Positions 1-64,000 of a DNA stretch of 64,000 nucleotides are shown in pieces. The stretch lies in assembly GCA_963665845.2 (NCBI GenBank), contig OY762492.1, forward strand, positions 1,376,001 to 1,440,000, given 5' to 3'. This DNA is from Candidatus Poribacteria bacterium (lineage in GTDB: Bacteria; Poribacteria; WGA-4E; GCA-2687025). A program made the translations under genes and the position numbers. Numbering within the stretch: position 1 is the first letter of the stretch; the number at the start of each line of letters is the position of its first letter. A model generated the notes under the pieces. That model was not told the DNA's origin. It saw only the letters and a list, made by a program, of their open reading frames with translations, and did not search any database.

Positions 1-814
1 AGGAGGATGCGTCGGCGGACGCCACCAAAAAATTCGCATGCCGCTCCGATACCTGAACCCCTCCGACCGTCAAGCCTTTCAAGCCGCATTCGTCAATCAA
101 ACGGCCCGCGGAGGAGACGTCCGGATTGCGAAAGGCGCACCCGGCGCTCGGAAGCGACAGCGGCTGCGACGCGCGGCGCTCCGCATAATAACGCTTTCTC
201 AACGCCTCAACAGCTGTCGGATCGGCGCGCTCCAGCTCAAATCGGCAAAACAGGGCGCACATATAGTCGCCGATGCGGGAGCCGCGGTAACGGAAGCCCA
301 ACGCATCCCGCTCAACACGCTTAGTATGACCGCTCCAGTCCAATACGTCAACGCTTGCGACGATGTCGGACATCGATTGACCATGCGCCCCGGCGTTCAT
401 GCAGACGCCGCCGCCGACGCTGCCTGGTATGCCGAACATGAACTCGGCGCCGCTCAAACCTTCCACGGCGCACCGCTTGCTGAAAGCGCTCATAAGAGCC
501 GCGCAGCCGCTCAACGCCGCGTCTCCCTCAAACGAGATCTGTTCAAACGCTTTGCCAAGTTTCAGCGCGATGCCGCGAATGCCTCGATCCGATATGAGCA
601 GGTTGGAGCCTCTGCCGAGGATCATGATCGGCGTTTCATAGTCGCGCGCGATCTGGGCGACCCGCTCCAGCTGCCTGACCGTGTCCGCCTGCGCAAAAGC
701 GTCCGCAGGACCCCCAATTTTATAGGAGGTGTAGCGCGCCAGCGGCTCGTCCCAACGCAGACGCAGCCCCTCAACCTCCGCAAGCGCCGCCAGCGAATCG
801 CGCCATGAACCCAT
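1..814 (-). CDS. murB: UDP-N-acetylenolpyruvoylglucosamine reductase (runs off window edge)
   Basis: Manual translation of the minus strand from ATG 814: ...EPLARYTSYKIGGPAD...ILGRGSNLLISDRG...GIPGSVGGGVCMNAGAHG; directly after murC. Confidence 0.93.
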   Translation of the reverse strand, partial: MGSWRDSLAALAEVEGLRLRWDEPLARYTSYKIGGPADAFAQADTVRQLERVAQIARDYETPIMILGRGSNLLISDRGIRGIALKLGKAFEQISFEGDAALSGCAALMSAFSKRCAVEGLSGAEFMFGIPGSVGGGVCMNAGAHGQSMSDIVASVDVLDWSGHTKRVERDALGFRYRGSRIGDYMCALFCRFELERADPTAVEALRKRYYAERRASQPLSLPSAGCAFRNPDVSSAGRLIDECGLKGLTVGGVQVSERHANFLVASADASS

Positions 815-2200
815 CTAAACGCCCTCCGAACTGCGCAGCGAATCGAGAAAATCGACCGCGACGCTCCAGATGTCGCCCGCGCCGACCGTCAAGACGATGT
901 CGCCTGGACGCGCCAACCCGCGCAGCTCCGCAAGCAGATCGTCCCTGTTCGGCGTGTAGGCAACCTTCGGATGTCCGACGCGCCGTATTTTTTCAGCCAA
1001 ACCTTCGCCTGTAACGCCGTCAATGGGCGTTTCTCCCGCGCCGTAGATGTCGGTCACGAGCAGGACGTCGGTCTGTCCGAAGGAGCGGGAAAATTCTTTT
1101 TCTAAGGTTTGAACGCGATGGTACCGGTGCGGTTGAAAGACGGTCACCAATCGGCGTCCTGGGTATCCCGTCTTGACGCCTTGAAAGACCGCTTTCAGTT
1201 TGGCTGGGTTGTGCGCGTAATCGTCCACAATCAGGACGCCTTTTTCCTCGCCCAGCGCTTCAAACCGCCGGCGCACCCCTTTGAACTGGGACAGCGCCTC
1301 CGAGATGAGCGGAAACGGAATCTCCAGCTCCATCCCGACGCATACGGCGGCGAGCGCGTTGAGAACATTGTGCGCGCCTGGAAGGGGAAGGCGTACGGTT
1401 CCAAGCGCCTTGCCGTTGTGAAGCGCCTTGAATACGGCGGAGCCTTTGCAGTAAGCGGCGTCCACCGCGCGAATATCCGCGCCTTCCCAAAATCCATAGG
1501 TGGTCCGTCGGCTTTTTACTTTCGGCAGCAAACGGCGCGACACCTCCGAGTCGGCGCACCAGACCGACATGCCGTAAAACGGAACGCGGTTTGCAAAATC
1601 GACCAGCGTCTCCCCGATCTCCTCCACATCTTTATAGTAATCGAGATGGTCGGCGTCCACGGAGGTAACAACGGCGATGGTCGGATCAAAACGCTTGACG
1701 CTGCCGTAAGCCTCGTCCGCTTCCGCCACAAAGTATTCACTCTTGCCGATGCGCACTCCGCTGTCGAGATGGACGAATCTGCCGCCGTTCACGACCGTTG
1801 GATCCAGCCCTGCGCGCTCCAGCGTCCATCCGATCAGCCCTGTTGTGGTGGTCTTTCCGTGCGTTCCGCTGACGGCCACATTGTATTTGCCGCGCATCAG
1901 TTCAGCGAGCATTTCGGCGCGTTCGATGACCGGTATCCCGCGGGCGCGCGCCGACATGATTTCGGGATTTGTCGGCGGAATGATCGAGGAGACGACCGCG
2001 GCGTCCGCCTCGCCGAGGTTCTCCGCCGCATGGCCGATATGAACGCATGCGCCGAGACTGCGCAGCCTGTCGACCGCGCGGGAGGGGGAGATGTCGGAAC
2101 CTGTCACGCGCAAGCCGGCGGAAAGCAGTATCTCCGCGATGCCCGACATGCCCGATCCGCCGATGCCGATAAAATGAAGCCGCTTCGTTCTACCCAACAT
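815..2200 (-). CDS. murC: UDP-N-acetylmuramate--L-alanine ligase
   Basis: HFIGIGGSGMSG, GTHGKTTT P-loop, EADE, DDYAH, FQPHR motifs. Confidence 0.97.
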   Translation of the reverse strand: MLGRTKRLHFIGIGGSGMSGIAEILLSAGLRVTGSDISPSRAVDRLRSLGACVHIGHAAENLGEADAAVVSSIIPPTNPEIMSARARGIPVIERAEMLAELMRGKYNVAVSGTHGKTTTTGLIGWTLERAGLDPTVVNGGRFVHLDSGVRIGKSEYFVAEADEAYGSVKRFDPTIAVVTSVDADHLDYYKDVEEIGETLVDFANRVPFYGMSVWCADSEVSRRLLPKVKSRRTTYGFWEGADIRAVDAAYCKGSAVFKALHNGKALGTVRLPLPGAHNVLNALAAVCVGMELEIPFPLISEALSQFKGVRRRFEALGEEKGVLIVDDYAHNPAKLKAVFQGVKTGYPGRRLVTVFQPHRYHRVQTLEKEFSRSFGQTDVLLVTDIYGAGETPIDGVTGEGLAEKIRRVGHPKVAYTPNRDDLLAELRGLARPGDIVLTVGAGDIWSVAVDFLDSLRSSEGV

Positions 2201-2218
2201 TATGAATCCCCCTCGCCT

Positions 2219-3352
2219 CTATAAGTACTCGCAGATCGCCGCCGCGAGCCGCCGCGCCGCGTCAGGCATCCCGATGGACGCGCTCCGTTTGGACATTTCG
2301 AGTCGCCGCGCGGGATCCGCCAGCATCGTTTGCAGCCGCTCCAGAAACGCGTCGGCGTTCAATTCGGCGTCAGGCAGAATGAAGCCGGCCCCGGCGTTTT
2401 CTACCACGCGCGCATTGCGGTATTCGCCCGCCGTTTTGGCGATCGGAAGCGGAACCAGTATCGACGGGATGCCGCAAAGCGTCAGCTCCGAGACGGTCAA
2501 GGCGCCGGAGCGGCTCAATGCGGCGTCCGCCATGCGGTACGCGTCGCCCATGCGTTCGATGAACGGGACGACCGCGTGGCGATTGGCGCCCGCTTCGTAC
2601 AGATCGAAGACGGCGTTCTTCGTTTGTTGAAGATACCCCTCTTTGACCCGCTCAAAGTCGTCTCTCCCTGTTTGGTGAACGACCCTGCATCCCATTTTTT
2701 CGATGCCGGGCAGCGCCTCTAAGACGGCAGAATTGATCGACTGGGCGCCGAGGCTTCCGCCCAAGACCAGCAGCGTCGGCGGAGCGTCGCGCGGCGCGTC
2801 CAGAGCCGCGATTCGCTCCTTGCCCGCTTCAACGATTTCGGCGCGTATCGGATTGCCGGCGAGGCGCGTTTTTTTCGTTGGAAAATCGCCCATCGCCGCC
2901 TCAAAGCCGACATGCGCCTCCTTGACCATTTTGCCGAGCCAGCGGTTTGCCGTTCCCGCCGCGGCGTTCGATTCGTGAATGATTGTTGGTACGCCTGTCA
3001 TGGAGGCGGCCGCCATGATCGGTCCGCACACATAGCCGCCGGTTCCGAAGAGGGCGCGGGGGCGTTCTCGGCGGAGGATCCAGAACGCCTGCGCCATGCT
3101 TTTGGCGAGCGTCCAAAGCGCGGGGAACCAGCGCCATGTCAAGCCGCGGGGGAAACCGGCGCCTGAAATCGGTATAAATCGAAAGCCCGCCTTCGGCGCC
3201 AGCTCCGATTCCATCCGCCGCGCCGTTCCGACAAACGCGATCTCAACGTCGGGGCGCATTCGGCGCAGCTCCTGGGCGACCGCGATGGCGGGAAAGACAT
3301 GCCCGCCTGTTCCGCCCGCGGCAAAAAGCGTTTTGGAAACAGACCCCGCCAT
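2219..3352 (-). CDS. murG: Undecaprenyl-PP-MurNAc-pentapeptide GlcNAc transferase
   Basis: GGTGGHVFP, GGYV, HESN, GNPIR, GGSLGA motifs; start moved to ATG 3352, which overlaps the ftsW stop (TGATG). Confidence 0.96.
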   Translation of the reverse strand: MAGSVSKTLFAAGGTGGHVFPAIAVAQELRRMRPDVEIAFVGTARRMESELAPKAGFRFIPISGAGFPRGLTWRWFPALWTLAKSMAQAFWILRRERPRALFGTGGYVCGPIMAAASMTGVPTIIHESNAAAGTANRWLGKMVKEAHVGFEAAMGDFPTKKTRLAGNPIRAEIVEAGKERIAALDAPRDAPPTLLVLGGSLGAQSINSAVLEALPGIEKMGCRVVHQTGRDDFERVKEGYLQQTKNAVFDLYEAGANRHAVVPFIERMGDAYRMADAALSRSGALTVSELTLCGIPSILVPLPIAKTAGEYRNARVVENAGAGFILPDAELNADAFLERLQTMLADPARRLEMSKRSASIGMPDAARRLAAAICEYL

Positions 3353-4554
3353 CAGCGCGCTCGACTGCGCATGTAGCGCGATATGTTGAGAAGTATGCAA
3401 ATTTGGATGACGGTCACCATCAGCGACGATCCTCCATAACTCAATAACGGAAGCGTGAATCCCTTTGTGGGAAGGAGACCCAGCGTCATGGCGATGTTGA
3501 CGAACGCTTGCAGCCCTAGAGAAACCGTGATGCCGCACGCGAGCATCTTGCAAAATCGGTCGTCTATGCCCATGGCGATCTTGAAACCGCGCGCGACGAT
3601 CCAGAAGAAGAGTAAAATGATTCCCGCCGCGCCGATAAAGCCCAGCTCCTCGCCGATAATGGAAAAGATGAAATCGGTGTGCGTTTCCGGCAGATAATAC
3701 TGCTTGAGGCTGCTTCGCCCGACGCCGACGCCGATCAGCTCGCCGGATGTCAGGGCGTTGTAGGATTGGGAGATTTGGTAGCTGGCGTCTTCCGCTGTCT
3801 CTGAAGGTCCGCCGATCAACTCAAAAAAGGTCTTGACGCGCCGGATGCGGTAGGGGTCGGAGACGATCAGGATATAGGCGGGAAAAGCGGCTAACGATCC
3901 GAGCAGCGCCAGATGAATAATGCGCGCCCCGCCGATCAGAAGCATCACAAAAACGATCATGCAGAGCAGCGCGCCGGAGCCGAAGTCGGGCTGCAAGATC
4001 AGGAGAGCGACGAACAGAAGGGCGACCATCATGGTCGGCAGAATGCCGCGCGTCAATGAGCGAATACGGCGGTCGCCTCGACTCAGGAAGCGGGCGACAT
4101 AGAGGATGACCGCAAATTTTGCCAGTTCAATCGGCTGAAAAGTAAGCGGACCGAAGCCGATCCATCGTCGGAATCCGCCCGCGGGCTTGCTGATAAACGG
4201 GACATAGACGCAAAGCATGAGAATCAGGGAGGCGATCAAGATCTCGTTGGAGTACCGGGCGAGCCGTTTCGGCGGTATCTGCATCACAGCCCAGCCGCCG
4301 AGCAGCCCAAGGACCGCCGCCCAAAGCTGGCGGTACAAGAAATGGGCGCTATGCCCCGTAATGTCGTTCGACATGGCGGCGCTGGCGCTGTACACCATAA
4401 CAAGGCCGGCAAACAATAAGCCGACGAAGGCGACAAGGAGCGAGGCATCGATTCGGCGCAGGGAATGAGCCCGCGGCTCCGTCGTCGCTGCGTCCAGGTC
4501 GCGGGCGTTCGCCCGGCGATTAATCCAGGCGTTGTACCGCGCGTTTGAACGCAT
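3352..4554 (-). CDS. ftsW: Cell division SEDS-family peptidoglycan polymerase
   Basis: MVYSAS, RRWI, FQPIELAK, QPDFG, LPETHTDFIFSIIGEELG, SYGGSS; ATG 4554 preceded by AGGAG; start uncertain. Confidence 0.95.
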   Translation of the reverse strand: MRSNARYNAWINRRANARDLDAATTEPRAHSLRRIDASLLVAFVGLLFAGLVMVYSASAAMSNDITGHSAHFLYRQLWAAVLGLLGGWAVMQIPPKRLARYSNEILIASLILMLCVYVPFISKPAGGFRRWIGFGPLTFQPIELAKFAVILYVARFLSRGDRRIRSLTRGILPTMMVALLFVALLILQPDFGSGALLCMIVFVMLLIGGARIIHLALLGSLAAFPAYILIVSDPYRIRRVKTFFELIGGPSETAEDASYQISQSYNALTSGELIGVGVGRSSLKQYYLPETHTDFIFSIIGEELGFIGAAGIILLFFWIVARGFKIAMGIDDRFCKMLACGITVSLGLQAFVNIAMTLGLLPTKGFTLPLLSYGGSSLMVTVIQICILLNISRYMRSRAR

Positions 4555-5917
4555 TGCCGCGCTCCTTCCAGTCGGAATACATATCGAAACTTGCGTGTCC
4601 AGGCGAGAGCAAGACGATGTCCCCCGCCTCCGCCGCGGCGCCGGCTTGGGCGACCGCCTCCTCCATGGTAAAAGCTTGCGAAAGCGGGACAAGTCCAGCA
4701 TACGCCCCGCGCATTCGGTCCGTTTCGCGTCCAAGCAAGACGAGGCGGCGGACGCGGCGCCGCAGGGCGTCCGTTAGAAGCGCGTAATCGTTTCCCTTGT
4801 CAACGCCGCCCATGATCAAGCAGACGCGGGGGGCGTTGGACGGCTCCGCCTCTAAAGCCGCCAAGACGGACGCCATGTTGGTCGATTTTGAATCGTCGAT
4901 ATAACGGACTCCGTTCAGCGTCCGCGCATGTTCATAGGCATGGGCGAGACCTTGAAACGCGCTCAAGGCGGCGCGCATTTTTGAGGCGGGAACCTCTAAA
5001 TGACCAGCGGCGCAGACAGCCGCTAAACTATTCGATAACATATGTCGACCCGGTCCTGGCGCTTCTTCCACACTGCATATCGATTCCGTTCGACCGTTGA
5101 GCCGCAAACGCAGCTCCCCTTGTTGTATAAACGCGCCGGGGCATGTCAAAGGTTCCAATGAAAATCGCAAAATGCGGGACGGAGCGCCCTCCGCAAAGCG
5201 CAAAACAGTCGAATCGTCCGCATTCAAAACCAAAACATCGTCCGCGCCGTGGTTGCGGGCGATGCGCCGTTTCGCCTCGGCGTACGCTTTCATCGTCCCA
5301 TGCCTGTCCAGATGATCGCGGGAGATGTTCAAGACGACAGCGGGAGATGGGCGGAAATCTGCCGCGCGTTCCAGTTGAAAGCTGCTCGCCTCCACGACCG
5401 CCCAATCGTCGGCGGAATGCGAAAACGCCCCGCTTGAAAGCGGAACGCCGATATTGCCGCCGACATGGACGCGCCCAGGGGCGGCTCCGTCCAGCATGGC
5501 GCCGAGAAGCGTCGTGACGGTCGACTTGCCCTTCGTGCCGGTGACCGCGATGAAACGGGCTTGGCTCAACCTGTAAGCCAGCTCCAGTTCGCCGATGACC
5601 GGAACGCCGAGGCGGCGCGCTTCTTGAAGCATCGGAATCTCAAGCGGGACGCCAGGAGAGGCGACAAAAAACGAGACCCGCTTCGCCAGACCGACGGGAT
5701 GAGACGAGAAGACGGCCTCCTCAACCGCCGCGGCCGAATCGGCGCGCAGACTCTCGTGTAGACTCTTCATGACCGCCTGCATCGGCTCTGGATCGCGCGA
5801 GTCGTTCACGATGACGCGGCAACCCGCGCGGCTCAAGGCGCGAACTGCTGAAATTCCGCTGACGCCCATGCCGACGACTCCCGCCGTCTGACCATCCCAT
5901 GTGTATTTGCGCTTCAA
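4520..5917 (-). CDS. murD: UDP-MurNAc-L-Ala--D-glutamate ligase
   Basis: SPGVP, TGTKGKST, GGNIG, EASSFQLE, DHLDRH, DDSKSTN, LLSPGHASFD; TTG start. Confidence 0.96.
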   Translation of the reverse strand: MKRKYTWDGQTAGVVGMGVSGISAVRALSRAGCRVIVNDSRDPEPMQAVMKSLHESLRADSAAAVEEAVFSSHPVGLAKRVSFFVASPGVPLEIPMLQEARRLGVPVIGELELAYRLSQARFIAVTGTKGKSTVTTLLGAMLDGAAPGRVHVGGNIGVPLSSGAFSHSADDWAVVEASSFQLERAADFRPSPAVVLNISRDHLDRHGTMKAYAEAKRRIARNHGADDVLVLNADDSTVLRFAEGAPSRILRFSLEPLTCPGAFIQQGELRLRLNGRTESICSVEEAPGPGRHMLSNSLAAVCAAGHLEVPASKMRAALSAFQGLAHAYEHARTLNGVRYIDDSKSTNMASVLAALEAEPSNAPRVCLIMGGVDKGNDYALLTDALRRRVRRLVLLGRETDRMRGAYAGLVPLSQAFTMEEAVAQAGAAAEAGDIVLLSPGHASFDMYSDWKERGNAFKRAVQRLD

Positions 5918-6001
5918 TGGATTCCGCTCAATCGACGATGATTCCTATTCAAGACCCGCCCTCATGATAAACCGGATGCGCCGCGCGGTCAACCATATGA
6001 G

Positions 6002-6170
6002 CTGACCTTACGTCTTTAGTTGGGACATTCCGCCTGGCGAACGCGGACGGTTTCTGCCATGACTCTGGATTCCCGCTTGCGCGGGAATGCATGTCCTCGC
6101 GGAAGCGGGGGACGGTCTGGTTGGCAGCGCCTTTTCCATGAATAAAGGCTTTGGTCGTTTCAGAGGTCAG
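6002..6170. mobile_element. MITE-like composite repeat containing ATTCCC-N8-GGGAAT
   Basis: Starts CTGACCTTACGTCTTTAGTTGGGACA, contains the palindrome at 6069-6088, ends AGGTCAG; homologous to 23474-23661 and 54788-54955. Confidence 0.6.
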
Positions 6171-6235
6171 TCAAAGATTGACGTTTGACATTGCGCAGCG
6201 CGTACGGCATCATGAAAAGCGTTGTATTGAGGCGA

Positions 6236-6721
6236 ATGAACGGCAAGATGATACGGCTTAGCGCGTTTTATTTTTCATTCAGAGGGCGCATCGGCTGGAC
6301 GCAGTGGCTTCTAGGCTGCGTTTCGCTTTGCGCCGGCTACATAGCTCTTGGGTTCGTCTCGGCGTTAGCCGACGATTACCCATGGACAAAAGACCTGTGG
6401 GTCGCCGCCCTTATGGTCGGAGCGGTTCTCTGTCTCTGGTCGGCAACAGCCCTGACGCTGAAAGGGCTGCGCGGGCTATGGAACGGACGGCTCCTGCGCT
6501 TTTTCTTTTCGTTTGAAGGGCGCATCGGCTGGGGGAGTCTGCTCCTGGGCGGCGTTTCCATCGGCGCCTGTTACGCCGCTCTACTCAATATCCCCAGATG
6601 GGGGCGCAACATCTGGTGGATTCATACCCTCTGGATCATCATTTTAACGGGCGCGGGTCTGCTCGCTCTCTGGTCAGCCTCCGCCTTGACGGTCAAATTC
6701 CGGCGCGCGATGAAACGTTGA
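6236..6721 (+). CDS. Small membrane protein with internal duplication (DUF805-like)
   Basis: Two similar halves each starting F.FSF.GRIGW..LLG followed by TM segments; upstream TTGACA-17-CATCAT at 6185-6213; start uncertain. Confidence 0.6.
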   Translation: MNGKMIRLSAFYFSFRGRIGWTQWLLGCVSLCAGYIALGFVSALADDYPWTKDLWVAALMVGAVLCLWSATALTLKGLRGLWNGRLLRFFFSFEGRIGWGSLLLGGVSIGACYAALLNIPRWGRNIWWIHTLWIIILTGAGLLALWSASALTVKFRRAMKR

Positions 6722-6748
6722 CCTTAACCAGAACGGAAACCGAATCGT

Positions 6749-8992
6749 ATGTCTACAAAACGACCGCTCTTTTGGATCTGCTTCGCCGCTTGGGCGGCTC
6801 TTCTCGCCTTTGCGCTGCCGACCGCTCCCGCATTTGCCGACGCCCATGCCGAGAACGAAATGGACGCCCCCTGGCCGCACTGGCGCGGACATGCCCAGAA
6901 CGGCTCCTCAACCGAAACGGGACTCCCAGATTCTTGGGAGATGAACGGCAAGAACCATCTATGGACGGCAGACATCGTTCTCCGCTCGACGCCGGTCGTC
7001 ATGAACGGGCGCGTCTATGCGATCGGGCGAACAGGGAAGGACATCTCCGAGCAGGAGCGGGTCGCCTGCTTTGACGCAAAAACGGGCGAACTTGTCTGGG
7101 AGGATACGTTTAATATCTACCTGACGACGATACCTTTCACGCGCGGCGGATGGTCAAATCCCGCCGGCGACCCTGAAACGGGGAATCTCTATACGCACGG
7201 CGTCGGCGGCGTCTTCCGCGCATACGACAAGGACGGCAACATCCTCTGGTCAAAGTCGCTCACCGAAACCTACGGGCGCATCTCCGGCTACGGCGGACGC
7301 ACGAACACGCCCGTCATCGCCGACGACCTGGTCATCCTTAGTTATCTGAACTCCAGCTGGGGCGGACAGATTCCGCGGCATCGGTTCTGGGCGTTCGACA
7401 AAAAAACGGGAAGCCTTGCATGGATAACAACCCTGCCCAAACCCCCCTACGACACCACCTACAGCGTTCCCGTTGTTGCGGACATCAACGGGCAGCGGCT
7501 CATCGTTACAGGCGGCGCGGACGGCTCCATCTACGCGCTGCAGGCGTCCACCGGCAAGATCGTCTGGTCATTCGCGCTGAGCAAACGCGGCATCAACGCC
7601 TCCGTCGTCGTGGACGGCGACAAGGTGTACGCCGCGCACAGCGAAGAGAACATCGGCTCCAGCGAGATGGGCGCCGTCGTCTGCATTGACGGAACAGGGG
7701 AAGGCGACATCACCCAAACAGGCTCCGTCTGGAAGCGCAGCGGGCTGACGGTCGGCTACGCCAGCCTTGCGGTTCATAACGGCGTCGTCTATGCGGTTGA
7801 GAACTCGTCCAACCTGCTCGCGCTGAACGGCGAGACGGGCGACACGCTCTGGACGCACAGCCTTGGGACGGTCGGCAAAGGCTCGCCGGTCATCGCGGAC
7901 GGCAAAATCTACGCCCCCGATGTGAACGGGTTGATCCACATCCTGAAACTGACCGACAACGGCGTGGAAACGCTGGATGTGGACAGGCTCCTGCTGGACG
8001 ACCGACCCTCTGAAATTTACGGCTCGCCCGTTGTCGGTTATCGGCGCGTCTATATTCCGACCGAGACGGGGCTTTACTGCATTGGAACGGACGCGGACGC
8101 TTCCACGACGGTTTCGTCGCCGCCGATGCTCGGACCGCATCCAGAGGCGCCGGCGCCGGATGAGACGGTTGCGCATCTGCAGATTCGTCCGGCGGAGGTT
8201 CTGTTGAAGCCGGGCGAATCGGTTCAGTTCACGGCGTACGCCTTCGCGGCGAACGGGCGTCTCATCGGCGCCAAAGAGGCTGCATGGTCGGTCGCAGGCG
8301 CGCAGGGCGCCGTCGACAGCGCCGGCATGTTTCAGACGCACTCCGCGGCGGCGGCAAGCGCCGGCGTCGTCACCGCTCAACTGGGCGAAATGCAGGCGGT
8401 CGGGCGCGTCCGAATCTCGCCCAACCTGCCGTATTATGAGGATTTGACCGATGTTGCGGACGGACAGGCGCCGGGCTTCTGGATCGGCTCCGCCGGCAAA
8501 TTCAAAACGGTCGAGATGGACGGCGAACGGGTCTTGCATAAAGGGCGGGTCGCCCGCGGGCTTGACCGTTCCTACGTCTATATCGGCGCGCCGGACGGTT
8601 CCGGTTATACGGTTCAAGCCGACATGATGGGAACGCGCCCTCGTCGCAGCATGCCCGACATGGGGCTGATTGCCAACCGGTATGTGCTGACCCTGGAGGG
8701 GAACCATCAGGCGCTGCATATCTTCTCGTGGGCGTCCGATCTGCGCATGGCAAAGCAGATGCCGTTTCAATGGGAACCGGATGTCTGGTACCGCATGGAG
8801 ATGCGCGTCGACATAGAGAACGGGGAAGCGGTCGTTCGCGGCAAAGTCTGGAAGCGCGGCGAGCCGAAACCGGACGCCTGGACCATTGAAGCGGTTGACC
8901 CGTACCCGAACCTTGAAGGCAGCGCCGGCATCTACGGGTTCTCCTACGCCGACATTTACTACGACAACATCACCATTAGGAAAAGCGAATAA
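6749..8992 (+). CDS. Secreted PQQ-like/BamB-like beta-propeller protein with C-terminal Ig-like and concanavalin-like domains
   Basis: Signal peptide, WPHWRG, repeated 'D..TG..VW' propeller blades. Confidence 0.85.
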   Translation: MSTKRPLFWICFAAWAALLAFALPTAPAFADAHAENEMDAPWPHWRGHAQNGSSTETGLPDSWEMNGKNHLWTADIVLRSTPVVMNGRVYAIGRTGKDISEQERVACFDAKTGELVWEDTFNIYLTTIPFTRGGWSNPAGDPETGNLYTHGVGGVFRAYDKDGNILWSKSLTETYGRISGYGGRTNTPVIADDLVILSYLNSSWGGQIPRHRFWAFDKKTGSLAWITTLPKPPYDTTYSVPVVADINGQRLIVTGGADGSIYALQASTGKIVWSFALSKRGINASVVVDGDKVYAAHSEENIGSSEMGAVVCIDGTGEGDITQTGSVWKRSGLTVGYASLAVHNGVVYAVENSSNLLALNGETGDTLWTHSLGTVGKGSPVIADGKIYAPDVNGLIHILKLTDNGVETLDVDRLLLDDRPSEIYGSPVVGYRRVYIPTETGLYCIGTDADASTTVSSPPMLGPHPEAPAPDETVAHLQIRPAEVLLKPGESVQFTAYAFAANGRLIGAKEAAWSVAGAQGAVDSAGMFQTHSAAAASAGVVTAQLGEMQAVGRVRISPNLPYYEDLTDVADGQAPGFWIGSAGKFKTVEMDGERVLHKGRVARGLDRSYVYIGAPDGSGYTVQADMMGTRPRRSMPDMGLIANRYVLTLEGNHQALHIFSWASDLRMAKQMPFQWEPDVWYRMEMRVDIENGEAVVRGKVWKRGEPKPDAWTIEAVDPYPNLEGSAGIYGFSYADIYYDNITIRKSE

Positions 8993-10494
8993 TGCGAACA
9001 GCGCGTGTTTCAACCGCCCTTCTTTTCATCATGGCAGGCGTTTCGGCGCATGCCTCCTCTCATCTGCCCAGCGAGCAGGGCGTCTCGATGTGGGGGTTCA
9101 CTCCCGGACGTAACATGGTCTCGCACGAAACGAACCTACCCGCCGAATGGGACCCCGCGACAGGCATGAACATCAAATGGACGGCGGAACTTGGCTCTCA
9201 AAGTTACGCCGGGCCGGTTCTGCATGGAGGAAAAGTGTTTGTCGGCACCAACAATGAATCGTTCAAACAGCCCCAGCTGACCGGCGACCGCGGCAACATC
9301 ATGGCGTTTAAGGAAGAGACCGGCGAGTTTCTCTGGCAGACGACGCACACCAAACTGACAGCGGGGCGCGTCAACGACTGGCCCTACCAGGGCGTCTGCT
9401 CCGCGCCGTATATTGAAGGCGACAGGGTTTATTACGTCTCGAACCGCTGCACCGTCGTCTGCGTCGATACCGAGGGCTTTTACGACAGCGAAAACGACGG
9501 ACCCTACATTGACGAAACGAACGTCACGATGCAGCATGGCGACATCGTCTGGGAATACGATATGATTGAGCAGCTGGATGTGTTCCCGCACAACCTCGCT
9601 GTCTGCAGCCCGATTGCGGTCGGCGATCTGCTGTTTATCGTCACAGGCAACGGCGTTGACGAGGGGCATATCAACATTCCGTCCCCCTTTGCGCCCAGTT
9701 TCATCGCGCTCAACAAGAAGACAGGCGCGCTTGTCTGGGAAGACGCTTCGCCCGGTCTGGAGATCCTCCACGGGCAATGGTCAAACCCGGCATACGGCGA
9801 AGCGGGCGGACGCGGGCAGGTCGTCTTCCCCGGCGGCGACGGATGGATCTACTCCTTAGCGCCGGAAACGGGCGAACTGATCTGGAAATTCGACTGCAAC
9901 CCGAAAGACTCGGTCTGGGATCTGGGCGGCGCAGGAACGCGCAACAACATCGTCTCAACGCCCGTTTTCCATGACGGCGTCGTCTATATCGGCGTCGGTC
10001 AAGACCCTGAACACGGCGAGGGCGAAGGGCATCTCTACGCCATTGACGCGGCAAAAACGGGCGACATCACCGAAACGGGCGCCATATGGCATGTGTTCGG
10101 CGACGACGAAGAAGCGACGGCGGCAAGCGGCAACCCGTTTATCAAGAAAAAGAAATTCTACCGCACCATCTCCACCGTCTCCGTTCATAATGGGTTGGTC
10201 TACGCCGCCGATCTGAACGGGTATGTGTACTGCTTCGATGCGAAGACGGGCGAGAAAAAATGGAAGCATGATATGGAAGCCGCCGTATGGGGTTCCACGC
10301 TTGTGGCGGACGGAAAGGTGTATATCGGCGACGAGGACGGCGATATGGTCATCCTGAAAGAGGGGCCGGAGCTGGAGGTTCTGTTTGAGGTGAACATGGG
10401 CAGCGCCATGTACACGACGCCTGTGCCGAAGGACGGGACGCTTTATCTTGTCAGCCGAAATCGGCTCTTTGCGGTGGAAGCGGCCGCCGAATGA
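8992..10494 (+). CDS. Secreted PQQ-like/BamB-like beta-propeller protein
   Basis: Signal peptide, NIKWTAELGSQSY, TG...W blades; overlaps the upstream stop (TAATG). Confidence 0.85.
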   Translation: MRTARVSTALLFIMAGVSAHASSHLPSEQGVSMWGFTPGRNMVSHETNLPAEWDPATGMNIKWTAELGSQSYAGPVLHGGKVFVGTNNESFKQPQLTGDRGNIMAFKEETGEFLWQTTHTKLTAGRVNDWPYQGVCSAPYIEGDRVYYVSNRCTVVCVDTEGFYDSENDGPYIDETNVTMQHGDIVWEYDMIEQLDVFPHNLAVCSPIAVGDLLFIVTGNGVDEGHINIPSPFAPSFIALNKKTGALVWEDASPGLEILHGQWSNPAYGEAGGRGQVVFPGGDGWIYSLAPETGELIWKFDCNPKDSVWDLGGAGTRNNIVSTPVFHDGVVYIGVGQDPEHGEGEGHLYAIDAAKTGDITETGAIWHVFGDDEEATAASGNPFIKKKKFYRTISTVSVHNGLVYAADLNGYVYCFDAKTGEKKWKHDMEAAVWGSTLVADGKVYIGDEDGDMVILKEGPELEVLFEVNMGSAMYTTPVPKDGTLYLVSRNRLFAVEAAAE

Positions 10495-11564
10495 GCTTGG
10501 AGGCAAAAGTTGCGGAGGCGCAGCGGCGTCTAGACGCGCATGTGCGCGAGATGATTCAGTGGCATTTTAGCCCCGAAACGGGCGCGCCGTTCTGGATTGA
10601 CTACGCGCGCGGCTTGGACTTCGACCCGCGCAAAGAAATCGACGGCTTCGACGATCTGCATGCGCTCGGACCGTTTCAGGACGAATGGCTGCGCGGCGGG
10701 CCGGTGCGCCGTTGGATCCCGAAAGCGTACGAAAATAGCCCCGTTTATGTGTTTGAAACGGGCGGCTCAACGGGGCTGCCGAAGAACCGCATCAGCGTCC
10801 GCGATTTTCAGATCGACTATGAGATGTTCAGCGACTCGCTCTCGGAGGAGGGGTTCCCGCGCGGCTCCGACTGGCTCATGCTCGGACCGACGGGACCGCG
10901 GCGGCTGCGGCTCGCGGTTGAACATCTGGCGCAAACGCGCGGCGGCGTCTGCTTCCATGTCGACATGGACCCGCGCTGGGTGAACCAGCTGATACGCGAC
11001 GGCAAGCGCATGGAGATGGAGGCGTATAAACGGCATGTGGTTGATCAGGGGTTGAAAATACTGCGCGCCCATGAGAGCGTCGCCTGCCTCTTCACAACGC
11101 CGAAACTGCTGGAGGCGCTGTGCGAAAAAGTGTCGCTGCGGCATGCGGGCGTCAAGGGCATCTTCTGCGGCGGAACCGAGATGAACGCGCAGTTCAACCG
11201 CTTCGCGCGCGAGGAGCTGATCCCAGGCATCGAGTTTGTGCCGACCTACGGCAACACGCTCATGGGTTTGGCGATGTCGAAGCCGTTCGATCCCGCCGAC
11301 GAGTATGCAATCACCTATTATCCGCCGCTGCCGCGCGCCTATATTGAGCTGCTGGACCCGTCCGACCCGACGCGGCGGGTAGATTACGGCGGGACGGGGC
11401 GCGTCGCGCTGACGACGCTCACCAAAGAGTTCTTTATGCCGCGCTTTTTAGAGCGGGACGAAGCGGAACGCGCCGAGCCGATCGATCTCTATCCATGGGA
11501 CGGCGTCGAGAATCTGCGGCTGCTGACGGAGCTGCATGATACGGTCGTGGTTGGGGTGTATTGA
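10491..11564 (+). CDS. EhpF/GriC-like adenylate-forming enzyme (arylcarboxylate reductase adenylation component)
   Basis: WHFSPETGAPFW...DFDPRKEI and FETGGSTGLPK P-loop, YGNTLMG, RVALTTL...ERD; resembles EhpF/GriC from memory. Confidence 0.75.
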   Translation: MSLEAKVAEAQRRLDAHVREMIQWHFSPETGAPFWIDYARGLDFDPRKEIDGFDDLHALGPFQDEWLRGGPVRRWIPKAYENSPVYVFETGGSTGLPKNRISVRDFQIDYEMFSDSLSEEGFPRGSDWLMLGPTGPRRLRLAVEHLAQTRGGVCFHVDMDPRWVNQLIRDGKRMEMEAYKRHVVDQGLKILRAHESVACLFTTPKLLEALCEKVSLRHAGVKGIFCGGTEMNAQFNRFAREELIPGIEFVPTYGNTLMGLAMSKPFDPADEYAITYYPPLPRAYIELLDPSDPTRRVDYGGTGRVALTTLTKEFFMPRFLERDEAERAEPIDLYPWDGVENLRLLTELHDTVVVGVY

Positions 11565-11589
11565 GCAGGCGCGTTCGGAACGGGGATAT

Positions 11590-11720
11590 TCGCGGCGCCG
11601 CGTCCGATTCCCCCCTTGAAAAGGGGGGCTAGGGGGGTTTAAAGGCGCGGCGGCGACGCCCTAAGATTCCCGCTTGCGCGGGAATGACGATCTAGATGAC
11701 GAAGCCTTTTCCCCATGAAA
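11590..11720. repeat. Intergenic composite repeat (CCCCCTTGAAAAGGGGGGCTAGGGGGGTTT + ATTCCC-N8-GGGAAT)
   Basis: Same modules recur at 31243-31292 (inverted), 41041-41130 and 53360-53450. Confidence 0.85.
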
Positions 11721-11734
11721 CTTTAGGCATGACG

Positions 11735-12667
11735 TCAGTATTCGTCTTTCAAAAAATAATAATCGCGCCTCTGCCATCTATTTTTCTGGATCTCAATGTC
11801 TCTGGGGGTGAACCCTAGCGCTTCCAGATCCGGCGGCGGACCTGCATAATGCCGCTCCACTTTGCTGTTTTTTAAGATCACATAGCGCGTAAGAGAGCCG
11901 TCTGTCTCTCGATAATAATAGATTTCGAAATTTCCGGTCGGATTTCGGTAACCGAGGAATCCGCCGCCGGTGTATCCAACGGCTGGCTCCTCTCGCATAC
12001 CGCCTTTATTCAGCAGTATATCCTCTGCCAACATAGCGTCAAATCTGCCGACAAAGCTCCTCGCAACATAGGCGGCATCGTCGCCGTCGTCAAATTCCCG
12101 CTTGACATACCCTTCTCTGGGCGCGCCCGTAATCAGCCCTTTTTCGATGGCGGCGTTCCGCTCATTCTCAATCTCTTGTCTCCGTTGGCGCGTCTCTTCA
12201 GAGGGACGGTAAACGAGGGCTGTGCCTATATGCCGCTCAAGAATTCCGACTTCTTCTAAAGACGGCTTGCCCCATGCCATTGTGTCCCAATGGGAGTAAT
12301 CGGGCTTCCATCCTTCAGGAGGCTCGCCAACCTGCCCGTTGTCGTCGTATTCTCGGGCGATGGCGTCTAAATCTTCGACAGACGCCTCCCCGCTGCCGGA
12401 CGCTCGCCCATTTTCATCGCCCTCATCGCCAGAGCTTGCTTGGTCGGTCGCATTGGATCCTCGCTCTGTTTCAGCCCCAGCTCCGTTCGCTACTGAGGGG
12501 GACCGGAGCCGCGGAGATTGCTCCGTTTCATCCCAAGAGAAGACGGTCTCGGCATCTTTGCCTGTATCGAAGACGCCGCGGTGAAAGAGCAAGAGCAATG
12601 CGATTACAACGATTGCGACCGCTGCAAGTCCTGCGATGATCCACGTAGTTCGGTTTTCAAGACTCAT
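11735..12667 (-). CDS. Hypothetical protein with N-terminal membrane anchor and acidic low-complexity linker
   Basis: 310-aa ORF, hydrophobic N-terminus, GGAGG SD. Confidence 0.7.
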   Translation of the reverse strand: MSLENRTTWIIAGLAAVAIVVIALLLLFHRGVFDTGKDAETVFSWDETEQSPRLRSPSVANGAGAETERGSNATDQASSGDEGDENGRASGSGEASVEDLDAIAREYDDNGQVGEPPEGWKPDYSHWDTMAWGKPSLEEVGILERHIGTALVYRPSEETRQRRQEIENERNAAIEKGLITGAPREGYVKREFDDGDDAAYVARSFVGRFDAMLAEDILLNKGGMREEPAVGYTGGGFLGYRNPTGNFEIYYYRETDGSLTRYVILKNSKVERHYAGPPPDLEALGFTPRDIEIQKNRWQRRDYYFLKDEY

Positions 12668-12694
12668 CGTTTCGCCCTCCCTTGCCTGTTCATT

Positions 12695-14644
12695 TTAGCG
12701 CGGAGGCAGCGTCCGACGCAAACCGTCCAGAACAAGGCCGATGCGGTGCGTCGGTATCGGCTCAAAACCGACCGCCCAAACAGGCGACTCCGGCAGAAGC
12801 GCGTAATCGTTCTCCGCGGCGTTCACAAAAAGCGGATCGTCCGCCTCCGCGTAGTTGTCCTCCATGACCGTATGCGGAACCGCCGACGCGGCGATCTCAT
12901 CTCGAACGCAGTTGTAGGTCAAGTTGCGCCGAACAACGTTGCCCTTCGGCGCCGCCGGCTCATCCTCCGCCACATGAACGAGCGGCGGATAGCGCGTCGA
13001 ATAGGGCGGCTGCTGATAATTCACCGCCCGCAGCTTCTCATACATGTTCCACACGCCGCCGACCGAGATATGCGACTTTGCCCAGCCCAAGCCGCGGTCG
13101 TCAATATGAACGGCAACCTCGCACTCCACGAAGACATTGTTTTCAACGCGGTTGTCGCGCCCGCCGCCAATGAACGCCGCCTTTGTGACGCGCGCGAAAA
13201 TGTTGCCGACGATGGCGATCCCGCTCGCCGCATCGTCCAGATAGACCGCGTTCGCGCGGTGGCTGCCCATGCCGGCGATGTCGCGCAGCAGGTTATGGCG
13301 GATGATCGTCCCGCGCGTCGTCCAGTCGCGCCCTGTGTAGAACCCGCCCACGTCGCCCGTTTCTTGGCATAGGTCGTAAAGTTCGTTGAATTCTAGGACA
13401 TGGTCGTTTCCGCCGAAGCTGACGCCCGCGTGCGGCGCGTCATGGATTCGGCAGTGCGCGAGGCGGTTGCCGACGCCTCCGATGCCGACCGCCGGGCGGT
13501 AGGTGCGGCACCATCGGCTGAAGCGGCGTATATGGCAGTTTTCGACGTTGTGGCGCGCGGGCGTCAGCGTTGACCTGTCGCCGCCTGAAACGCGCAGCCC
13601 GGAGCCGCCCGTTTCATAGACGTCGCAGCTGACGATGGAATGCTCTTTGCCGCCGCTCACAAGTGCGCCGTCTGTCCCTGCGTTTCGGATGACGCAGCCG
13701 TAAAGTCCGCACCCTTCGCCGCCGTTGATGCGTACCGCCGCGCCGCGGGACGCCTCAAACGCGACCCGCTCAAAACGGACATGGCGCGCCTCCTTCATGG
13801 AGAGTACGCTGTCGGCGATGGAGACGACCGCCGTCCCCGCCTCAATATCGCTGGGCGGATAGAAGTAGAGAACGCCCGTTTCGCGGTCAAGGTACCATTC
13901 GCCGGGCGCGTCCAGCTCCTCCAGCACGTTCACAAAACGAAACCGCTGACCCGCCTTGTAACCGTATACGCCATGCGGCGGCTCCGTTTCGATGACGCCG
14001 TCTTGGATGGAGGCGACCCGCTCATACGAGTCCGCCCAGTCATGCGTCCAGTAGCCATGAACCCAGACATCGTCCAGCCGCCAGGTTTCCATGCGCGCGT
14101 CATCGCATGAGAATCGGTCCTCTTTTGGGTTATGAAGACGAAGCCAGCCGTCGTTCGGGTATTGCGCCAGCGTCATCGGCTGGTCATTGAAAAACAGCTC
14201 TAGCCCTGCGGAATGGCCGGGGCGCCCCATGCCGCGCGATCTTATTTCGCCGAAATCGTTGATGCCCTGCGCCTTCAGATCGACGGCAACAACATGCTCC
14301 CGTACGTTTGGTTTAAGGCGCGCGCCCAGCTCTCGTCCGACAGGCTCAAATCCGCGCACAACTTTGCCGCCGCAGAGGATCGCCGTTTCCCCTTCCGCCG
14401 ACCGGTAGACGACAGGGGCGTTTGCCGTTCCGCTGTCCTCCGCAGTCAATTCAAACGGCGCGTCCAGCTCATACCGTCCGCCGCGCAAGACGACGACCGC
14501 GCCCATTCCGCTTTTTTGAAAACGGGAATCTTGGCGCAGCGCGGCGCGCGCTTCTTCTAAAGAGCCGAAAGGGCGCTCTTTAGACCCGTCCGCTCCATGG
14601 CCGCCTATAGGGGCGATGTAAAGATGAATCGCGTTTGATGACAT
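12695..14644 (-). CDS. Right-handed parallel beta-helix protein (carbohydrate-active, GH141-like)
   Basis: DGSKERPFGSL, VVLRGGRY, LA.YPN, ELDAPGEWY, YLDD, beta-helix repeats. Confidence 0.8.
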   Translation of the reverse strand: MSSNAIHLYIAPIGGHGADGSKERPFGSLEEARAALRQDSRFQKSGMGAVVVLRGGRYELDAPFELTAEDSGTANAPVVYRSAEGETAILCGGKVVRGFEPVGRELGARLKPNVREHVVAVDLKAQGINDFGEIRSRGMGRPGHSAGLELFFNDQPMTLAQYPNDGWLRLHNPKEDRFSCDDARMETWRLDDVWVHGYWTHDWADSYERVASIQDGVIETEPPHGVYGYKAGQRFRFVNVLEELDAPGEWYLDRETGVLYFYPPSDIEAGTAVVSIADSVLSMKEARHVRFERVAFEASRGAAVRINGGEGCGLYGCVIRNAGTDGALVSGGKEHSIVSCDVYETGGSGLRVSGGDRSTLTPARHNVENCHIRRFSRWCRTYRPAVGIGGVGNRLAHCRIHDAPHAGVSFGGNDHVLEFNELYDLCQETGDVGGFYTGRDWTTRGTIIRHNLLRDIAGMGSHRANAVYLDDAASGIAIVGNIFARVTKAAFIGGGRDNRVENNVFVECEVAVHIDDRGLGWAKSHISVGGVWNMYEKLRAVNYQQPPYSTRYPPLVHVAEDEPAAPKGNVVRRNLTYNCVRDEIAASAVPHTVMEDNYAEADDPLFVNAAENDYALLPESPVWAVGFEPIPTHRIGLVLDGLRRTLPPR

Positions 14645-14662
14645 GAAGCTCCTCCGCGTTCG

Positions 14663-16372
14663 TTATTCCGTTTCAATACGGCGCGCCTCATCCAGCAGCG
14701 CCTGCAGGTCAAACACCTCAATCGGGACGATCTCGCGGTCGGCGGCTCGGCGCAGCTTCGTCTCATAAGCGCTCTGCGCCAGGGTGCGCTCGCTCACCGT
14801 CACACGCGCCGGCAAACCAATCAGATCCGAGTCCTTGAACTTCACCCCTGGCGACTCGTTTCGGTCGTCGTAAAGAACCTCAAATCCTTCGCCCGTCCAT
14901 TGTTCATAAAGGGCGTCCGCCGCCTCTTGAACCGCCGCCCCCCTCCCGACAGGCACAAGATGAACATGGTACGGCGCAACCGAAACGGGGAACCGAATGC
15001 CGTCCGCGTCGTAATTCGCCTCCACCGCCGACGCGAGCAGACGCCCAACGCCGATGCCGTAGCACCCCATGACGATCGGCTTTTGCCGCCCGTTTTCGTC
15101 TAAGAAGGTCGCCCCCATCGCTTCGCTGTATTTGACGCCGAGTTTGAAAATGTTGCCGACCTCAATGCCGTTTGCCGCTTCCAGCGCGCCGCCGCAGCTG
15201 GCGCAAGGGGAGCCGTCCTGGGCGAGCGCAATGTCCGCGCAGATGTCCAGCGCAAAGTCGCGCGGGACATTCACATTTTTGAAATGAAAGCCCTCTCGGT
15301 TCGCCCCGGCGATCCCGTTCGTTAGATCTAACAGGGAATCGTCGCCGACAACGAGAAACGGGTTCGCGCCGATGGGCGACGCATACCCAGGGACAATGCC
15401 CGCCGCCCGTATCTCCGACTCCTCCGCCGGCCGCAGCTCCGTTCCAACGGCGTTCGACAGCTTCGTCTCGTTCACCTCCAGATCGCCGCGTATGCCCGCA
15501 AAAACAAGCCCATCGTCCGACATATACAGAACCGCTTTGATGGTTTGAGCTGTCGGAACGGAGAGAAAACCTGCCACCTCCTCAATTGTTTCGCGGTTCG
15601 GCGTCGAGACTTCCTCTATCGGCAGCGGATCGCCGAAGGAGCGTTTGCCTTTTTCAAAGACGGCGATCTCGGCGTTCGCGGTGTAATCGCACCCTTTACA
15701 GAGCGCGAGCCGATCCTCCCCCGACGGCGTGACCAGCATGAACTCATGCGCCGCCGTCCCTCCAATCATCCCAGGGTCCGACTCCACCGAAACGGCTGGA
15801 ACGCCGCACCGCTCATAAATGCGCGCGTAAGCGTCGTACATACGATCATAAGTCTCGTCTAGGCATGCCTCGTCTGCATGAAACGAGTAGGCGTCCTTCA
15901 TTTTGAATTCGCGGACGCGAATCAGCCCGGCGCGCGGGCGCAGTTCGTCTCGAAATTTCAACTTGATCTGGTACGCGTTGAGCGGCAGCTGGCGGTAGGA
16001 GCTGATCTCCGTGCGGGCGTGCGTCGTCACCGCTTCCTCGTGCGTCATCGCCAGCACATTTTCGCGTCCGTTATGGTCTTGGAACGCCAACAGTTCCCGC
16101 CCCGCCAGCGCTTCATACCGCCCCGTTTCTTGCCACAATTCAGCGGGCTGAACGAGCGGCATGTCCATCTCCTGCCCGCCGACAGCGTTCATCTCTTCGC
16201 GTATGATCTGCTCAATTTTCAGCGCGGAACGGTTTGCCAGCGGCATCAGCGAGAAGAGGCCCGCGCCCAGCTGACGAATAAAACCGGCGCGAACCAGCAG
16301 CTGATGGCTCGGTATCTGCGCGTCCGCTGGATTCTCCCGCAGCGTCCGTCCAAAAAGTTGCGATTGGCGCAT
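14663..16372 (-). CDS. proS: Prolyl-tRNA synthetase (with editing insertion)
   Basis: SHQLLVRAGFIRQ, KFRDELRPR.GL.R.REF.MKDAYSF, GIEVGNIFKLG, MGCYGIGVGR. Confidence 0.98.
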   Translation of the reverse strand: MRQSQLFGRTLRENPADAQIPSHQLLVRAGFIRQLGAGLFSLMPLANRSALKIEQIIREEMNAVGGQEMDMPLVQPAELWQETGRYEALAGRELLAFQDHNGRENVLAMTHEEAVTTHARTEISSYRQLPLNAYQIKLKFRDELRPRAGLIRVREFKMKDAYSFHADEACLDETYDRMYDAYARIYERCGVPAVSVESDPGMIGGTAAHEFMLVTPSGEDRLALCKGCDYTANAEIAVFEKGKRSFGDPLPIEEVSTPNRETIEEVAGFLSVPTAQTIKAVLYMSDDGLVFAGIRGDLEVNETKLSNAVGTELRPAEESEIRAAGIVPGYASPIGANPFLVVGDDSLLDLTNGIAGANREGFHFKNVNVPRDFALDICADIALAQDGSPCASCGGALEAANGIEVGNIFKLGVKYSEAMGATFLDENGRQKPIVMGCYGIGVGRLLASAVEANYDADGIRFPVSVAPYHVHLVPVGRGAAVQEAADALYEQWTGEGFEVLYDDRNESPGVKFKDSDLIGLPARVTVSERTLAQSAYETKLRRAADREIVPIEVFDLQALLDEARRIETE

Positions 16373-16375
16373 CGT

Positions 16376-17458
16376 TTAGCCTTTTCCTGCGCGGCGCACT
16401 TCCGCCGCAATCAGATCGCCCGCTTCGGAGGTGGACATGCCCATGCGCCCCGCTCCCAGGTCGGCGATCTTGCCGCCAGCCAGGACTGACGCGATCGCGC
16501 CCTCCACCGCCGACGCCGCTTCCGCTTCGCCCAGATGGTCAAGCATCATTCCCGCCGCGGCGACGGCGGCGATCGGGTTGATCTTGCCCAGCCCGGTATA
16601 ACGCGGCGCAGAACCGTGGATCGGCTCAAACATGGAGACGCCTTCAGGGTTCAGGTTGCCCGACGCGGCGACGCCCATCCCGCCCTGAATGACGGCGCCC
16701 AAATCGGTGATGATGTCGCCCAGCTGGTTGTCCGTTACAACAACATCGAACCACTCAGGGTTCTTGACAAACCACATGCAAGCGGCGTCCACATGGGCGT
16801 ATTCGCGCTGAATGTCAGGATACTCCGCCGCGCCGATCTCATGGAAGGCGCGCTCCCACGTGTCATGTACGTACGTGAGAACGTTCGTTTTGGCGACGAG
16901 GTGGAGCTGCTTCATCTTGTCCCGCTTGCGCGCCAGCTCAAAGGCGTAACGCACAGCGCGCTCCACGCCGAAGCGCGTTGTTACATGAATCTGCGTCGAC
17001 ACCTCCTGCGGCGTTCCTTTATACTGAATGCCGCCCGCGCCGGAGTAGATGCCCTCCGTGTTTTCGCGCACCACCACAAAATCGATCTCTTCAGGACCCT
17101 TGTCTTTGAGCGGGCATGGGACGCCCGGATACAGCTTGATGGGGCGCAGGTTGATGTACTGGTCAAGGTCGAACCGTATTTTGAGAAGAATGCCTTTTTC
17201 AAGGATGCCGGGCGCGACGTCGGGATGTCCGATGGCGCCGAGAAAGATGGCGTTGAAATCGCGGAACTCTTCGATGGCAGAATCGGGCAGGACGTCGCCC
17301 GCGGCGAGGTAGCGGTCGCCGCCGAAATCGTACGACTGCGTTTCATAGTTGAAGCCGAAGGTCTCGGCGGCGGCATCGACAATCTTCATCGCCTCTGCCG
17401 TTACTTCTGGACCGATGCCGTCGCCCGGTATCACGGCGATTTGGTGCGTCGCGCTCAT
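16376..17458 (-). CDS. leuB: 3-isopropylmalate dehydrogenase
   Basis: [36 protein letters not shown]. Confidence 0.9.
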
Positions 17459-17561
17459 AAGCTCTAGGAATCCCCTCTGTGCGGTTTCGACTCGCGTTTC
17501 TCAACGCCAGTTATGATACCACATCTCTTCCCTTCGTACAGACGACGAGCGCGCGGTTTGG

Positions 17562-18584
17562 CTAGATCAGGATGACCATGACGCCGTTTTGCTCGGCGTA
17601 TCCTTTTACCGTTTCAGAGACCTCATAGCCCGCGGCGACCGGTTCCGCGTCAGCTTGATAGACGATGCTCAGGATCTCTGCCGTTTCTTTTGCCCTGTCT
17701 ATGTCGCTGGCGTCGATCGTGTTGGACGCCTCAATCGCGATCCAAAGATCGTCCGCGGTTTGCGGAACGACGCCCTTCATGATCATGTCGGTATCGAAGA
17801 CTCTGCCCCGCTGCCGCTCGGTAATGATCTCCTCGTCCAGGGCGTCGTCGATCTCGTCGAAAAAATTGCCGTTGGACGGTCTCGCTACGCTGCGGATCAC
17901 TTTCGTTTTGCGGATTTTGAGATGCTGACGAAGTTTCGGAACGAGGCGAAAATCGAGCCTGACCTCTAGCGACTCGCCTTTCAGCTGACCGATGTCGTCC
18001 TGCATCCGCTTCTGCGTCGCTTGCATCTCCGCTTGATTTGCGACGACCGCATCCAGCGTTTTTTGCATCTTCTCCTGCTTGTCCGCAATCCTCTTCAGCT
18101 CCTTTTTCATTTCCGCTTGATCGGCGAGGATCATTTCCTGCGTTCTCGTTAGACGATCCACCGTCTCAAGCAACCCGTTCACCGTCTCAAGCAACCCGTT
18201 CACCGTCTCAAGCAACCCGTTCACCGTCTCAAGCAACCAGTTTTGAGTTTCGACCAGTTTTTCCTGGGTCTCTCTCATTCTCGCTTGCTCGGCGGCAAAC
18301 TCTTCTTGTCGACGCTCAAGGCGGTTCACCGCCTCTATCAGCATTTCCTGCGTTTTAAGAATCCCCGCCTGCGTTTCAGCGAAACCCTTCTGCGTTTCAG
18401 CCAAACTCTCCAGGGTTTGAACGGTCTGTTCAAGCAAACGCTTCATGTCGACAACCTCTTCAGGAAGGCGCAGCAGCTCCAGCGGCAGCAACGCGCGCAG
18501 CAATTTATCCCGCGCCGCAGGGTCCGCCTTCGCCTCCTCAATCAGGCGTTCAAGAAGCGTGTCAAAACTGGTCGAATCGTCCAT
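17562..18584 (-). CDS. Coiled-coil protein with C-terminal degenerate PD-(D/E)xK-like domain
   Basis: Long heptad region; C-terminal DTDMIMKG...WIAIEAS.TID..DIDRA...VAAG. Confidence 0.7.
   Translation of the reverse strand: MDDSTSFDTLLERLIEEAKADPAARDKLLRALLPLELLRLPEEVVDMKRLLEQTVQTLESLAETQKGFAETQAGILKTQEMLIEAVNRLERRQEEFAAEQARMRETQEKLVETQNWLLETVNGLLETVNGLLETVNGLLETVDRLTRTQEMILADQAEMKKELKRIADKQEKMQKTLDAVVANQAEMQATQKRMQDDIGQLKGESLEVRLDFRLVPKLRQHLKIRKTKVIRSVARPSNGNFFDEIDDALDEEIITERQRGRVFDTDMIMKGVVPQTADDLWIAIEASNTIDASDIDRAKETAEILSIVYQADAEPVAAGYEVSETVKGYAEQNGVMVILI
18159..18238. repeat. 21-bp tandem repeat, about 3.8 copies (encodes LLETVNG heptad)
   Basis: caccgtctcaagcaacccgtt x3 plus 17 nt. Confidence 0.95.
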
Positions 18585-18612
18585 CTTGCTGTAGCCTCCC
18601 GCGCCGCAAACG

Positions 18613-18966
18613 CTACCGGCGGAAAATCATCTGGACGGACGGGCCATGATCCTCGCAGCCGCGGTCAACAGGCGCGTCCGCATCCTCCGCCGATACCTCC
18701 ACCAGCCCCGATTCGATGAGCCACTCTTCCAGCTCCTCGCCGCTGATGTCCGGCAAAACCTCTTCGTTGATCATGAGGCTCGGCTGGTAACGCTGACCCG
18801 TCACGCGCACCATCTCCATGTAGTTGGCGGGGATGTTCACAACGTCTTTGTCTTCGTATTCCAGCCCGTATTTTTTCAGGACAGCGCGCACGCCTCTGCT
18901 CCATCCGCAGGACGGCTTTAGCCATGCCACAATCTCAGGTTTCCGCGCATCCGTTTTCTTCGACAT
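18613..18966 (-). CDS. Monothiol glutaredoxin-like protein
   Basis: KPSCGWS active-site motif, TGQRYQPSL; start reassigned to ATG 18966. Confidence 0.8.
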   Translation of the reverse strand: MSKKTDARKPEIVAWLKPSCGWSRGVRAVLKKYGLEYEDKDVVNIPANYMEMVRVTGQRYQPSLMINEEVLPDISGEELEEWLIESGLVEVSAEDADAPVDRGCEDHGPSVQMIFRR

Positions 18967-19051
18967 CAAGACGCCCTTTCTGTTAGTTGCGCCGACTCCT
19001 CCGTTGATGTATTTATGGCATGAAACCGGCCAAAAAGCAAGAGGAATCGAT

Positions 19052-20692
19052 ATGCGCCGCGACAACTGGGCGTCTCAAAACGGGCATTACGACGCAGCGG
19101 CGCGCGAACGAAGCGCCGACATACTCATCATCGGCGGCGGAACGGGCGGATGCGCAGCCGCCTTAGCCGCCGCGCGCAGCGGCAGAACCGTCCTCTTAAC
19201 CGAAGAAACGGACTGGATCGGCGGACAGCTGACCCAGCAGGCAGTGCCGCCCGACGAAAACCCATGGATCGAACAGTTCGGCGCCTCCCGCTCCTACCGC
19301 CAGTTTCGAGAGCGCATACGGGATTTTTACCGACGCAATTACCCGCTCAAAGGCGCCGCCCTTCGCAGCGAACGGCTCAACCCTGGAAACGGAAGCGTCT
19401 CGCGCCTCTGCCATGAACCGCGCGCCGCGCTCGCGGTTCTGAACGATGCGACGGCGCCGCATATCAGCGCGGGAAGGCTGACGATTCTTCTGGAGCGGCG
19501 CGCTGTCAGCGCCTTAACCGACGGCGACCGCGTTCTCGCCGTCTTGACGAAATGCCTGCGGACAGGCGACGAGACGGTACTGCGCGGCGAATATGTCCTG
19601 GACGCGACCGAAACGGGCGAGCTGCTGCCGATAACGCAGACCGAGTATGTTGTCGGCGCCGAGGCGCAGGCGGAGACGGACGAACCGCATGCACCGTCCG
19701 AAGCGCAGCCCGACAACCATCAGGCGTTCACCGTCTGCTTTGCGATGGACTACCGCCCCGATGAAGACTGGACAATTGAGAAGCCTGAAGAGTACGCGTT
19801 CTGGCGCGCCTATGTTCCTGAAATGCGCCCGCCGTGGCCGGGGCGGTTGCTGTCGCTTGTCGGCTCGCACCCTGTCACGTTGGAGCCGCGCCAATACGAG
19901 TTTGACCCTGTCAAAGAGACCGGCTTGTGGCGCTACAGGCGCATTTTGGACCGCGCCAACTTTGAAGACGGCGCCTTTTCAAGCGGCATCTCGCTTGTCA
20001 ACTGGCCGATGAACGATTACTGGCTTGGAAATCTCATCGACGACCCGGACGCCGAAACGCATCTGCGCCGGGCGAAGCAGTTGAGCCTGTCGCTGCTGTA
20101 CTGGCTCCAAACGGAAGCGCCGCGCCCGGACGGCGGAGAGGGCTGGAAGGGTCTGCGCCTGCGCGGCGACATTGTCGGCACAGAGGACGGCCTCGCCAAG
20201 TACCCGTATATCCGCGAGTCGCGCCGCATACGCGCCGAGTTCACCGTCACAGAGCGGCATATCGGCTTGGAAGCGCGCATGGCTGAAACAGGCGCCGGGC
20301 GAGAAGAGACGGAAGCGGCGCCGTTCCATGACTCGGTCGGCGTCGGGAGCTACCGCATCGACCTGCATCCGAGCAGCGGCGGCGACAATTACATCGACAT
20401 CAGCAGCCTGCCGTTTCAGATACCGCTTGGGTCGCTGCTGCCGATTCGCATGGAGAATCTGTTGCCTGCATGCAAAAACATCGGCTCGACGCATATCTCA
20501 AACGGCTGTTATCGGCTTCATCCAGTGGAGTGGGGCATCGGCGAAGCGGCGGGTCTGCTGGCGTCGCATTGCGTTGGGCTAAAGGAGACGCCGCGCGCCG
20601 TCCGAAACAACGCAAAGCGCTTGAGCGACTTTCAACGCCTTTTGGATGGTCAAGGTGTGGAGAGGGGCTGGCCGCGCGTGTCGGCGAGGTAG
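19052..20692 (+). CDS. FAD-dependent oxidoreductase
   Basis: DILIIGGGTGGCAAA, DATETG, YIRESRR, YRIDLH, YRLHPVEW; ATG 19052 after GAGG. Confidence 0.88.
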   Translation: MRRDNWASQNGHYDAAARERSADILIIGGGTGGCAAALAAARSGRTVLLTEETDWIGGQLTQQAVPPDENPWIEQFGASRSYRQFRERIRDFYRRNYPLKGAALRSERLNPGNGSVSRLCHEPRAALAVLNDATAPHISAGRLTILLERRAVSALTDGDRVLAVLTKCLRTGDETVLRGEYVLDATETGELLPITQTEYVVGAEAQAETDEPHAPSEAQPDNHQAFTVCFAMDYRPDEDWTIEKPEEYAFWRAYVPEMRPPWPGRLLSLVGSHPVTLEPRQYEFDPVKETGLWRYRRILDRANFEDGAFSSGISLVNWPMNDYWLGNLIDDPDAETHLRRAKQLSLSLLYWLQTEAPRPDGGEGWKGLRLRGDIVGTEDGLAKYPYIRESRRIRAEFTVTERHIGLEARMAETGAGREETEAAPFHDSVGVGSYRIDLHPSSGGDNYIDISSLPFQIPLGSLLPIRMENLLPACKNIGSTHISNGCYRLHPVEWGIGEAAGLLASHCVGLKETPRAVRNNAKRLSDFQRLLDGQGVERGWPRVSAR

Positions 20693-20773
20693 GTTCGCTG
20701 GGGAGACAGCGTACCATATGGTACGAACGGCCTACCAAAACGTACGTTTTCGTCAACGGCATCGGCATTGCGC

Positions 20774-21625
20774 TTATGAGCCGCGTTTCAGATTCGCCCA
20801 TGTTTCCGCCAGCTTCCCTTTGGGCTGAACCGACAGCAGCTCTCGAATGTCGTCTTGATAGACCGCCATTGCCTCCTCCTCGGTGAGGCCTCGGTTGAAG
20901 ACAATCACATCGTCCAGAGCGCCGACATAGCCCTCCCCTATCAGAACGTGCGTCAGGTCAACGTCTATCGAATACGCCTGAACTCGCCCAAGCCCTCCGT
21001 CGAAACCTCCGTTGATCCAGACAGCGCATTTCAGCGCGCCGCCGGGGCCGAACCCTATATTTTGCTCAGGTCCATAGCCGGTTGTGATGAGATGAACCCA
21101 ACTGCCTACTTTCGCTTTTATATTGTGCGCGCTGCAGCCGATGCCGCCTACCCCTAATCGAAGGAAAATCCACGAGCTGACGCCGTGTTGCGACTCGGCA
21201 ATAAAATCCACCCGATCGCCGTTCTTGTTATGTATGCGGAAGATGACAGCATCGCGCTCGCCCGGCTTCGGCATCTCCTTGATCTTGACGAAGAGGGATA
21301 GGGCGACGCCTCCCTGCGCGTTCATCGGCTTTGGCAGCTCTGATTCGGCGCCTTCTCCGCCTTGAAATGAGACGGCTCTTCCATAAGGGGGTTGTCTAAA
21401 CACCCGACGCGCGCTCATGGGCATCTCCATGCTGTATCCGCCCGGCAGCGCGTAGATTTTGATGGGAGGTTCCGTTCCGCCGATGTCCATGCTCCACCAC
21501 GCAAAGATGTCCTCCTGTACAATCTCCGCATGCGCAGTAAGCGCGGAGAAGAACAAGACGGCGAACAAAGCGGCACATTTCGCCCCCGTTTTTTTCACTG
21601 AAGGCATGCTAGACGTTCGTTTCAT
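20774..21625 (-). CDS. Secreted LamG/concanavalin-like protein with C-terminal VQPKGKLAETWANLK tail (copy 1)
   Basis: AAAGGAG SD, signal peptide, W.HL, GALDDVIVFNRGLTEEE. Confidence 0.8.
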   Translation of the reverse strand: MKRTSSMPSVKKTGAKCAALFAVLFFSALTAHAEIVQEDIFAWWSMDIGGTEPPIKIYALPGGYSMEMPMSARRVFRQPPYGRAVSFQGGEGAESELPKPMNAQGGVALSLFVKIKEMPKPGERDAVIFRIHNKNGDRVDFIAESQHGVSSWIFLRLGVGGIGCSAHNIKAKVGSWVHLITTGYGPEQNIGFGPGGALKCAVWINGGFDGGLGRVQAYSIDVDLTHVLIGEGYVGALDDVIVFNRGLTEEEAMAVYQDDIRELLSVQPKGKLAETWANLKRGS

Positions 21626-21695
21626 GCGGGTCTCCTTTGCTGTATGCCGTTTGAAATTGCGCAAAAAGAGCGCCAACTATGGCGCCGCAGTGCGC

Positions 21696-22546
21696 TTATG
21701 AGCCGCGTTTCAGGTTCGCCCATGTTTCCGCCAGCTTCCCTTTCGGCTGAACCGACAGCAGCTCTCGAATGTCGTCTTGATAGACCGCCATGACCTCCTC
21801 CTCGGTGAGGCCTCGGTTGAAGACAATCACATCGTCCAGAGCGCCGACATAGCCCTCCCTATCAGAACGTGCGTCAGGTCAACGTCTATCGAATACGCCT
21901 GAACGCGCCCAAGCCCTCCGTCGAAACCTCCGTTGATCCAGACAGCGCATTTCAGCGCGCCGCCGGGGCCGAACCCTATATTTTGCTCAGGTCCATAGCC
22001 GGTTGTGATGAGATGAACCCAACTGCCTACTTTCGCTTTTATATTGTGCGCGCTGCAGCCGATGCCGCCTACCCCTAATCGAAGGAAAATCCACGAGCTG
22101 ACACCGTTTACCGACTCGGCAATAAAATCCACCCGATCGCCGTTCTTGTTATGTATGCGGAAGATGACAGCATCGCGCTCGCCCGGCTTCGGCATCTCCT
22201 TGATCTTGACGAAGAGGGAAAGGGTGACGCCGCCTTGCGCGTTCATCGGTTTTGGAAGCTCTGCCTCGGCGCCTTTTCCGCCTTGAAATGAAACGGCTCT
22301 TCCATAAGGGGGTTGTCTAAACACCCGACGCGCGCTCATGGGCATCTCCATGCTGTGTCCGCCCGGCAGCGCGTAGATTTTGATGGGCGGCTCCGTTCCG
22401 CCGAAGTCCATGCTCCACCACGCAAAGATGTCCTCCTGCACAATCTCCGCATGCGCAGAAAGCGCAGAGAAGAACAAAACGGCGAACAACGCGGCGCATT
22501 TCGCCCCCGTCTTTTTGGCTGAAGGCATGCTAGATGTTCGTTTCAT
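21696..22546 (-). pseudogene. Tandem copy 2 of the LamG-like protein, frameshifted
   Basis: Near-identical to copy 1 but 851 vs 852 bp; gccctccctatc vs gccctcccctatc at about 21857 (could be a sequencing error). Confidence 0.75.
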
Positions 22547-22757
22547 GCTGGTCTCCTTTGCTGTATGCCGTTTACAAAACAACGCAAAAAGAGCGCCAAC
22601 AATGGCGCCACAGCGCGCGAATAGAATTTGGACAGAAAATGAGCCTTCTAAGATTCCCGCGCATTTTACGCAAGGGCGAAAACGACGATCTGGTTGACGG
22701 AGCCTCTACCTATCAATAAAGGCTATGCTCGTCCAACGATCCAACTTCAGCGGGTGA

Positions 22758-23444
22758 TCAGTAAAGCGTCTTGACGCCGCCCCATGTCGTTGTAAGCGTG
22801 TTGGCGGAGATGGGACCGCGCTGAAAAAGAATCGTTCCAAACTGCGGATCCCCTGAAGCCAGCGGGTTCGCCCATCCGATGGTGCGGTCAGGTTCGCCCG
22901 CGTCCACATCAATATAGTACATGTTCAGGCGCATCAGCGCGTCCGCGCTGAACATCGCGTTCGTTTCAAGGCTAAACTCCAGCGCGCTTCCGTCAACGCT
23001 CCACTCGCCGAAAAAGGTTGCCGGATTGTCGACCGCCTGCATCTGAAAAAGCGGCGCCAAAAACCGCTTCCTTTGCCCGTCGCTCTGCGGCATCTCCAAG
23101 ATGAAACGGTCCGACTGCATCGGCTCGCTTTGATTTGAAATGCGCTGGTCGTCCCGTATTTTGACGGCAACATACAGGCTTCCGTCGCGCCATACCGCTT
23201 TGAACTCCGCCTCAAAGTCGGCGTCGCCTTCCCGCAGAGAGCCGTTCTCAAAATCGCGTTGAAGCGGCTCGCTCTCTACCTCTTCCCAAGACGGATCGTC
23301 CAGCGACCCGTCCACGATGGGCGCCGACTTGCCCTTGAAAGCGGCGTATGTCCATTCCGTATCCGACGCCGCCGCCGTCCATCCGAAGGCGAGAGCCAGC
23401 AGAATGCAGATGCGCTGTAGGAGCGGTCTGCCTAGAAGCATCAA
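22758..23444 (-). CDS. Secreted CBM9/DOMON-like sugar-binding domain protein with TTWGGVK tail
   Basis: Signal peptide, PIVDGSLDDPSW, KAVW...LYVAVKIRDD. Confidence 0.75.
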   Translation of the reverse strand: MMLLGRPLLQRICILLALAFGWTAAASDTEWTYAAFKGKSAPIVDGSLDDPSWEEVESEPLQRDFENGSLREGDADFEAEFKAVWRDGSLYVAVKIRDDQRISNQSEPMQSDRFILEMPQSDGQRKRFLAPLFQMQAVDNPATFFGEWSVDGSALEFSLETNAMFSADALMRLNMYYIDVDAGEPDRTIGWANPLASGDPQFGTILFQRGPISANTLTTTWGGVKTLY

Positions 23445-23473
23445 TCGTATCCTCTTTTGAAAATGCGCCTACC

Positions 23474-23661
23474 CTGACCTCATGCATAAAGCTGGGACTT
23501 TTGAGCGAAGGATCGCTCTATTCATGGAAAAAGGCGCCGCAAACCAGATCGTTCCCCGCTTCCGCGAGGACATGCATTCCCGCGTAAGCGGGAATCCAGA
23601 GGCGCCGCAGACAGCGTCCGCGTTCGCATGCTGACATGTCCCAGCTAAGACGTAAGGTCAG
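23474..23661. mobile_element. MITE-like element with about 25-bp imperfect terminal inverted repeats
   Basis: CTGACCTCATGCATAAAGCTGGGAC ... GTCCCAGCTAAGACGTAAGGTCAG; internal ATTCCC-N8-GGGAAT; CCTACC on both flanks. Confidence 0.65.
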
Positions 23662-23759
23662 CCCTACCACATCATGCGCTGCAAGGCGGGGCTTTGTCAA
23701 CGTTTACAGCGCTTTTTTTGAATTTTATGCGTTCAACGCGGCTCTTCGCCCCCGATTCT

Positions 23760-23895
23760 GTCATTCCCGCGCCGCTTGTCGCTGTCATTCCCGCGCCCCA
23801 ATGCTGTCATTCCCGCGTAAGCGGGAATCTTAAAGCATCGCAGCCGCCGCGCCCGTTCTTTAAACCGCCCTAACCCTTTTCAACGGGAATCGGAG
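23760..23895. repeat. Cluster of GTCATTCCCGC repeats ending in ATTCCC-N8-GGGAAT
   Basis: Three TGTCATTCCCGCG units; full palindrome at 23809-23828. Confidence 0.8.
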
Positions 23896-23961
23896 GACAG
23901 GGAAGGTTGCGCCAAAACGCGCAGCCGTCCATAATGCGCATCAAGCACGAAGGGAGCGCGC

Positions 23962-24747
23962 GTGGCTGTACATAAAGACCAGGCGGTTGTTGTCCGCAGT
24001 TACGATCTCGGCGAAGCGGATCGGATCGTCACATTCTGCGCGGCGCAGAACGGGCGGCTCAGCGTCGTCGCGCGCGGCGCGCGCAAACCGAGAAGCCGAC
24101 TCGCCGCCTCGCTTCAGCTGTTCAATGTCGGCGAGCTGGTTTTTTTTAAAAAAGCGAACCGCGATCTGCATTACATCAACTCGTTCGATGTGTCCCGCCC
24201 CTTCGGCGTCCGCATGCGCGACCCGCTCCATATCGCCTACGCCTCCCATTTAGCGCAGACCGCGGACGCCGCCGGCTTAGAAAACAACCCGAACCCCGAC
24301 CTGTTCAACCTGCTTCGATCCGCCTTGTCCGCCGCGTCCGGCGCCGACTCGGTGGGGCGGGCGCGGCGCATCGCCCGCAGTTTTGAGGCGAAGCTGCTGA
24401 ACCTGCTTGGGTACCGGCCGAGGCTGGGGCAGTGCGTCGTGTGCCGAAGTCCGATTGAGCGGGGGGATGTCTCCATCGGCTTGCGCTTAGGCGGCGCGTT
24501 ATGCAAGCGGCATGAGCGGCGCGACCAGACCTTTGTTGTCGGGGAGGAGGCGCTGAACGCGGCGCGCCGCCTCTCCGAAACGCCCTTCGCCGAGGCGGCA
24601 GACGCTCCCCTCGGACGGCGCGAACAGCTGGAGCTGAAACGGCTCTATCTGCTGCTCCTGTCGGAACGGCTGGAACGCAAATGGACAGCCGCCGAGTATA
24701 TCGACGCGCTGGAAAACGGCATGAACGATAAAACGCCGATATGTTGA
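23962..24747 (+). CDS. recO: DNA repair protein RecO
   Basis: LGEADRIV, ARGARKPRS, LGYRPRLGQCVVC, GGALC. Confidence 0.93.
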   Translation: MAVHKDQAVVVRSYDLGEADRIVTFCAAQNGRLSVVARGARKPRSRLAASLQLFNVGELVFFKKANRDLHYINSFDVSRPFGVRMRDPLHIAYASHLAQTADAAGLENNPNPDLFNLLRSALSAASGADSVGRARRIARSFEAKLLNLLGYRPRLGQCVVCRSPIERGDVSIGLRLGGALCKRHERRDQTFVVGEEALNAARRLSETPFAEAADAPLGRREQLELKRLYLLLLSERLERKWTAAEYIDALENGMNDKTPIC

Positions 24748-24816
24748 AGCGGCGCGGTACGCTCAAACGGAGTTCGTCGCGGCGATGGCGCTTGATCGGG
24801 AGACGCGCCTTTTAAG

Positions 24817-24882
24817 ATTCCCGCTTGCGCGGGAATGACGAGGAGAGGGCCGGGAATGACGAGGAGGGGCGCGGGAATGACG
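24817..24882. repeat. ATTCCC-N8-GGGAAT plus 21-bp GGGAATGACGAGGAG tandem units
   Basis: Inverse of the units at 29207-29271. Confidence 0.8.
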
Positions 24883-24967
24883 CCATGGGTTTGCGGGCGT
24901 CCGTCGTTGCCGCTTCCTCCTGTTCAGGTTAACATGCGCCCGTTGTTATGGCGGCGGGGCGGTTCTC

Positions 24968-25924
24968 ATGGGCGGTCTTCTGCGTCGGCCGGCGATACTG
25001 ATCGGGGCGGCGCGTTCGGGTACCAAAATGCTGGCGGAGACGCTCAACCGCCACCCTGATCTGTTTGTGTTGCGCGAGCCGACTGCGATATGGAGATACG
25101 GGCGCGCATACAGCCCGACCGATCAGCGCCCGGCAAGCGACGCGAAGCCCGCTGTTTGCGCCTATATCCGCCGCGCTTTTGAGAAGGAGCTGCGCGCGTC
25201 CGGCAAACCGCGCTTCGCCGAAAAAACGCCCAGCAACTGCCTGCGCATTCCGTTCATCGACAAAGTGTTCCCTGATGCGCTTTTTCTTCACCTGCTGCGA
25301 GACGGGCGGGATGCAGCCGCCTCCGCGGTCGACACATGGAAGGGAATGCGCGACCTGTCCATACGGACGCCCCGCCAAGCCGATACGGAGAAGCGGCAGC
25401 GCGGCGGAGTCAAATGGGTCGCGGAATTCATGGGGCGGGCATTCAAGCGCAAAATGCATATCGACGACTGGAGAAGCTTGATCGAAATGCCGGCGTATCT
25501 GCCGTGGGCGGTCGGCATCGCCCGCCGGCATCTTTTCAACAGCTCCAAGCCGCTATGGGGTCCGCGCGTCCCAGGTCTGCGCCGCATCCGCAAAACCTAC
25601 CCGCTGCTGGAAACATGCGCGCTTCAGTGGGAGGCGTGCGCGCGCATGGCGGTCGAGGCGGGGCGGCAGATGGCGCCGACTCGGTATCTTGAAATACGGT
25701 ATGAGGAGCTGGTCAACAACGCCCCAGAGACAACCGCCCGCGCCCTTCAGTTTCTCGACCTACCCTACGACGAGCCGCTGTTGAAAGAGATGACGCGGCA
25801 CATTCGACCGTATCCGCTGCCGAAGTGGCCGACGGCGCTCTCGGAGGAGCGGCTGCGCAGGGTGGAGCGGCTGATTGGATCCACGCTGGAGCAAACGGGC
25901 TACTCTCTGGCGGTTAAAGCATGA
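24968..25924 (+). CDS. Sulfotransferase
   Basis: IGAARSGT 5'-PSB motif, EKTP, LLRDGRDAAAS 3'-PB motif, IRYEEL. Confidence 0.92.
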   Translation: MGGLLRRPAILIGAARSGTKMLAETLNRHPDLFVLREPTAIWRYGRAYSPTDQRPASDAKPAVCAYIRRAFEKELRASGKPRFAEKTPSNCLRIPFIDKVFPDALFLHLLRDGRDAAASAVDTWKGMRDLSIRTPRQADTEKRQRGGVKWVAEFMGRAFKRKMHIDDWRSLIEMPAYLPWAVGIARRHLFNSSKPLWGPRVPGLRRIRKTYPLLETCALQWEACARMAVEAGRQMAPTRYLEIRYEELVNNAPETTARALQFLDLPYDEPLLKEMTRHIRPYPLPKWPTALSEERLRRVERLIGSTLEQTGYSLAVKA

Positions 25925-27765
25925 GGCGGGCGGCTTGGCTTCTCGCGGCGTTGACGGCGCTTTCTGCCGCTTCCGCTTCGGAATTCGCCGTTGAGCTTCG
26001 CCTTAAAAAAGGACTCAACCTTGCCTGTCTGCCTGTTCATGACGCGGGCGCGGATTCTATGGACGGGCTGCGCGAGCTGCTGGGCGGCGATGAGGCGGTT
26101 GAGCATCTGATTGTCATGAATAAGGACGGGCAGTTCGTGGAGGGGTCGGCTCAAACGCCTTTTGAACCCAGCGCAGGTTTTCTCGTTGTCATGAAAGAGG
26201 CGCGGACGATACGCCTGCAAGGCGCGGCGCATCCCGTTGAGTTGAAACTGCGTCAAGGATGGAACCTGATCGGCGCGCCGCGGCGGAGCTGGCAGACTCG
26301 TCTCGCGTCGAACATCGCGGCGCTTTCGGACGCCGTTCAGAAGGTGGTTTATATGGACGATTCGGGGCGTCTTTCCGCCTATCCGCATATCGACAAGCCC
26401 ATTTACGGCGGCTCTGGGCTTCTGATTTTTTCGAAGAGAGACGCCTCGATTCGCTTTACGGGCGAGCCGTGGGGTACGCCTGCAGTTCCGCCTCCGCCGT
26501 CGAACCAAGCCCCCGCCTTTCCGGAGGCGCTGGGCTGGGGCGCGCAGACGGCAGGCGGAAGAGGGGGGCGCATTCTCTATGTAACGAACCTAGCGGACGA
26601 CGGACCAGGCTCCTTTAGGCGGGCGGTTGAAACGTCCGGACCGCGCCTCATCCTGTTTAAAACGGGGGGCGTCATCCGCCTCAAAACGCCGATTCGCATA
26701 CGGGAGCCGCGCTGCACAATTGCAGGACAGACCGCCCCCGGCGACGGGATCTGCGTCGCGGGCGGCTCCATACGCATTCAAACGCATGATGTGGTCATGC
26801 GCGGGATGCGCATTCGACCCGGCGCCGACCCCGACGGACCCGATCCGTTTGAACGGGACGCGCTGACCATCGGACAGGAAAACGACGGACCTGCCAACCT
26901 AAAGGTACATGACATTGTCATTGATCGATGCTCATTTTCATGGGCGGTGGATGAGCTGATCGGAATACGGTCGCCCGCGCGGAGAGTGACGATACAGCGA
27001 TGCATCGTTGCCGAAGCGCTGGACGACTCGATCCACCCCTCCGGCCCGCACAGCCGAGGGGTACTGATCAGTTACCATACGCGCGAGGTCTCGCTGATTC
27101 AGAATTTGATGGTCAGCGCCGACAAGCGAAACCCTGTCGCCGCGGGGGGAGTCTCCGCGGAGATTATTCAGAACGTCATTGTCAACTGGGGGAGGTTCGG
27201 AACGCGCTTGGCGGATGTATGGCGCTCTCCGCCGATACGGGTCAACATCGCGCGAAATCGGTACCTCGCAGGAAGAGACGGGCGCGGACCGGCGCTGCTC
27301 GTCTCGCCGGACATTCACCCCGACAGCCGCGTTTATCTGGAAGGAAACCAGTTTTTTCCCTATCAAAACAACCCGCTGAAAACGATTGACGCCCCAGAGG
27401 CGCTGCTTGCGCCAACGCCGAATCCAACAACGATGGAATGGGCAATGAGCGCGGAGGAGGCGGCGGAGCTTGTTTTTAAAATTGCCGGGGCGCCTTCCAG
27501 AGACGCCGTGGACGCGCGCATCGTTCGACAGGCGAGGCGGCAAACGACGCGCATCATCGACAGCCCCGCCCAGGTCGGCGGCTACCCGGCATACAGGCGC
27601 GGAAACCCTCCCCCCGACGCGGACGAAGACGGACTCCCCGACGAATGGGAGCGGCAAAACGGCCTCAACCCAGACGCATACGACGACCCGAACAGCGACC
27701 CCGACCTGAACGGATACACGCGCATCGAAGAGTATCTCAACAGCCTATTGAGCGGCGCGCCATGA
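25921..27765 (+). CDS. Secreted pectate lyase-like (PL1-type) protein with N-terminal GWNL-repeat domain
   Basis: AFPEALGWGAQTAGGRGG.I..VTNL.D.GPGS.R, TIAGQTAPG, SFSWAVDE, C-terminal DADEDGLPDEWE. Confidence 0.85.
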   Translation: MRRAAWLLAALTALSAASASEFAVELRLKKGLNLACLPVHDAGADSMDGLRELLGGDEAVEHLIVMNKDGQFVEGSAQTPFEPSAGFLVVMKEARTIRLQGAAHPVELKLRQGWNLIGAPRRSWQTRLASNIAALSDAVQKVVYMDDSGRLSAYPHIDKPIYGGSGLLIFSKRDASIRFTGEPWGTPAVPPPPSNQAPAFPEALGWGAQTAGGRGGRILYVTNLADDGPGSFRRAVETSGPRLILFKTGGVIRLKTPIRIREPRCTIAGQTAPGDGICVAGGSIRIQTHDVVMRGMRIRPGADPDGPDPFERDALTIGQENDGPANLKVHDIVIDRCSFSWAVDELIGIRSPARRVTIQRCIVAEALDDSIHPSGPHSRGVLISYHTREVSLIQNLMVSADKRNPVAAGGVSAEIIQNVIVNWGRFGTRLADVWRSPPIRVNIARNRYLAGRDGRGPALLVSPDIHPDSRVYLEGNQFFPYQNNPLKTIDAPEALLAPTPNPTTMEWAMSAEEAAELVFKIAGAPSRDAVDARIVRQARRQTTRIIDSPAQVGGYPAYRRGNPPPDADEDGLPDEWERQNGLNPDAYDDPNSDPDLNGYTRIEEYLNSLLSGAP

Positions 27766-29036
27766 ACAGAACCCTGCGGGAATGCGCCGTTTTGCTGCTG
27801 TCGGCGGGGATGGCAATTTCCGCCGTCGTGCAGATTCGCCCGTTCTCCATTAACTTAACCTATGCGGACATGCTGTATCTGCTGGGGGCTTTGCTGTGGC
27901 TGTTTCATTTGGCGCGGTCGGCGGGGGCTTTAGCGCAATTTATTCAGCAAAACGGCGCCTATCTGTTTTGCGCGCTGCTGTTCATGCTGGGGGCGTCCGC
28001 GTCGCTTGTGAACGCTTACCGCCCTGTCGACGCGCTCATTTCTATGGCGCAGTACGGGTTCGTCTTCGGCGTTTTGATTCCCTTATTCAGCATGGTTTTT
28101 CAGACGGCTCAAGAGAAACGGCGTCTGCTCATCTGTTTTGCCGCGTCTGGACATATCGCCGCCGGGCTGGCCGCGGCGGACTTTATCGGCTTGATGCCGT
28201 TTCAAATCCCCGGCATCGCGCTTCAAAGCGGGCGGTATATGTCGACGCTCAACAACGCGAACGCCTTTGCGCTTGTCATGGCGATGGGGATGCCCGTTTC
28301 GCTTGCGTTTGCCGCCGCGCCTGGACGGCGAGCCGTTCGATGGTATTTCGCGTTTGGAACGGCGCTGAACGCTTACGGGCTGGCGCTGTCCGCGTCGCTC
28401 GGCGGTTTTTTAGGAGGCGCGTTTGGGCTGGCGGCGTTTGTCGTTTTGATTGCTTTTGCGCAGAAAGGGCGCGCCCGCCGGCGGACGGTTCTAGCGCTCG
28501 CCGCCTCGGTTGCGGTCATCGCCGGCGGCGCGGTATACGGATTCTCCGCCGCTGAACGGCTGCCGATACCGACGCGCTTTCTGGAACGGGTCGCCGCGCT
28601 TGGCTCCATTCAAGAGGCGGAAAACTACGGAACGCGCGCCGAATTAGCCGCGCATGGGTTCCAGACGCTCTCAAAACAGTTCATCGTCGGCGTCGGGCAG
28701 GAGCAGCATAAGGAGATCACGCCGACGGGGCATTCCGTCCATGTGAACTACCTGCTCGTGTTGGTGGAGAACGGACTGATCGGATTCGTCGGGTATATCG
28801 GGATGATTGGCGTTCTGCTGCTGAAAGCGTTTCGGCTCATCCGCGCCTCGCCGCCGATGGAAAAGCCGCTCGCCATCGGACTGACGGCGTCGTTTTTAAC
28901 GCTGCTCGCCATTCTGTGCGTACATACGAATGTGCATATGCGCTACGCATGGGCAGCCGCGTTGGTCATTGCGGCGTACGGGGGCGTCCTACAGCGAAGC
29001 GAAGACGAGGATGGGGACGGTCTCTACAGGCGATGA
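27762..29036 (+). CDS. O-antigen ligase/Wzy polymerase family membrane protein
   Basis: Many TM helices, NNAN, GVG, HVNYLLVLVENGLIG; ATG overlaps the upstream stop. Confidence 0.8.
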   Translation: MNRTLRECAVLLLSAGMAISAVVQIRPFSINLTYADMLYLLGALLWLFHLARSAGALAQFIQQNGAYLFCALLFMLGASASLVNAYRPVDALISMAQYGFVFGVLIPLFSMVFQTAQEKRRLLICFAASGHIAAGLAAADFIGLMPFQIPGIALQSGRYMSTLNNANAFALVMAMGMPVSLAFAAAPGRRAVRWYFAFGTALNAYGLALSASLGGFLGGAFGLAAFVVLIAFAQKGRARRRTVLALAASVAVIAGGAVYGFSAAERLPIPTRFLERVAALGSIQEAENYGTRAELAAHGFQTLSKQFIVGVGQEQHKEITPTGHSVHVNYLLVLVENGLIGFVGYIGMIGVLLLKAFRLIRASPPMEKPLAIGLTASFLTLLAILCVHTNVHMRYAWAAALVIAAYGGVLQRSEDEDGDGLYRR

Positions 29037-29069
29037 CATTCATTTTGCGCGACGGCTCGTCAGCCCAGG

Positions 29070-29340
29070 CCGTCATTCCCGCGTAAGCGGGAATCCAGAG
29101 ACAGCCCCAAAACCGCCCGCATTCACCCCAAGCGTCCAGCGGCCAAACCGTCATTCCCGCGCAAGCGGGAATCCAGAGTCATGCTCGAACCCGTCCGCGT
29201 CCGGCTGTCATTCCCGCCCCTCTCCTCGTCATTCCCGCCCCTCTCCTCGTCATTCCCGCGCAAGCGGGAATCTTAGCCGCCACAGGCGCCGTCCGCGTTC
29301 ACCATCCGATTTGTCCCAACTTTAAGCGTATATCTGGGAT
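29070..29340. repeat. Array of three ATTCCC-N8-GGGAAT palindromes, 21-bp tandem units and a TIR-like end
   Basis: Palindromes at 29075, 29153 and 29252; TGTCCCAACTTTAAG near 29312. Confidence 0.85.
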
Positions 29341-30308
29341 CACTCCATGCTCGTGTCGGGAAGAAGGCTGTAGTTGATCAGCTGGACGCGCCGCTCTTCG
29401 GTCTGTTCGCCGCGCGTTTGGGTCTGCTCAATGCGGACGATGCCGACATCCGGCGCGAGCCACTTTCGGCTGACGGTGCGGTCGATCGGGAAGCCGTCCA
29501 GCGTCCATTCAAAATCCTCCTCCACCAAAACCGCATGCTGAAACGCCCCCGCCGGCGTTTCGATCTCCGCCTCTTCGATGACGCGGTAGCGCGCCGTCCC
29601 TGTTCCGATCGGGATGCCGTCCGTCAGAAACGCGGTGAATTTCTGCGACCATTTCTTGCCCGGTATCAACGGAAAGCGGTATAACGGCAGCCACGGGTCG
29701 AACAGCAGCGTGTCGGACGAACCGAAGATCACATTCAAACCATGCTGCTCTATGTCCCCCTCGGCGCGGCCGACGTAGGCGTAATTTGAGACATTCTCGT
29801 CCACATTCGGATCGGTTGTGCGCGTCTCCATGACATAGGAGAACCGGTCCGCGTTCTCGACCTCGATTTTGTCGATGATCTCGATCGTGACTTCGTTTTC
29901 GTCCTGGTCTAGGTATGTCCATAGATTGCCGACCGCGAGAGGGTAAAAGTTGCCTTCGCGCGGCTCCCAGACCAGCACATCAATGCTTTTTGTAACGGAG
30001 GAGACGCCGTCCGACGCTGTCAGCGCGATCTGATGCAACCCCTCTTCAGGCGCATGCCAGACCGTTTCAAGATCCGCGCCGATGACGATCTCGCCGGCGG
30101 AGGCTGACCAGCTCAAACGAAGCGGGTCGCCGTCCACATCCAGCGCGCTGTAGGTGATATTGGCGAGGCTGTGCGGCTCTGGGTATTCAGGGGTTACGTA
30201 CAGTACCGCCACATTTGGGGGATGGTTCTTGTCAACGCCGCCGCCGTCCCCGCAGCCGAGAACCGCCAACGCTGTCAACGCCGCCAAACATACCGCGCGT
30301 ACGCTCAT
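29340..30308 (-). CDS. Lipoprotein with Ig-like domain and C-terminal 'FYPLAVGN.W / WLAPDVGIV' domain
   Basis: Lipobox VLGC, NHPP...DVDGDPL, ETPAGAF. Confidence 0.8.
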   Translation of the reverse strand: MSVRAVCLAALTALAVLGCGDGGGVDKNHPPNVAVLYVTPEYPEPHSLANITYSALDVDGDPLRLSWSASAGEIVIGADLETVWHAPEEGLHQIALTASDGVSSVTKSIDVLVWEPREGNFYPLAVGNLWTYLDQDENEVTIEIIDKIEVENADRFSYVMETRTTDPNVDENVSNYAYVGRAEGDIEQHGLNVIFGSSDTLLFDPWLPLYRFPLIPGKKWSQKFTAFLTDGIPIGTGTARYRVIEEAEIETPAGAFQHAVLVEEDFEWTLDGFPIDRTVSRKWLAPDVGIVRIEQTQTRGEQTEERRVQLINYSLLPDTSME

Positions 30309-30355
30309 CGCTTCTCCAATCGCCGCCTTATACGCCTTCTATAACGAACGCGCGG

Positions 30356-30946
30356 CTAAACGGATGACGCCATTTTACGATAAACGCTGATCTCAATGGC
30401 GTCCCGCTTCACCCATGGCAGGTTCAGTTCAAACCAGACCGTTTCCGACTCATACGCGCCGCGGACATGCTCTAAGTAATCGCGCATGCCGTTGGCGCCG
30501 ATGCCGGCGTTGTCCGCCGCGACGATAGCGCCGTCCGCCAAACGCGGCTCGATCGCCTCAAAGCAGGGCGCGTAATTGCCGTAATCGTTGTCTAAATGTA
30601 AAAAAGCGACCTCGCCCTGGATCGCTTTCAGCAGCTCGCGCGCGTCGCCAAGCCGCGGCTCAACAATCTCCGCAAGCCCCGCCGATTCGATGTTGGCGCG
30701 GGCGCGCGCATGGCGGGACGGGTTGATCTCTAGGGTGATGAGCCGCCCGCCCGTCTTCAACAGCTCGCGCCCAAGCCAGAGCGCCGAATAACCCACCGCC
30801 GTCCCGCACTCCACCGCCATCGGCGGGGACGCCTCGGCGATCCGATCCGCCAGATGCCGCGCCTTCTCCGGACCCAGCATTGGGATGCGTTCCTCGCGGC
30901 ATTCGCGCTCCACGCGCTGAATGACCGCCTCTATTTGCGCTGACAC
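30356..30946 (-). CDS. O-methyltransferase (caffeoyl-CoA OMT/TrmR-like)
   Basis: ECGTAVGYSALW, LITLE, GDA, AADN; GTG start after GGAG. Confidence 0.85.
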   Translation of the reverse strand: MSAQIEAVIQRVERECREERIPMLGPEKARHLADRIAEASPPMAVECGTAVGYSALWLGRELLKTGGRLITLEINPSRHARARANIESAGLAEIVEPRLGDARELLKAIQGEVAFLHLDNDYGNYAPCFEAIEPRLADGAIVAADNAGIGANGMRDYLEHVRGAYESETVWFELNLPWVKRDAIEISVYRKMASSV

Positions 30947-31009
30947 GTCCGCTCCCTTCCGATTATTTCGTCTGCGCAATTGTATCGCATTGGAGGCGTA
31001 CGGCAACCC

Positions 31010-31074
31010 GCGCTTCCTGACCTTGCGTCTAATGACGATTTAATTGGACATCGGCGCAGTCCGTACCGCATGAT
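31010..31074 (+). promoter_or_regulatory. Promoter block 1 for Y-like RNA 1
   Basis: TGGACA (31045)-18-CATGAT (31069); CGTC-N4-GACG inverted repeat upstream; 63/65 identical to 31315-31379. Confidence 0.65.
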
Positions 31075-31078
31075 AAGA

Positions 31079-31181
31079 AACGCCGAGGCGATGGACGATG
31101 GTTACCGCCCATAGACAAGGAAGTTGGTACCCTTGTCCAGGCTTTACGCCTGCTTCCGTCGTCCGCTCCTTTCTCGGCGTT
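31079..31181 (+). ncRNA. Y-RNA-like ncRNA 1 (Ro-binding stem plus two hairpins)
   Basis: AACGCCGAG/CTCGGCGTT terminal helix, GGCGATG motif, GGACGATGG/CCGTCGTCC helix, GGTTAC; upstream of Ro60. Confidence 0.75.
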
Positions 31182-31242
31182 CTTCATGGGTTTGGCGCGC
31201 GTTTCAGCGCGGTACTCCCATGCGCGGTTTTTTCATTTTTTA

Positions 31243-31292
31243 TAAACCCCCCTAGCCCCCCTTTTCAAGGGGGAATCGGACGCGGCGGCGCG
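31243..31292. repeat. CCCCCTAGCCCCCCTTTTCAAGGGGG repeat module between the two RNA units
   Basis: Reverse complement of the module at about 11600-11643. Confidence 0.85.
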
Positions 31293-31314
31293 ACTATCCG
31301 CGTATGACCGTACT

Positions 31315-31379
31315 GCGCTTCCTGACCTTGCGTCTAATGACGATTTAATTGGACATCGGCGCAGTCTGTACTGCATGAT
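31315..31379 (+). promoter_or_regulatory. Promoter block 2 for Y-like RNA 2 and probably the Ro60 gene
   Basis: Duplicate of 31010-31074 with 2 substitutions, both in the spacer. Confidence 0.65.
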
Positions 31380-31384
31380 GTAAC

Positions 31385-31450
31385 GACGCCGAGGCGATGG
31401 GTGATGGTTACCTGTCAAGTAAATCCGTCATTCGCTCCTTTCTCGGCGTT
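31385..31450 (+). ncRNA. Y-RNA-like ncRNA 2 (minimal, about 66 nt)
   Basis: GACGCCGAG/CTCGGCGTT and GGGTGATGG/CCGTCATTC helices, pairing-preserving changes relative to RNA 1. Confidence 0.72.
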
Positions 31451-31478
31451 CAATTAAATGAGCGTAAAGGGGGGATCC

Positions 31479-33074
31479 ATGAAAGAACTGATGAACGCGC
31501 TAGGGCAGGTTCCGCAAAAAGAGCCGATCCCCGGCAGAGAAGCGGACATGGCGCGCAACAACGCGGGCGGCTTCGCCTTTCAAGTCGACAAATGGACGCA
31601 GCTGGACAGGTTTCTCATACTCGGAACCGCCGGCGGAACTTACTATATCGAAGAGCGCGAACTGACCCTGGAAAACGCCGAATGCGTCAAGGAGTGCGCC
31701 GCCGAGGACGGCATGCGCGCCGTTGAGCGCATCGTCCGCATCTCCGACAGCGGACGCGCGCCGAAGAACGATCAAGCGATTTTTGCGCTTGCCATGTGCG
31801 CCTCGTACGGAGACAGCGAAACAAAGAAAGCGGCGCTTGAGGCGCTGTCGAAGGTGTGCCGAATCGGAACGCATCTGCTCATGTTCACCGCGTTTTTGAA
31901 ACAGATGCGCGGCTTCGGGCGAAGCGTCAAGCGCGCCCTCGGAGGCTGGTATACCGGCAAGGAGCCGAACAAGCTGGCGGAGCAGGTCATGAAATACCGC
32001 AACCGCCACGGCTGGACGCACCGCGACATCCTGCGGCTTGCGCATCCGCATGGTCCGTCGATCGGCGACGAGGTGAACGACATTTTCCGCTGGGTCGCGC
32101 ACCCGGGCGAGTATGAAGCGAATGAGAACACGCCGGCGCCGCTGGGCGCGTTTTTGAAGCTGCAGAAGGCGGTCAACTCGAAGCAGGCGGCGCGGTTGAT
32201 TGCCGAGAATCCCGCGCTGTCGCATGAGATGGTTCCGACGCATCTGAAAGACGCGCGCGTCTGGCAGGCGATCCTGGAGCGCGGCCTCGGCATGACGGCG
32301 CTCATCCGCAATCTGCCGACGATGACGCGCGTTGGGCTGTTGAAGCCGATGTCGCGCCACGCGCAGCTGGCGGCGGAACGGCTGAACGACGCGGACGCGC
32401 TCAAACGGCAGCGCGTTCATCCGATCAACCTGCTCATCGCCTACCGAACCTACGCGGCCGGCAAGTCGATTCGCGGGACGGCGGAATGGGAGCCGACGCA
32501 GGAAATTGCGGAGGCGCTGCAGGCGGCGTTTTATGCGGCGTACAACAGCATCGAGACGCTGCCGAAGCGGGTTTATGTCGGCGTCGATGTGAGCGGGTCG
32601 ATGGGGCATGCGCATCTGTGCGGCGTCCCTGGTTTCTCGCCGAGGGTCGCGTCGGCGGCGCTGGCGGTCTGCTATGCGCGGCAGTTTGAGCGCGCGGCGG
32701 TATACGGTTTTTCAGACAAGATGAAAGACCTGCGGATTGGGGCGGGGACGACCATCGAAACGGCGATGGAACGCGCGGACGCGATGGACTTCGGCAGCAC
32801 CGACTGCGCCATGCCGATGCTCCACGCGCTGGAGGCGGGCATTGAAGCGGACGCTTTCGTCATTTTGACCGACAACGAAACCTGGGCGGGCGATATACAC
32901 CCCGCCGAGGCGCTGCGGAATTACCGCAAGCAAACGGGCATTGAGGCGAAGCTGGTCGTGTGCGGAATGGCGTCAACCGGGTTTTCGATTGCGGATCCGA
33001 AGGACGGCGGAATGCTGGATGTGGTCGGCTTCGACACGGCGGTTCCGCGCCTGATGGACGATTTTTTGGAATGA
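31479..33074 (+). CDS. rsr: Ro60/TROVE-domain RNA-binding protein with vWA domain
   Basis: NNAGGFAF, RFLILGT.GGTYY, KYRNRHGWTHRDILRLAHP, ALIRNL, MIDAS DVSGS...TDCA...LTDNE; SD AAAGGGGGGA before ATG 31479. Confidence 0.96.
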   Translation: MKELMNALGQVPQKEPIPGREADMARNNAGGFAFQVDKWTQLDRFLILGTAGGTYYIEERELTLENAECVKECAAEDGMRAVERIVRISDSGRAPKNDQAIFALAMCASYGDSETKKAALEALSKVCRIGTHLLMFTAFLKQMRGFGRSVKRALGGWYTGKEPNKLAEQVMKYRNRHGWTHRDILRLAHPHGPSIGDEVNDIFRWVAHPGEYEANENTPAPLGAFLKLQKAVNSKQAARLIAENPALSHEMVPTHLKDARVWQAILERGLGMTALIRNLPTMTRVGLLKPMSRHAQLAAERLNDADALKRQRVHPINLLIAYRTYAAGKSIRGTAEWEPTQEIAEALQAAFYAAYNSIETLPKRVYVGVDVSGSMGHAHLCGVPGFSPRVASAALAVCYARQFERAAVYGFSDKMKDLRIGAGTTIETAMERADAMDFGSTDCAMPMLHALEAGIEADAFVILTDNETWAGDIHPAEALRNYRKQTGIEAKLVVCGMASTGFSIADPKDGGMLDVVGFDTAVPRLMDDFLE

Positions 33075-33079
33075 TGAGC

Positions 33080-33207
33080 AGGGCGGGGCGAATGCAATTG
33101 GTTACCATAACCAACAGGTCGCAGGTTCGAATCCTGCCGTTCGCGCCAGCGGGCGTAGCTTAGGGGTAGAGCAGTTGGCCGCCGACTGCAAGCAACTTCC
33201 CCGCCTT
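33080..33207 (+). ncRNA. yrlA: YrlA-type Y RNA (circularly permuted tRNA mimic)
   Basis: GGCGAATG Ro motif; T arm GCAGG-TTCGAAT-CCTGC, then acceptor stem closed by GCCA, then D arm GCTT-AGGGGTA-GAGC; terminal helix 33080-88/33199-207. Confidence 0.9.
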
Positions 33208-33223
33208 CTTGTCATACGCTTCT

Positions 33224-34624
33224 CTAGGCGTTTTCTTTTGGTTGAGGGCGCGGCGGCGATCCCTTAGCGGCCATTTCCGCAATCAATGTCCAGATCAGCG
33301 ACAGCGCCAGGGCGGCTAAAAACGCCGCCAGCAGATTCACCGACAGGCGGGGGCGCGCCGGGCGCGTGTCCGGCTCCGCCCTGTCCAGCGCCTGAAAGAC
33401 AGCCTGCTCGCGTATTTCGTCCGCTTTTGCGATCTCATACTGCTGCTCCAAAAGCAGATACAGCGTCTCCTGAAGTTTCTTCTCGCGCGACAAACGCGCA
33501 TACTCCCGCTCCACATCCGGCAGCCGCTCCAGCGGCCCGACGCTCAAAAAATTGTCGCCGCTCTCGATCTGCGACAGCGACCTGTTCAGCTCCTCAATCT
33601 GCCGCTCCACCGCGCTCAGCAGCGGATTGCCGACGGCAGCCTTTGCGGCGGTCAAACGCTCCCGCTCAATTTTCACGCTCTCCAGCAGCGCTTGTATCTC
33701 GCCGGCGCGCAGCGCGATGGAGGCAACCTGGTCAGGCAGCGAGACGATGCCGCGCTCCCGCTTGAACTCCGCCAGCGCGTCTTCCGCCTCGCGCAGCTCC
33801 CGCTTCACCGCGTCGCGCCGCGCCTCGATGAACCGGCGGTGGCGCGACGATTCGGTCAACGCGGTCTCCTGAAAATACTTGTCCAGCTCGTCCGCAAAGG
33901 CGTTCGCCGCGTCCGCCGCCAGCTCGGCGCTGTCAGGAGCCTCAAAACGGATCGTCAACGCTAGGTTCTTGTCGGTCTGAACGACCAGCCCCTCCCGTAT
34001 TTTCGACACCGCTTCCCGCGCTTTTCGGTACCATGCCCACCGTATCTCCTCCAACGGATACGGCGCTTCCGGCAGGCTTTCAACGCCGACCGACTGCGCC
34101 ATGCGCCGCCGCAGCGCCTCCTCCGACATCGTCAAGATTCCCTCGTCAGGGCTTTCTTGCAGTCGCCCGTCCAAAACATCGGGATGCGCATACGCCAGCG
34201 CCAGCCCCGCTTTCTCTGGATCCAACAGCTGCTTAGCCGTCGCCGCGCCATGCCGCCGCTTCTCCGCCTCTAGATACCGCGCTGTCAAATCCAAGCGGCG
34301 CGCCACCGCATGCGCCATCCGGCGCGTCGTCAAGACCGCTGTCAGTTTCTTGTTTTCGGACGCGCCGATCCCTGGGACAAGCCCGCCCACGGGCGCCGTC
34401 TGTAAAAAGGGACTCAGCGCGTCCAGCGACGGACCCGACGAATCGACCGTCCGTATCGAAACAGAGGAGCGGTAGGTTTTAACCGCAAAAAAGAAGGTGT
34501 AGACGCAGGACGCGCCGACGCATACCGCAAAGATGAGCGCGATGGCAAGCCGCCGACGCCAGACGCTTTGGAGCAGCGCGGCTAAGGAGGGGTTGTTTCG
34601 GTCGGCGCCGTTCATCGTTTTCAA
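33224..34624 (-). CDS. Polysaccharide chain-length determinant (Wzz/Wzc N-terminal, GNVR-like)
   Basis: Two terminal TM helices, coiled coil, LDRAEP..PARP. Confidence 0.85.
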   Translation of the reverse strand: MKTMNGADRNNPSLAALLQSVWRRRLAIALIFAVCVGASCVYTFFFAVKTYRSSVSIRTVDSSGPSLDALSPFLQTAPVGGLVPGIGASENKKLTAVLTTRRMAHAVARRLDLTARYLEAEKRRHGAATAKQLLDPEKAGLALAYAHPDVLDGRLQESPDEGILTMSEEALRRRMAQSVGVESLPEAPYPLEEIRWAWYRKAREAVSKIREGLVVQTDKNLALTIRFEAPDSAELAADAANAFADELDKYFQETALTESSRHRRFIEARRDAVKRELREAEDALAEFKRERGIVSLPDQVASIALRAGEIQALLESVKIERERLTAAKAAVGNPLLSAVERQIEELNRSLSQIESGDNFLSVGPLERLPDVEREYARLSREKKLQETLYLLLEQQYEIAKADEIREQAVFQALDRAEPDTRPARPRLSVNLLAAFLAALALSLIWTLIAEMAAKGSPPRPQPKENA

Positions 34625-35451
34625 CGCTTCTGTCCAATATAGGTGTAATGGGTGAAAAACGGAGCCGCCCAGGACGGCAGCCGCCGCTCTAGGCGCTCAA
34701 AACGGCGCGCCCAGGCGGCGTTCGGCAACGCGCGAAAATACTCCACCCTCCTCTTCAGAACGCCGCATCGGGCGAATGCGCGCGACAGGCGCAGCGGGGT
34801 CAAAATGCGCTCGTTGCCGTAGGGGTGCTGGACGCCGTTTTCGTCCGTGTATGTTTTGATCGTTCGAAAACCGCGCTGCCGAAAAAAATTCAGCTGAATG
34901 AGAGGATTCCATGCGTTCGGCTCCGACGCCGCGGCATAACCCCCTGGCTTGATGAGAGAGGCGATCTTTTCAACCGCCTCCGCCCGCGGCTCAAGATGAT
35001 GAAAGGTCTGCTGCATCCAGACCGCGTCGAACGACTCCTTTTCCGTTGTCTCAAACAGGTTTCCGCGCCGAAACTCAACCTGTATCGGACGCCCGCTTCT
35101 TTCGCGCATCGTTTCAAGGCAGCGCGCGGCGGTTCGAAGCCTGTCGGCGCGCAGGTCCTGACCGACAACAGACGCCCCCGTCCGATACGCGACCCAGAGC
35201 GCCTCCATGCCGCATCCGCAGCCCAAGTCCAGCAGGCGAAACGTTTCCGCCGAGTTTGCCAGCTCCATCAACCGCTTCAACTGCCGAGAGTAATGCGCCT
35301 CAATATATCGATCCCAAAGACGCGCATAGCTGGCGTAGTATTTGTTAAAGGTGATCCGTTCGGCGCCGTCCAGCAGGGGCGATTTGAGCCATGCGCCGAG
35401 AAACTCCCCCGCCGTCGACGCCGCGAGCGGGTCGGCAGCGTCAGACTTCAC
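34621..35451 (-). CDS. Class I SAM-dependent methyltransferase
   Basis: LLDLGCGCG, FDAV...FHHL, IKPGG, EPNAWNP. Confidence 0.88.
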   Translation of the reverse strand: MKSDAADPLAASTAGEFLGAWLKSPLLDGAERITFNKYYASYARLWDRYIEAHYSRQLKRLMELANSAETFRLLDLGCGCGMEALWVAYRTGASVVGQDLRADRLRTAARCLETMRERSGRPIQVEFRRGNLFETTEKESFDAVWMQQTFHHLEPRAEAVEKIASLIKPGGYAAASEPNAWNPLIQLNFFRQRGFRTIKTYTDENGVQHPYGNERILTPLRLSRAFARCGVLKRRVEYFRALPNAAWARRFERLERRLPSWAAPFFTHYTYIGQKR

Positions 35452-36589
35452 GGCGCGCCGTCTCTTTGTAAAGTTTCATATACATCTGCGCGGCGGCGCG
35501 TATGCCGTAGTTGCGTTTCACGCGGGCGCGCGCCGCCTCGCCAAGCGCCGCCCGTTCCGACGGCGCCATCGCAAAATAGCGGATCCAGGCGGCGGACATC
35601 GCCTCCAAGTTTCGGGGCGGGACGACAAACCCTGTCTCCCCGACAATCTGACGCGACTCGCCGACATCCGTCACTGCGCATGGAACGCCGCATGCCATCG
35701 CCTCCCCGACAACGTTCGGAAACCCTTCGCCGTAGGCGGAGGTCAACGCCATGAGATCGAAGGCGGGGTACACCTTCTCTGTGTCAGGGCGCTGACCGAT
35801 GAGGCGGAGCCGCTCCAGCATGCCTGCGCGCTGCGCCTCCGCGTTCAGCTGGGCGTTGGAGCTGTCCATGCCCTCGCCGCATAGAATAAAATGCGCGCTC
35901 GGCTGTTGTTCAAGAAGCCGCGCCGCCGACTGCAGAAAGTTGCCGAGATCCTTTTTCTCATGGTAACGGCACACGATGCCGACGACGGGGTAGGTCGGCT
36001 CTATGCGCAGTTCGCGCCGGAGTTTTACGCGCGCCTCTTGGTTCGGTTGAAATCTGCCCGTGTCGAACCCGTTCGGGATGACAGCGATCTTGTCCATCGG
36101 GTAGCCGAAGGCGGCGTGGCTGTCCGCGGCGGCGGTTGAGCAGGAGACGATGCGCGTCGGCAGCCTGTCGGACAAGGCGGCGCACGCTTTCATGACCGCC
36201 ATGGTGCGGCGCGGCAGCTCGTTCGGGTCGACGGAGCTTTGGCGGATGTTCCACACCACGCGGGGGCAGCCGGCAAATTTGGCGGCGATTCCGCCCATCA
36301 GGTCGGCGTGCGGCATCCATGTCTGTACGATATGCGGGCGAAACGCGCGAAGCTGGCGCGTCAAACGCCAGAAGGCGGACAAACTCGGCGCGGACGGGCG
36401 CATGTTGAGCGCAGCGAACGGCGCCCCCGCCTCATTCAGCAGCGGCGCGATGTCCTCATGGGCGGAGAGGCCGAAGACGCGCGGTTCAGCCTCCGCGCGG
36501 TCGGCGCTGCGCAGCAGTTTGACCAGCATCATCTGCGCGCCGCCGTACTCAAGGCTTGTGATGATATGGGCGATGCGGAGCGGTTTCAC
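35441..36589 (-). CDS. Glycosyltransferase family 4
   Basis: HIITSLEYGGAQ, IPNGFD, EGFPNVVGEAMACG, TDVG; GTG start inferred. Confidence 0.92.
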   Translation of the reverse strand: MKPLRIAHIITSLEYGGAQMMLVKLLRSADRAEAEPRVFGLSAHEDIAPLLNEAGAPFAALNMRPSAPSLSAFWRLTRQLRAFRPHIVQTWMPHADLMGGIAAKFAGCPRVVWNIRQSSVDPNELPRRTMAVMKACAALSDRLPTRIVSCSTAAADSHAAFGYPMDKIAVIPNGFDTGRFQPNQEARVKLRRELRIEPTYPVVGIVCRYHEKKDLGNFLQSAARLLEQQPSAHFILCGEGMDSSNAQLNAEAQRAGMLERLRLIGQRPDTEKVYPAFDLMALTSAYGEGFPNVVGEAMACGVPCAVTDVGESRQIVGETGFVVPPRNLEAMSAAWIRYFAMAPSERAALGEAARARVKRNYGIRAAAQMYMKLYKETARREV

Positions 36590-36792
36590 GCGCCTTTTTC
36601 TCCAGAGGCGTCTCTTGCGGTTTATTATAGCGCGCCGCCCTCTTTCCGTCATCTGCGCGCCCGCCGCCATAGCGCGGGCTGTCATTCCCGCCCTTGCGGT
36701 GAAACGTACGGGAATCTAGAGGCGCCGACAACGCCCGCGTTCACTCTTAGATTTGTCCCAGCTCTAAGGGTAAGGTCGGGAAGGAGAAACGG

Positions 36793-38031
36793 TTATTCTT
36801 TTAAACCAAAAATCTGTCGAAACAGCGCGATTTTATGCGCGTGTTCAGGGTCGTTTGCGTCGAACGATTTCAACGCGAGCGTCGGCTCATGGAGCAGCTT
36901 CTGAAGAATGCGCCGCGTCGCCTCATCCACCGCCTGCGCCTCCGCCGCCGACAAGCGGCGCGCAACCCGCTGCAGCTCCGCTTGACGCGCCTGTTCAAGC
37001 CGACTGCGCAGCTGCTTGACCGTTTCCGCCAACGGCAGCGCCGCGTGCCAGCGGCTCAATTGCGCCGTCTCCTGCTGAACGATCGCCTCCGCCGCCGGCA
37101 GCTCTTGACGCCGCCGCTCAAGGTTCCGGTCGATCTCCGCCCGCAGATCGTCCATCGCGTAAAGCCGCACATTCGCCATCTCCCGTATTTCAGGGTCAAT
37201 GTTGCGCGGATGGCTCAAATCGACCATCGACACAGGGCGCGAACGCAGCAATGTTTCCGCTTCGCCCCGCCGAACCAGGTAGTAAGGGGCGGCGCTGGCG
37301 CACACGATCCCGTCCGACGCCGCAAACAGTTCGCATTTTTGGGAAATTTCCGCCGCCTCGCCGCCCACTTCAGCCGCCAGACGCTCCGCGCGGGCAAGCG
37401 TTCGGCTCAATATCGTCAACCGACCGACGCCCCCCGAAACGAAACAACGGGCAACCTGTTCCCCGATTTCGCCTGTTCCGATCAGCAAAACGCGCTTCTC
37501 AGACAGATCGCCCAGATCGCGCTGGAGCGTCCCCCGCGCGATGGACGCGAGCGAGACGGTGCCGACGCCGACAGCCGTCTCGGAGCGGACGCGCTTCGCC
37601 GCATGGAGCGTTCGGTTGAACACCTCGTTGAAGAAGATGCCGGCGGCTCCGATCTCCCGCGCCCGATGAAACGCCTCCTTCACCTGACCCAGCACCTCGG
37701 TTTCGCCCAGAAGCATGGAGTCCAAGCCGGACGCGACGCGGAACAGATGCGACACCGCCGCTCGGTTCTCCAGCTCCATCCAGTAAGCGCTCACATTCGC
37801 GCCGCTGAATCGGCTCAACGCGGAATCTAGAATCTGCTTCAGCTGGGGAATCGGCAGACCGGCAAGATAAAACTCGGAACGGTTGCATGTGGAGACGGTC
37901 AACGCCTCCGGCGCGCCGGCGCGCTGCAGGGCGCGCATGATCTGCCCCGCCTCGTCGGAGGTCAACGCAAACCGCTCCCGCGCCTCCACAGGGGCGGTCC
38001 GATAATTGATGCCTCGAAAATAGCACTCCAC
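36793..38031 (-). CDS. hemA: Glutamyl-tRNA reductase
   Basis: TAPVEARE, STCNRSE, HLFRVASGLDSMLLGE.EVLGQVK, PRNIDP. Confidence 0.96.
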   Translation of the reverse strand: MECYFRGINYRTAPVEARERFALTSDEAGQIMRALQRAGAPEALTVSTCNRSEFYLAGLPIPQLKQILDSALSRFSGANVSAYWMELENRAAVSHLFRVASGLDSMLLGETEVLGQVKEAFHRAREIGAAGIFFNEVFNRTLHAAKRVRSETAVGVGTVSLASIARGTLQRDLGDLSEKRVLLIGTGEIGEQVARCFVSGGVGRLTILSRTLARAERLAAEVGGEAAEISQKCELFAASDGIVCASAAPYYLVRRGEAETLLRSRPVSMVDLSHPRNIDPEIREMANVRLYAMDDLRAEIDRNLERRRQELPAAEAIVQQETAQLSRWHAALPLAETVKQLRSRLEQARQAELQRVARRLSAAEAQAVDEATRRILQKLLHEPTLALKSFDANDPEHAHKIALFRQIFGLKE

Positions 38032-38043
38032 GCGGTCTACGCC

Positions 38044-39111
38044 CTACGCGCCTGCGGGCGCGGCATGATCAGCGCGCTGCTGAGCCGCCCAAGCGTCGTA
38101 ATCTTCCGTGAAATACTCGACGCGCGTTTTTTTGAATTCGCGGGTCGAGTACAGCATCGCGTAGTTCTCAATGCCGGTCTTCTTCTGAACCTCCCGCGCA
38201 ATCGTCTCGCAATCCTCTTTCGATTTTCCGTGAATCATCGAGAACAGGTTGTAGGGCCAGTCGGGATAGGTCGGGCGCAGGTAGCAGTGGCTGATGTTGC
38301 GAAACTCCGACATGATGTCGCCGCACCGGTCGGCATCCTCCGGCGGAACCGCCCAGACCCCCATCGCGTTCGATCGGTACCCCGCCTTTTGATGCCGCAA
38401 AATCGCCGCGAACCGGCGAAGCATCTTGCGCTCTTTCAGGTCGTCCGCCATTGCAAACAGCTCCGCCTGCGTCAATCCCGCCGCTTCAGCCGGCTTCGCA
38501 AACGGCTCCGGAACATACTCGATCTGCTTCTGCATCTCGCGCACAAACCCCTTTTCTTTGTCGGTGAGGCGGGGATTCTGCGCCTGTATCGGCCGTCGGA
38601 AACCCTTGTCTTTCGACTTGACCGTCGCCGACATTTTGCCGGTCATGTCCAGTTTCACCCCGATCTTATACAGGATCAGCGTCGGCAGCATGCGGTACCG
38701 GACAGCGGGGGCGCCGCCGCACGCCTCCGCCAGATAGACAACATCCTCTTCGGGGTCTTTCTCCGGCGGCGTCGCAATGGTGAACCAGATATTGTACTCA
38801 TGGTTGCGTTCGTAGTTGTGGCTGACGCCGGGATGCTGATTGATGACGCGCGCGGCGGCGTTCACCCGCTCCTCTGGGACATGGAACGCGACAAGGCTGC
38901 TCTTGTACCCTAGCGCGCGCGTGTCAAAAATGGCGCTCACCTGACGCACAATGCCGCTGCGGTGCATCGCCTCCGCCCGCTCTATTGCCTCCCGCTCCGA
39001 GACGCCTGTCTGCTCCGCCATCTGTAAAAACGGACGCTCCGCAAGCGGGAAATCGTCCTGCATGATGTTCAGTAAAAGCCCGTCGATTTCGTCAACTTGC
39101 GGTTGTTTCAT
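38044..39111 (-). CDS. Fused siroheme decarboxylase AhbA-AhbB (NirDL-like)
   Basis: FPLAERPF...VSHNYERNHEYNIWFT in the first half; ISHCYLRPTYPDWPYNLFSMIH...REFKK in the second. Confidence 0.9.
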   Translation of the reverse strand: MKQPQVDEIDGLLLNIMQDDFPLAERPFLQMAEQTGVSEREAIERAEAMHRSGIVRQVSAIFDTRALGYKSSLVAFHVPEERVNAAARVINQHPGVSHNYERNHEYNIWFTIATPPEKDPEEDVVYLAEACGGAPAVRYRMLPTLILYKIGVKLDMTGKMSATVKSKDKGFRRPIQAQNPRLTDKEKGFVREMQKQIEYVPEPFAKPAEAAGLTQAELFAMADDLKERKMLRRFAAILRHQKAGYRSNAMGVWAVPPEDADRCGDIMSEFRNISHCYLRPTYPDWPYNLFSMIHGKSKEDCETIAREVQKKTGIENYAMLYSTREFKKTRVEYFTEDYDAWAAQQRADHAAPAGA

Positions 39112-39133
39112 CGTTTCCTTCCATTCGCTTCCG

Positions 39134-39841
39134 TTATCCTCCCAGCGTGTCGATCACCTCTTCAATGGCGCCGCGCGCGCATGTGAAGATCGGAACATCC
39201 CGCTTGGTGTACTGGCTCGCTTCAGAATGCCGCAGCTCCATGACAAGGTCTAAAAAATCGTCCAGCCGATCCGTTTCAAACGCCACCACAAACTCCTGAT
39301 CGTCCAGCCCGAACGAATAGGTTGTGTTCAGTTTGACGCTCGGATATTGATGCCCGATCTCGATATGCTCGTTCATCATCCCTTGACGCGCATGCGCGGT
39401 CAACTTGTACCAGTCGCGCGTTTTTTCAAACGGGTACACGACCAGATATTTGCGGTCGCTCACCGAGATGGTCAGGCGCGAGCCTTCCTGCCCCGCATGC
39501 GTGTGCTTGTCGACATAGACGGAGCGCTTCGTCATCGCCAACTGCGAATGCGGAACGCTCAAATAACGCCCCAGCCCCGTCCGCGCCAGCGCCGTCGACA
39601 TCTCCACAAAATCTTCCAGCCTGTAGCTGATGCGCCAGAGCATGAAATCCACCTCGGCGCGCAAGCCGAAAAGCGTGTACGGGTACAGCAGCAGCCTGCC
39701 TTCAAATTCGCGGTAGACGGCGAGCCATTCGGCGGTCCCCGCTTCCCGTTCCTCTTTTGGGAGAAGGCGGAAGGCGGGATCCAGCTTGTAGTAGACAAAA
39801 TTCACAAATTGCCGCTTCTGCGGTTCGTCAGGGCTGTTCAT
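39134..39841 (-). CDS. Chlorite dismutase-like / coproheme decarboxylase (ChdC/HemQ) family protein
   Basis: YPFEK, DWY, MMNEH, YSFGLDDQEFVVAFE. Confidence 0.85.
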   Translation of the reverse strand: MNSPDEPQKRQFVNFVYYKLDPAFRLLPKEEREAGTAEWLAVYREFEGRLLLYPYTLFGLRAEVDFMLWRISYRLEDFVEMSTALARTGLGRYLSVPHSQLAMTKRSVYVDKHTHAGQEGSRLTISVSDRKYLVVYPFEKTRDWYKLTAHARQGMMNEHIEIGHQYPSVKLNTTYSFGLDDQEFVVAFETDRLDDFLDLVMELRHSEASQYTKRDVPIFTCARGAIEEVIDTLGG

Positions 39842-39852
39842 CCCCGCTCCTT

Positions 39853-40938
39853 TCATGTGGCGATTCTGGACGCCGCCGATGTTTCCGCCGCGGAGACTTC
39901 CAGCAACGCGCGCGCTTCGTCGGAACCTTCCTCAACGCCTTTGAACTTCATCGGCTCCTCATTAACGCCAAAGTTTTCGGCGTAAAGCGTCTCCAGCGCG
40001 GACAACTCTTCAGCCGACACATCCTCCTGATTTGGAGCCGCGGCAAACTCATCAATCTGCTCCGCGTTGTAAATGTTCGGCAGCGTCGACATGACGTTCG
40101 GGTCGGCAAGCAGCCATTTCAACGCCATCTGTCCGATGGTCGCCCCGTTTCGATTTTCCGCTAAAAAGCGCGCCTTTTCAAGTTTTTTCAAGCCGTTGAT
40201 GAGCCAAGAGCGCGGGCGGTGCCGCCGGTGGTCGTTTTTGTCAAAAACGGTGTTTTCCGTATAACGCCCCTCCAGAAGGCCGGACGAGTGCGGAACGCGG
40301 ACGAGAACGCCTGTCCCCGCCTCCGCCGCTTCTTCCGCCAAACGCTTCCCTGGATACTGCTCAAACAGGTTATAGATGATCTGTATCGAGTTGAGCCGAC
40401 GCCGCCGCAGAACCGCCGACCCCTCCACCAGCCACCCGTTCGACGGACCGAGAGCGGCGCCGTACGAACGTATCTTGCCCTCTTCCTTGAGCCGCTCCAG
40501 CGTTTCGTAGATGTCGTCGTTCATGACCGAGTCGGCTTTCAGGTTGTGCGCCTGATACAGATCAATCGCGCTTCGCCCAAGCCGTTTCAGGCTCTGTTCG
40601 CATGCGTACCGTATGTAGTCGGGGGTCCAGTTTTGGGGAAGTTCGCGCTGTCCGCGGGGTCCGTCGCCGTATTCGTAGATGTCGTATCCAAACTTTGTTC
40701 CGACAACGATTTCGTCCTGGCGCGTTTCAAACGCTTTGGCGAGTATCGTTTCGCCTTTGCCGCTTCCGTAAGTGTCTGCCGTGTCGAAGAAGTTGACGCC
40801 TCGGTCGAGCGCGCGGTTCAGCAGGCGCGCGGCTTCGGCGTCCGTATAGTCGCCCCACCAGCCTGCGCTGAGCGTCCACACGCCAAATCCGACCTCGGAG
40901 ACGGTCAGGTCGCTGTTTGGCACGGCGCGGTATTTCAT
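39853..40938 (-). CDS. Aldo/keto reductase
   Basis: SEVGFGVW, FDTADTYG, TKFG, SLKRL...IDLYQAH. Confidence 0.92.
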   Translation of the reverse strand: MKYRAVPNSDLTVSEVGFGVWTLSAGWWGDYTDAEAARLLNRALDRGVNFFDTADTYGSGKGETILAKAFETRQDEIVVGTKFGYDIYEYGDGPRGQRELPQNWTPDYIRYACEQSLKRLGRSAIDLYQAHNLKADSVMNDDIYETLERLKEEGKIRSYGAALGPSNGWLVEGSAVLRRRRLNSIQIIYNLFEQYPGKRLAEEAAEAGTGVLVRVPHSSGLLEGRYTENTVFDKNDHRRHRPRSWLINGLKKLEKARFLAENRNGATIGQMALKWLLADPNVMSTLPNIYNAEQIDEFAAAPNQEDVSAEELSALETLYAENFGVNEEPMKFKGVEEGSDEARALLEVSAAETSAASRIAT

Positions 40939-41035
40939 CGTCAGCCCTTCCGTTTCATTTTCACTCAAGACATGATTATAGCGCCTCAACGCAAAAGCGC
41001 AAGTCCGATACTTCTGGGCGGTACGCTCATGTCGT

Positions 41036-41130
41036 CATTCCCTCCCCCCTTGAAAAGGGGGCTAGGGGGGTTTAAAGACGGGCGCGGCGGCTGCGATGCC
41101 TTAAGATTCCCGCTTACGCGGGAATGACAG
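41036..41130. repeat. Composite intergenic repeat
   Basis: CCCCCTTGAAAAGGGGGCTAGGGGGGTTT plus ATTCCC-N8-GGGAAT at 41106-41125. Confidence 0.85.
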
Positions 41131-41217
41131 CGACAGACGGCGCGAACGATTTAAGTGAAAATGAATATCTCCGCATGGCGTACCACCGCCCCCAGACCCA
41201 TGCTGTCATGTCTGCGC

Positions 41218-42447
41218 TCAAAGCGCCTTCATCAGCTCCTCAAAAGCGTTCAGCTTTGGAAGGATGATATGCGGCTCCGGGAGACGGTCTTGAACCGCCT
41301 CCAGCGTCTTGAGTCCATTGCCGGTGATCGAGACGACAACCGACTCGTTCGGCTGAATACGCCCGCTTTCGATCATCTTGATCGTCGCCGCGAGCGTCAC
41401 GCCGCCTGCCGTTTCGGTGAAGATTCCCTCCTCGCCCGCCAGCATCTGCATCGCTTGGACGATCTCATCGTCCGAGGCGTGCGCGCCGTATCCGCCGGTC
41501 GCGCGCGTCGTCTCAACGGCGTAAATGCCGTCCGCCGGGTTGCCGATGGCAAGCGACTTTGCAAGCGTGTTCGGGCGCACCGGCTTGACAAAATCGCCTC
41601 CATCCTTGATGGTCGTCACGATGGGACCGCACCCTTCCGCCTGGGCGGCATGTATCTTCGTCCGCGGCTTTTCGATCAGGTTCAGCCGATGAAATTCATC
41701 CAGCGCCTTGCGCACCTTGTTGATGAGCGAACCGCCCGCGCACGGCACAACGATATGATCGGGCGAGCGCCAGCCCAGCTGCTCAACGATCTCAAATCCG
41801 AACGTTTTGGAACCTTCGGCGTAGAAGGGACGGATGTTGATGTTCGCAAACGCCCATTTGTAAAGCCCGGCGATCTCGCTGCAAAGCCTGTTCACCTCGT
41901 CGTAGGAACCTTTGATGCCGACGACGCGCGGGTTGTAGATGGAGGTTCCCAGCACCTTGCCGATTTCCAGATCGGCGGGAATGAAGATGAACGCTTGAAG
42001 CCCCGCCCGCGCCGCATGCGCCGCCACCGAGTTCGCTAGATTGCCGGTCGATGCGCATGCGACCGTTTCAAAGCCGAACTCTTTCGCTTTAGACAACGCG
42101 ACCGAGACGACCCTGTCTTTAAAGGAGAGCGTCGGCGCGCAGACCGAGTCGTTTTTGATGTACAGCTCCTGAACGCCGATGCGCTTCGCAAGGTTTCGAG
42201 CGCGCAGAAGCGGCGTCCAGCCGGTGTCCATGCCGTCGGTCGGCTCGCCGTCTAGGGGCAGCAGATCGGCGTAACGCCACATGTTGCGCGGTCCCGCTTC
42301 GATGGCGCCGCGCGACGCCTTCTCGGCGATCGTCTCGTAATCGTAACTTGCCTCAAGCGGTCCGAAGCAAAGCTCGCAGACATGCAGAGGTTCTATCGGG
42401 TATGGCTCGCCGCATTCGCGGCATTTGAGTCCGTTGACATGTCCCAT
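41218..42447 (-). CDS. thrC: Threonine synthase (PLP-dependent, N-terminal CxxC...CxxC)
   Basis: PTLSFKDR, CASTGNLA, EGSKT, ITGNGLKT. Confidence 0.9.
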   Translation of the reverse strand: MGHVNGLKCRECGEPYPIEPLHVCELCFGPLEASYDYETIAEKASRGAIEAGPRNMWRYADLLPLDGEPTDGMDTGWTPLLRARNLAKRIGVQELYIKNDSVCAPTLSFKDRVVSVALSKAKEFGFETVACASTGNLANSVAAHAARAGLQAFIFIPADLEIGKVLGTSIYNPRVVGIKGSYDEVNRLCSEIAGLYKWAFANINIRPFYAEGSKTFGFEIVEQLGWRSPDHIVVPCAGGSLINKVRKALDEFHRLNLIEKPRTKIHAAQAEGCGPIVTTIKDGGDFVKPVRPNTLAKSLAIGNPADGIYAVETTRATGGYGAHASDDEIVQAMQMLAGEEGIFTETAGGVTLAATIKMIESGRIQPNESVVVSITGNGLKTLEAVQDRLPEPHIILPKLNAFEELMKAL

Positions 42448-42489
42448 ATTGGATGGCTCCCGTTGGATGCGTTCTGTCGATACCGATTT

Positions 42490-42579
42490 TCAGTTCCGAT
42501 GGCGCGGCATACGCGGGGCGGTCATGCGCATGCCGCTGGGCATTGCCATCCAATGGCGTCTCAAATGCATGCCTGTCAT
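42490..42579 (-). promoter_or_regulatory. Putative Met-rich leader peptide MTGMHLRRHWMAMPSGMRMTAPRMPRHRN (attenuator)
   Basis: 29 codons, 7 Met; GGAG about 9 nt upstream; 10-bp complement to the thrC initiation region. Confidence 0.6.
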
Positions 42580-42649
42580 CCGTTCTTGCTCCGCGGCAAT
42601 CTCTCCTTATATGCTGCCTCCATGGAGGGCGCATCGTCAAGCTGGCGTT

Positions 42650-42752
42650 CTGACCTTGTGTCATTAGTTGCAACGTGTCGGCATGCGAACGCGGACAGCG
42701 TCTACGACGCCTAAGATTCCCGCACGTTTTACCGCAAGGACAGGAATGACAG
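42650..42752. repeat. Degenerate copy of the MITE-like left end plus variant palindrome
   Basis: CTGACCTTGTGTCATTAGTTG...GTCGGCATGCGAACGCGGAC...AAGATTCCCGC...GGAATGAC. Confidence 0.65.
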
Positions 42753-42781
42753 CATAAGACGCCGCCATGACGGTCAAGGCG

Positions 42782-43402
42782 TTATTCGATATACCCCTTG
42801 TTGATGAGCCGATCCGCGTCCGCGTCGTATGCATACAGCAGCGGGACGCCTGTGGGAATGTTCAGGTTCGGTATCTCCTCCGCCGAAATGCTGTCGATGC
42901 GCATCGCGAGCGAGCGGAGCGAATTGCCATGCGCCGCCACTAGAACGCTTTTGCCCGCCCGTATGTCCGGCAAAATATCGCTCTCCCAGTACGGCAGAAC
43001 GCGCGCCGCCGTGTCTTTCAGGCTCTCTCCGTTCGGCGGCGGCACATCAAAGCTTCGCCGCCAGATATGCACCTGCTCATCGCCGAATTTTTTTGCCGTC
43101 TCCGCCTTGTTGAGACCCTGCAGGTCGCCGTAATGCCGTTCGTTCAGCGCTTCGTTTTGGACGACCGGAACGCCCTCAATCCCAGCCGTTTTCAGCGCGA
43201 TCTCCATGGTCCGCACGGCGCGCTTTAGTACAGAGGTATAGACGCGGTCGAACGCATACGGTTTCAATTTCTCGCCCGCCTCTTTCGCTTCCTGCTCTCC
43301 TTTTGGGGAAAGGTCGACATCGACCCAGCCCGTGAACCGATTTTCAAGATTCCACTGCGATTCGCCGTGCCTCAATAGAATTAAGACGCCCATCGCGTTC
43401 AT
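42782..43402 (-). CDS. gpmA: 2,3-bisphosphoglycerate-dependent phosphoglycerate mutase
   Basis: [36 protein letters not shown]. Confidence 0.97.
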
Positions 43403-44177
43403 TCTCCTTTTCTTTAGGGGTTGCGGATTGCCGTATTGCGTCGGCGATCTCTTTCAGCAGCGTCGGCGGCGCATTTTTTTCTAATGCGGTTCCGGTGACG
43501 ATAAAGTTGGCGCCGGCGCGCACCTTCGCCGCGGCCGTTTCAGGTTTATGAATTCCCCCGCCGACGATGATCGGCAGCTCAATATGCGCGCGGACGGCTT
43601 GAATCATCTTGTCCGGCACGGGCCGCTTCGCGCCGCTTCCGCCTTCAAGGTAAAGCGTCTGCATGCCGAGATACTGCGCCGCGAGCGCATGCGCGACCGC
43701 GATGTCATGCTTGTCGCGCGGTATCGGAAACGAACCGCTCATAAACTGAACCGAGGAATACGAACCGCTTTCAACAACAATATAACCTGTCGCGACAGTG
43801 TCCAGCCCGTATTGGCGGATAATCGGCGCGGCGCGCACATGTTCGCCGATGAGCAGGTCGGGGTTGCGCCCGCTGATGAGGCTCAAGAACAGAATCGCGT
43901 CCGCATGCGGCGAAAGCTGATTGGAGCCGCCGGGAAAAAGGATGACCGGCAGCTCGGAGCGCCGTTTGAGTTGAAGCGCCACCTGGTCAAGGCGGTCGCG
44001 CATGAGCAGGCTTCCGCCGACCAGAAAGGCGTCCACCCCCGCTTCCTGCGCCTCCTCGGCGATTTTGCCAATCTGCATGTCGGAGAGCGCGTCAGGGTCG
44101 GCGAGGGCGAAATAGCCCGCCCCGCGCGTCTGGACGATGCCGTTTAAAAAGTCAAGCGCGCGAATCGATGCGGACAT
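43344..44177 (-). CDS. Geranylgeranylglyceryl/heptaprenylglyceryl phosphate synthase family protein
   Basis: [43 protein letters not shown]. Confidence 0.9.
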
Positions 44178-44184
44178 AGGCTCC

Positions 44185-46566
44185 TCAAGGCGTGGGTTGA
44201 ATGCCGTTAGTGTATCTGATTTGCGCGTCCGCTTCAAGAAGAGGCGGCATGTCCAAGAGCCATTGAACGCGCTCATGCCAGTCAATCATCGCGCGTCGCT
44301 CGGCGTCAAGGGGAGAAGCGTCCGCCGCGGACCGAAAAGCGCGCGACGCTTCATGCAGCCGATTCAGCCGATACAGGCAAAGGGCGCGCAGCCGAAGCGT
44401 TTCATACACAAACTCTTTGTCCTCTACTTTCCGCCCCGCCTCGTTCAGAAGGTTCAATGCCTCCCGCCATTCCCGCGCGTTGTACAGCGCCCGCCCAAGC
44501 AGATAGGCGCCGTATTGCCACTCCTTTTCCTTTATTCGCAGCTGTTGAAGGGCGTAGATGCGCAGGTCGGCGCGCCGTTCGCCCAGCCCGCGCCGCGCCC
44601 ATTCCTGACTTTCGCCGTCCAGATCCAGCGCGCTTAATTTAACGGCCGCCGATCGGTACAGGTCTGAACCTGGGGGGCGTTCCACGATCGCCGCAAACGA
44701 TTTGCGCGCCATTTCAGGCGCGTCTGTCCACCAGAAGGCGTCGCCAAACGTCAACATCGCCTCCATCAAGCCGTATATGCTTGCATTTTGTAATTGCGGC
44801 AGATCTCTAACCGACCGTTTCAGCCCCTCCCAGTCATGCGCCGCCCGCTGCGCCCGGAGAATTCGCCGCGCATGTTCAGGGTCGTTCGGCTCCATTTCCG
44901 CCAGTTTTCGGAAGACGCGCTCCGCTTTGGCGTAATTGCCCTGCGCGTAATGTTTCCATCCCTCCGCCCGCAGATTCGCTGAAACGTGCGGACAGGCGCG
45001 GTCAAAAACGCCCAGCCGCGACGAGATCCGCTGCGCCTGCACCCGCTGCTGAACATTGAGCGGAATCTCTATCAGAAAAAGGAGCCACTCCTTTTCCAGC
45101 GCGCTCAAGGAACGGTTGTACGCTTCTTTAAAGTCGCCGTCGGCGTAGGCGCGCCCGAACGCCTCAATCCCATGCTCCTCAATGAGCCAGCGCGAAAAAG
45201 AACCCGCCGCCGAATAGGAACGTCCGGACGGCGTCTGCCAAAAACCGATCGGCGACATGAGCGTCTCAAGGCGCGGCAGACGGTCATCCAGAAGCATGTC
45301 TTTCGCTTTCTGGTGCGGCGTCATACGGGCGTCGTCCCATGCGGCGGCTTCGGCGGCGCCTTCAATCAGCCCAACGGCGGGCGACAACTTGAAGATCGGT
45401 TGAAATTCCCCCGCGAACAGATGCGCCAGCTCATGTTTCAACGACCGATGCGGAAACGGATCATGCAGCAGATGTATTTCAAGGTTGAACGGATCCGCCA
45501 TATGCGCATTTTTGGAGCCTTGAAGCCGACGCTTCATCTCGCCGTCCGTGTAGATATAGGAGCGAATTTTGCTGTTCAGTTTAAAACCAAAAAACTTTCG
45601 CAGCTGCTCGTATCGATATTCATGGTCAAGCGCGATCTGTTCGATGTCGTTCCGTATGGAAGGTTGATCGTCGTAGCGGATGATGAAATGCTTGGTGTCG
45701 CGCCGCCCGCTCAAAGCCGCTTCGAGCGCCGCCCGCGTCGGACGCCAACCGATTTCGCTTCGGTAGATCCATCCGAGGGCAAGTCCGACGGCGCAGAACG
45801 CGAGCAGCGCCGCCGGCAGCCGCCGCTTCGGTTTGCCGTAAAAAAGGGCGCGCAGGGTGAGCCGCTGCCGTTGCGGGCTATGGAATGTCCATGCCGCTGT
45901 CAGAAAAGCGCATGCTGTCAAAAGAGCCATCGCGCGCGCCGCCAGAAGCGTCCCGCTGACCGCCATTTCATCGTCGTAGATGGCGCCTTGAACAAGCCCA
46001 AGCAGGCTGTGGTAGGCGAAAATAGGCGGATGAATCAACACATGCGCCGCCGCCGCGGCAAGCGACCCGACGACCCAGAGCGTCCATAACAGCGAGGCGC
46101 GCCGCAGCGATCCCGCCCATAACCCAAAAAAGACGCCCGCCGCTGAGCCGTACGTAACGCTCACAAGCGGAATGAGCGCGTAAAACATGAGGCCTGCAGC
46201 GTAATGGCAGTTGGGAACGCGCAGGGCGTTCAGCGAGATGATCGCAAACGGAATCGCGATGAGCGACGCGGAGAGGGTCCACGCGAGGCAGAAGACAGCG
46301 CCGACGCCTCGATGTCGGCGCAGGCGGCGCGTCAGGTCAGACGCGGCGGCGCCGAGATAACCGGACGCGAGTCCGGCGATTCCGCCTGCAACGATAGAAA
46401 ATTCATATCCGAGCGTATGAAACAGAGGCGCAAAGCAGAGAGCCGCCGCGCAAACCCCCGTCAGTACCGCCCAGACGCGAAAACGCCTCGACATCCAGAG
46501 ACGGCGCAGATCGGCTCCCCAAATGCCGAAGTCCCAAGTGATTTTCGGCTTACGCCCTATGCTCAT
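44185..46566 (-). CDS. Membrane protein with central HExxH metallopeptidase-like domain and C-terminal TPR repeats
   Basis: About 6 N-terminal TM helices; LKHELAH...IEGAAE; helical TPR-like C-terminus. Confidence 0.75.
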   Translation of the reverse strand: MSIGRKPKITWDFGIWGADLRRLWMSRRFRVWAVLTGVCAAALCFAPLFHTLGYEFSIVAGGIAGLASGYLGAAASDLTRRLRRHRGVGAVFCLAWTLSASLIAIPFAIISLNALRVPNCHYAAGLMFYALIPLVSVTYGSAAGVFFGLWAGSLRRASLLWTLWVVGSLAAAAAHVLIHPPIFAYHSLLGLVQGAIYDDEMAVSGTLLAARAMALLTACAFLTAAWTFHSPQRQRLTLRALFYGKPKRRLPAALLAFCAVGLALGWIYRSEIGWRPTRAALEAALSGRRDTKHFIIRYDDQPSIRNDIEQIALDHEYRYEQLRKFFGFKLNSKIRSYIYTDGEMKRRLQGSKNAHMADPFNLEIHLLHDPFPHRSLKHELAHLFAGEFQPIFKLSPAVGLIEGAAEAAAWDDARMTPHQKAKDMLLDDRLPRLETLMSPIGFWQTPSGRSYSAAGSFSRWLIEEHGIEAFGRAYADGDFKEAYNRSLSALEKEWLLFLIEIPLNVQQRVQAQRISSRLGVFDRACPHVSANLRAEGWKHYAQGNYAKAERVFRKLAEMEPNDPEHARRILRAQRAAHDWEGLKRSVRDLPQLQNASIYGLMEAMLTFGDAFWWTDAPEMARKSFAAIVERPPGSDLYRSAAVKLSALDLDGESQEWARRGLGERRADLRIYALQQLRIKEKEWQYGAYLLGRALYNAREWREALNLLNEAGRKVEDKEFVYETLRLRALCLYRLNRLHEASRAFRSAADASPLDAERRAMIDWHERVQWLLDMPPLLEADAQIRYTNGIQPTP

Positions 46567-46568
46567 GT

Positions 46569-47018
46569 TCAAGAATGGGCGTCAACTTGAACGCGAACCC
46601 GCTTTGCCGCAACTGCGGCGCATCCGTAGAGCGGTCACCGCTCCTTGAAGGTTTTGACCAGCTCCGCCGCCTGCTCATCGGAAACGCCGTACAGATCAAA
46701 GCGCATGTCCAGCTCGGTGATGAGGGTGAGATCGTCCCTCGGCTGCTCTTCGGGTATGACAAGGGCGGAGGTCTCCACTTCGGCTTGGCGCAGCGCGTAC
46801 CCCGCCGCTTTAGCGAGCCGCTCCACCATGAGCGCCGCGCAGCTGGCGACGCCCGCCAAAAACGCCTCGGTCGGATGAATCGCCTCCTGCGGTCCGGCGG
46901 CGTACGCCGGACCGTCCACCACAAAGTGGCGTTTCCGCGCCGTTACGATGCAGCGCTGAAAGGTCTGCGTCAGGTACGCTTTGACGGTTGTCGGCGGTCG
47001 TTTGATCTGCGCGCTCAT
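46569..47018 (-). CDS. OsmC/Ohr-family protein, probable selenoprotein (UGA at 46635-46637)
   Basis: P.EAFLAGVASC first Cys; KER-TGA-PLY at the second Cys position; frame continues 21 aa to a TGA abutting the next gene; SECIS-like hairpin. Confidence 0.8.
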
Positions 47019-47043
47019 CGTCTTCTCCTCTTACGTTTGCTGA

Positions 47044-47138
47044 AGTATAGCGCGCTCCCTCCCATATGTCATGGCGGCGCCGTCAGGTACTGCCGCATCG
47101 CGCCCAGCCTTGACATTCCGCCGCTGACAGCGTATAAA
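47044..47138. promoter_or_regulatory. Divergent sigma70-type promoters
   Basis: Minus strand: ATGACA(47072)-17-TATACT(47049). Plus strand: TTGACA(47110)-17-TATAAA(47133). Confidence 0.65.
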
Positions 47139-47145
47139 GTACGCG

Positions 47146-47553
47146 ATGCCTTTTGAAACGCTGACCGACAAAGAAAAACGGATCGCCTTTGCCTGCCTGT
47201 GCGCATGCGTGAAGGGTCCGTTTGTCGATCATTCTGTCCAGATGCGCGTCTTAACAGGCATGTGCTATGACATGAAGTTCGCACACATCAGCCAAGACGT
47301 CTACTTGAAGGCGATTGAGCAATGGCCGGCGCCGAAGGGGGAGGGCGCCGATCAAGCGGTCTACAATTCGCTGATGGTCGCCGCCCATGGAACATCGCCC
47401 CCATCGGGCATGTTAGAAGAGGACTGGAAACGATATTTCCCGCGCATCTCGGACGCCGACTGGGGCGCATGGTTCAGCGTCAACAGAGACGCGGTCATGC
47501 GGCTGTATGAAAAATGGCGCGGGCTGCTGGAAGCAAACGAAACGGAAACATAA
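47146..47553 (+). CDS. Hypothetical protein (probably leaderless)
   Basis: 135-aa ORF whose ATG is 7 nt after the -10 box. Confidence 0.6.
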   Translation: MPFETLTDKEKRIAFACLCACVKGPFVDHSVQMRVLTGMCYDMKFAHISQDVYLKAIEQWPAPKGEGADQAVYNSLMVAAHGTSPPSGMLEEDWKRYFPRISDADWGAWFSVNRDAVMRLYEKWRGLLEANETET

Positions 47554-47602
47554 ACGAAAGGAGACAAGACGATATGCATGAGCAGCAGGGCGCGGAGACC
47601 CG

Positions 47603-48631
47603 ATGATCGATTCCGCCGCTAAGGAGGTTTTGTCCAAACTTGGCCGCATCAAGGAAAAGGGCCGCGTTCTCGAATTTGAAAACCCGTACGAGATCGCGCT
47701 GCAAGCGCATCGCTTTGAGTGGACGCTTCGATTTGAAAGCCTGAACGGCATGGGCGTCATGTCCATAACGGCGCTAGAGCCTGAACGCCGCGCTCAAAAC
47801 ACGGAACGGCCGCCCCTCGGGTTTGAACCAGCCGAGTGGGCTGAAAGGAGAATAAGCGAGATTGCAGAAACGGGCGGGCGTATGCTTCTAGCTCCGTCGT
47901 CGTTTAAAGCCCCGGTTGGGCCGCGGCCCGTCATGAGGCGGCTCATCGCGCTCGCCGACTTCCTGGAGAACCATGCGGCTCAATTGATAGTCGAGCCGTG
48001 GCACTCCGACATCTTCTCCTTTGCGTACAATGCTCCAGATTCAGACTTGGGCTTCAGAGTTCGCGCGTCGCACAGTTTGGGCGTTGTAAAGCCGACGGAG
48101 GGATGTTTTGAAATCGAAATCCAGTCGCTTCTGTCGACCAACTTCGATCCGCTTTATATCAGTGTCGGCGGGCGCGTCAATGTCAGCGAATGCGCCGCGT
48201 TTGTAAAAGAGCTGCGCGCTTTTGTTGAAGCATGTTCCGCCATTCGTTTGGCGCTCTATGTCGCGCGGTTTAAACAACAGTATCCAGGAAAACGACCCTC
48301 CGATCTAGACAAAGAGCAGGAAGAACGGTTGAGGCAATGGGCGCGGGAGGAAATTCGAAAAAACGGAAAGCTTCCGCAGCATTGGACGCTTCCGCACCGT
48401 TGGACTTGGTTGAAGAGCCTTTGCAGGGTTTGGTATAAGGTACGCTTTCCACGCTCACACTTGATACGCCCTTGGAGTTCGGTACAACCATGGGCGAATT
48501 CGATCATCCGCTCCGAAATGGGCGAGGATGTGCAGGTCGTCTCTCCGCCAACCAATATCGACGACGCGGAGTTTCTTGGCGGCGGCGTCCTTCCAGAAAT
48601 CGAGTTGGAACCTGAACCGAAAAAGAAATGA
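47603..48631 (+). CDS. Hypothetical protein
   Basis: 342-aa ORF, GGAG SD, no recognised motif. Confidence 0.6.
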   Translation: MIDSAAKEVLSKLGRIKEKGRVLEFENPYEIALQAHRFEWTLRFESLNGMGVMSITALEPERRAQNTERPPLGFEPAEWAERRISEIAETGGRMLLAPSSFKAPVGPRPVMRRLIALADFLENHAAQLIVEPWHSDIFSFAYNAPDSDLGFRVRASHSLGVVKPTEGCFEIEIQSLLSTNFDPLYISVGGRVNVSECAAFVKELRAFVEACSAIRLALYVARFKQQYPGKRPSDLDKEQEERLRQWAREEIRKNGKLPQHWTLPHRWTWLKSLCRVWYKVRFPRSHLIRPWSSVQPWANSIIRSEMGEDVQVVSPPTNIDDAEFLGGGVLPEIELEPEPKKK

Positions 48632-48666
48632 GAGCGATGGAGATAGGCGAATAAAAGCCGCTCTGC

Positions 48667-49494
48667 CTAAAAGATGTCCGCCGGCGACGGCGGAACAATC
48701 CCGCGCCGTTCCGCTTCTTTAAAAAGCCGGCGGATGGCGTCTTCGCCTTCGCCGCCGTAGTCCAGGCTAAACTCGTTCACGTACAGCTCAATATGGGCGC
48801 GCATCGCCTCGTTGTCCATCTCCTGCGCATGCGCCCGCACCGTCTCCCAGACGGAGGCTTCATCCCGCCGCGCATGTTCGAGACTCGCCCGTATCGTCTT
48901 TTCAACAAGCCGCCGCCGCTCTTCGCCCAAACGGCGGCGCATCGCAATCCCGCCCAGCGGTATCGGCAACCCTGTTTCGCCCGTCCACCATTCGCCTAGA
49001 TCCACCGCCTGCCGCAGCCCGTAAGACGGGTAGGTGAAACGGCTCTCATGAATAATCAATCCCGCGTCGACAACCTTGTCCCTCACCGCCGACATAATCT
49101 GATCAAACGGCATGACAATAAAATCGGACAGCGGCGGCTCAAACAGACGCAGCAGCAGCAGCGCCGTCGTCCGCATCCCAGGAACCGCAATCGACTTTCC
49201 GTTCAGCTCCCGCGCGCCAATCCGCTCCCGCGTCACAACAAGCGGCCCGCAACCCCGCCCTAAAGCTCCTCCTGAACGCAGCAGCGCATACTCTTCCCGC
49301 AGATACGCCATCGCATGGAACGACGCCTTCACAATGTCCAGCTCGCCGTTCAGCGCCATGCGGTTCAGAACGGCGATGTCCTCATAAACGACCTGAACGG
49401 CGGGCGCGTCCGGCAGCAAGCCCTCCGTCCATGCCGTAAATATATAGGTGTCGTTTGGACATGGCGAATAGCCGAGCGTCAGCGGTTTATTCAT
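48667..49494 (-). CDS. mqnD: 1,4-dihydroxy-6-naphthoate synthase
   Basis: YSPCPNDT, GGALGRGCGP, IIHESRFTY, DLGEWW...LPIPLG, HIELYVNE. Confidence 0.95.
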   Translation of the reverse strand: MNKPLTLGYSPCPNDTYIFTAWTEGLLPDAPAVQVVYEDIAVLNRMALNGELDIVKASFHAMAYLREEYALLRSGGALGRGCGPLVVTRERIGARELNGKSIAVPGMRTTALLLLRLFEPPLSDFIVMPFDQIMSAVRDKVVDAGLIIHESRFTYPSYGLRQAVDLGEWWTGETGLPIPLGGIAMRRRLGEERRRLVEKTIRASLEHARRDEASVWETVRAHAQEMDNEAMRAHIELYVNEFSLDYGGEGEDAIRRLFKEAERRGIVPPSPADIF

Positions 49495-50191
49495 CCAAAG
49501 CTCCTTTTGATACGGCGTCTACGACGGCGCGCCCGGCGGCTAAAACCGCCTCTTTGACCCGCCAGCGCGACCGATCGCGATTCTCAATTAGGTTGCTGAC
49601 AGCGCGCAGCTCCACAAACGGCAACCCGTATGCCGCGCATACATGCGCCGCCGCCGCCCCCTCCATATTTTCGCATACGGCTCCAAAACGTTCATACAGC
49701 TCCGCCGCCCGCGCCGCCGTTCCTGTACAGGTTGAAACCGTTAAAAACGCGCCGACCGATCCGCCGCATGCCGACGCGACCCGCTCCGCTCTCTCCAGAT
49801 CCAGCGGAAAGCGGTTGTAAAGCGGCGCGGCGCCTGAAACGGTCGGGAAACCGATCGCCTCCATCGACAGCCATCCGTCTGGAGACTCGGCGCCTAGATC
49901 GCCGTATATCTCCTCCGACGCGACCGCGGCGTCTCCAACGGCAAGCCCCGACGGAACATACGCCCCCCCGATTCCAAATTGCGCAACGATGCGGGGCATA
50001 TCCCGTTCCGCCTCCCGCGTCAGCGTATGCGCCGCATTGACCGGTCCGACGCCTGTCGTCAGTAACCTGCAGCGGCGCCCGGCAATCTTCCCGCTCCGTC
50101 CGTTTCCCTCCGATAACACGCGCGTCATCTGCGTCAACACAGGGCGGCATTCCGCTTCAGTCGCCGCCAGCAGCAGAATACCGCCGCTCAC
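49487..50191 (-). CDS. mqnB: Futalosine hydrolase
   Basis: TGVGPVNAA, GIGGAY, TVSTCTGT, ENMEGAA, RAVSN; adjacent to mqnD. Confidence 0.9.
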   Translation of the reverse strand: MSGGILLLAATEAECRPVLTQMTRVLSEGNGRSGKIAGRRCRLLTTGVGPVNAAHTLTREAERDMPRIVAQFGIGGAYVPSGLAVGDAAVASEEIYGDLGAESPDGWLSMEAIGFPTVSGAAPLYNRFPLDLERAERVASACGGSVGAFLTVSTCTGTAARAAELYERFGAVCENMEGAAAAHVCAAYGLPFVELRAVSNLIENRDRSRWRVKEAVLAAGRAVVDAVSKGALDE

Positions 50192-51450
50192 CGCCGCTCC
50201 AAAACGGCGACATTTTCAACATGCGGCGTCTGCGGAAACATGTCGATCGGCTGCGTCTTGACAAGCCGATACCGCCCCGATTCGCACAGCCGCGCCATAT
50301 CTTGCGCCTGCGCCTTTGCGTTGCAGCTGACATACACGATCCGCAGCGGCTTCAAGTCAAGCATCCCGCGTATTGTTTTCGGGTGAATGCCCGCCCGCGG
50401 CGGGTCCGCTACAATCACTTCAGGCTGTCCAATCGGAAGGTTCGGCAGCCCTTTATCCAGGTCCGCCTCCAGAAAAAAGGCGTTCTCAAAGTTGTTTTGC
50501 CGCGCGTTTTGGTACGCCAGTTTCGCCGCGGAAGCGGCTTTTTCAATGCCGATCACGCGCTCCGCTTTTTGCGCCAAAAAAAGCGACAACGCGCCAACGC
50601 CGCAGTACAGATCCAGCGCCGTCTCGCCGCCGGTCAAACCTGCGCATTCCGCCGTCATATCGCACAAGATTTCCGCCGCCATCGTGTTCGGTTGAAAAAA
50701 GGAGTCGGGAGCAAGGTCAAAAATGAACGGGCCAAGGCGCTCCTGGAAGGTCGGCGCGCCGCCGTCAATGTGAATCTCCGCCCCTTCCGACGAGCTGCCG
50801 AGGCGGTCTGTCACCCCGTTGGCGACAACATGCGGCTCTATGCCGTTATCGGCAAGAAACTGAACATAACGGCGCATCAGCGGCTCGTTCCGCTCCGTTG
50901 TTGTCAACACAACCGCCGTATGCCCCGTCTGAACGCCGACGCGCAGCGCCAAGTATCGAAAAAACCCGTCCTGCCGACGGACGCTGTACGGCTGTTCGCC
51001 GCTGTTTCGGGCAAAGGCGCGCGTCGCGTCTAAAAGCCGATTCGCCTCGTCGGTTTGCAGCGGGCATGGCTGAATGTCGATGACGCGGTCGTACGCCCCC
51101 CTCGCGTGCATTCCAAGCGCGAAGCCTCGATCATATTCATCGCCGGACGCAATCTCCGCCCGCGTGAGCCATCGCCAAGCCGCAAACGAAAACTCCATCT
51201 TGTTGCGGTAACCGTAGATGTTCGGAGACGGCGCCGGCGGCGGAACTTCAACCGCGTCAAACCCGCATTCCGCCAGCCGCTTCTCGATCCACGCCCGCTT
51301 GAACTCCAGCTGCTGTTCATAGGCGACCGTCTGCCATGCGCATCCGCCGCATTCGCCAAAATAGGCGCATTTTGGCTGCTCGGTCGGCTCCGCCTCCTCT
51401 AAGCATTCGTCGGCGTAGGTTCGTTTTTTACGTCTGCGGCGCGGCGTCAT
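50188..51450 (-). CDS. rlmD: 23S rRNA (uracil-5)-methyltransferase RlmD/RumA family
   Basis: C.YF.ECGGC, YRNKMEF, SFFQPN, DLYCGVG, DPPRAG, YVSCN, DMFPQTPHVE. Confidence 0.92.
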   Translation of the reverse strand: MTPRRRRKKRTYADECLEEAEPTEQPKCAYFGECGGCAWQTVAYEQQLEFKRAWIEKRLAECGFDAVEVPPPAPSPNIYGYRNKMEFSFAAWRWLTRAEIASGDEYDRGFALGMHARGAYDRVIDIQPCPLQTDEANRLLDATRAFARNSGEQPYSVRRQDGFFRYLALRVGVQTGHTAVVLTTTERNEPLMRRYVQFLADNGIEPHVVANGVTDRLGSSSEGAEIHIDGGAPTFQERLGPFIFDLAPDSFFQPNTMAAEILCDMTAECAGLTGGETALDLYCGVGALSLFLAQKAERVIGIEKAASAAKLAYQNARQNNFENAFFLEADLDKGLPNLPIGQPEVIVADPPRAGIHPKTIRGMLDLKPLRIVYVSCNAKAQAQDMARLCESGRYRLVKTQPIDMFPQTPHVENVAVLERR

Positions 51451-51461
51451 CTTTTCTCCGC

Positions 51462-52513
51462 TTATTCTGCCTCTTCAATATCGTCGTCGAAAATGGGCTG
51501 CCACTGCGGGTCTAAATGCGCGCGGGGGCTGTTGGTGATCTGCGTCTCATTTTCCCCGTCCGCGTCCACAACGAACAGCTGCGGCGCGGTCACGCCTGGC
51601 GGGTTCGCGCTGAAGACGACGCGCGTCGCCTCCGCGTTGAACGTTCCGCCCGCCGCCCGCCGCATTGTTACGGGAACGATGTCGATCATTTTGCCGTTCT
51701 CAAGGGTTGCGGAAGCGATATACCCGTTCAAGCCGAACAGCAGCTTCTTCCCGTCCAGCGACCACTGAAACACGCGGTCGGCTGGCGGCTCTTTCTTTTG
51801 TAAGAACCATTTCCAGAGTTCGAAACGCTTTCAACATGCGCGACCGCCGCAAACCCTTCCGCAGTAAAGGCGATCCATTTCGCGTCAGGCGACCAGATCG
51901 GCCTTACGACCCCCGCCTTCGTCAACGCCTCGAACATCCGCGGGCGCGGGTTCACCACATCGTCCCTTCCAGGCTCCCAGTGATTCCATCCGCGCTGCCA
52001 TTCCGCTCGGCTCAAGCGGCTCACTTTTCCGGTTTCAATCTCGATGACGCGCCCTTCAATACGCCTGTTGGATCGGCGCCCTGTCACGGTCGCCAAGATC
52101 TTCTTGTTGTCATGCGACCACCAATACAGGTGTACCGTTTCCACTCCGTCCAGAACCTCCTTGCGGTCGGATCCGTCCGCGCGCGCAATGTAAAGGCTTT
52201 GAAGCGGCTCTGACCCATGGCGGTAGGCGATCCATTCGCCGTCCCAAGACCAGCGGGGGCTTGCGCTCATGCCGTCGTCTGTCAGCGCGGTTCGATTTTT
52301 CCCCTGCGCGTCAATCGTGTAGATGTTGAAGGCGAAGGCGTCGTAGACATTGTTTGAAACCTGGAAACGCCGCTCCGGAACTTCAAAAAAGCGGGCGATG
52401 CCTTCGCGCGACGCAACAGGCGCCCTCTCCACATAGGCGATCCGCCCGGAACCGGCGGCGTCCAGCGCAAATAAAACGGCGGCAGACAGTATCAACAAAC
52501 GAAAACGGTTCAT
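51462..52513 (-). pseudogene. TolB/PD40-repeat secreted protein split by one frameshift near 51811
   Basis: PRWSWDG, PIWSPD, FQWSLDG, DPQWQP repeats lie in two frames; adding one A to GGAAATGG restores ...SGKWFLQ... Confidence 0.75.
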
Positions 52514-52517
52514 GGAT

Positions 52518-53165
52518 TTAACCCCGTCCGACGCGGTGAAGCTCTGAATATGAAAAGATGAGTCGGCGCAGCGCTGTCAAATTCGACAGAACCGCTAAAA
52601 CGCCCAGCGCGATGATCAGCAGCGGAGAGCCTGCCCAGTTCGGCGACTGCAAGATGGGAAATTGTATCGTGGAGAGCATCAAGCCGATGGAAAGCAGCCC
52701 GATGCGTTCGCCGCGCTGCATCAATCCGACGCGGCATTCGATGTCCAGCCCCTCGGCGCGGGCGCGGATGTAACTCACCAGAAGCGAGCCGATGATCGAT
52801 AAAAAGGTGAGCGAGCCGGCGACGATCTGATTGTTTTGGAAAAAATACGCCCAGAGCGCAAAGAAAATGATCGCTTCTGAATACCGATCCACAACAGAAT
52901 CGAGCAACGCGCCTGACCGATCCGTTTTATTGCTGGCGCGCGCGACCGCTCCGTCCAGCACATCAAACAGCCCGGCGAGAATCATCACAATCCCGCCGTA
53001 CACCAGCTTGCCCTGAAAAATCAGAACGGCGGCGGCGGCATTGCCCAAAAAGCCGACGATCGTGATAACGTTGGCGGTGATCCCAATGGCCGACAACGCC
53101 CGCGCCACAGGAACTGCGCCGCGGTTCAGGACGCGCCGCGCAAAAGACTCAAAAGCGGCCATCAT
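52518..53165 (-). CDS. CDP-alcohol phosphatidyltransferase
   Basis: ITANVIT, DVLDGAVAR...GALLDSVVDRYSE, SYIRARAE, RGER. Confidence 0.93.
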   Translation of the reverse strand: MMAAFESFARRVLNRGAVPVARALSAIGITANVITIVGFLGNAAAAVLIFQGKLVYGGIVMILAGLFDVLDGAVARASNKTDRSGALLDSVVDRYSEAIIFFALWAYFFQNNQIVAGSLTFLSIIGSLLVSYIRARAEGLDIECRVGLMQRGERIGLLSIGLMLSTIQFPILQSPNWAGSPLLIIALGVLAVLSNLTALRRLIFSYSELHRVGRG

Positions 53166-53237
53166 GACGACCCTCCATAAAACCGTTATTGCTACTCTAT
53201 GTTAGCGCTTCGGTTTAAGGAGCGCAACCCCGCCGCT

Positions 53238-53450
53238 CCGACCTTACGTCTTTAGTTGGGACATGTCGGCATGCGAATGCAAGCGCCTAAGATTCCCGCT
53301 TACGCGGGAATGCATGTCCTCGCGGAAGCGGGGAACGGTTTGGCGGACGGCGCCGAATCCGATTCCCCCTTGAAAAGGGGGGCTAGGGGGGTTTAAAGGA
53401 CGGGAGCGGCGGCTATGTCTTAAGATTCCCGCTTGCGCGGGAATGACAGC
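53238..53450. repeat. Composite intergenic repeat (TIR-like left end, two ATTCCC-N8-GGGAAT, CCCCCTTGAAAAGGGGG module)
   Basis: All modules present in series. Confidence 0.85.
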
Positions 53451-53569
53451 ACAGGATCAGGTCGAGAGACTTGAACGCCGCCCCAAATCGCTCTATGATG
53501 TATGAGGTCGTTTAAACGGAGCGCCGCTGTCCGCCGCGCATCCCTTTGAAAACAGGAAGGATTTATCGA

Positions 53570-54718
53570 ATGAATTTCAGGAACGCCGCCATCGCCGCGT
53601 TGACCGCGCTATGCGCTGTTGCGCTGTCCGCCTGCAACGATTTACAGCAAATTCTCCAGCCCGACCCGCCTTCGTCAGGCGATGAGATCACGGTCGGAGT
53701 CGTCATGTCGCTAACGGGCGACGGCGCGGACGCCGGGCAACGGGAAGTCAACGGAATGGAGCTTGCCCGCGAGGAGGTGAACGACTCCCAGCTTGCCGGC
53801 ATGACCATTCAGTTTATCATTGAGGACAGCGAAAGCGATCCAGCCGTTGCCGTTGAAGCGTTCAACAAACTGATCCAGGAAGACAAGGTCCCTGTCATTC
53901 TAGGTCCCGGATTTTCGTCTTCGGCTAGAGCCGCTTTTCCGATCGCGCAAGAAAATCAGATCGTCGCGTTGAGTCCCTCCGCCGGAGCCGCCGGACTGGG
54001 CGCCATCGGGAATTATGTGTTTCGCACGCCGACGCCCACCAACGTTTATTCGCGCAGCTTGATTCAGCAGACGAAGGAAAAATTCGGCTACCAGAAAGTC
54101 GCCCTGATCTACGACAACGCCGACCACTTTTCTCAGAGCGGGTACGAGGAATGCGTGAAAGCGCTGAACGATCTGGGCGTGGAGATTGCGGCTGTAGAGC
54201 CGTATGAAACCGGCGAAACCGACTTCACCGCGCATTTGAACCGCATCCAGAATGCGAAACCTGACGCGCTCATCGTCTCGACGCGCCCTGCGGAACGGAT
54301 CGCGATTCCTGTTCAGGCGAGCGAACTTGGCGTCTCCGATACGATCCCGCTCATCGTGATCGGCTTCACATCTGCCCATGCAGCAAAGGCGGGCGGCGCG
54401 GCTGAAGGAGTCATCACAGGAGCCACCTGGTCAAAAAATGCTGACACGCCGGGGAATCAGGCGTTCATTCAGAATTACCGGGCAAAATACAATGTCGACC
54501 CTGACGGATTCGCCGCAGGCGGATATACCACCGTCAAGATCTTGGCGGCCGCGCTCAAAGACGCCGGCTCAACCGATCCCGCCGTTATTCGGGACGCGCT
54601 GGCGGCAGTCGACATACCGACGATTGCGGGGCAATTTTCCTTCGACGCAAACGGCGACCCAAATACGTCCGTCTTCGTCGCGATCGTTGAAAACGGCGAT
54701 TTCAAGATACTCGATTAG
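53570..54718 (+). CDS. ABC transporter substrate-binding lipoprotein (LivK/branched-chain amino acid type), orphan
   Basis: Lipobox LSAC, VGVVMSLTG, EDSESDP, YVFRT, FSFDANGD. Confidence 0.9.
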   Translation: MNFRNAAIAALTALCAVALSACNDLQQILQPDPPSSGDEITVGVVMSLTGDGADAGQREVNGMELAREEVNDSQLAGMTIQFIIEDSESDPAVAVEAFNKLIQEDKVPVILGPGFSSSARAAFPIAQENQIVALSPSAGAAGLGAIGNYVFRTPTPTNVYSRSLIQQTKEKFGYQKVALIYDNADHFSQSGYEECVKALNDLGVEIAAVEPYETGETDFTAHLNRIQNAKPDALIVSTRPAERIAIPVQASELGVSDTIPLIVIGFTSAHAAKAGGAAEGVITGATWSKNADTPGNQAFIQNYRAKYNVDPDGFAAGGYTTVKILAAALKDAGSTDPAVIRDALAAVDIPTIAGQFSFDANGDPNTSVFVAIVENGDFKILD

Positions 54719-54787
54719 GCGGGCGCCGCTTCGCGCCCGCGCATGACGCTATACGTTATATAAGGGGATGCGGGTTTAGGCGGTTAT

Positions 54788-54955
54788 CTGATCTTACGTC
54801 TTTAGTTGGGACATGTCGGCATGGGAACGCGGACGGTTTCTGGGGCGCCTCTAGATTCCCGCTTGCGCGGGAATGACGGCCTGGTTGACGGCGCCTTCTT
54901 CCCATGCATAAAGGCTCTGTTCCTTCAGGATTCCCAACTTTAAGGATAAGGTCAG
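54788..54955. mobile_element. MITE-like element with terminal inverted repeats, between two long direct repeats
   Basis: CTGATCTTACGTCTTTAGTTGGGA ... TCCCAACTTTAAGGATAAGGTCAG; direct repeats at 54727-54787 and 54962-55019. Confidence 0.7.
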
Positions 54956-55015
54956 GAACATCGCTTCGCGCCCGCGCATGGCGCTATACGTTATATAAGG
55001 GGGATACGGAGGCGG

Positions 55016-55834
55016 TCATGCGTTCGCCGCGCGGAGCCGCTGCCGCTGCGCTTCATACATGACGATGGAGGCGGAAACGGCGCTGTTGAGCGATTCGGCG
55101 GATCCGCGCATCGGTATAGACGCCGCCGCGTCGCACAGCTCCGCCATCTCTGCGCTCATCCCTTTCCGCTCATTTCCGATAACAGCGACCGCGGGAACCG
55201 TCCAGTCGATCTCATCGACCCGCCTTGCGGCGCGCGGGCTTGTTCCGACAACGCGCAGGTCGGGTTGACCGCTTTTGAGCCGCCGTATCCATCTCCGCGC
55301 CGCGTCGGCGTTTGCCAGATGAAACGTCGGGACGCAAAAGAGCGACCCCATTGCGGCGCGCGTCGTTTTTGGCGCGTAAATATCCACCGCGTCGCCCGAC
55401 AATCCAACCGCGTCAACGCCCATCGCGTCCGCGCTGCGAACGATAGAGCCGACGTTGCCGGGATCGCGCGGATGGTCCAGCAACAGAAAGAGGCTGTCGG
55501 CGTCCGCAGCTTGCGGCGGTTGAAGCCGGCGGCATTCGACAACGGCGATCAGTTCCGGCGCGTTCGGCCGGTCGCTTAGATACGCGGCAACCTTTCGGCT
55601 GACAGGCATGCGCGCCGCCGCAGGAATCTCCTGAACGACATTCAACGCGGTCGGGGTGAGCGGTTCGTCAGGGTCGTAAAGAAGCGATTGAACGCGCCAT
55701 CCATGCTCGCATGCCATGGCGGTTTCCTGCGTTCCTTCGATGATGAACAGCGCGCGTCGGCTCCGTTCTTTTTTGAGCCGTATGAGTTTGCGTATCTGCT
55801 TGACGCGCGGGTTTTTCGTGGAGGTCAGTTTCAT
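55016..55834 (-). CDS. TrmH/SpoU family RNA methyltransferase
   Basis: STKNPRVK, DPGNVGSIVRSA, RAAMGS, GNERKG, IPM.G.AESLN. Confidence 0.93.
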   Translation of the reverse strand: MKLTSTKNPRVKQIRKLIRLKKERSRRALFIIEGTQETAMACEHGWRVQSLLYDPDEPLTPTALNVVQEIPAAARMPVSRKVAAYLSDRPNAPELIAVVECRRLQPPQAADADSLFLLLDHPRDPGNVGSIVRSADAMGVDAVGLSGDAVDIYAPKTTRAAMGSLFCVPTFHLANADAARRWIRRLKSGQPDLRVVGTSPRAARRVDEIDWTVPAVAVIGNERKGMSAEMAELCDAAASIPMRGSAESLNSAVSASIVMYEAQRQRLRAANA

Positions 55835-55843
55835 GGCGGCTTT

Positions 55844-55882
55844 AAAATTGCGGAAAGCCCGCTGCTGTTGAGCGGGCTTTCC
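55844..55882 (-). terminator. rRNA operon terminator hairpin
   Basis: 12-bp stem GGAAAGCCCGCT/AGCGGGCTTTCC just after 5S, followed by GCAATTTT on the minus strand. Confidence 0.75.
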
Positions 55883-55891
55883 AAATAAGGG

Positions 55892-56008
55892 CCTCGGCGA
55901 TACCTACTTTCCCACCGGGTCTCCCCTGCAGTATCATCGGCGTCGTAGGTCTTAACGGCCGTGTTCGGAATGGGAACGGGTGTTTCCCCTACGCTATCCT
56001 CACCGAAG
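55892..56008 (-). rRNA. rrf: 5S rRNA
   Basis: CCCGTTCCCATTCCGAACACGG..GTTAAG...GATGATACTGC...GAAAGTAGGT on the minus strand. Confidence 0.96.
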
Positions 56009-56089
56009 CGCCATCCTCAAAATTATTTGACGATCGAATTGCGGCCCGCGCATGAGCAGTGTCGCGCTGGACATTGTAAGAAAGAAGAA

Positions 56090-58968
<2,879 letters not shown>

Positions 58969-59076
58969 TCTCGCCTTTCCTACGTTGAGTCCCAATTTTG
59001 CGCTCTACTGCAAAATTGCGTTCCACAATTCGATTGTCAAAGATCATACCCCGCTGTCCGCGGGGAAACTCGTCAT

Positions 59077-59152
59077 TGGTGGAGATGAGCGGGCTTGAAC
59101 CGCTGACTTCCTGCTTGCAAAGCAGACGCTCTCCCAACTGAGCTACATCCCC
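59077..59152 (-). tRNA. tRNA-Ala(UGC)
   Basis: GGGGATGTAGCTCAGTTGGGAGAGC...TTGCAA...CTCCACCA, 76 nt. Confidence 0.97.
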
Positions 59153-59199
59153 TCCGACACATGCCGCGCGTCCGGCGCAAGCGGCGAACGCCGCGCCGA

Positions 59200-59276
59200 T
59201 GGTGGGCCCGGGTGGAGTCGAACCACCGACCTCACGCTTATCAGGCGTACGCTCTAACCGACTGAGCTACGGACCC
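59200..59276 (-). tRNA. tRNA-Ile(GAU)
   Basis: GGGTCCGTAGCTCAGTCGGTTAGAGC...CTGATAA...CCCACCA, 77 nt. Confidence 0.97.
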
Positions 59277-59352
59277 TGCCGACATGCGAGGCGATCTGAA
59301 CCTGAGACGAAGAGCAGACATTCTGGGTCTGAAACGGACGCCGATGCTCCCT

Positions 59353-60895
<1,543 letters not shown>

Positions 60896-61059
60896 AAAAC
60901 GACTCTCCAGCCGACCGAAGCCGACCGAAGAAACTCTTCAAGTCATCGATACCAGCGATTCACGAGTTATCGCTTGACCGATGCTTGGCTAACTTACTAG
61001 CGTCGGTATCCGCGCGCCAGACCAAAGCCAAACATCCACTCAATCGTACTCAGGCTCAG

Positions 61060-61156
61060 TTGTCAAAGATCACCTCCGCCGCGTCCGAGCGTCGACTTCG
61101 TCTACCCCCGTCAACGGCGTGCAAAGATAGTAACCTAAAGCGGTAGGGGCTGTCAA
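61060..61156 (-). promoter_or_regulatory. rrn promoter and boxA-like antitermination site
   Basis: TTGACA(61156)-18-TACTAT(61132); TGATCTTTGACAA at 61072-61060, repeated in the spacer at 59046-59034. Confidence 0.75.
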
Positions 61157-61278
61157 CTCGAAATGCGCCTTTTGAGCAAGTTTTTTGCCCCAAACCCGAA
61201 AAAAAACGCATCTTGCGCATTTTAGCCGATCAGCATACCATGCGAACGCCTCAATCAGAGACCAAACGGAGCCAAAAC

Positions 61279-62262
61279 GTGCGAATCGCGCAACTCACAG
61301 CCCCCAAAACCTTCCGATTCACCCAAATCGAGCCGCCGACGCTCGCGAATCAACGCGAACCGAGCGTCATCGTTCGCGTGAATCGATCATGCGTCTGCGG
61401 AAGCGACACGCCGTACTTCCTCGGAACGCCCCCGCATGACCATTTTCCAGCCGATTACGGACTCTCGATACACGAATGCATCGGAACGGTCGACGAATCG
61501 ACCAGCAAACGGTTCCAACCGGGCGACAAAGTCCTCGCCCTGCCGCCGCATCACCGCGGACTCGCCGAAAAGTTCATCGCCACCGAAGACCGAACCGTCC
61601 CGCTCCCAGACGGCTTCTCAAGCGAAATACTGATGGCGCAGCCGCTCGGCACCGTCGTCTGGGCATGCCGAAAGCTGCCGAACATCCTGAACCTAGACGT
61701 TGTCGTCCTAGGTCAAGGACCGATGGGGCTGCTCATCAACGCGGCGCTCAGCAACCTCGGCGCGAAAACGGTGATCGGCATCGACCGCATCGCTGAACGA
61801 GTCGCCCTCGCCCTCCCCATGAAAGCGACGCATGCGGTCGATTCCAGCGTCGAAGACCCCGTTGAGCGCGTGAAACAGATTACCGATGGGCGCATGGCGG
61901 ACATCGTCGTCGAAGCGGTAGGGCATCAGACGGAGACGATCGGCGAATGCGTCCGCCTTTTAAAAAGGGACGGAACGCTGCTCGCGTTCGGCGTGCCGGA
62001 CGACGACATCTATCCGATGCCGTTCCGCGAGATGTTCTCCAAAAACATCTCGCTGATTCATTCGGTCGGGCCGGAGGTGCAGCCCGACTTCTCGCTGGCG
62101 ATGGACTTCATCCATCAGGGGCGCATCGACGTCTCGCCCATCTTGACGCATGATTTTCCGTTCACCGAAGAGGGCGTCCAAGCGGCGTTTGAACATTTTG
62201 TCGAGCGGAAGGACGGCGCTGTCAAGGTGGTCATCCATTACGAAAACGGCGCGCTCTCATGA
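61279..62262 (+). CDS. Zinc-binding (MDR-family) dehydrogenase
   Basis: VCGSD, IHECIG, GQGPMG, EAVG; GTG start after GGAG. Confidence 0.9.
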   Translation: MRIAQLTAPKTFRFTQIEPPTLANQREPSVIVRVNRSCVCGSDTPYFLGTPPHDHFPADYGLSIHECIGTVDESTSKRFQPGDKVLALPPHHRGLAEKFIATEDRTVPLPDGFSSEILMAQPLGTVVWACRKLPNILNLDVVVLGQGPMGLLINAALSNLGAKTVIGIDRIAERVALALPMKATHAVDSSVEDPVERVKQITDGRMADIVVEAVGHQTETIGECVRLLKRDGTLLAFGVPDDDIYPMPFREMFSKNISLIHSVGPEVQPDFSLAMDFIHQGRIDVSPILTHDFPFTEEGVQAAFEHFVERKDGAVKVVIHYENGALS

Positions 62263-62834
62263 GAATAACGGCGGGGAAATATAAGGGCGCGCGGCTTGAG
62301 ACGCCGAAAACGCGCGGCATGCGCCCGACAAGCGCGCGCGTCAAAGAATCGCTCTTTGCGATCCTGCGCGAACGCATCGACGGCGCGGACGCCATCGACA
62401 TCTGCGCCGGCTCCGGCGCGGTCGGCATCGAAGCGTTGAGCCGGGGGGCGCGCCGCTGCGTCTTTGTGGACGCCGACCCCGCCGCCTGCCGCTGCATCCG
62501 CCGAAACCTCGCCGCGCTCAATGCGCCGCCCGACGCCGCGCAAACGCTCCGCGCGAAAGCATCCTCGGCGGCGCGCCGCCTCTTCCAACAAAACCGCCTC
62601 TTTCAGATCGTTTTCTTAGATCCGCCGTACGAATCGCCCGTTCTGCATGATATGCTGCGGACAATCGGGCAATCGGCGCCGATATGCGCGCCGGACGGGA
62701 TCGTCGCCGCCGAACACCGCGCCAACAACGCCCCCGACGACCGATACGGAACTCTCAAGCGAACGCGAACGGAAACCTACGGCGACACGCAGCTCTCCTT
62801 TTTTGAACACTCCGAAAGCGGCCGCGCCTTATGA
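62259..62834 (+). CDS. rsmD: 16S rRNA m2G966 methyltransferase
   Basis: MRITAGKYKG, RPT..RVKESLF, AGSGAVGIEALSRG, DPPY. Confidence 0.95.
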   Translation: MRITAGKYKGARLETPKTRGMRPTSARVKESLFAILRERIDGADAIDICAGSGAVGIEALSRGARRCVFVDADPAACRCIRRNLAALNAPPDAAQTLRAKASSAARRLFQQNRLFQIVFLDPPYESPVLHDMLRTIGQSAPICAPDGIVAAEHRANNAPDDRYGTLKRTRTETYGDTQLSFFEHSESGRAL

Positions 62835-63472
62835 CGCAAACGAATCTCGACAACCTGCCCGCCATACTGAACGCGCTGGACGAGGCGTACCCCGATTCCG
62901 AGTGCGCGCTTCATTTCAGCAATGTCTATCAGCTGATTTCCGCCGTGATCCTGTCCGCGCAATGCACAGACAAGATGGTCAATCAGGTCACGCCCGCGCT
63001 GTTTGAGCGGTATCCTTCCGTTCATGATCTCGCGGAGGCGGAGCTGGAGGAGCTGGAGCGGATCATCTACCGAACAGGCTTTTACCGCAACAAGTCGAAG
63101 CATCTGAAAGGCATGGCGCAAAAAGTGGTCAACCAGTTCAACGGTGAAATACCGGACAACCTGCCCGACCTGATGAGCCTGCCGGGCGTCGCGCGCAAGA
63201 CGGGTAACGTCGTCATGAATGTCTGGCACAACGAAGCGAGCGGCATCGTCGTTGACACGCACGTCGGGCGCATCAGCCGCCTGCTTGGGCTGGCGTCCGG
63301 CAAAAGCGCCGATAAAATCGCCGTTGAGCTGGAAGCGGTCGTCCCGCGCGACCACTGGATACGGTTCTCCATGCAGTTGATTGACCATGGGCGCGCCGTC
63401 TGCATCGCGCGGCGCCCGCAATGCGCCGAATGCCAACTCCGCGCCTTATGCCCCAGCGCCTCCGACGACTAG
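62831..63472 (+). CDS. nth: Endonuclease III
   Basis: LSAQCTD, LPGVARKT HhH motif, VDTHV, CX6CX2CX5C. Confidence 0.96.
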   Translation: MTQTNLDNLPAILNALDEAYPDSECALHFSNVYQLISAVILSAQCTDKMVNQVTPALFERYPSVHDLAEAELEELERIIYRTGFYRNKSKHLKGMAQKVVNQFNGEIPDNLPDLMSLPGVARKTGNVVMNVWHNEASGIVVDTHVGRISRLLGLASGKSADKIAVELEAVVPRDHWIRFSMQLIDHGRAVCIARRPQCAECQLRALCPSASDD

Positions 63473-63529
63473 AAGTACACGTTATATAGTACGTACGCAG
63501 CAGCGAGCCGACATCGGAAAGGAAGAAAC

Positions 63530-64000
63530 ATGAACGCCGCAGATAAACTGGCAATCGACGGCGGAAAGCCTGTCATAACGGAAGGGCTGCCCGGCGGCGC
63601 GGCCGCCTTGAGCCTCATGGACGACGAGGAGATCGAAGCCGCCGCCCGCGTGATCCGCTCCCGCAAACTGTTTCGGTTCAGCGATCATCAAAACTCCGAA
63701 TGCTCCCTGTTTGAACGGGAAGCGTGCGAGTATATCGGATGTAAATACGGGTTGATGGTGAACTCCGGGACGAACGCGATCTTGGCGGGGCTGGTCGGTT
63801 TAGGCGTCGGACCCGGCGACGAGGTGATCGTCCCGGCATACACCTACATTGCGACGGCGGCGGCCGTTGTCGCGGCGGGAGCGGTCCCCGTCATCGCCGA
63901 AATCGACGAATCGCTTGGGCTTGACCCTGAAGACGTTGAGCGCAAAATCACGCCGCATACGAAGTGCGTCCTGCCTGTTCATATGCAGGGCGTCCCCGCG
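63530..64000 (+). CDS. DegT/DnrJ/EryC1/StrS aminotransferase (runs off window edge)
   Basis: KLAIDGGKP, VNSGTNA, GPGDEVIVP.YT..AT, PVHMQG. Confidence 0.9.
   Translation, partial: MNAADKLAIDGGKPVITEGLPGGAAALSLMDDEEIEAAARVIRSRKLFRFSDHQNSECSLFEREACEYIGCKYGLMVNSGTNAILAGLVGLGVGPGDEVIVPAYTYIATAAAVVAAGAVPVIAEIDESLGLDPEDVERKITPHTKCVLPVHMQGVPA

Follow-up and report, generated by a model that had tools for sequence, protein, structure and literature searches.

An intact rsr gene bracketed by three likely Y RNAs with a common handle in a sponge-associated Poribacteria bacterium

Introduction

Bacterial Ro60 orthologues (Rsr) and their Y RNAs were surveyed by Chen et al. (2014, PMC4201824), whose main text describes two or more Y RNAs in each species, among them a tRNA-like one and a hairpin. 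The same text defines two sequence motifs, GNCGAAN0-1G near the 5' end and YUAY where the V region begins, and gives 4 kb as the distance from rsr over which Y RNAs were searched for. As regards gene linkage, rsr is described as lying within an rtcBA operon only "in some bacteria" in the text of PMC7790460.

A full-text literature search returned no paper linking Poribacteria to Ro60, and this phylum does not appear in the main text of the 2014 survey (PMC4201824; its supplementary species tables lie outside the scope of this statement). We analyzed a 64-kb stretch of DNA, hereafter the window, from a sponge-associated Poribacteria bacterium in which an intact rsr gene is bracketed by three small structured RNA genes with one common stem-and-bulge handle. 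The order on the plus strand is RNA1, RNA2, rsr and RNA3 (Table 1). A preliminary description had reported a Ro60/Rsr locus with three Y-like RNAs, and every feature it placed there is present in the sequence at the position given. The locus is an ordinary, previously unlisted example of the known bacterial Ro60/Y RNA particle. The "modular" ribonucleoprotein proposed in the preliminary description is no novelty but the established Ro60/Y RNA model, as laid out in the main text of Chen et al. (2014, PMC4201824), and this accepted model is left unchanged by the locus.

Table 1. Features of the rsr locus, with positions in the window
Feature	Position	Strand	Basis
Promoter-like site of cassette 1 (TGGACA, 18-nt spacer, CATGAT)	31045..31074	+	pattern scan; within duplicated block 31010-31074
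RNA1, short Y-like RNA	31079..31181	+	fold z -5.07; handle model R1, 83.2 bits
Likely intrinsic terminator of RNA1 (hairpin 31185-31222, then T runs)	31185..31240	+	-22.4 kcal/mol, z -3.68
Dispersed repeat copy of ~73 nt between the cassettes	31243..31316		437 blastn-short matches in the genome
Promoter-like site for cassette 2 and rsr (TGGACA, 18-nt spacer, CATGAT)	31350..31379	+	repeat, pattern scan, cassette comparison
RNA2, short Y-like hairpin RNA within the rsr leader	31385..31450	+	fold z -3.75; R1, 83.4 bits
rsr, Ro60 orthologue (TROVE + vWA_Ro60)	31479..33074	+	531 aa from ATG 31479; open frame from 31458
RNA3, YrlA-type Y RNA	33080..33207	+	RF02553, 34.6 bits, E 3.4e-5; begins 6 nt past the rsr stop
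Weak terminator-like hairpin with T run, downstream of RNA3	33216..33241	+	pattern match; fold not significant, z -0.47

Results

The rsr gene and its genomic environment

The open reading frame 31458-33074 encodes a TROVE domain (Pfam PF05731, E 2.1e-42) followed by a Ro60-type vWA domain (PF25045, E 4.9e-58) within one protein of ~530 aa, the arrangement of the Ro60/Rsr family. Comparison with solved chains gave a full-length match (residues 5-536) to Deinococcus radiodurans Rsr (2NVO, E 2.8e-108) and a match to Ro60 (1YVP, E 1e-104). Translation likely starts at ATG 31479 rather than at 31458, because the upstream ATG is missing in the sister species. The neighbours of rsr are polysaccharide and haem biosynthesis genes, and no Ubl or E1 gene was found among the 16 ORFs within ~9 kb on either side. 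A PNPase is encoded in the genome.

The preliminary description had stated that the 64-kb window holds no rtc gene, which was borne out. Since rsr-rtcBA operons occur only in some bacteria according to the text of PMC7790460, missing rtc linkage is unremarkable. The sole RtcB match in the genome (859584-860690 of contig C1) is located 547 kb from rsr, beside a TonB-receptor-like gene and an unknown gene. Neither RtcA nor RtcR was found in a search of the genome (89.96% complete), and the layout of the rsr-rtcBA RNA repair operon, with rtcB and rtcA in the operon and a divergent rtcR, was not observed.

RNA3 belongs to the YrlA type

Judged from its sequence, RNA3 is a Y RNA of the YrlA type. 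No other site in the genome matches YrlA as well (E 1.3e-5; the runner-up has E 0.043). RNA3 lies less than 4 kb from rsr on the same strand and shows the YrlA succession of a T arm (~33120-33138), a closed acceptor-like stem and a D arm (33158-33172). The acceptor-like stem comprises 7 bp (33138-33144/33149-33155) and carries a GCCA loop. Both published motifs were recognized, GNCGAAN0-1G in GGCGAAUG (33087-33094) and YUAY in UUAC (33102-33105). The predicted fold has an energy of -55.9 kcal/mol (z -2.61), with 4 of 200 shuffles as good, and ARAGORN detected no tRNA and no tmRNA between 30500 and 33800. The bit score of RNA3 is half the Rfam gathering threshold (34.6 vs 69 bits); E-values and rsr linkage support homology, so we regard RNA3 as a divergent relative of the Rfam YrlA seed.

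Related loci were recovered with an Rsr alignment as the query, a single-Rsr query of the genome contigs having given none. Of the 22 other Poribacteria rsr loci scanned, 16 have a YrlA-like match (30.7-41.5 bits) adjoining rsr on the same strand, and one further match is located beside a weak TROVE-like match. All 25 Poribacteria YrlA matches fall within this range of scores, under the gathering threshold. Among 21 Poribacteria sequences the T, D and acceptor-like stems are kept and show compensatory changes; of 17 predicted pairs in the T and acceptor-like stems, 4 have two-sided changes.

RNA1 and RNA2 share one handle

RNA1 and RNA2 adjoin rsr on its own strand, the location of short hairpin Y RNAs of the YrlB/Yrn2 type, for which we found no Rfam model. 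As the preliminary description had predicted, the Rfam YrlA model matched RNA3 and neither of these two RNAs, which matched no Rfam family at E<=10 over 30900-33400. They also depart from the GNCGAAN0-1G motif, GGCGAUGG having U for the second A. Predicted fold energies are -47.7 kcal/mol for RNA1 and -29.0 kcal/mol for RNA2, and no shuffle among 200 equalled either value.

The RNA1 handle consists of a 10-bp outer stem, a bulged C (31089) in GGCGAU, a 2-bp GA/UC step and a 10-bp upper stem; it also includes UUACC (31102-31106) and a UCCUU 3' bulge region. RNA2 has the same handle (GGCGAU ... GGUUACC ... UCCUU). It forms a single long hairpin with a small head of ~19 nt, 11 of them pyrimidines. 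The head of RNA1 is branched into two hairpins, out of keeping with the form of short hairpin Y RNAs. The upper helix, earlier given as 9 nt, has 10 bp in both RNAs, and the three differences reported within it are real: G-C to G-U, A-U to G-U and C-G to U-A at pairs 17-87, 18-86 and 19-85. GGTTACC is found at 31100-31106, 31406-31412 and 33100-33106. As a signature GGUUACC is not new: it contains the YUAY motif of YrlA RNAs published in the main text of PMC4201824.

At the sequence level, the 27-nt 5' arm of RNA1 (31080-31106) is 93% identical to that of RNA2 (31386-31412) and 67% identical to RNA3 (33080-33106), and the 28-nt 3' arms of RNA1 and RNA2 (31155-31182 and 31424-31451) share 93% identity. 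Upstream from the two RNAs, a 65-nt block is duplicated with 97% identity (31010-31074 and 31315-31379). The promoter-like pattern scan returned 3 sites where 0.5 were expected. A sigma-54 promoter was also considered for the TTGGAC block and dropped, given the misfit of the GG/GC spacing (by eye) and the failure to find RtcR. The terminator assigned to RNA1 was read from the sequence and is not among the pattern-scan matches.

Cassettes of a sister species and a remote copy of RNA1

At this locus the sister species carries three cassettes, against two here, with the same handle and unrelated heads; RNA2 is the orthologue of its unit C. The -35 and -10 hexamers are kept in all six cassettes of the two species, with a variable spacer, and the stem base begins 5-6 nt past the -10 hexamer. 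Over the six cassettes, the 22 handle pairs are 97.7% paired, compared with 31-64% when one strand is slid, and the non-pairing cells are a U-U in unit A and an A-A in unit C. Two handle pairs show two-sided changes, a number that 47 of 500 shuffles reach for these six closely related cassettes.

Outside the locus, an orphan copy of RNA1 (99% identical) was found 1.17 Mb away, not beside rsr. When 151 genomes of the class were searched, the genus-level handle model R1 matched only in this genome and in the sister species, and a metagenome pattern scan for the 5' arm gave 5 loci without a convincing cassette (best R1 score 19.2 bits, partial). The idea that heads copy tRNA or rRNA sites gained no backing at the sequence level: compared by blastn-short with the whole genome including the rRNA operon, the RNA1 head gave chance matches only, of <=14 nt. 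This head is present in two copies in this genome. BLAST over 176 genomes of the phylum found it in none of the remaining 175, which gave two chance-level matches of 20-22 nt. Neither in the sister species nor at the orphan copy do the cassette tails fold better than shuffles or hold convincing terminators.

These observations could be read as RNA1 and its orphan twin being recent duplicates of a leader hairpin that gained a loop insertion, serve no function and are decaying. The near identity of the two copies makes the duplication look recent, the RNA1 head is limited to this genome, the cassette number differs between the sister species, and a decayed rsr/cassette relic is present at ~762 kb. 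One could add that RNA1 has no RNA-library contig (depth 0 over 31029-31186); the contigs come from a relative, so this zero says nothing either way. However, both copies have an intact promoter-like block, a handle without defects and two hairpins that form a stable head, RNA1 is followed by a good hairpin and T-run terminator, and the extra cassettes of the sister species also have intact handles. We therefore consider decay of functionless duplicates distinctly unlikely.

Related hairpins beside rsr in other Poribacteria and other phyla

In another Poribacteria genus (g12), a hairpin with the sequence GCCGAAG ... GUUAYC ... CCUUG is located 25-40 nt before the rsr ATG in 20 of 21 loci, 19 of them recognized by pattern and one by model. 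Its GCCGAAG, unlike the corresponding sequence of RNA1 and RNA2, agrees with GNCGAAN0-1G. The 16 pairs of this hairpin are 94.3% paired, three have two-sided changes in 8 cells, and none of 500 shuffles reached the covariation score. Both in the sister species and in this analogous hairpin the stems are conserved, with changes that preserve pairing, in support of the preliminary description. A second model, R2, gave 49 matches in 85 sources, of which 47 are on the rsr strand and the other two are mirror hits; arrays of two to four matches occur in Fimbriimonadaceae, Abditibacteriaceae and Verrucomicrobia MAG loci. Heads of the short hairpins drift freely among related species, and the handle is fixed.

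The long inverted-repeat arms, the duplication and the one dispersed copy are features that REP or MITE-like palindromic repeats, lying near rsr by chance and not being RNA genes, would also display, and a true dispersed repeat does sit between the cassettes. This ~73-nt repeat is outside the Y RNA system. It has 437 matches, whereas by the handle model the 3.98-Mb genome holds only 3 cassette copies, each with a promoter-like block; the handle contains Ro60-type motifs, and the related hairpins are tied to the rsr strand across phyla. That the cassettes are palindromic repeats of this kind is highly improbable.

A role in cis deserves more weight. From the end of RNA2 it is 16 nt to the AAAGGGGGG ribosome-binding site and 28 nt to the start codon of rsr, the pattern scan revealed no terminator between RNA2 and rsr, and the place just before the ATG is kept by the g12 hairpins. 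In metatranscriptome contigs of a relative (~93-95% identical), RNA2 continues into rsr (31357-31708) and rsr into RNA3 (32449-33219), with the reservation that these contigs do not show ends or strand and may include DNA carry-over. RNA2 and its counterparts upstream of rsr might then be mainly a cis-acting leader, offering an Rsr site for autocontrol of translation or mRNA stability, with which processing to a Y RNA would be compatible. The same handle is nevertheless present on RNA1 and on the orphan copy, neither of which leads a gene, and we hold a mainly cis-acting role to be unlikely.

Discussion

The locus is probably a self-contained Rsr module. Its three flanking RNAs are likely Y RNAs, and the bulged-stem handle that they share would be their point of contact with the Rsr ring. 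RNA2 may be co-transcribed with rsr from the 31350-31379 promoter and cut from the leader, as in the Mycobacterium smegmatis report, and RNA3 may be released from the 3' end of that transcript. RNA1 and the orphan copy would each have a promoter of their own. If Deinococcus and Salmonella are a guide, RNA3 with its tRNA-like part could tether Rsr to PNPase or to tRNA-binding factors.

Given the weak constraint on their heads, the short RNAs appear more likely to function as minimal gate or stabilizer Y RNAs than as tethers for particular conserved partners; that RNA1 and RNA2 tether distinct partners is unproven. A bolder proposal, possible but doubtful, is that the short cassettes form an evolvable adapter set. 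A fixed handle (bulged GNCGA(A/U), GGUUAYC and 3' UCCUU) would sit on mini-genes that each have their own promoter, can lie far from rsr and exchange, gain or lose their heads from one sister species to the next. The RNA1 head would be a new effector-binding module, and the cross-phylum handle would define a large class of tRNA-less Y RNAs missed by Rfam YrlA and by published surveys.

What is new here is the phylum, a promoter-like block for each cassette, a cassette number that differs between sister species, the remote copy of RNA1 and a conserved motif on the 3' strand. The Ro60/Y RNA particle is thereby extended to Poribacteria, an uncultivated sponge-associated phylum. As YUAY and 3' UCCUU are kept in Y RNAs without a tRNA-like domain, they are likely part of the Ro60-proximal handle and not of the tRNA mimic. 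The handle model can locate hairpin-type Y RNAs beside rsr in several phyla. The locus also suggests that Y RNA genes can have promoters of their own, that sister species can differ in how many they carry, and that such a gene can lie 1 Mb away from rsr, beyond the 4-kb search distance given in the survey's main text (PMC4201824).

Among described systems, the rsr-yrlBA-rtcBA locus of Salmonella Typhimurium is alike in having one Ro60 orthologue with two kinds of Y RNA, tRNA-like and shorter, on its strand within 2 kb, a GNCGAA-type motif in the 5' handle and YUAY after the handle stem. It differs in that linkage to rtcB, rtcA or rtcR and sigma-54/RtcR control are missing here, and in that the short RNAs lie upstream of rsr with their own sigma-70-like promoter blocks and have GGCGAU instead of GNCGAA. 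An acceptor-like stem of 7 bp is shared with the YrlA of Mycobacterium smegmatis, as described in the main text of Chen et al. (2014, PMC4201824); in RNA3 the closing loop reads GCCA. Unlike in that species, the tRNA-like RNA is located downstream of rsr here, and upstream there are only hairpin types.

With the Rsr/Yrn1/Yrn2 system of Deinococcus radiodurans, which forms RYPER with PNPase, the locus shares two recognizable handle strands and a genome that encodes PNPase. In Yrn1, by contrast, the tRNA-like part has another arrangement and, as the main text of PMC4201824 states, a separate evolutionary origin. Vertebrate Y RNAs show no sequence homology to those described here, depend on different transcription machinery and, as animal Y RNAs, are without a tRNA-like module. 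In principle they are nevertheless alike, with several Y RNAs per species, variable distal loops and a conserved bulged Ro60-binding stem, the handle being predicted here to fold so that one C bulges from the 5' strand and faces a bulge of 3 nt on the 3' strand.

The rsr gene and its genome

The open reading frame taken as rsr, the Ro60 orthologue, matched the Pfam families TROVE (E 2.1e-42) and vWA_Ro60 (E 4.9e-58) and aligned end to end with the solved Rsr/Ro60 chains 2NVO (E 2.8e-108) and 1YVP (E 1e-104). ATG 31479, preceded by AAAGGGGGG, is the likely start, because the in-frame ATG of 31458 is missing in the sister species, whose frame begins MKELRNALG. Rsr is 90% identical between the two species (sister locus L044). 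Its occurrence is patchy: it was detected in 25 of 61 genomes of the phylum sample and in only one of seven other genomes of the same family. Genes within ~9 kb of rsr relate to polysaccharide and haem biosynthesis; none of the 16 ORFs scanned there encodes a Ubl or E1 partner. The preliminary description saw no RtcB in the window; in the 3.98-Mb genome (89.96% complete), a solitary RtcB is encoded 547 kb from rsr, and the search found neither RtcA nor RtcR. Linkage of rsr to rtcBA is reported only "in some bacteria" (PMC7790460). PNPase is also encoded in the genome. Elsewhere, the window carries a complete rRNA operon (16S, tRNA-Ile and tRNA-Ala-like genes, 23S, 5S); at the 16S 5' end, several positions differ from the Rfam bacterial consensus at the usual universal-primer site.

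Two duplicated cassettes precede rsr

All three Y-like RNAs were recovered where the preliminary description had placed them. Repeat finding showed that RNA1 and RNA2 belong to duplicate cassettes, each a promoter-like block followed by a short Y-like RNA whose two arms enclose unrelated sequence. A promoter-like pattern scan returned three sites against 0.5 expected; the sites in the two cassettes stop 5-6 nt 5' of the stem base. Predicted folding energies were -47.7 kcal/mol for RNA1 (z -5.07), -29.0 for RNA2 (z -3.75) and -55.9 for RNA3 (z -2.61). On the 5' side, RNA1 and RNA2 are predicted to share a 10-bp outer stem, one bulged C in GGCGAU and a 2-bp GA/UC step, followed by a 10-bp upper stem and UUACC at the opening of the head; the 3' strand would carry 1-nt and 3-nt bulges inside GCUCCUUU. 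We call this shared bulged stem the handle and the distal variable part the head, predicted as two hairpins in RNA1 and a loop of ~19 nt in RNA2. Downstream of RNA1 come a hairpin (z -3.68) and T runs; 28 nt, with no terminator, separate the RNA2 3' end from the rsr start codon. The spacer between the cassettes belongs to a family of dispersed repeats, ~73 nt long and containing the hairpin CCCCCUUUUCAAGGGGG; this repeat gives 437 blastn-short matches over the genome, which accounts for the high metatranscriptome depth at the spacer.

Features of the rsr locus and related sites (five-digit positions refer to the window; G000:C1, contig OY762492.1; L numbers, loci compared)
Feature	Position	Strand	Remark
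65-nt upstream block	31010-31074 and 31315-31379		97% identical copies; repeat finding
Sigma-70-like site	31045-31074, 31350-31379	+	TGGACA, 18-nt spacer, CATGAT; inside upstream block
27-nt 5' arm	cassettes 1 and 2		copies 93% identical; repeat finding
28-nt 3' arm	cassettes 1 and 2		copies 93% identical; repeat finding
RNA1	31079-31181
Hairpin 3' of RNA1	31185-31222
Cassette spacer	31243-31316		dispersed repeat
RNA2	31385-31450
ORF (rsr)	31458-33074	+	likely start ATG 31479
RNA3	33080-33207		YrlA model match 33085-33206
Block shared with sister species	31344-33241		cassette-rsr-YrlA
Metatranscriptome contigs	31357-31708; 32449-33219
rRNA operon	55892-60895	-
Orphan RNA1 copy	G000:C1:2575531-2575675	-	L005 ~1500-1650
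rsr relic	G000:C1 ~761.9-762.4 kb		L033 1080-1600

RNA3 is a divergent YrlA-type RNA

The expectation that Rfam would recognize RNA3 was borne out: the YrlA model matched it with E 3.4e-5 and 34.6 bits, a score that falls short of the gathering threshold (69). The region was nonetheless the top YrlA match genome-wide (E 1.3e-5; second best 0.043). In RNA3, GGCGAAUG fits GNCGAAN0-1G and UUAC fits YUAY. A T arm containing GGUUCGAAUCC precedes an acceptor-like stem of 7 bp, capped by GCCA, and the D arm comes last, which is the YrlA module order of Chen et al. 2014 (PMC4201824). In the acceptor-like stem region (33138-33155), the sister species carries GUCA. YrlA-like matches adjoin rsr in the sister species, where the RNA likewise lies 3' of the gene, and in 15 of 21 loci of g12, another Poribacteria genus, often in two copies; those in Poribacteria score 30.7-41.5 bits and are on the rsr strand without exception. 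A further match adjoins a weak TROVE-like match (L032). In an alignment of 21 such RNAs from Poribacteria rsr loci, all three stems (T, D and acceptor-like) are retained; 4 of 17 predicted pairs show compensatory changes, as does a fifth pair elsewhere. The model match, motifs, module order, rsr linkage and compensatory changes together identify RNA3, at the level of sequence, as a divergent YrlA-type Y RNA.

The handle is conserved across genera and phyla

Upstream of rsr, the sister species carries three cassettes in tandem, against two in the window, each with identical -35/-10 hexamers and handle and its own distinct head. Over six cassettes, pairing reaches 97.7% across the 22 handle pairs, compared with 31-64% when one strand is slid. 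The non-pairing cells are U-U (unit A) and A-A (unit C) in the upper helix, plus a third at the foot of the unit C outer stem. One-sided variation occurs at 6 pairs, always to a wobble-compatible base, and both sides change at 2 pairs. This covariation is supportive but weak, because the six sequences are close relatives and 47 of 500 shuffles matched or exceeded the two-sided count.

In g12, whose Rsr is ~45% identical to that of the window, an analogous hairpin (UGUGCGGGCCGAAGUAUUGCGUUAYC, then a variable loop, then CGCAAUACAC(U/A)CCUUGCCCGC) precedes the rsr ATG by 25-40 nt at 20 of 21 loci (19 by pattern, one by model); neither approach found it in L019. A second copy occurs farther 5' in five loci by pattern and in L011 by R2, a model built on this hairpin, and is at times interleaved with YrlA-type RNAs. 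In L010 (3136-3575, minus strand), YrlA-type and hairpin-type RNAs alternate twice before rsr, a pattern that points to a unit of two RNAs having been duplicated in tandem. Across 23 g12-type hairpins, 16 pairs are 94.3% paired, with two-sided changes at three pairs (8 cells); none of 500 shuffles reached the covariation score or paired fraction. The stem conservation and pairing-preserving changes described earlier are upheld by the sister cassettes and, in analogous form, by the g12 hairpin.

Both genera share a 5' core, N-C-GA-(A/U)-G followed by UUAYC after the upper stem, and a 3' strand UC-CUU. As read from the alignments, position N changes together with the base it pairs with (G-U in the window/sister genus, C-G in g12). 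R2 gave 49 matches in 85 sources, 47 on the rsr strand and two mirror images of strong matches. Among them are arrays from Fimbriimonadaceae, Abditibacteriaceae and Verrucomicrobia MAG loci, in which two to four RNAs of 61-139 nt with the handle adjoin rsr. By these comparisons, the handle is a widespread rsr-linked signature, of which GGUUACC is a local form containing the published YUAY motif. In some other phyla, represented by L074 (Chondromyces apiculatus), L048 and L050, rsr lies inside dense tRNA gene arrays, with up to 25 tRNA matches within 6.6 kb on the rsr strand in L074.

The module behaves as a moved unit, and further copies exist

The cassette-rsr-YrlA module behaves as a self-contained unit that moved, since the block is 88% identical to that of the sister species and its flanks are non-syntenic; the sequences that flank the sister-species block have their counterparts at 2.65 Mb and 0.07 Mb in this genome. 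An orphan RNA1 copy, 99% identical over 103 nt, is found 1.17 Mb away from rsr, flanked by cysS and hemB, and carries a promoter-like block and a cassette tail of its own. In a decayed relic 3' of prs, the tail of a cassette and a promoter-like block come first; only ~16 nt from the start of the handle follow, then an unknown ORF of 99 aa and finally a piece of rsr (aa 36-67) with 78% identity.

Expression and possible roles of the heads

Parts of the locus were found in three metatranscriptome runs of one study, as contigs of a ~93-95% identical relative. One extends from RNA2 into rsr, the other from the 3' part of rsr through RNA3 up to a terminator-like site; none covers RNA1. They hint at co-transcription of RNA2, rsr and RNA3, although such contigs are uninformative on ends and strand and DNA carry-over is possible.

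The idea that different heads tether different partners applies by homology to RNA3, whose tRNA-like module is conserved. Hairpin-type heads are common to closely related species and differ in sequence and length between related ones, and thus look weakly constrained, unlike a conserved protein-binding module. Because the heads drift while the handle stays near-invariant, we prefer to see these RNAs as minimal gates or stabilisers that may or may not also act in cis within the rsr leader. The RNA1 head is stable, duplicated and lineage-specific; a whole-genome sequence search for it elsewhere gave chance-level matches only.

Comparison with known Ro60/Y RNA systems

The locus is a real, well-formed Ro60/Y RNA locus. 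Its modular ribonucleoprotein design, proposed in the preliminary description, is already the accepted textbook model (Chen et al. 2014, PMC4201824). The same survey reports 254 bacterial species with YrlA-type RNAs no more than 4 kb away from rsr and expects further variant Y RNAs still to be discovered. As anticipated, no Rfam family matched RNA1 or RNA2 at E<=10; RNA2 is by analogy a YrlB/Yrn2-like hairpin, and both probably represent the YrlB/Yrn2 kind of Y RNA, which lacks a tRNA-like part, here with a variant handle. Across full-text literature searches and the main text of the 2014 survey, no work joined Poribacteria and Ro60. Nor did the text covered describe YUAY and a conserved 3' UCCUU kept in tRNA-less Y RNAs, individually promoted cassettes differing in number between sister species, or an orphan Y-like gene distant from rsr. 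In Salmonella and M. smegmatis, only the 5' handle strand is described as recognisable (PMC4201824), whereas here the 3' UCCUU is kept.
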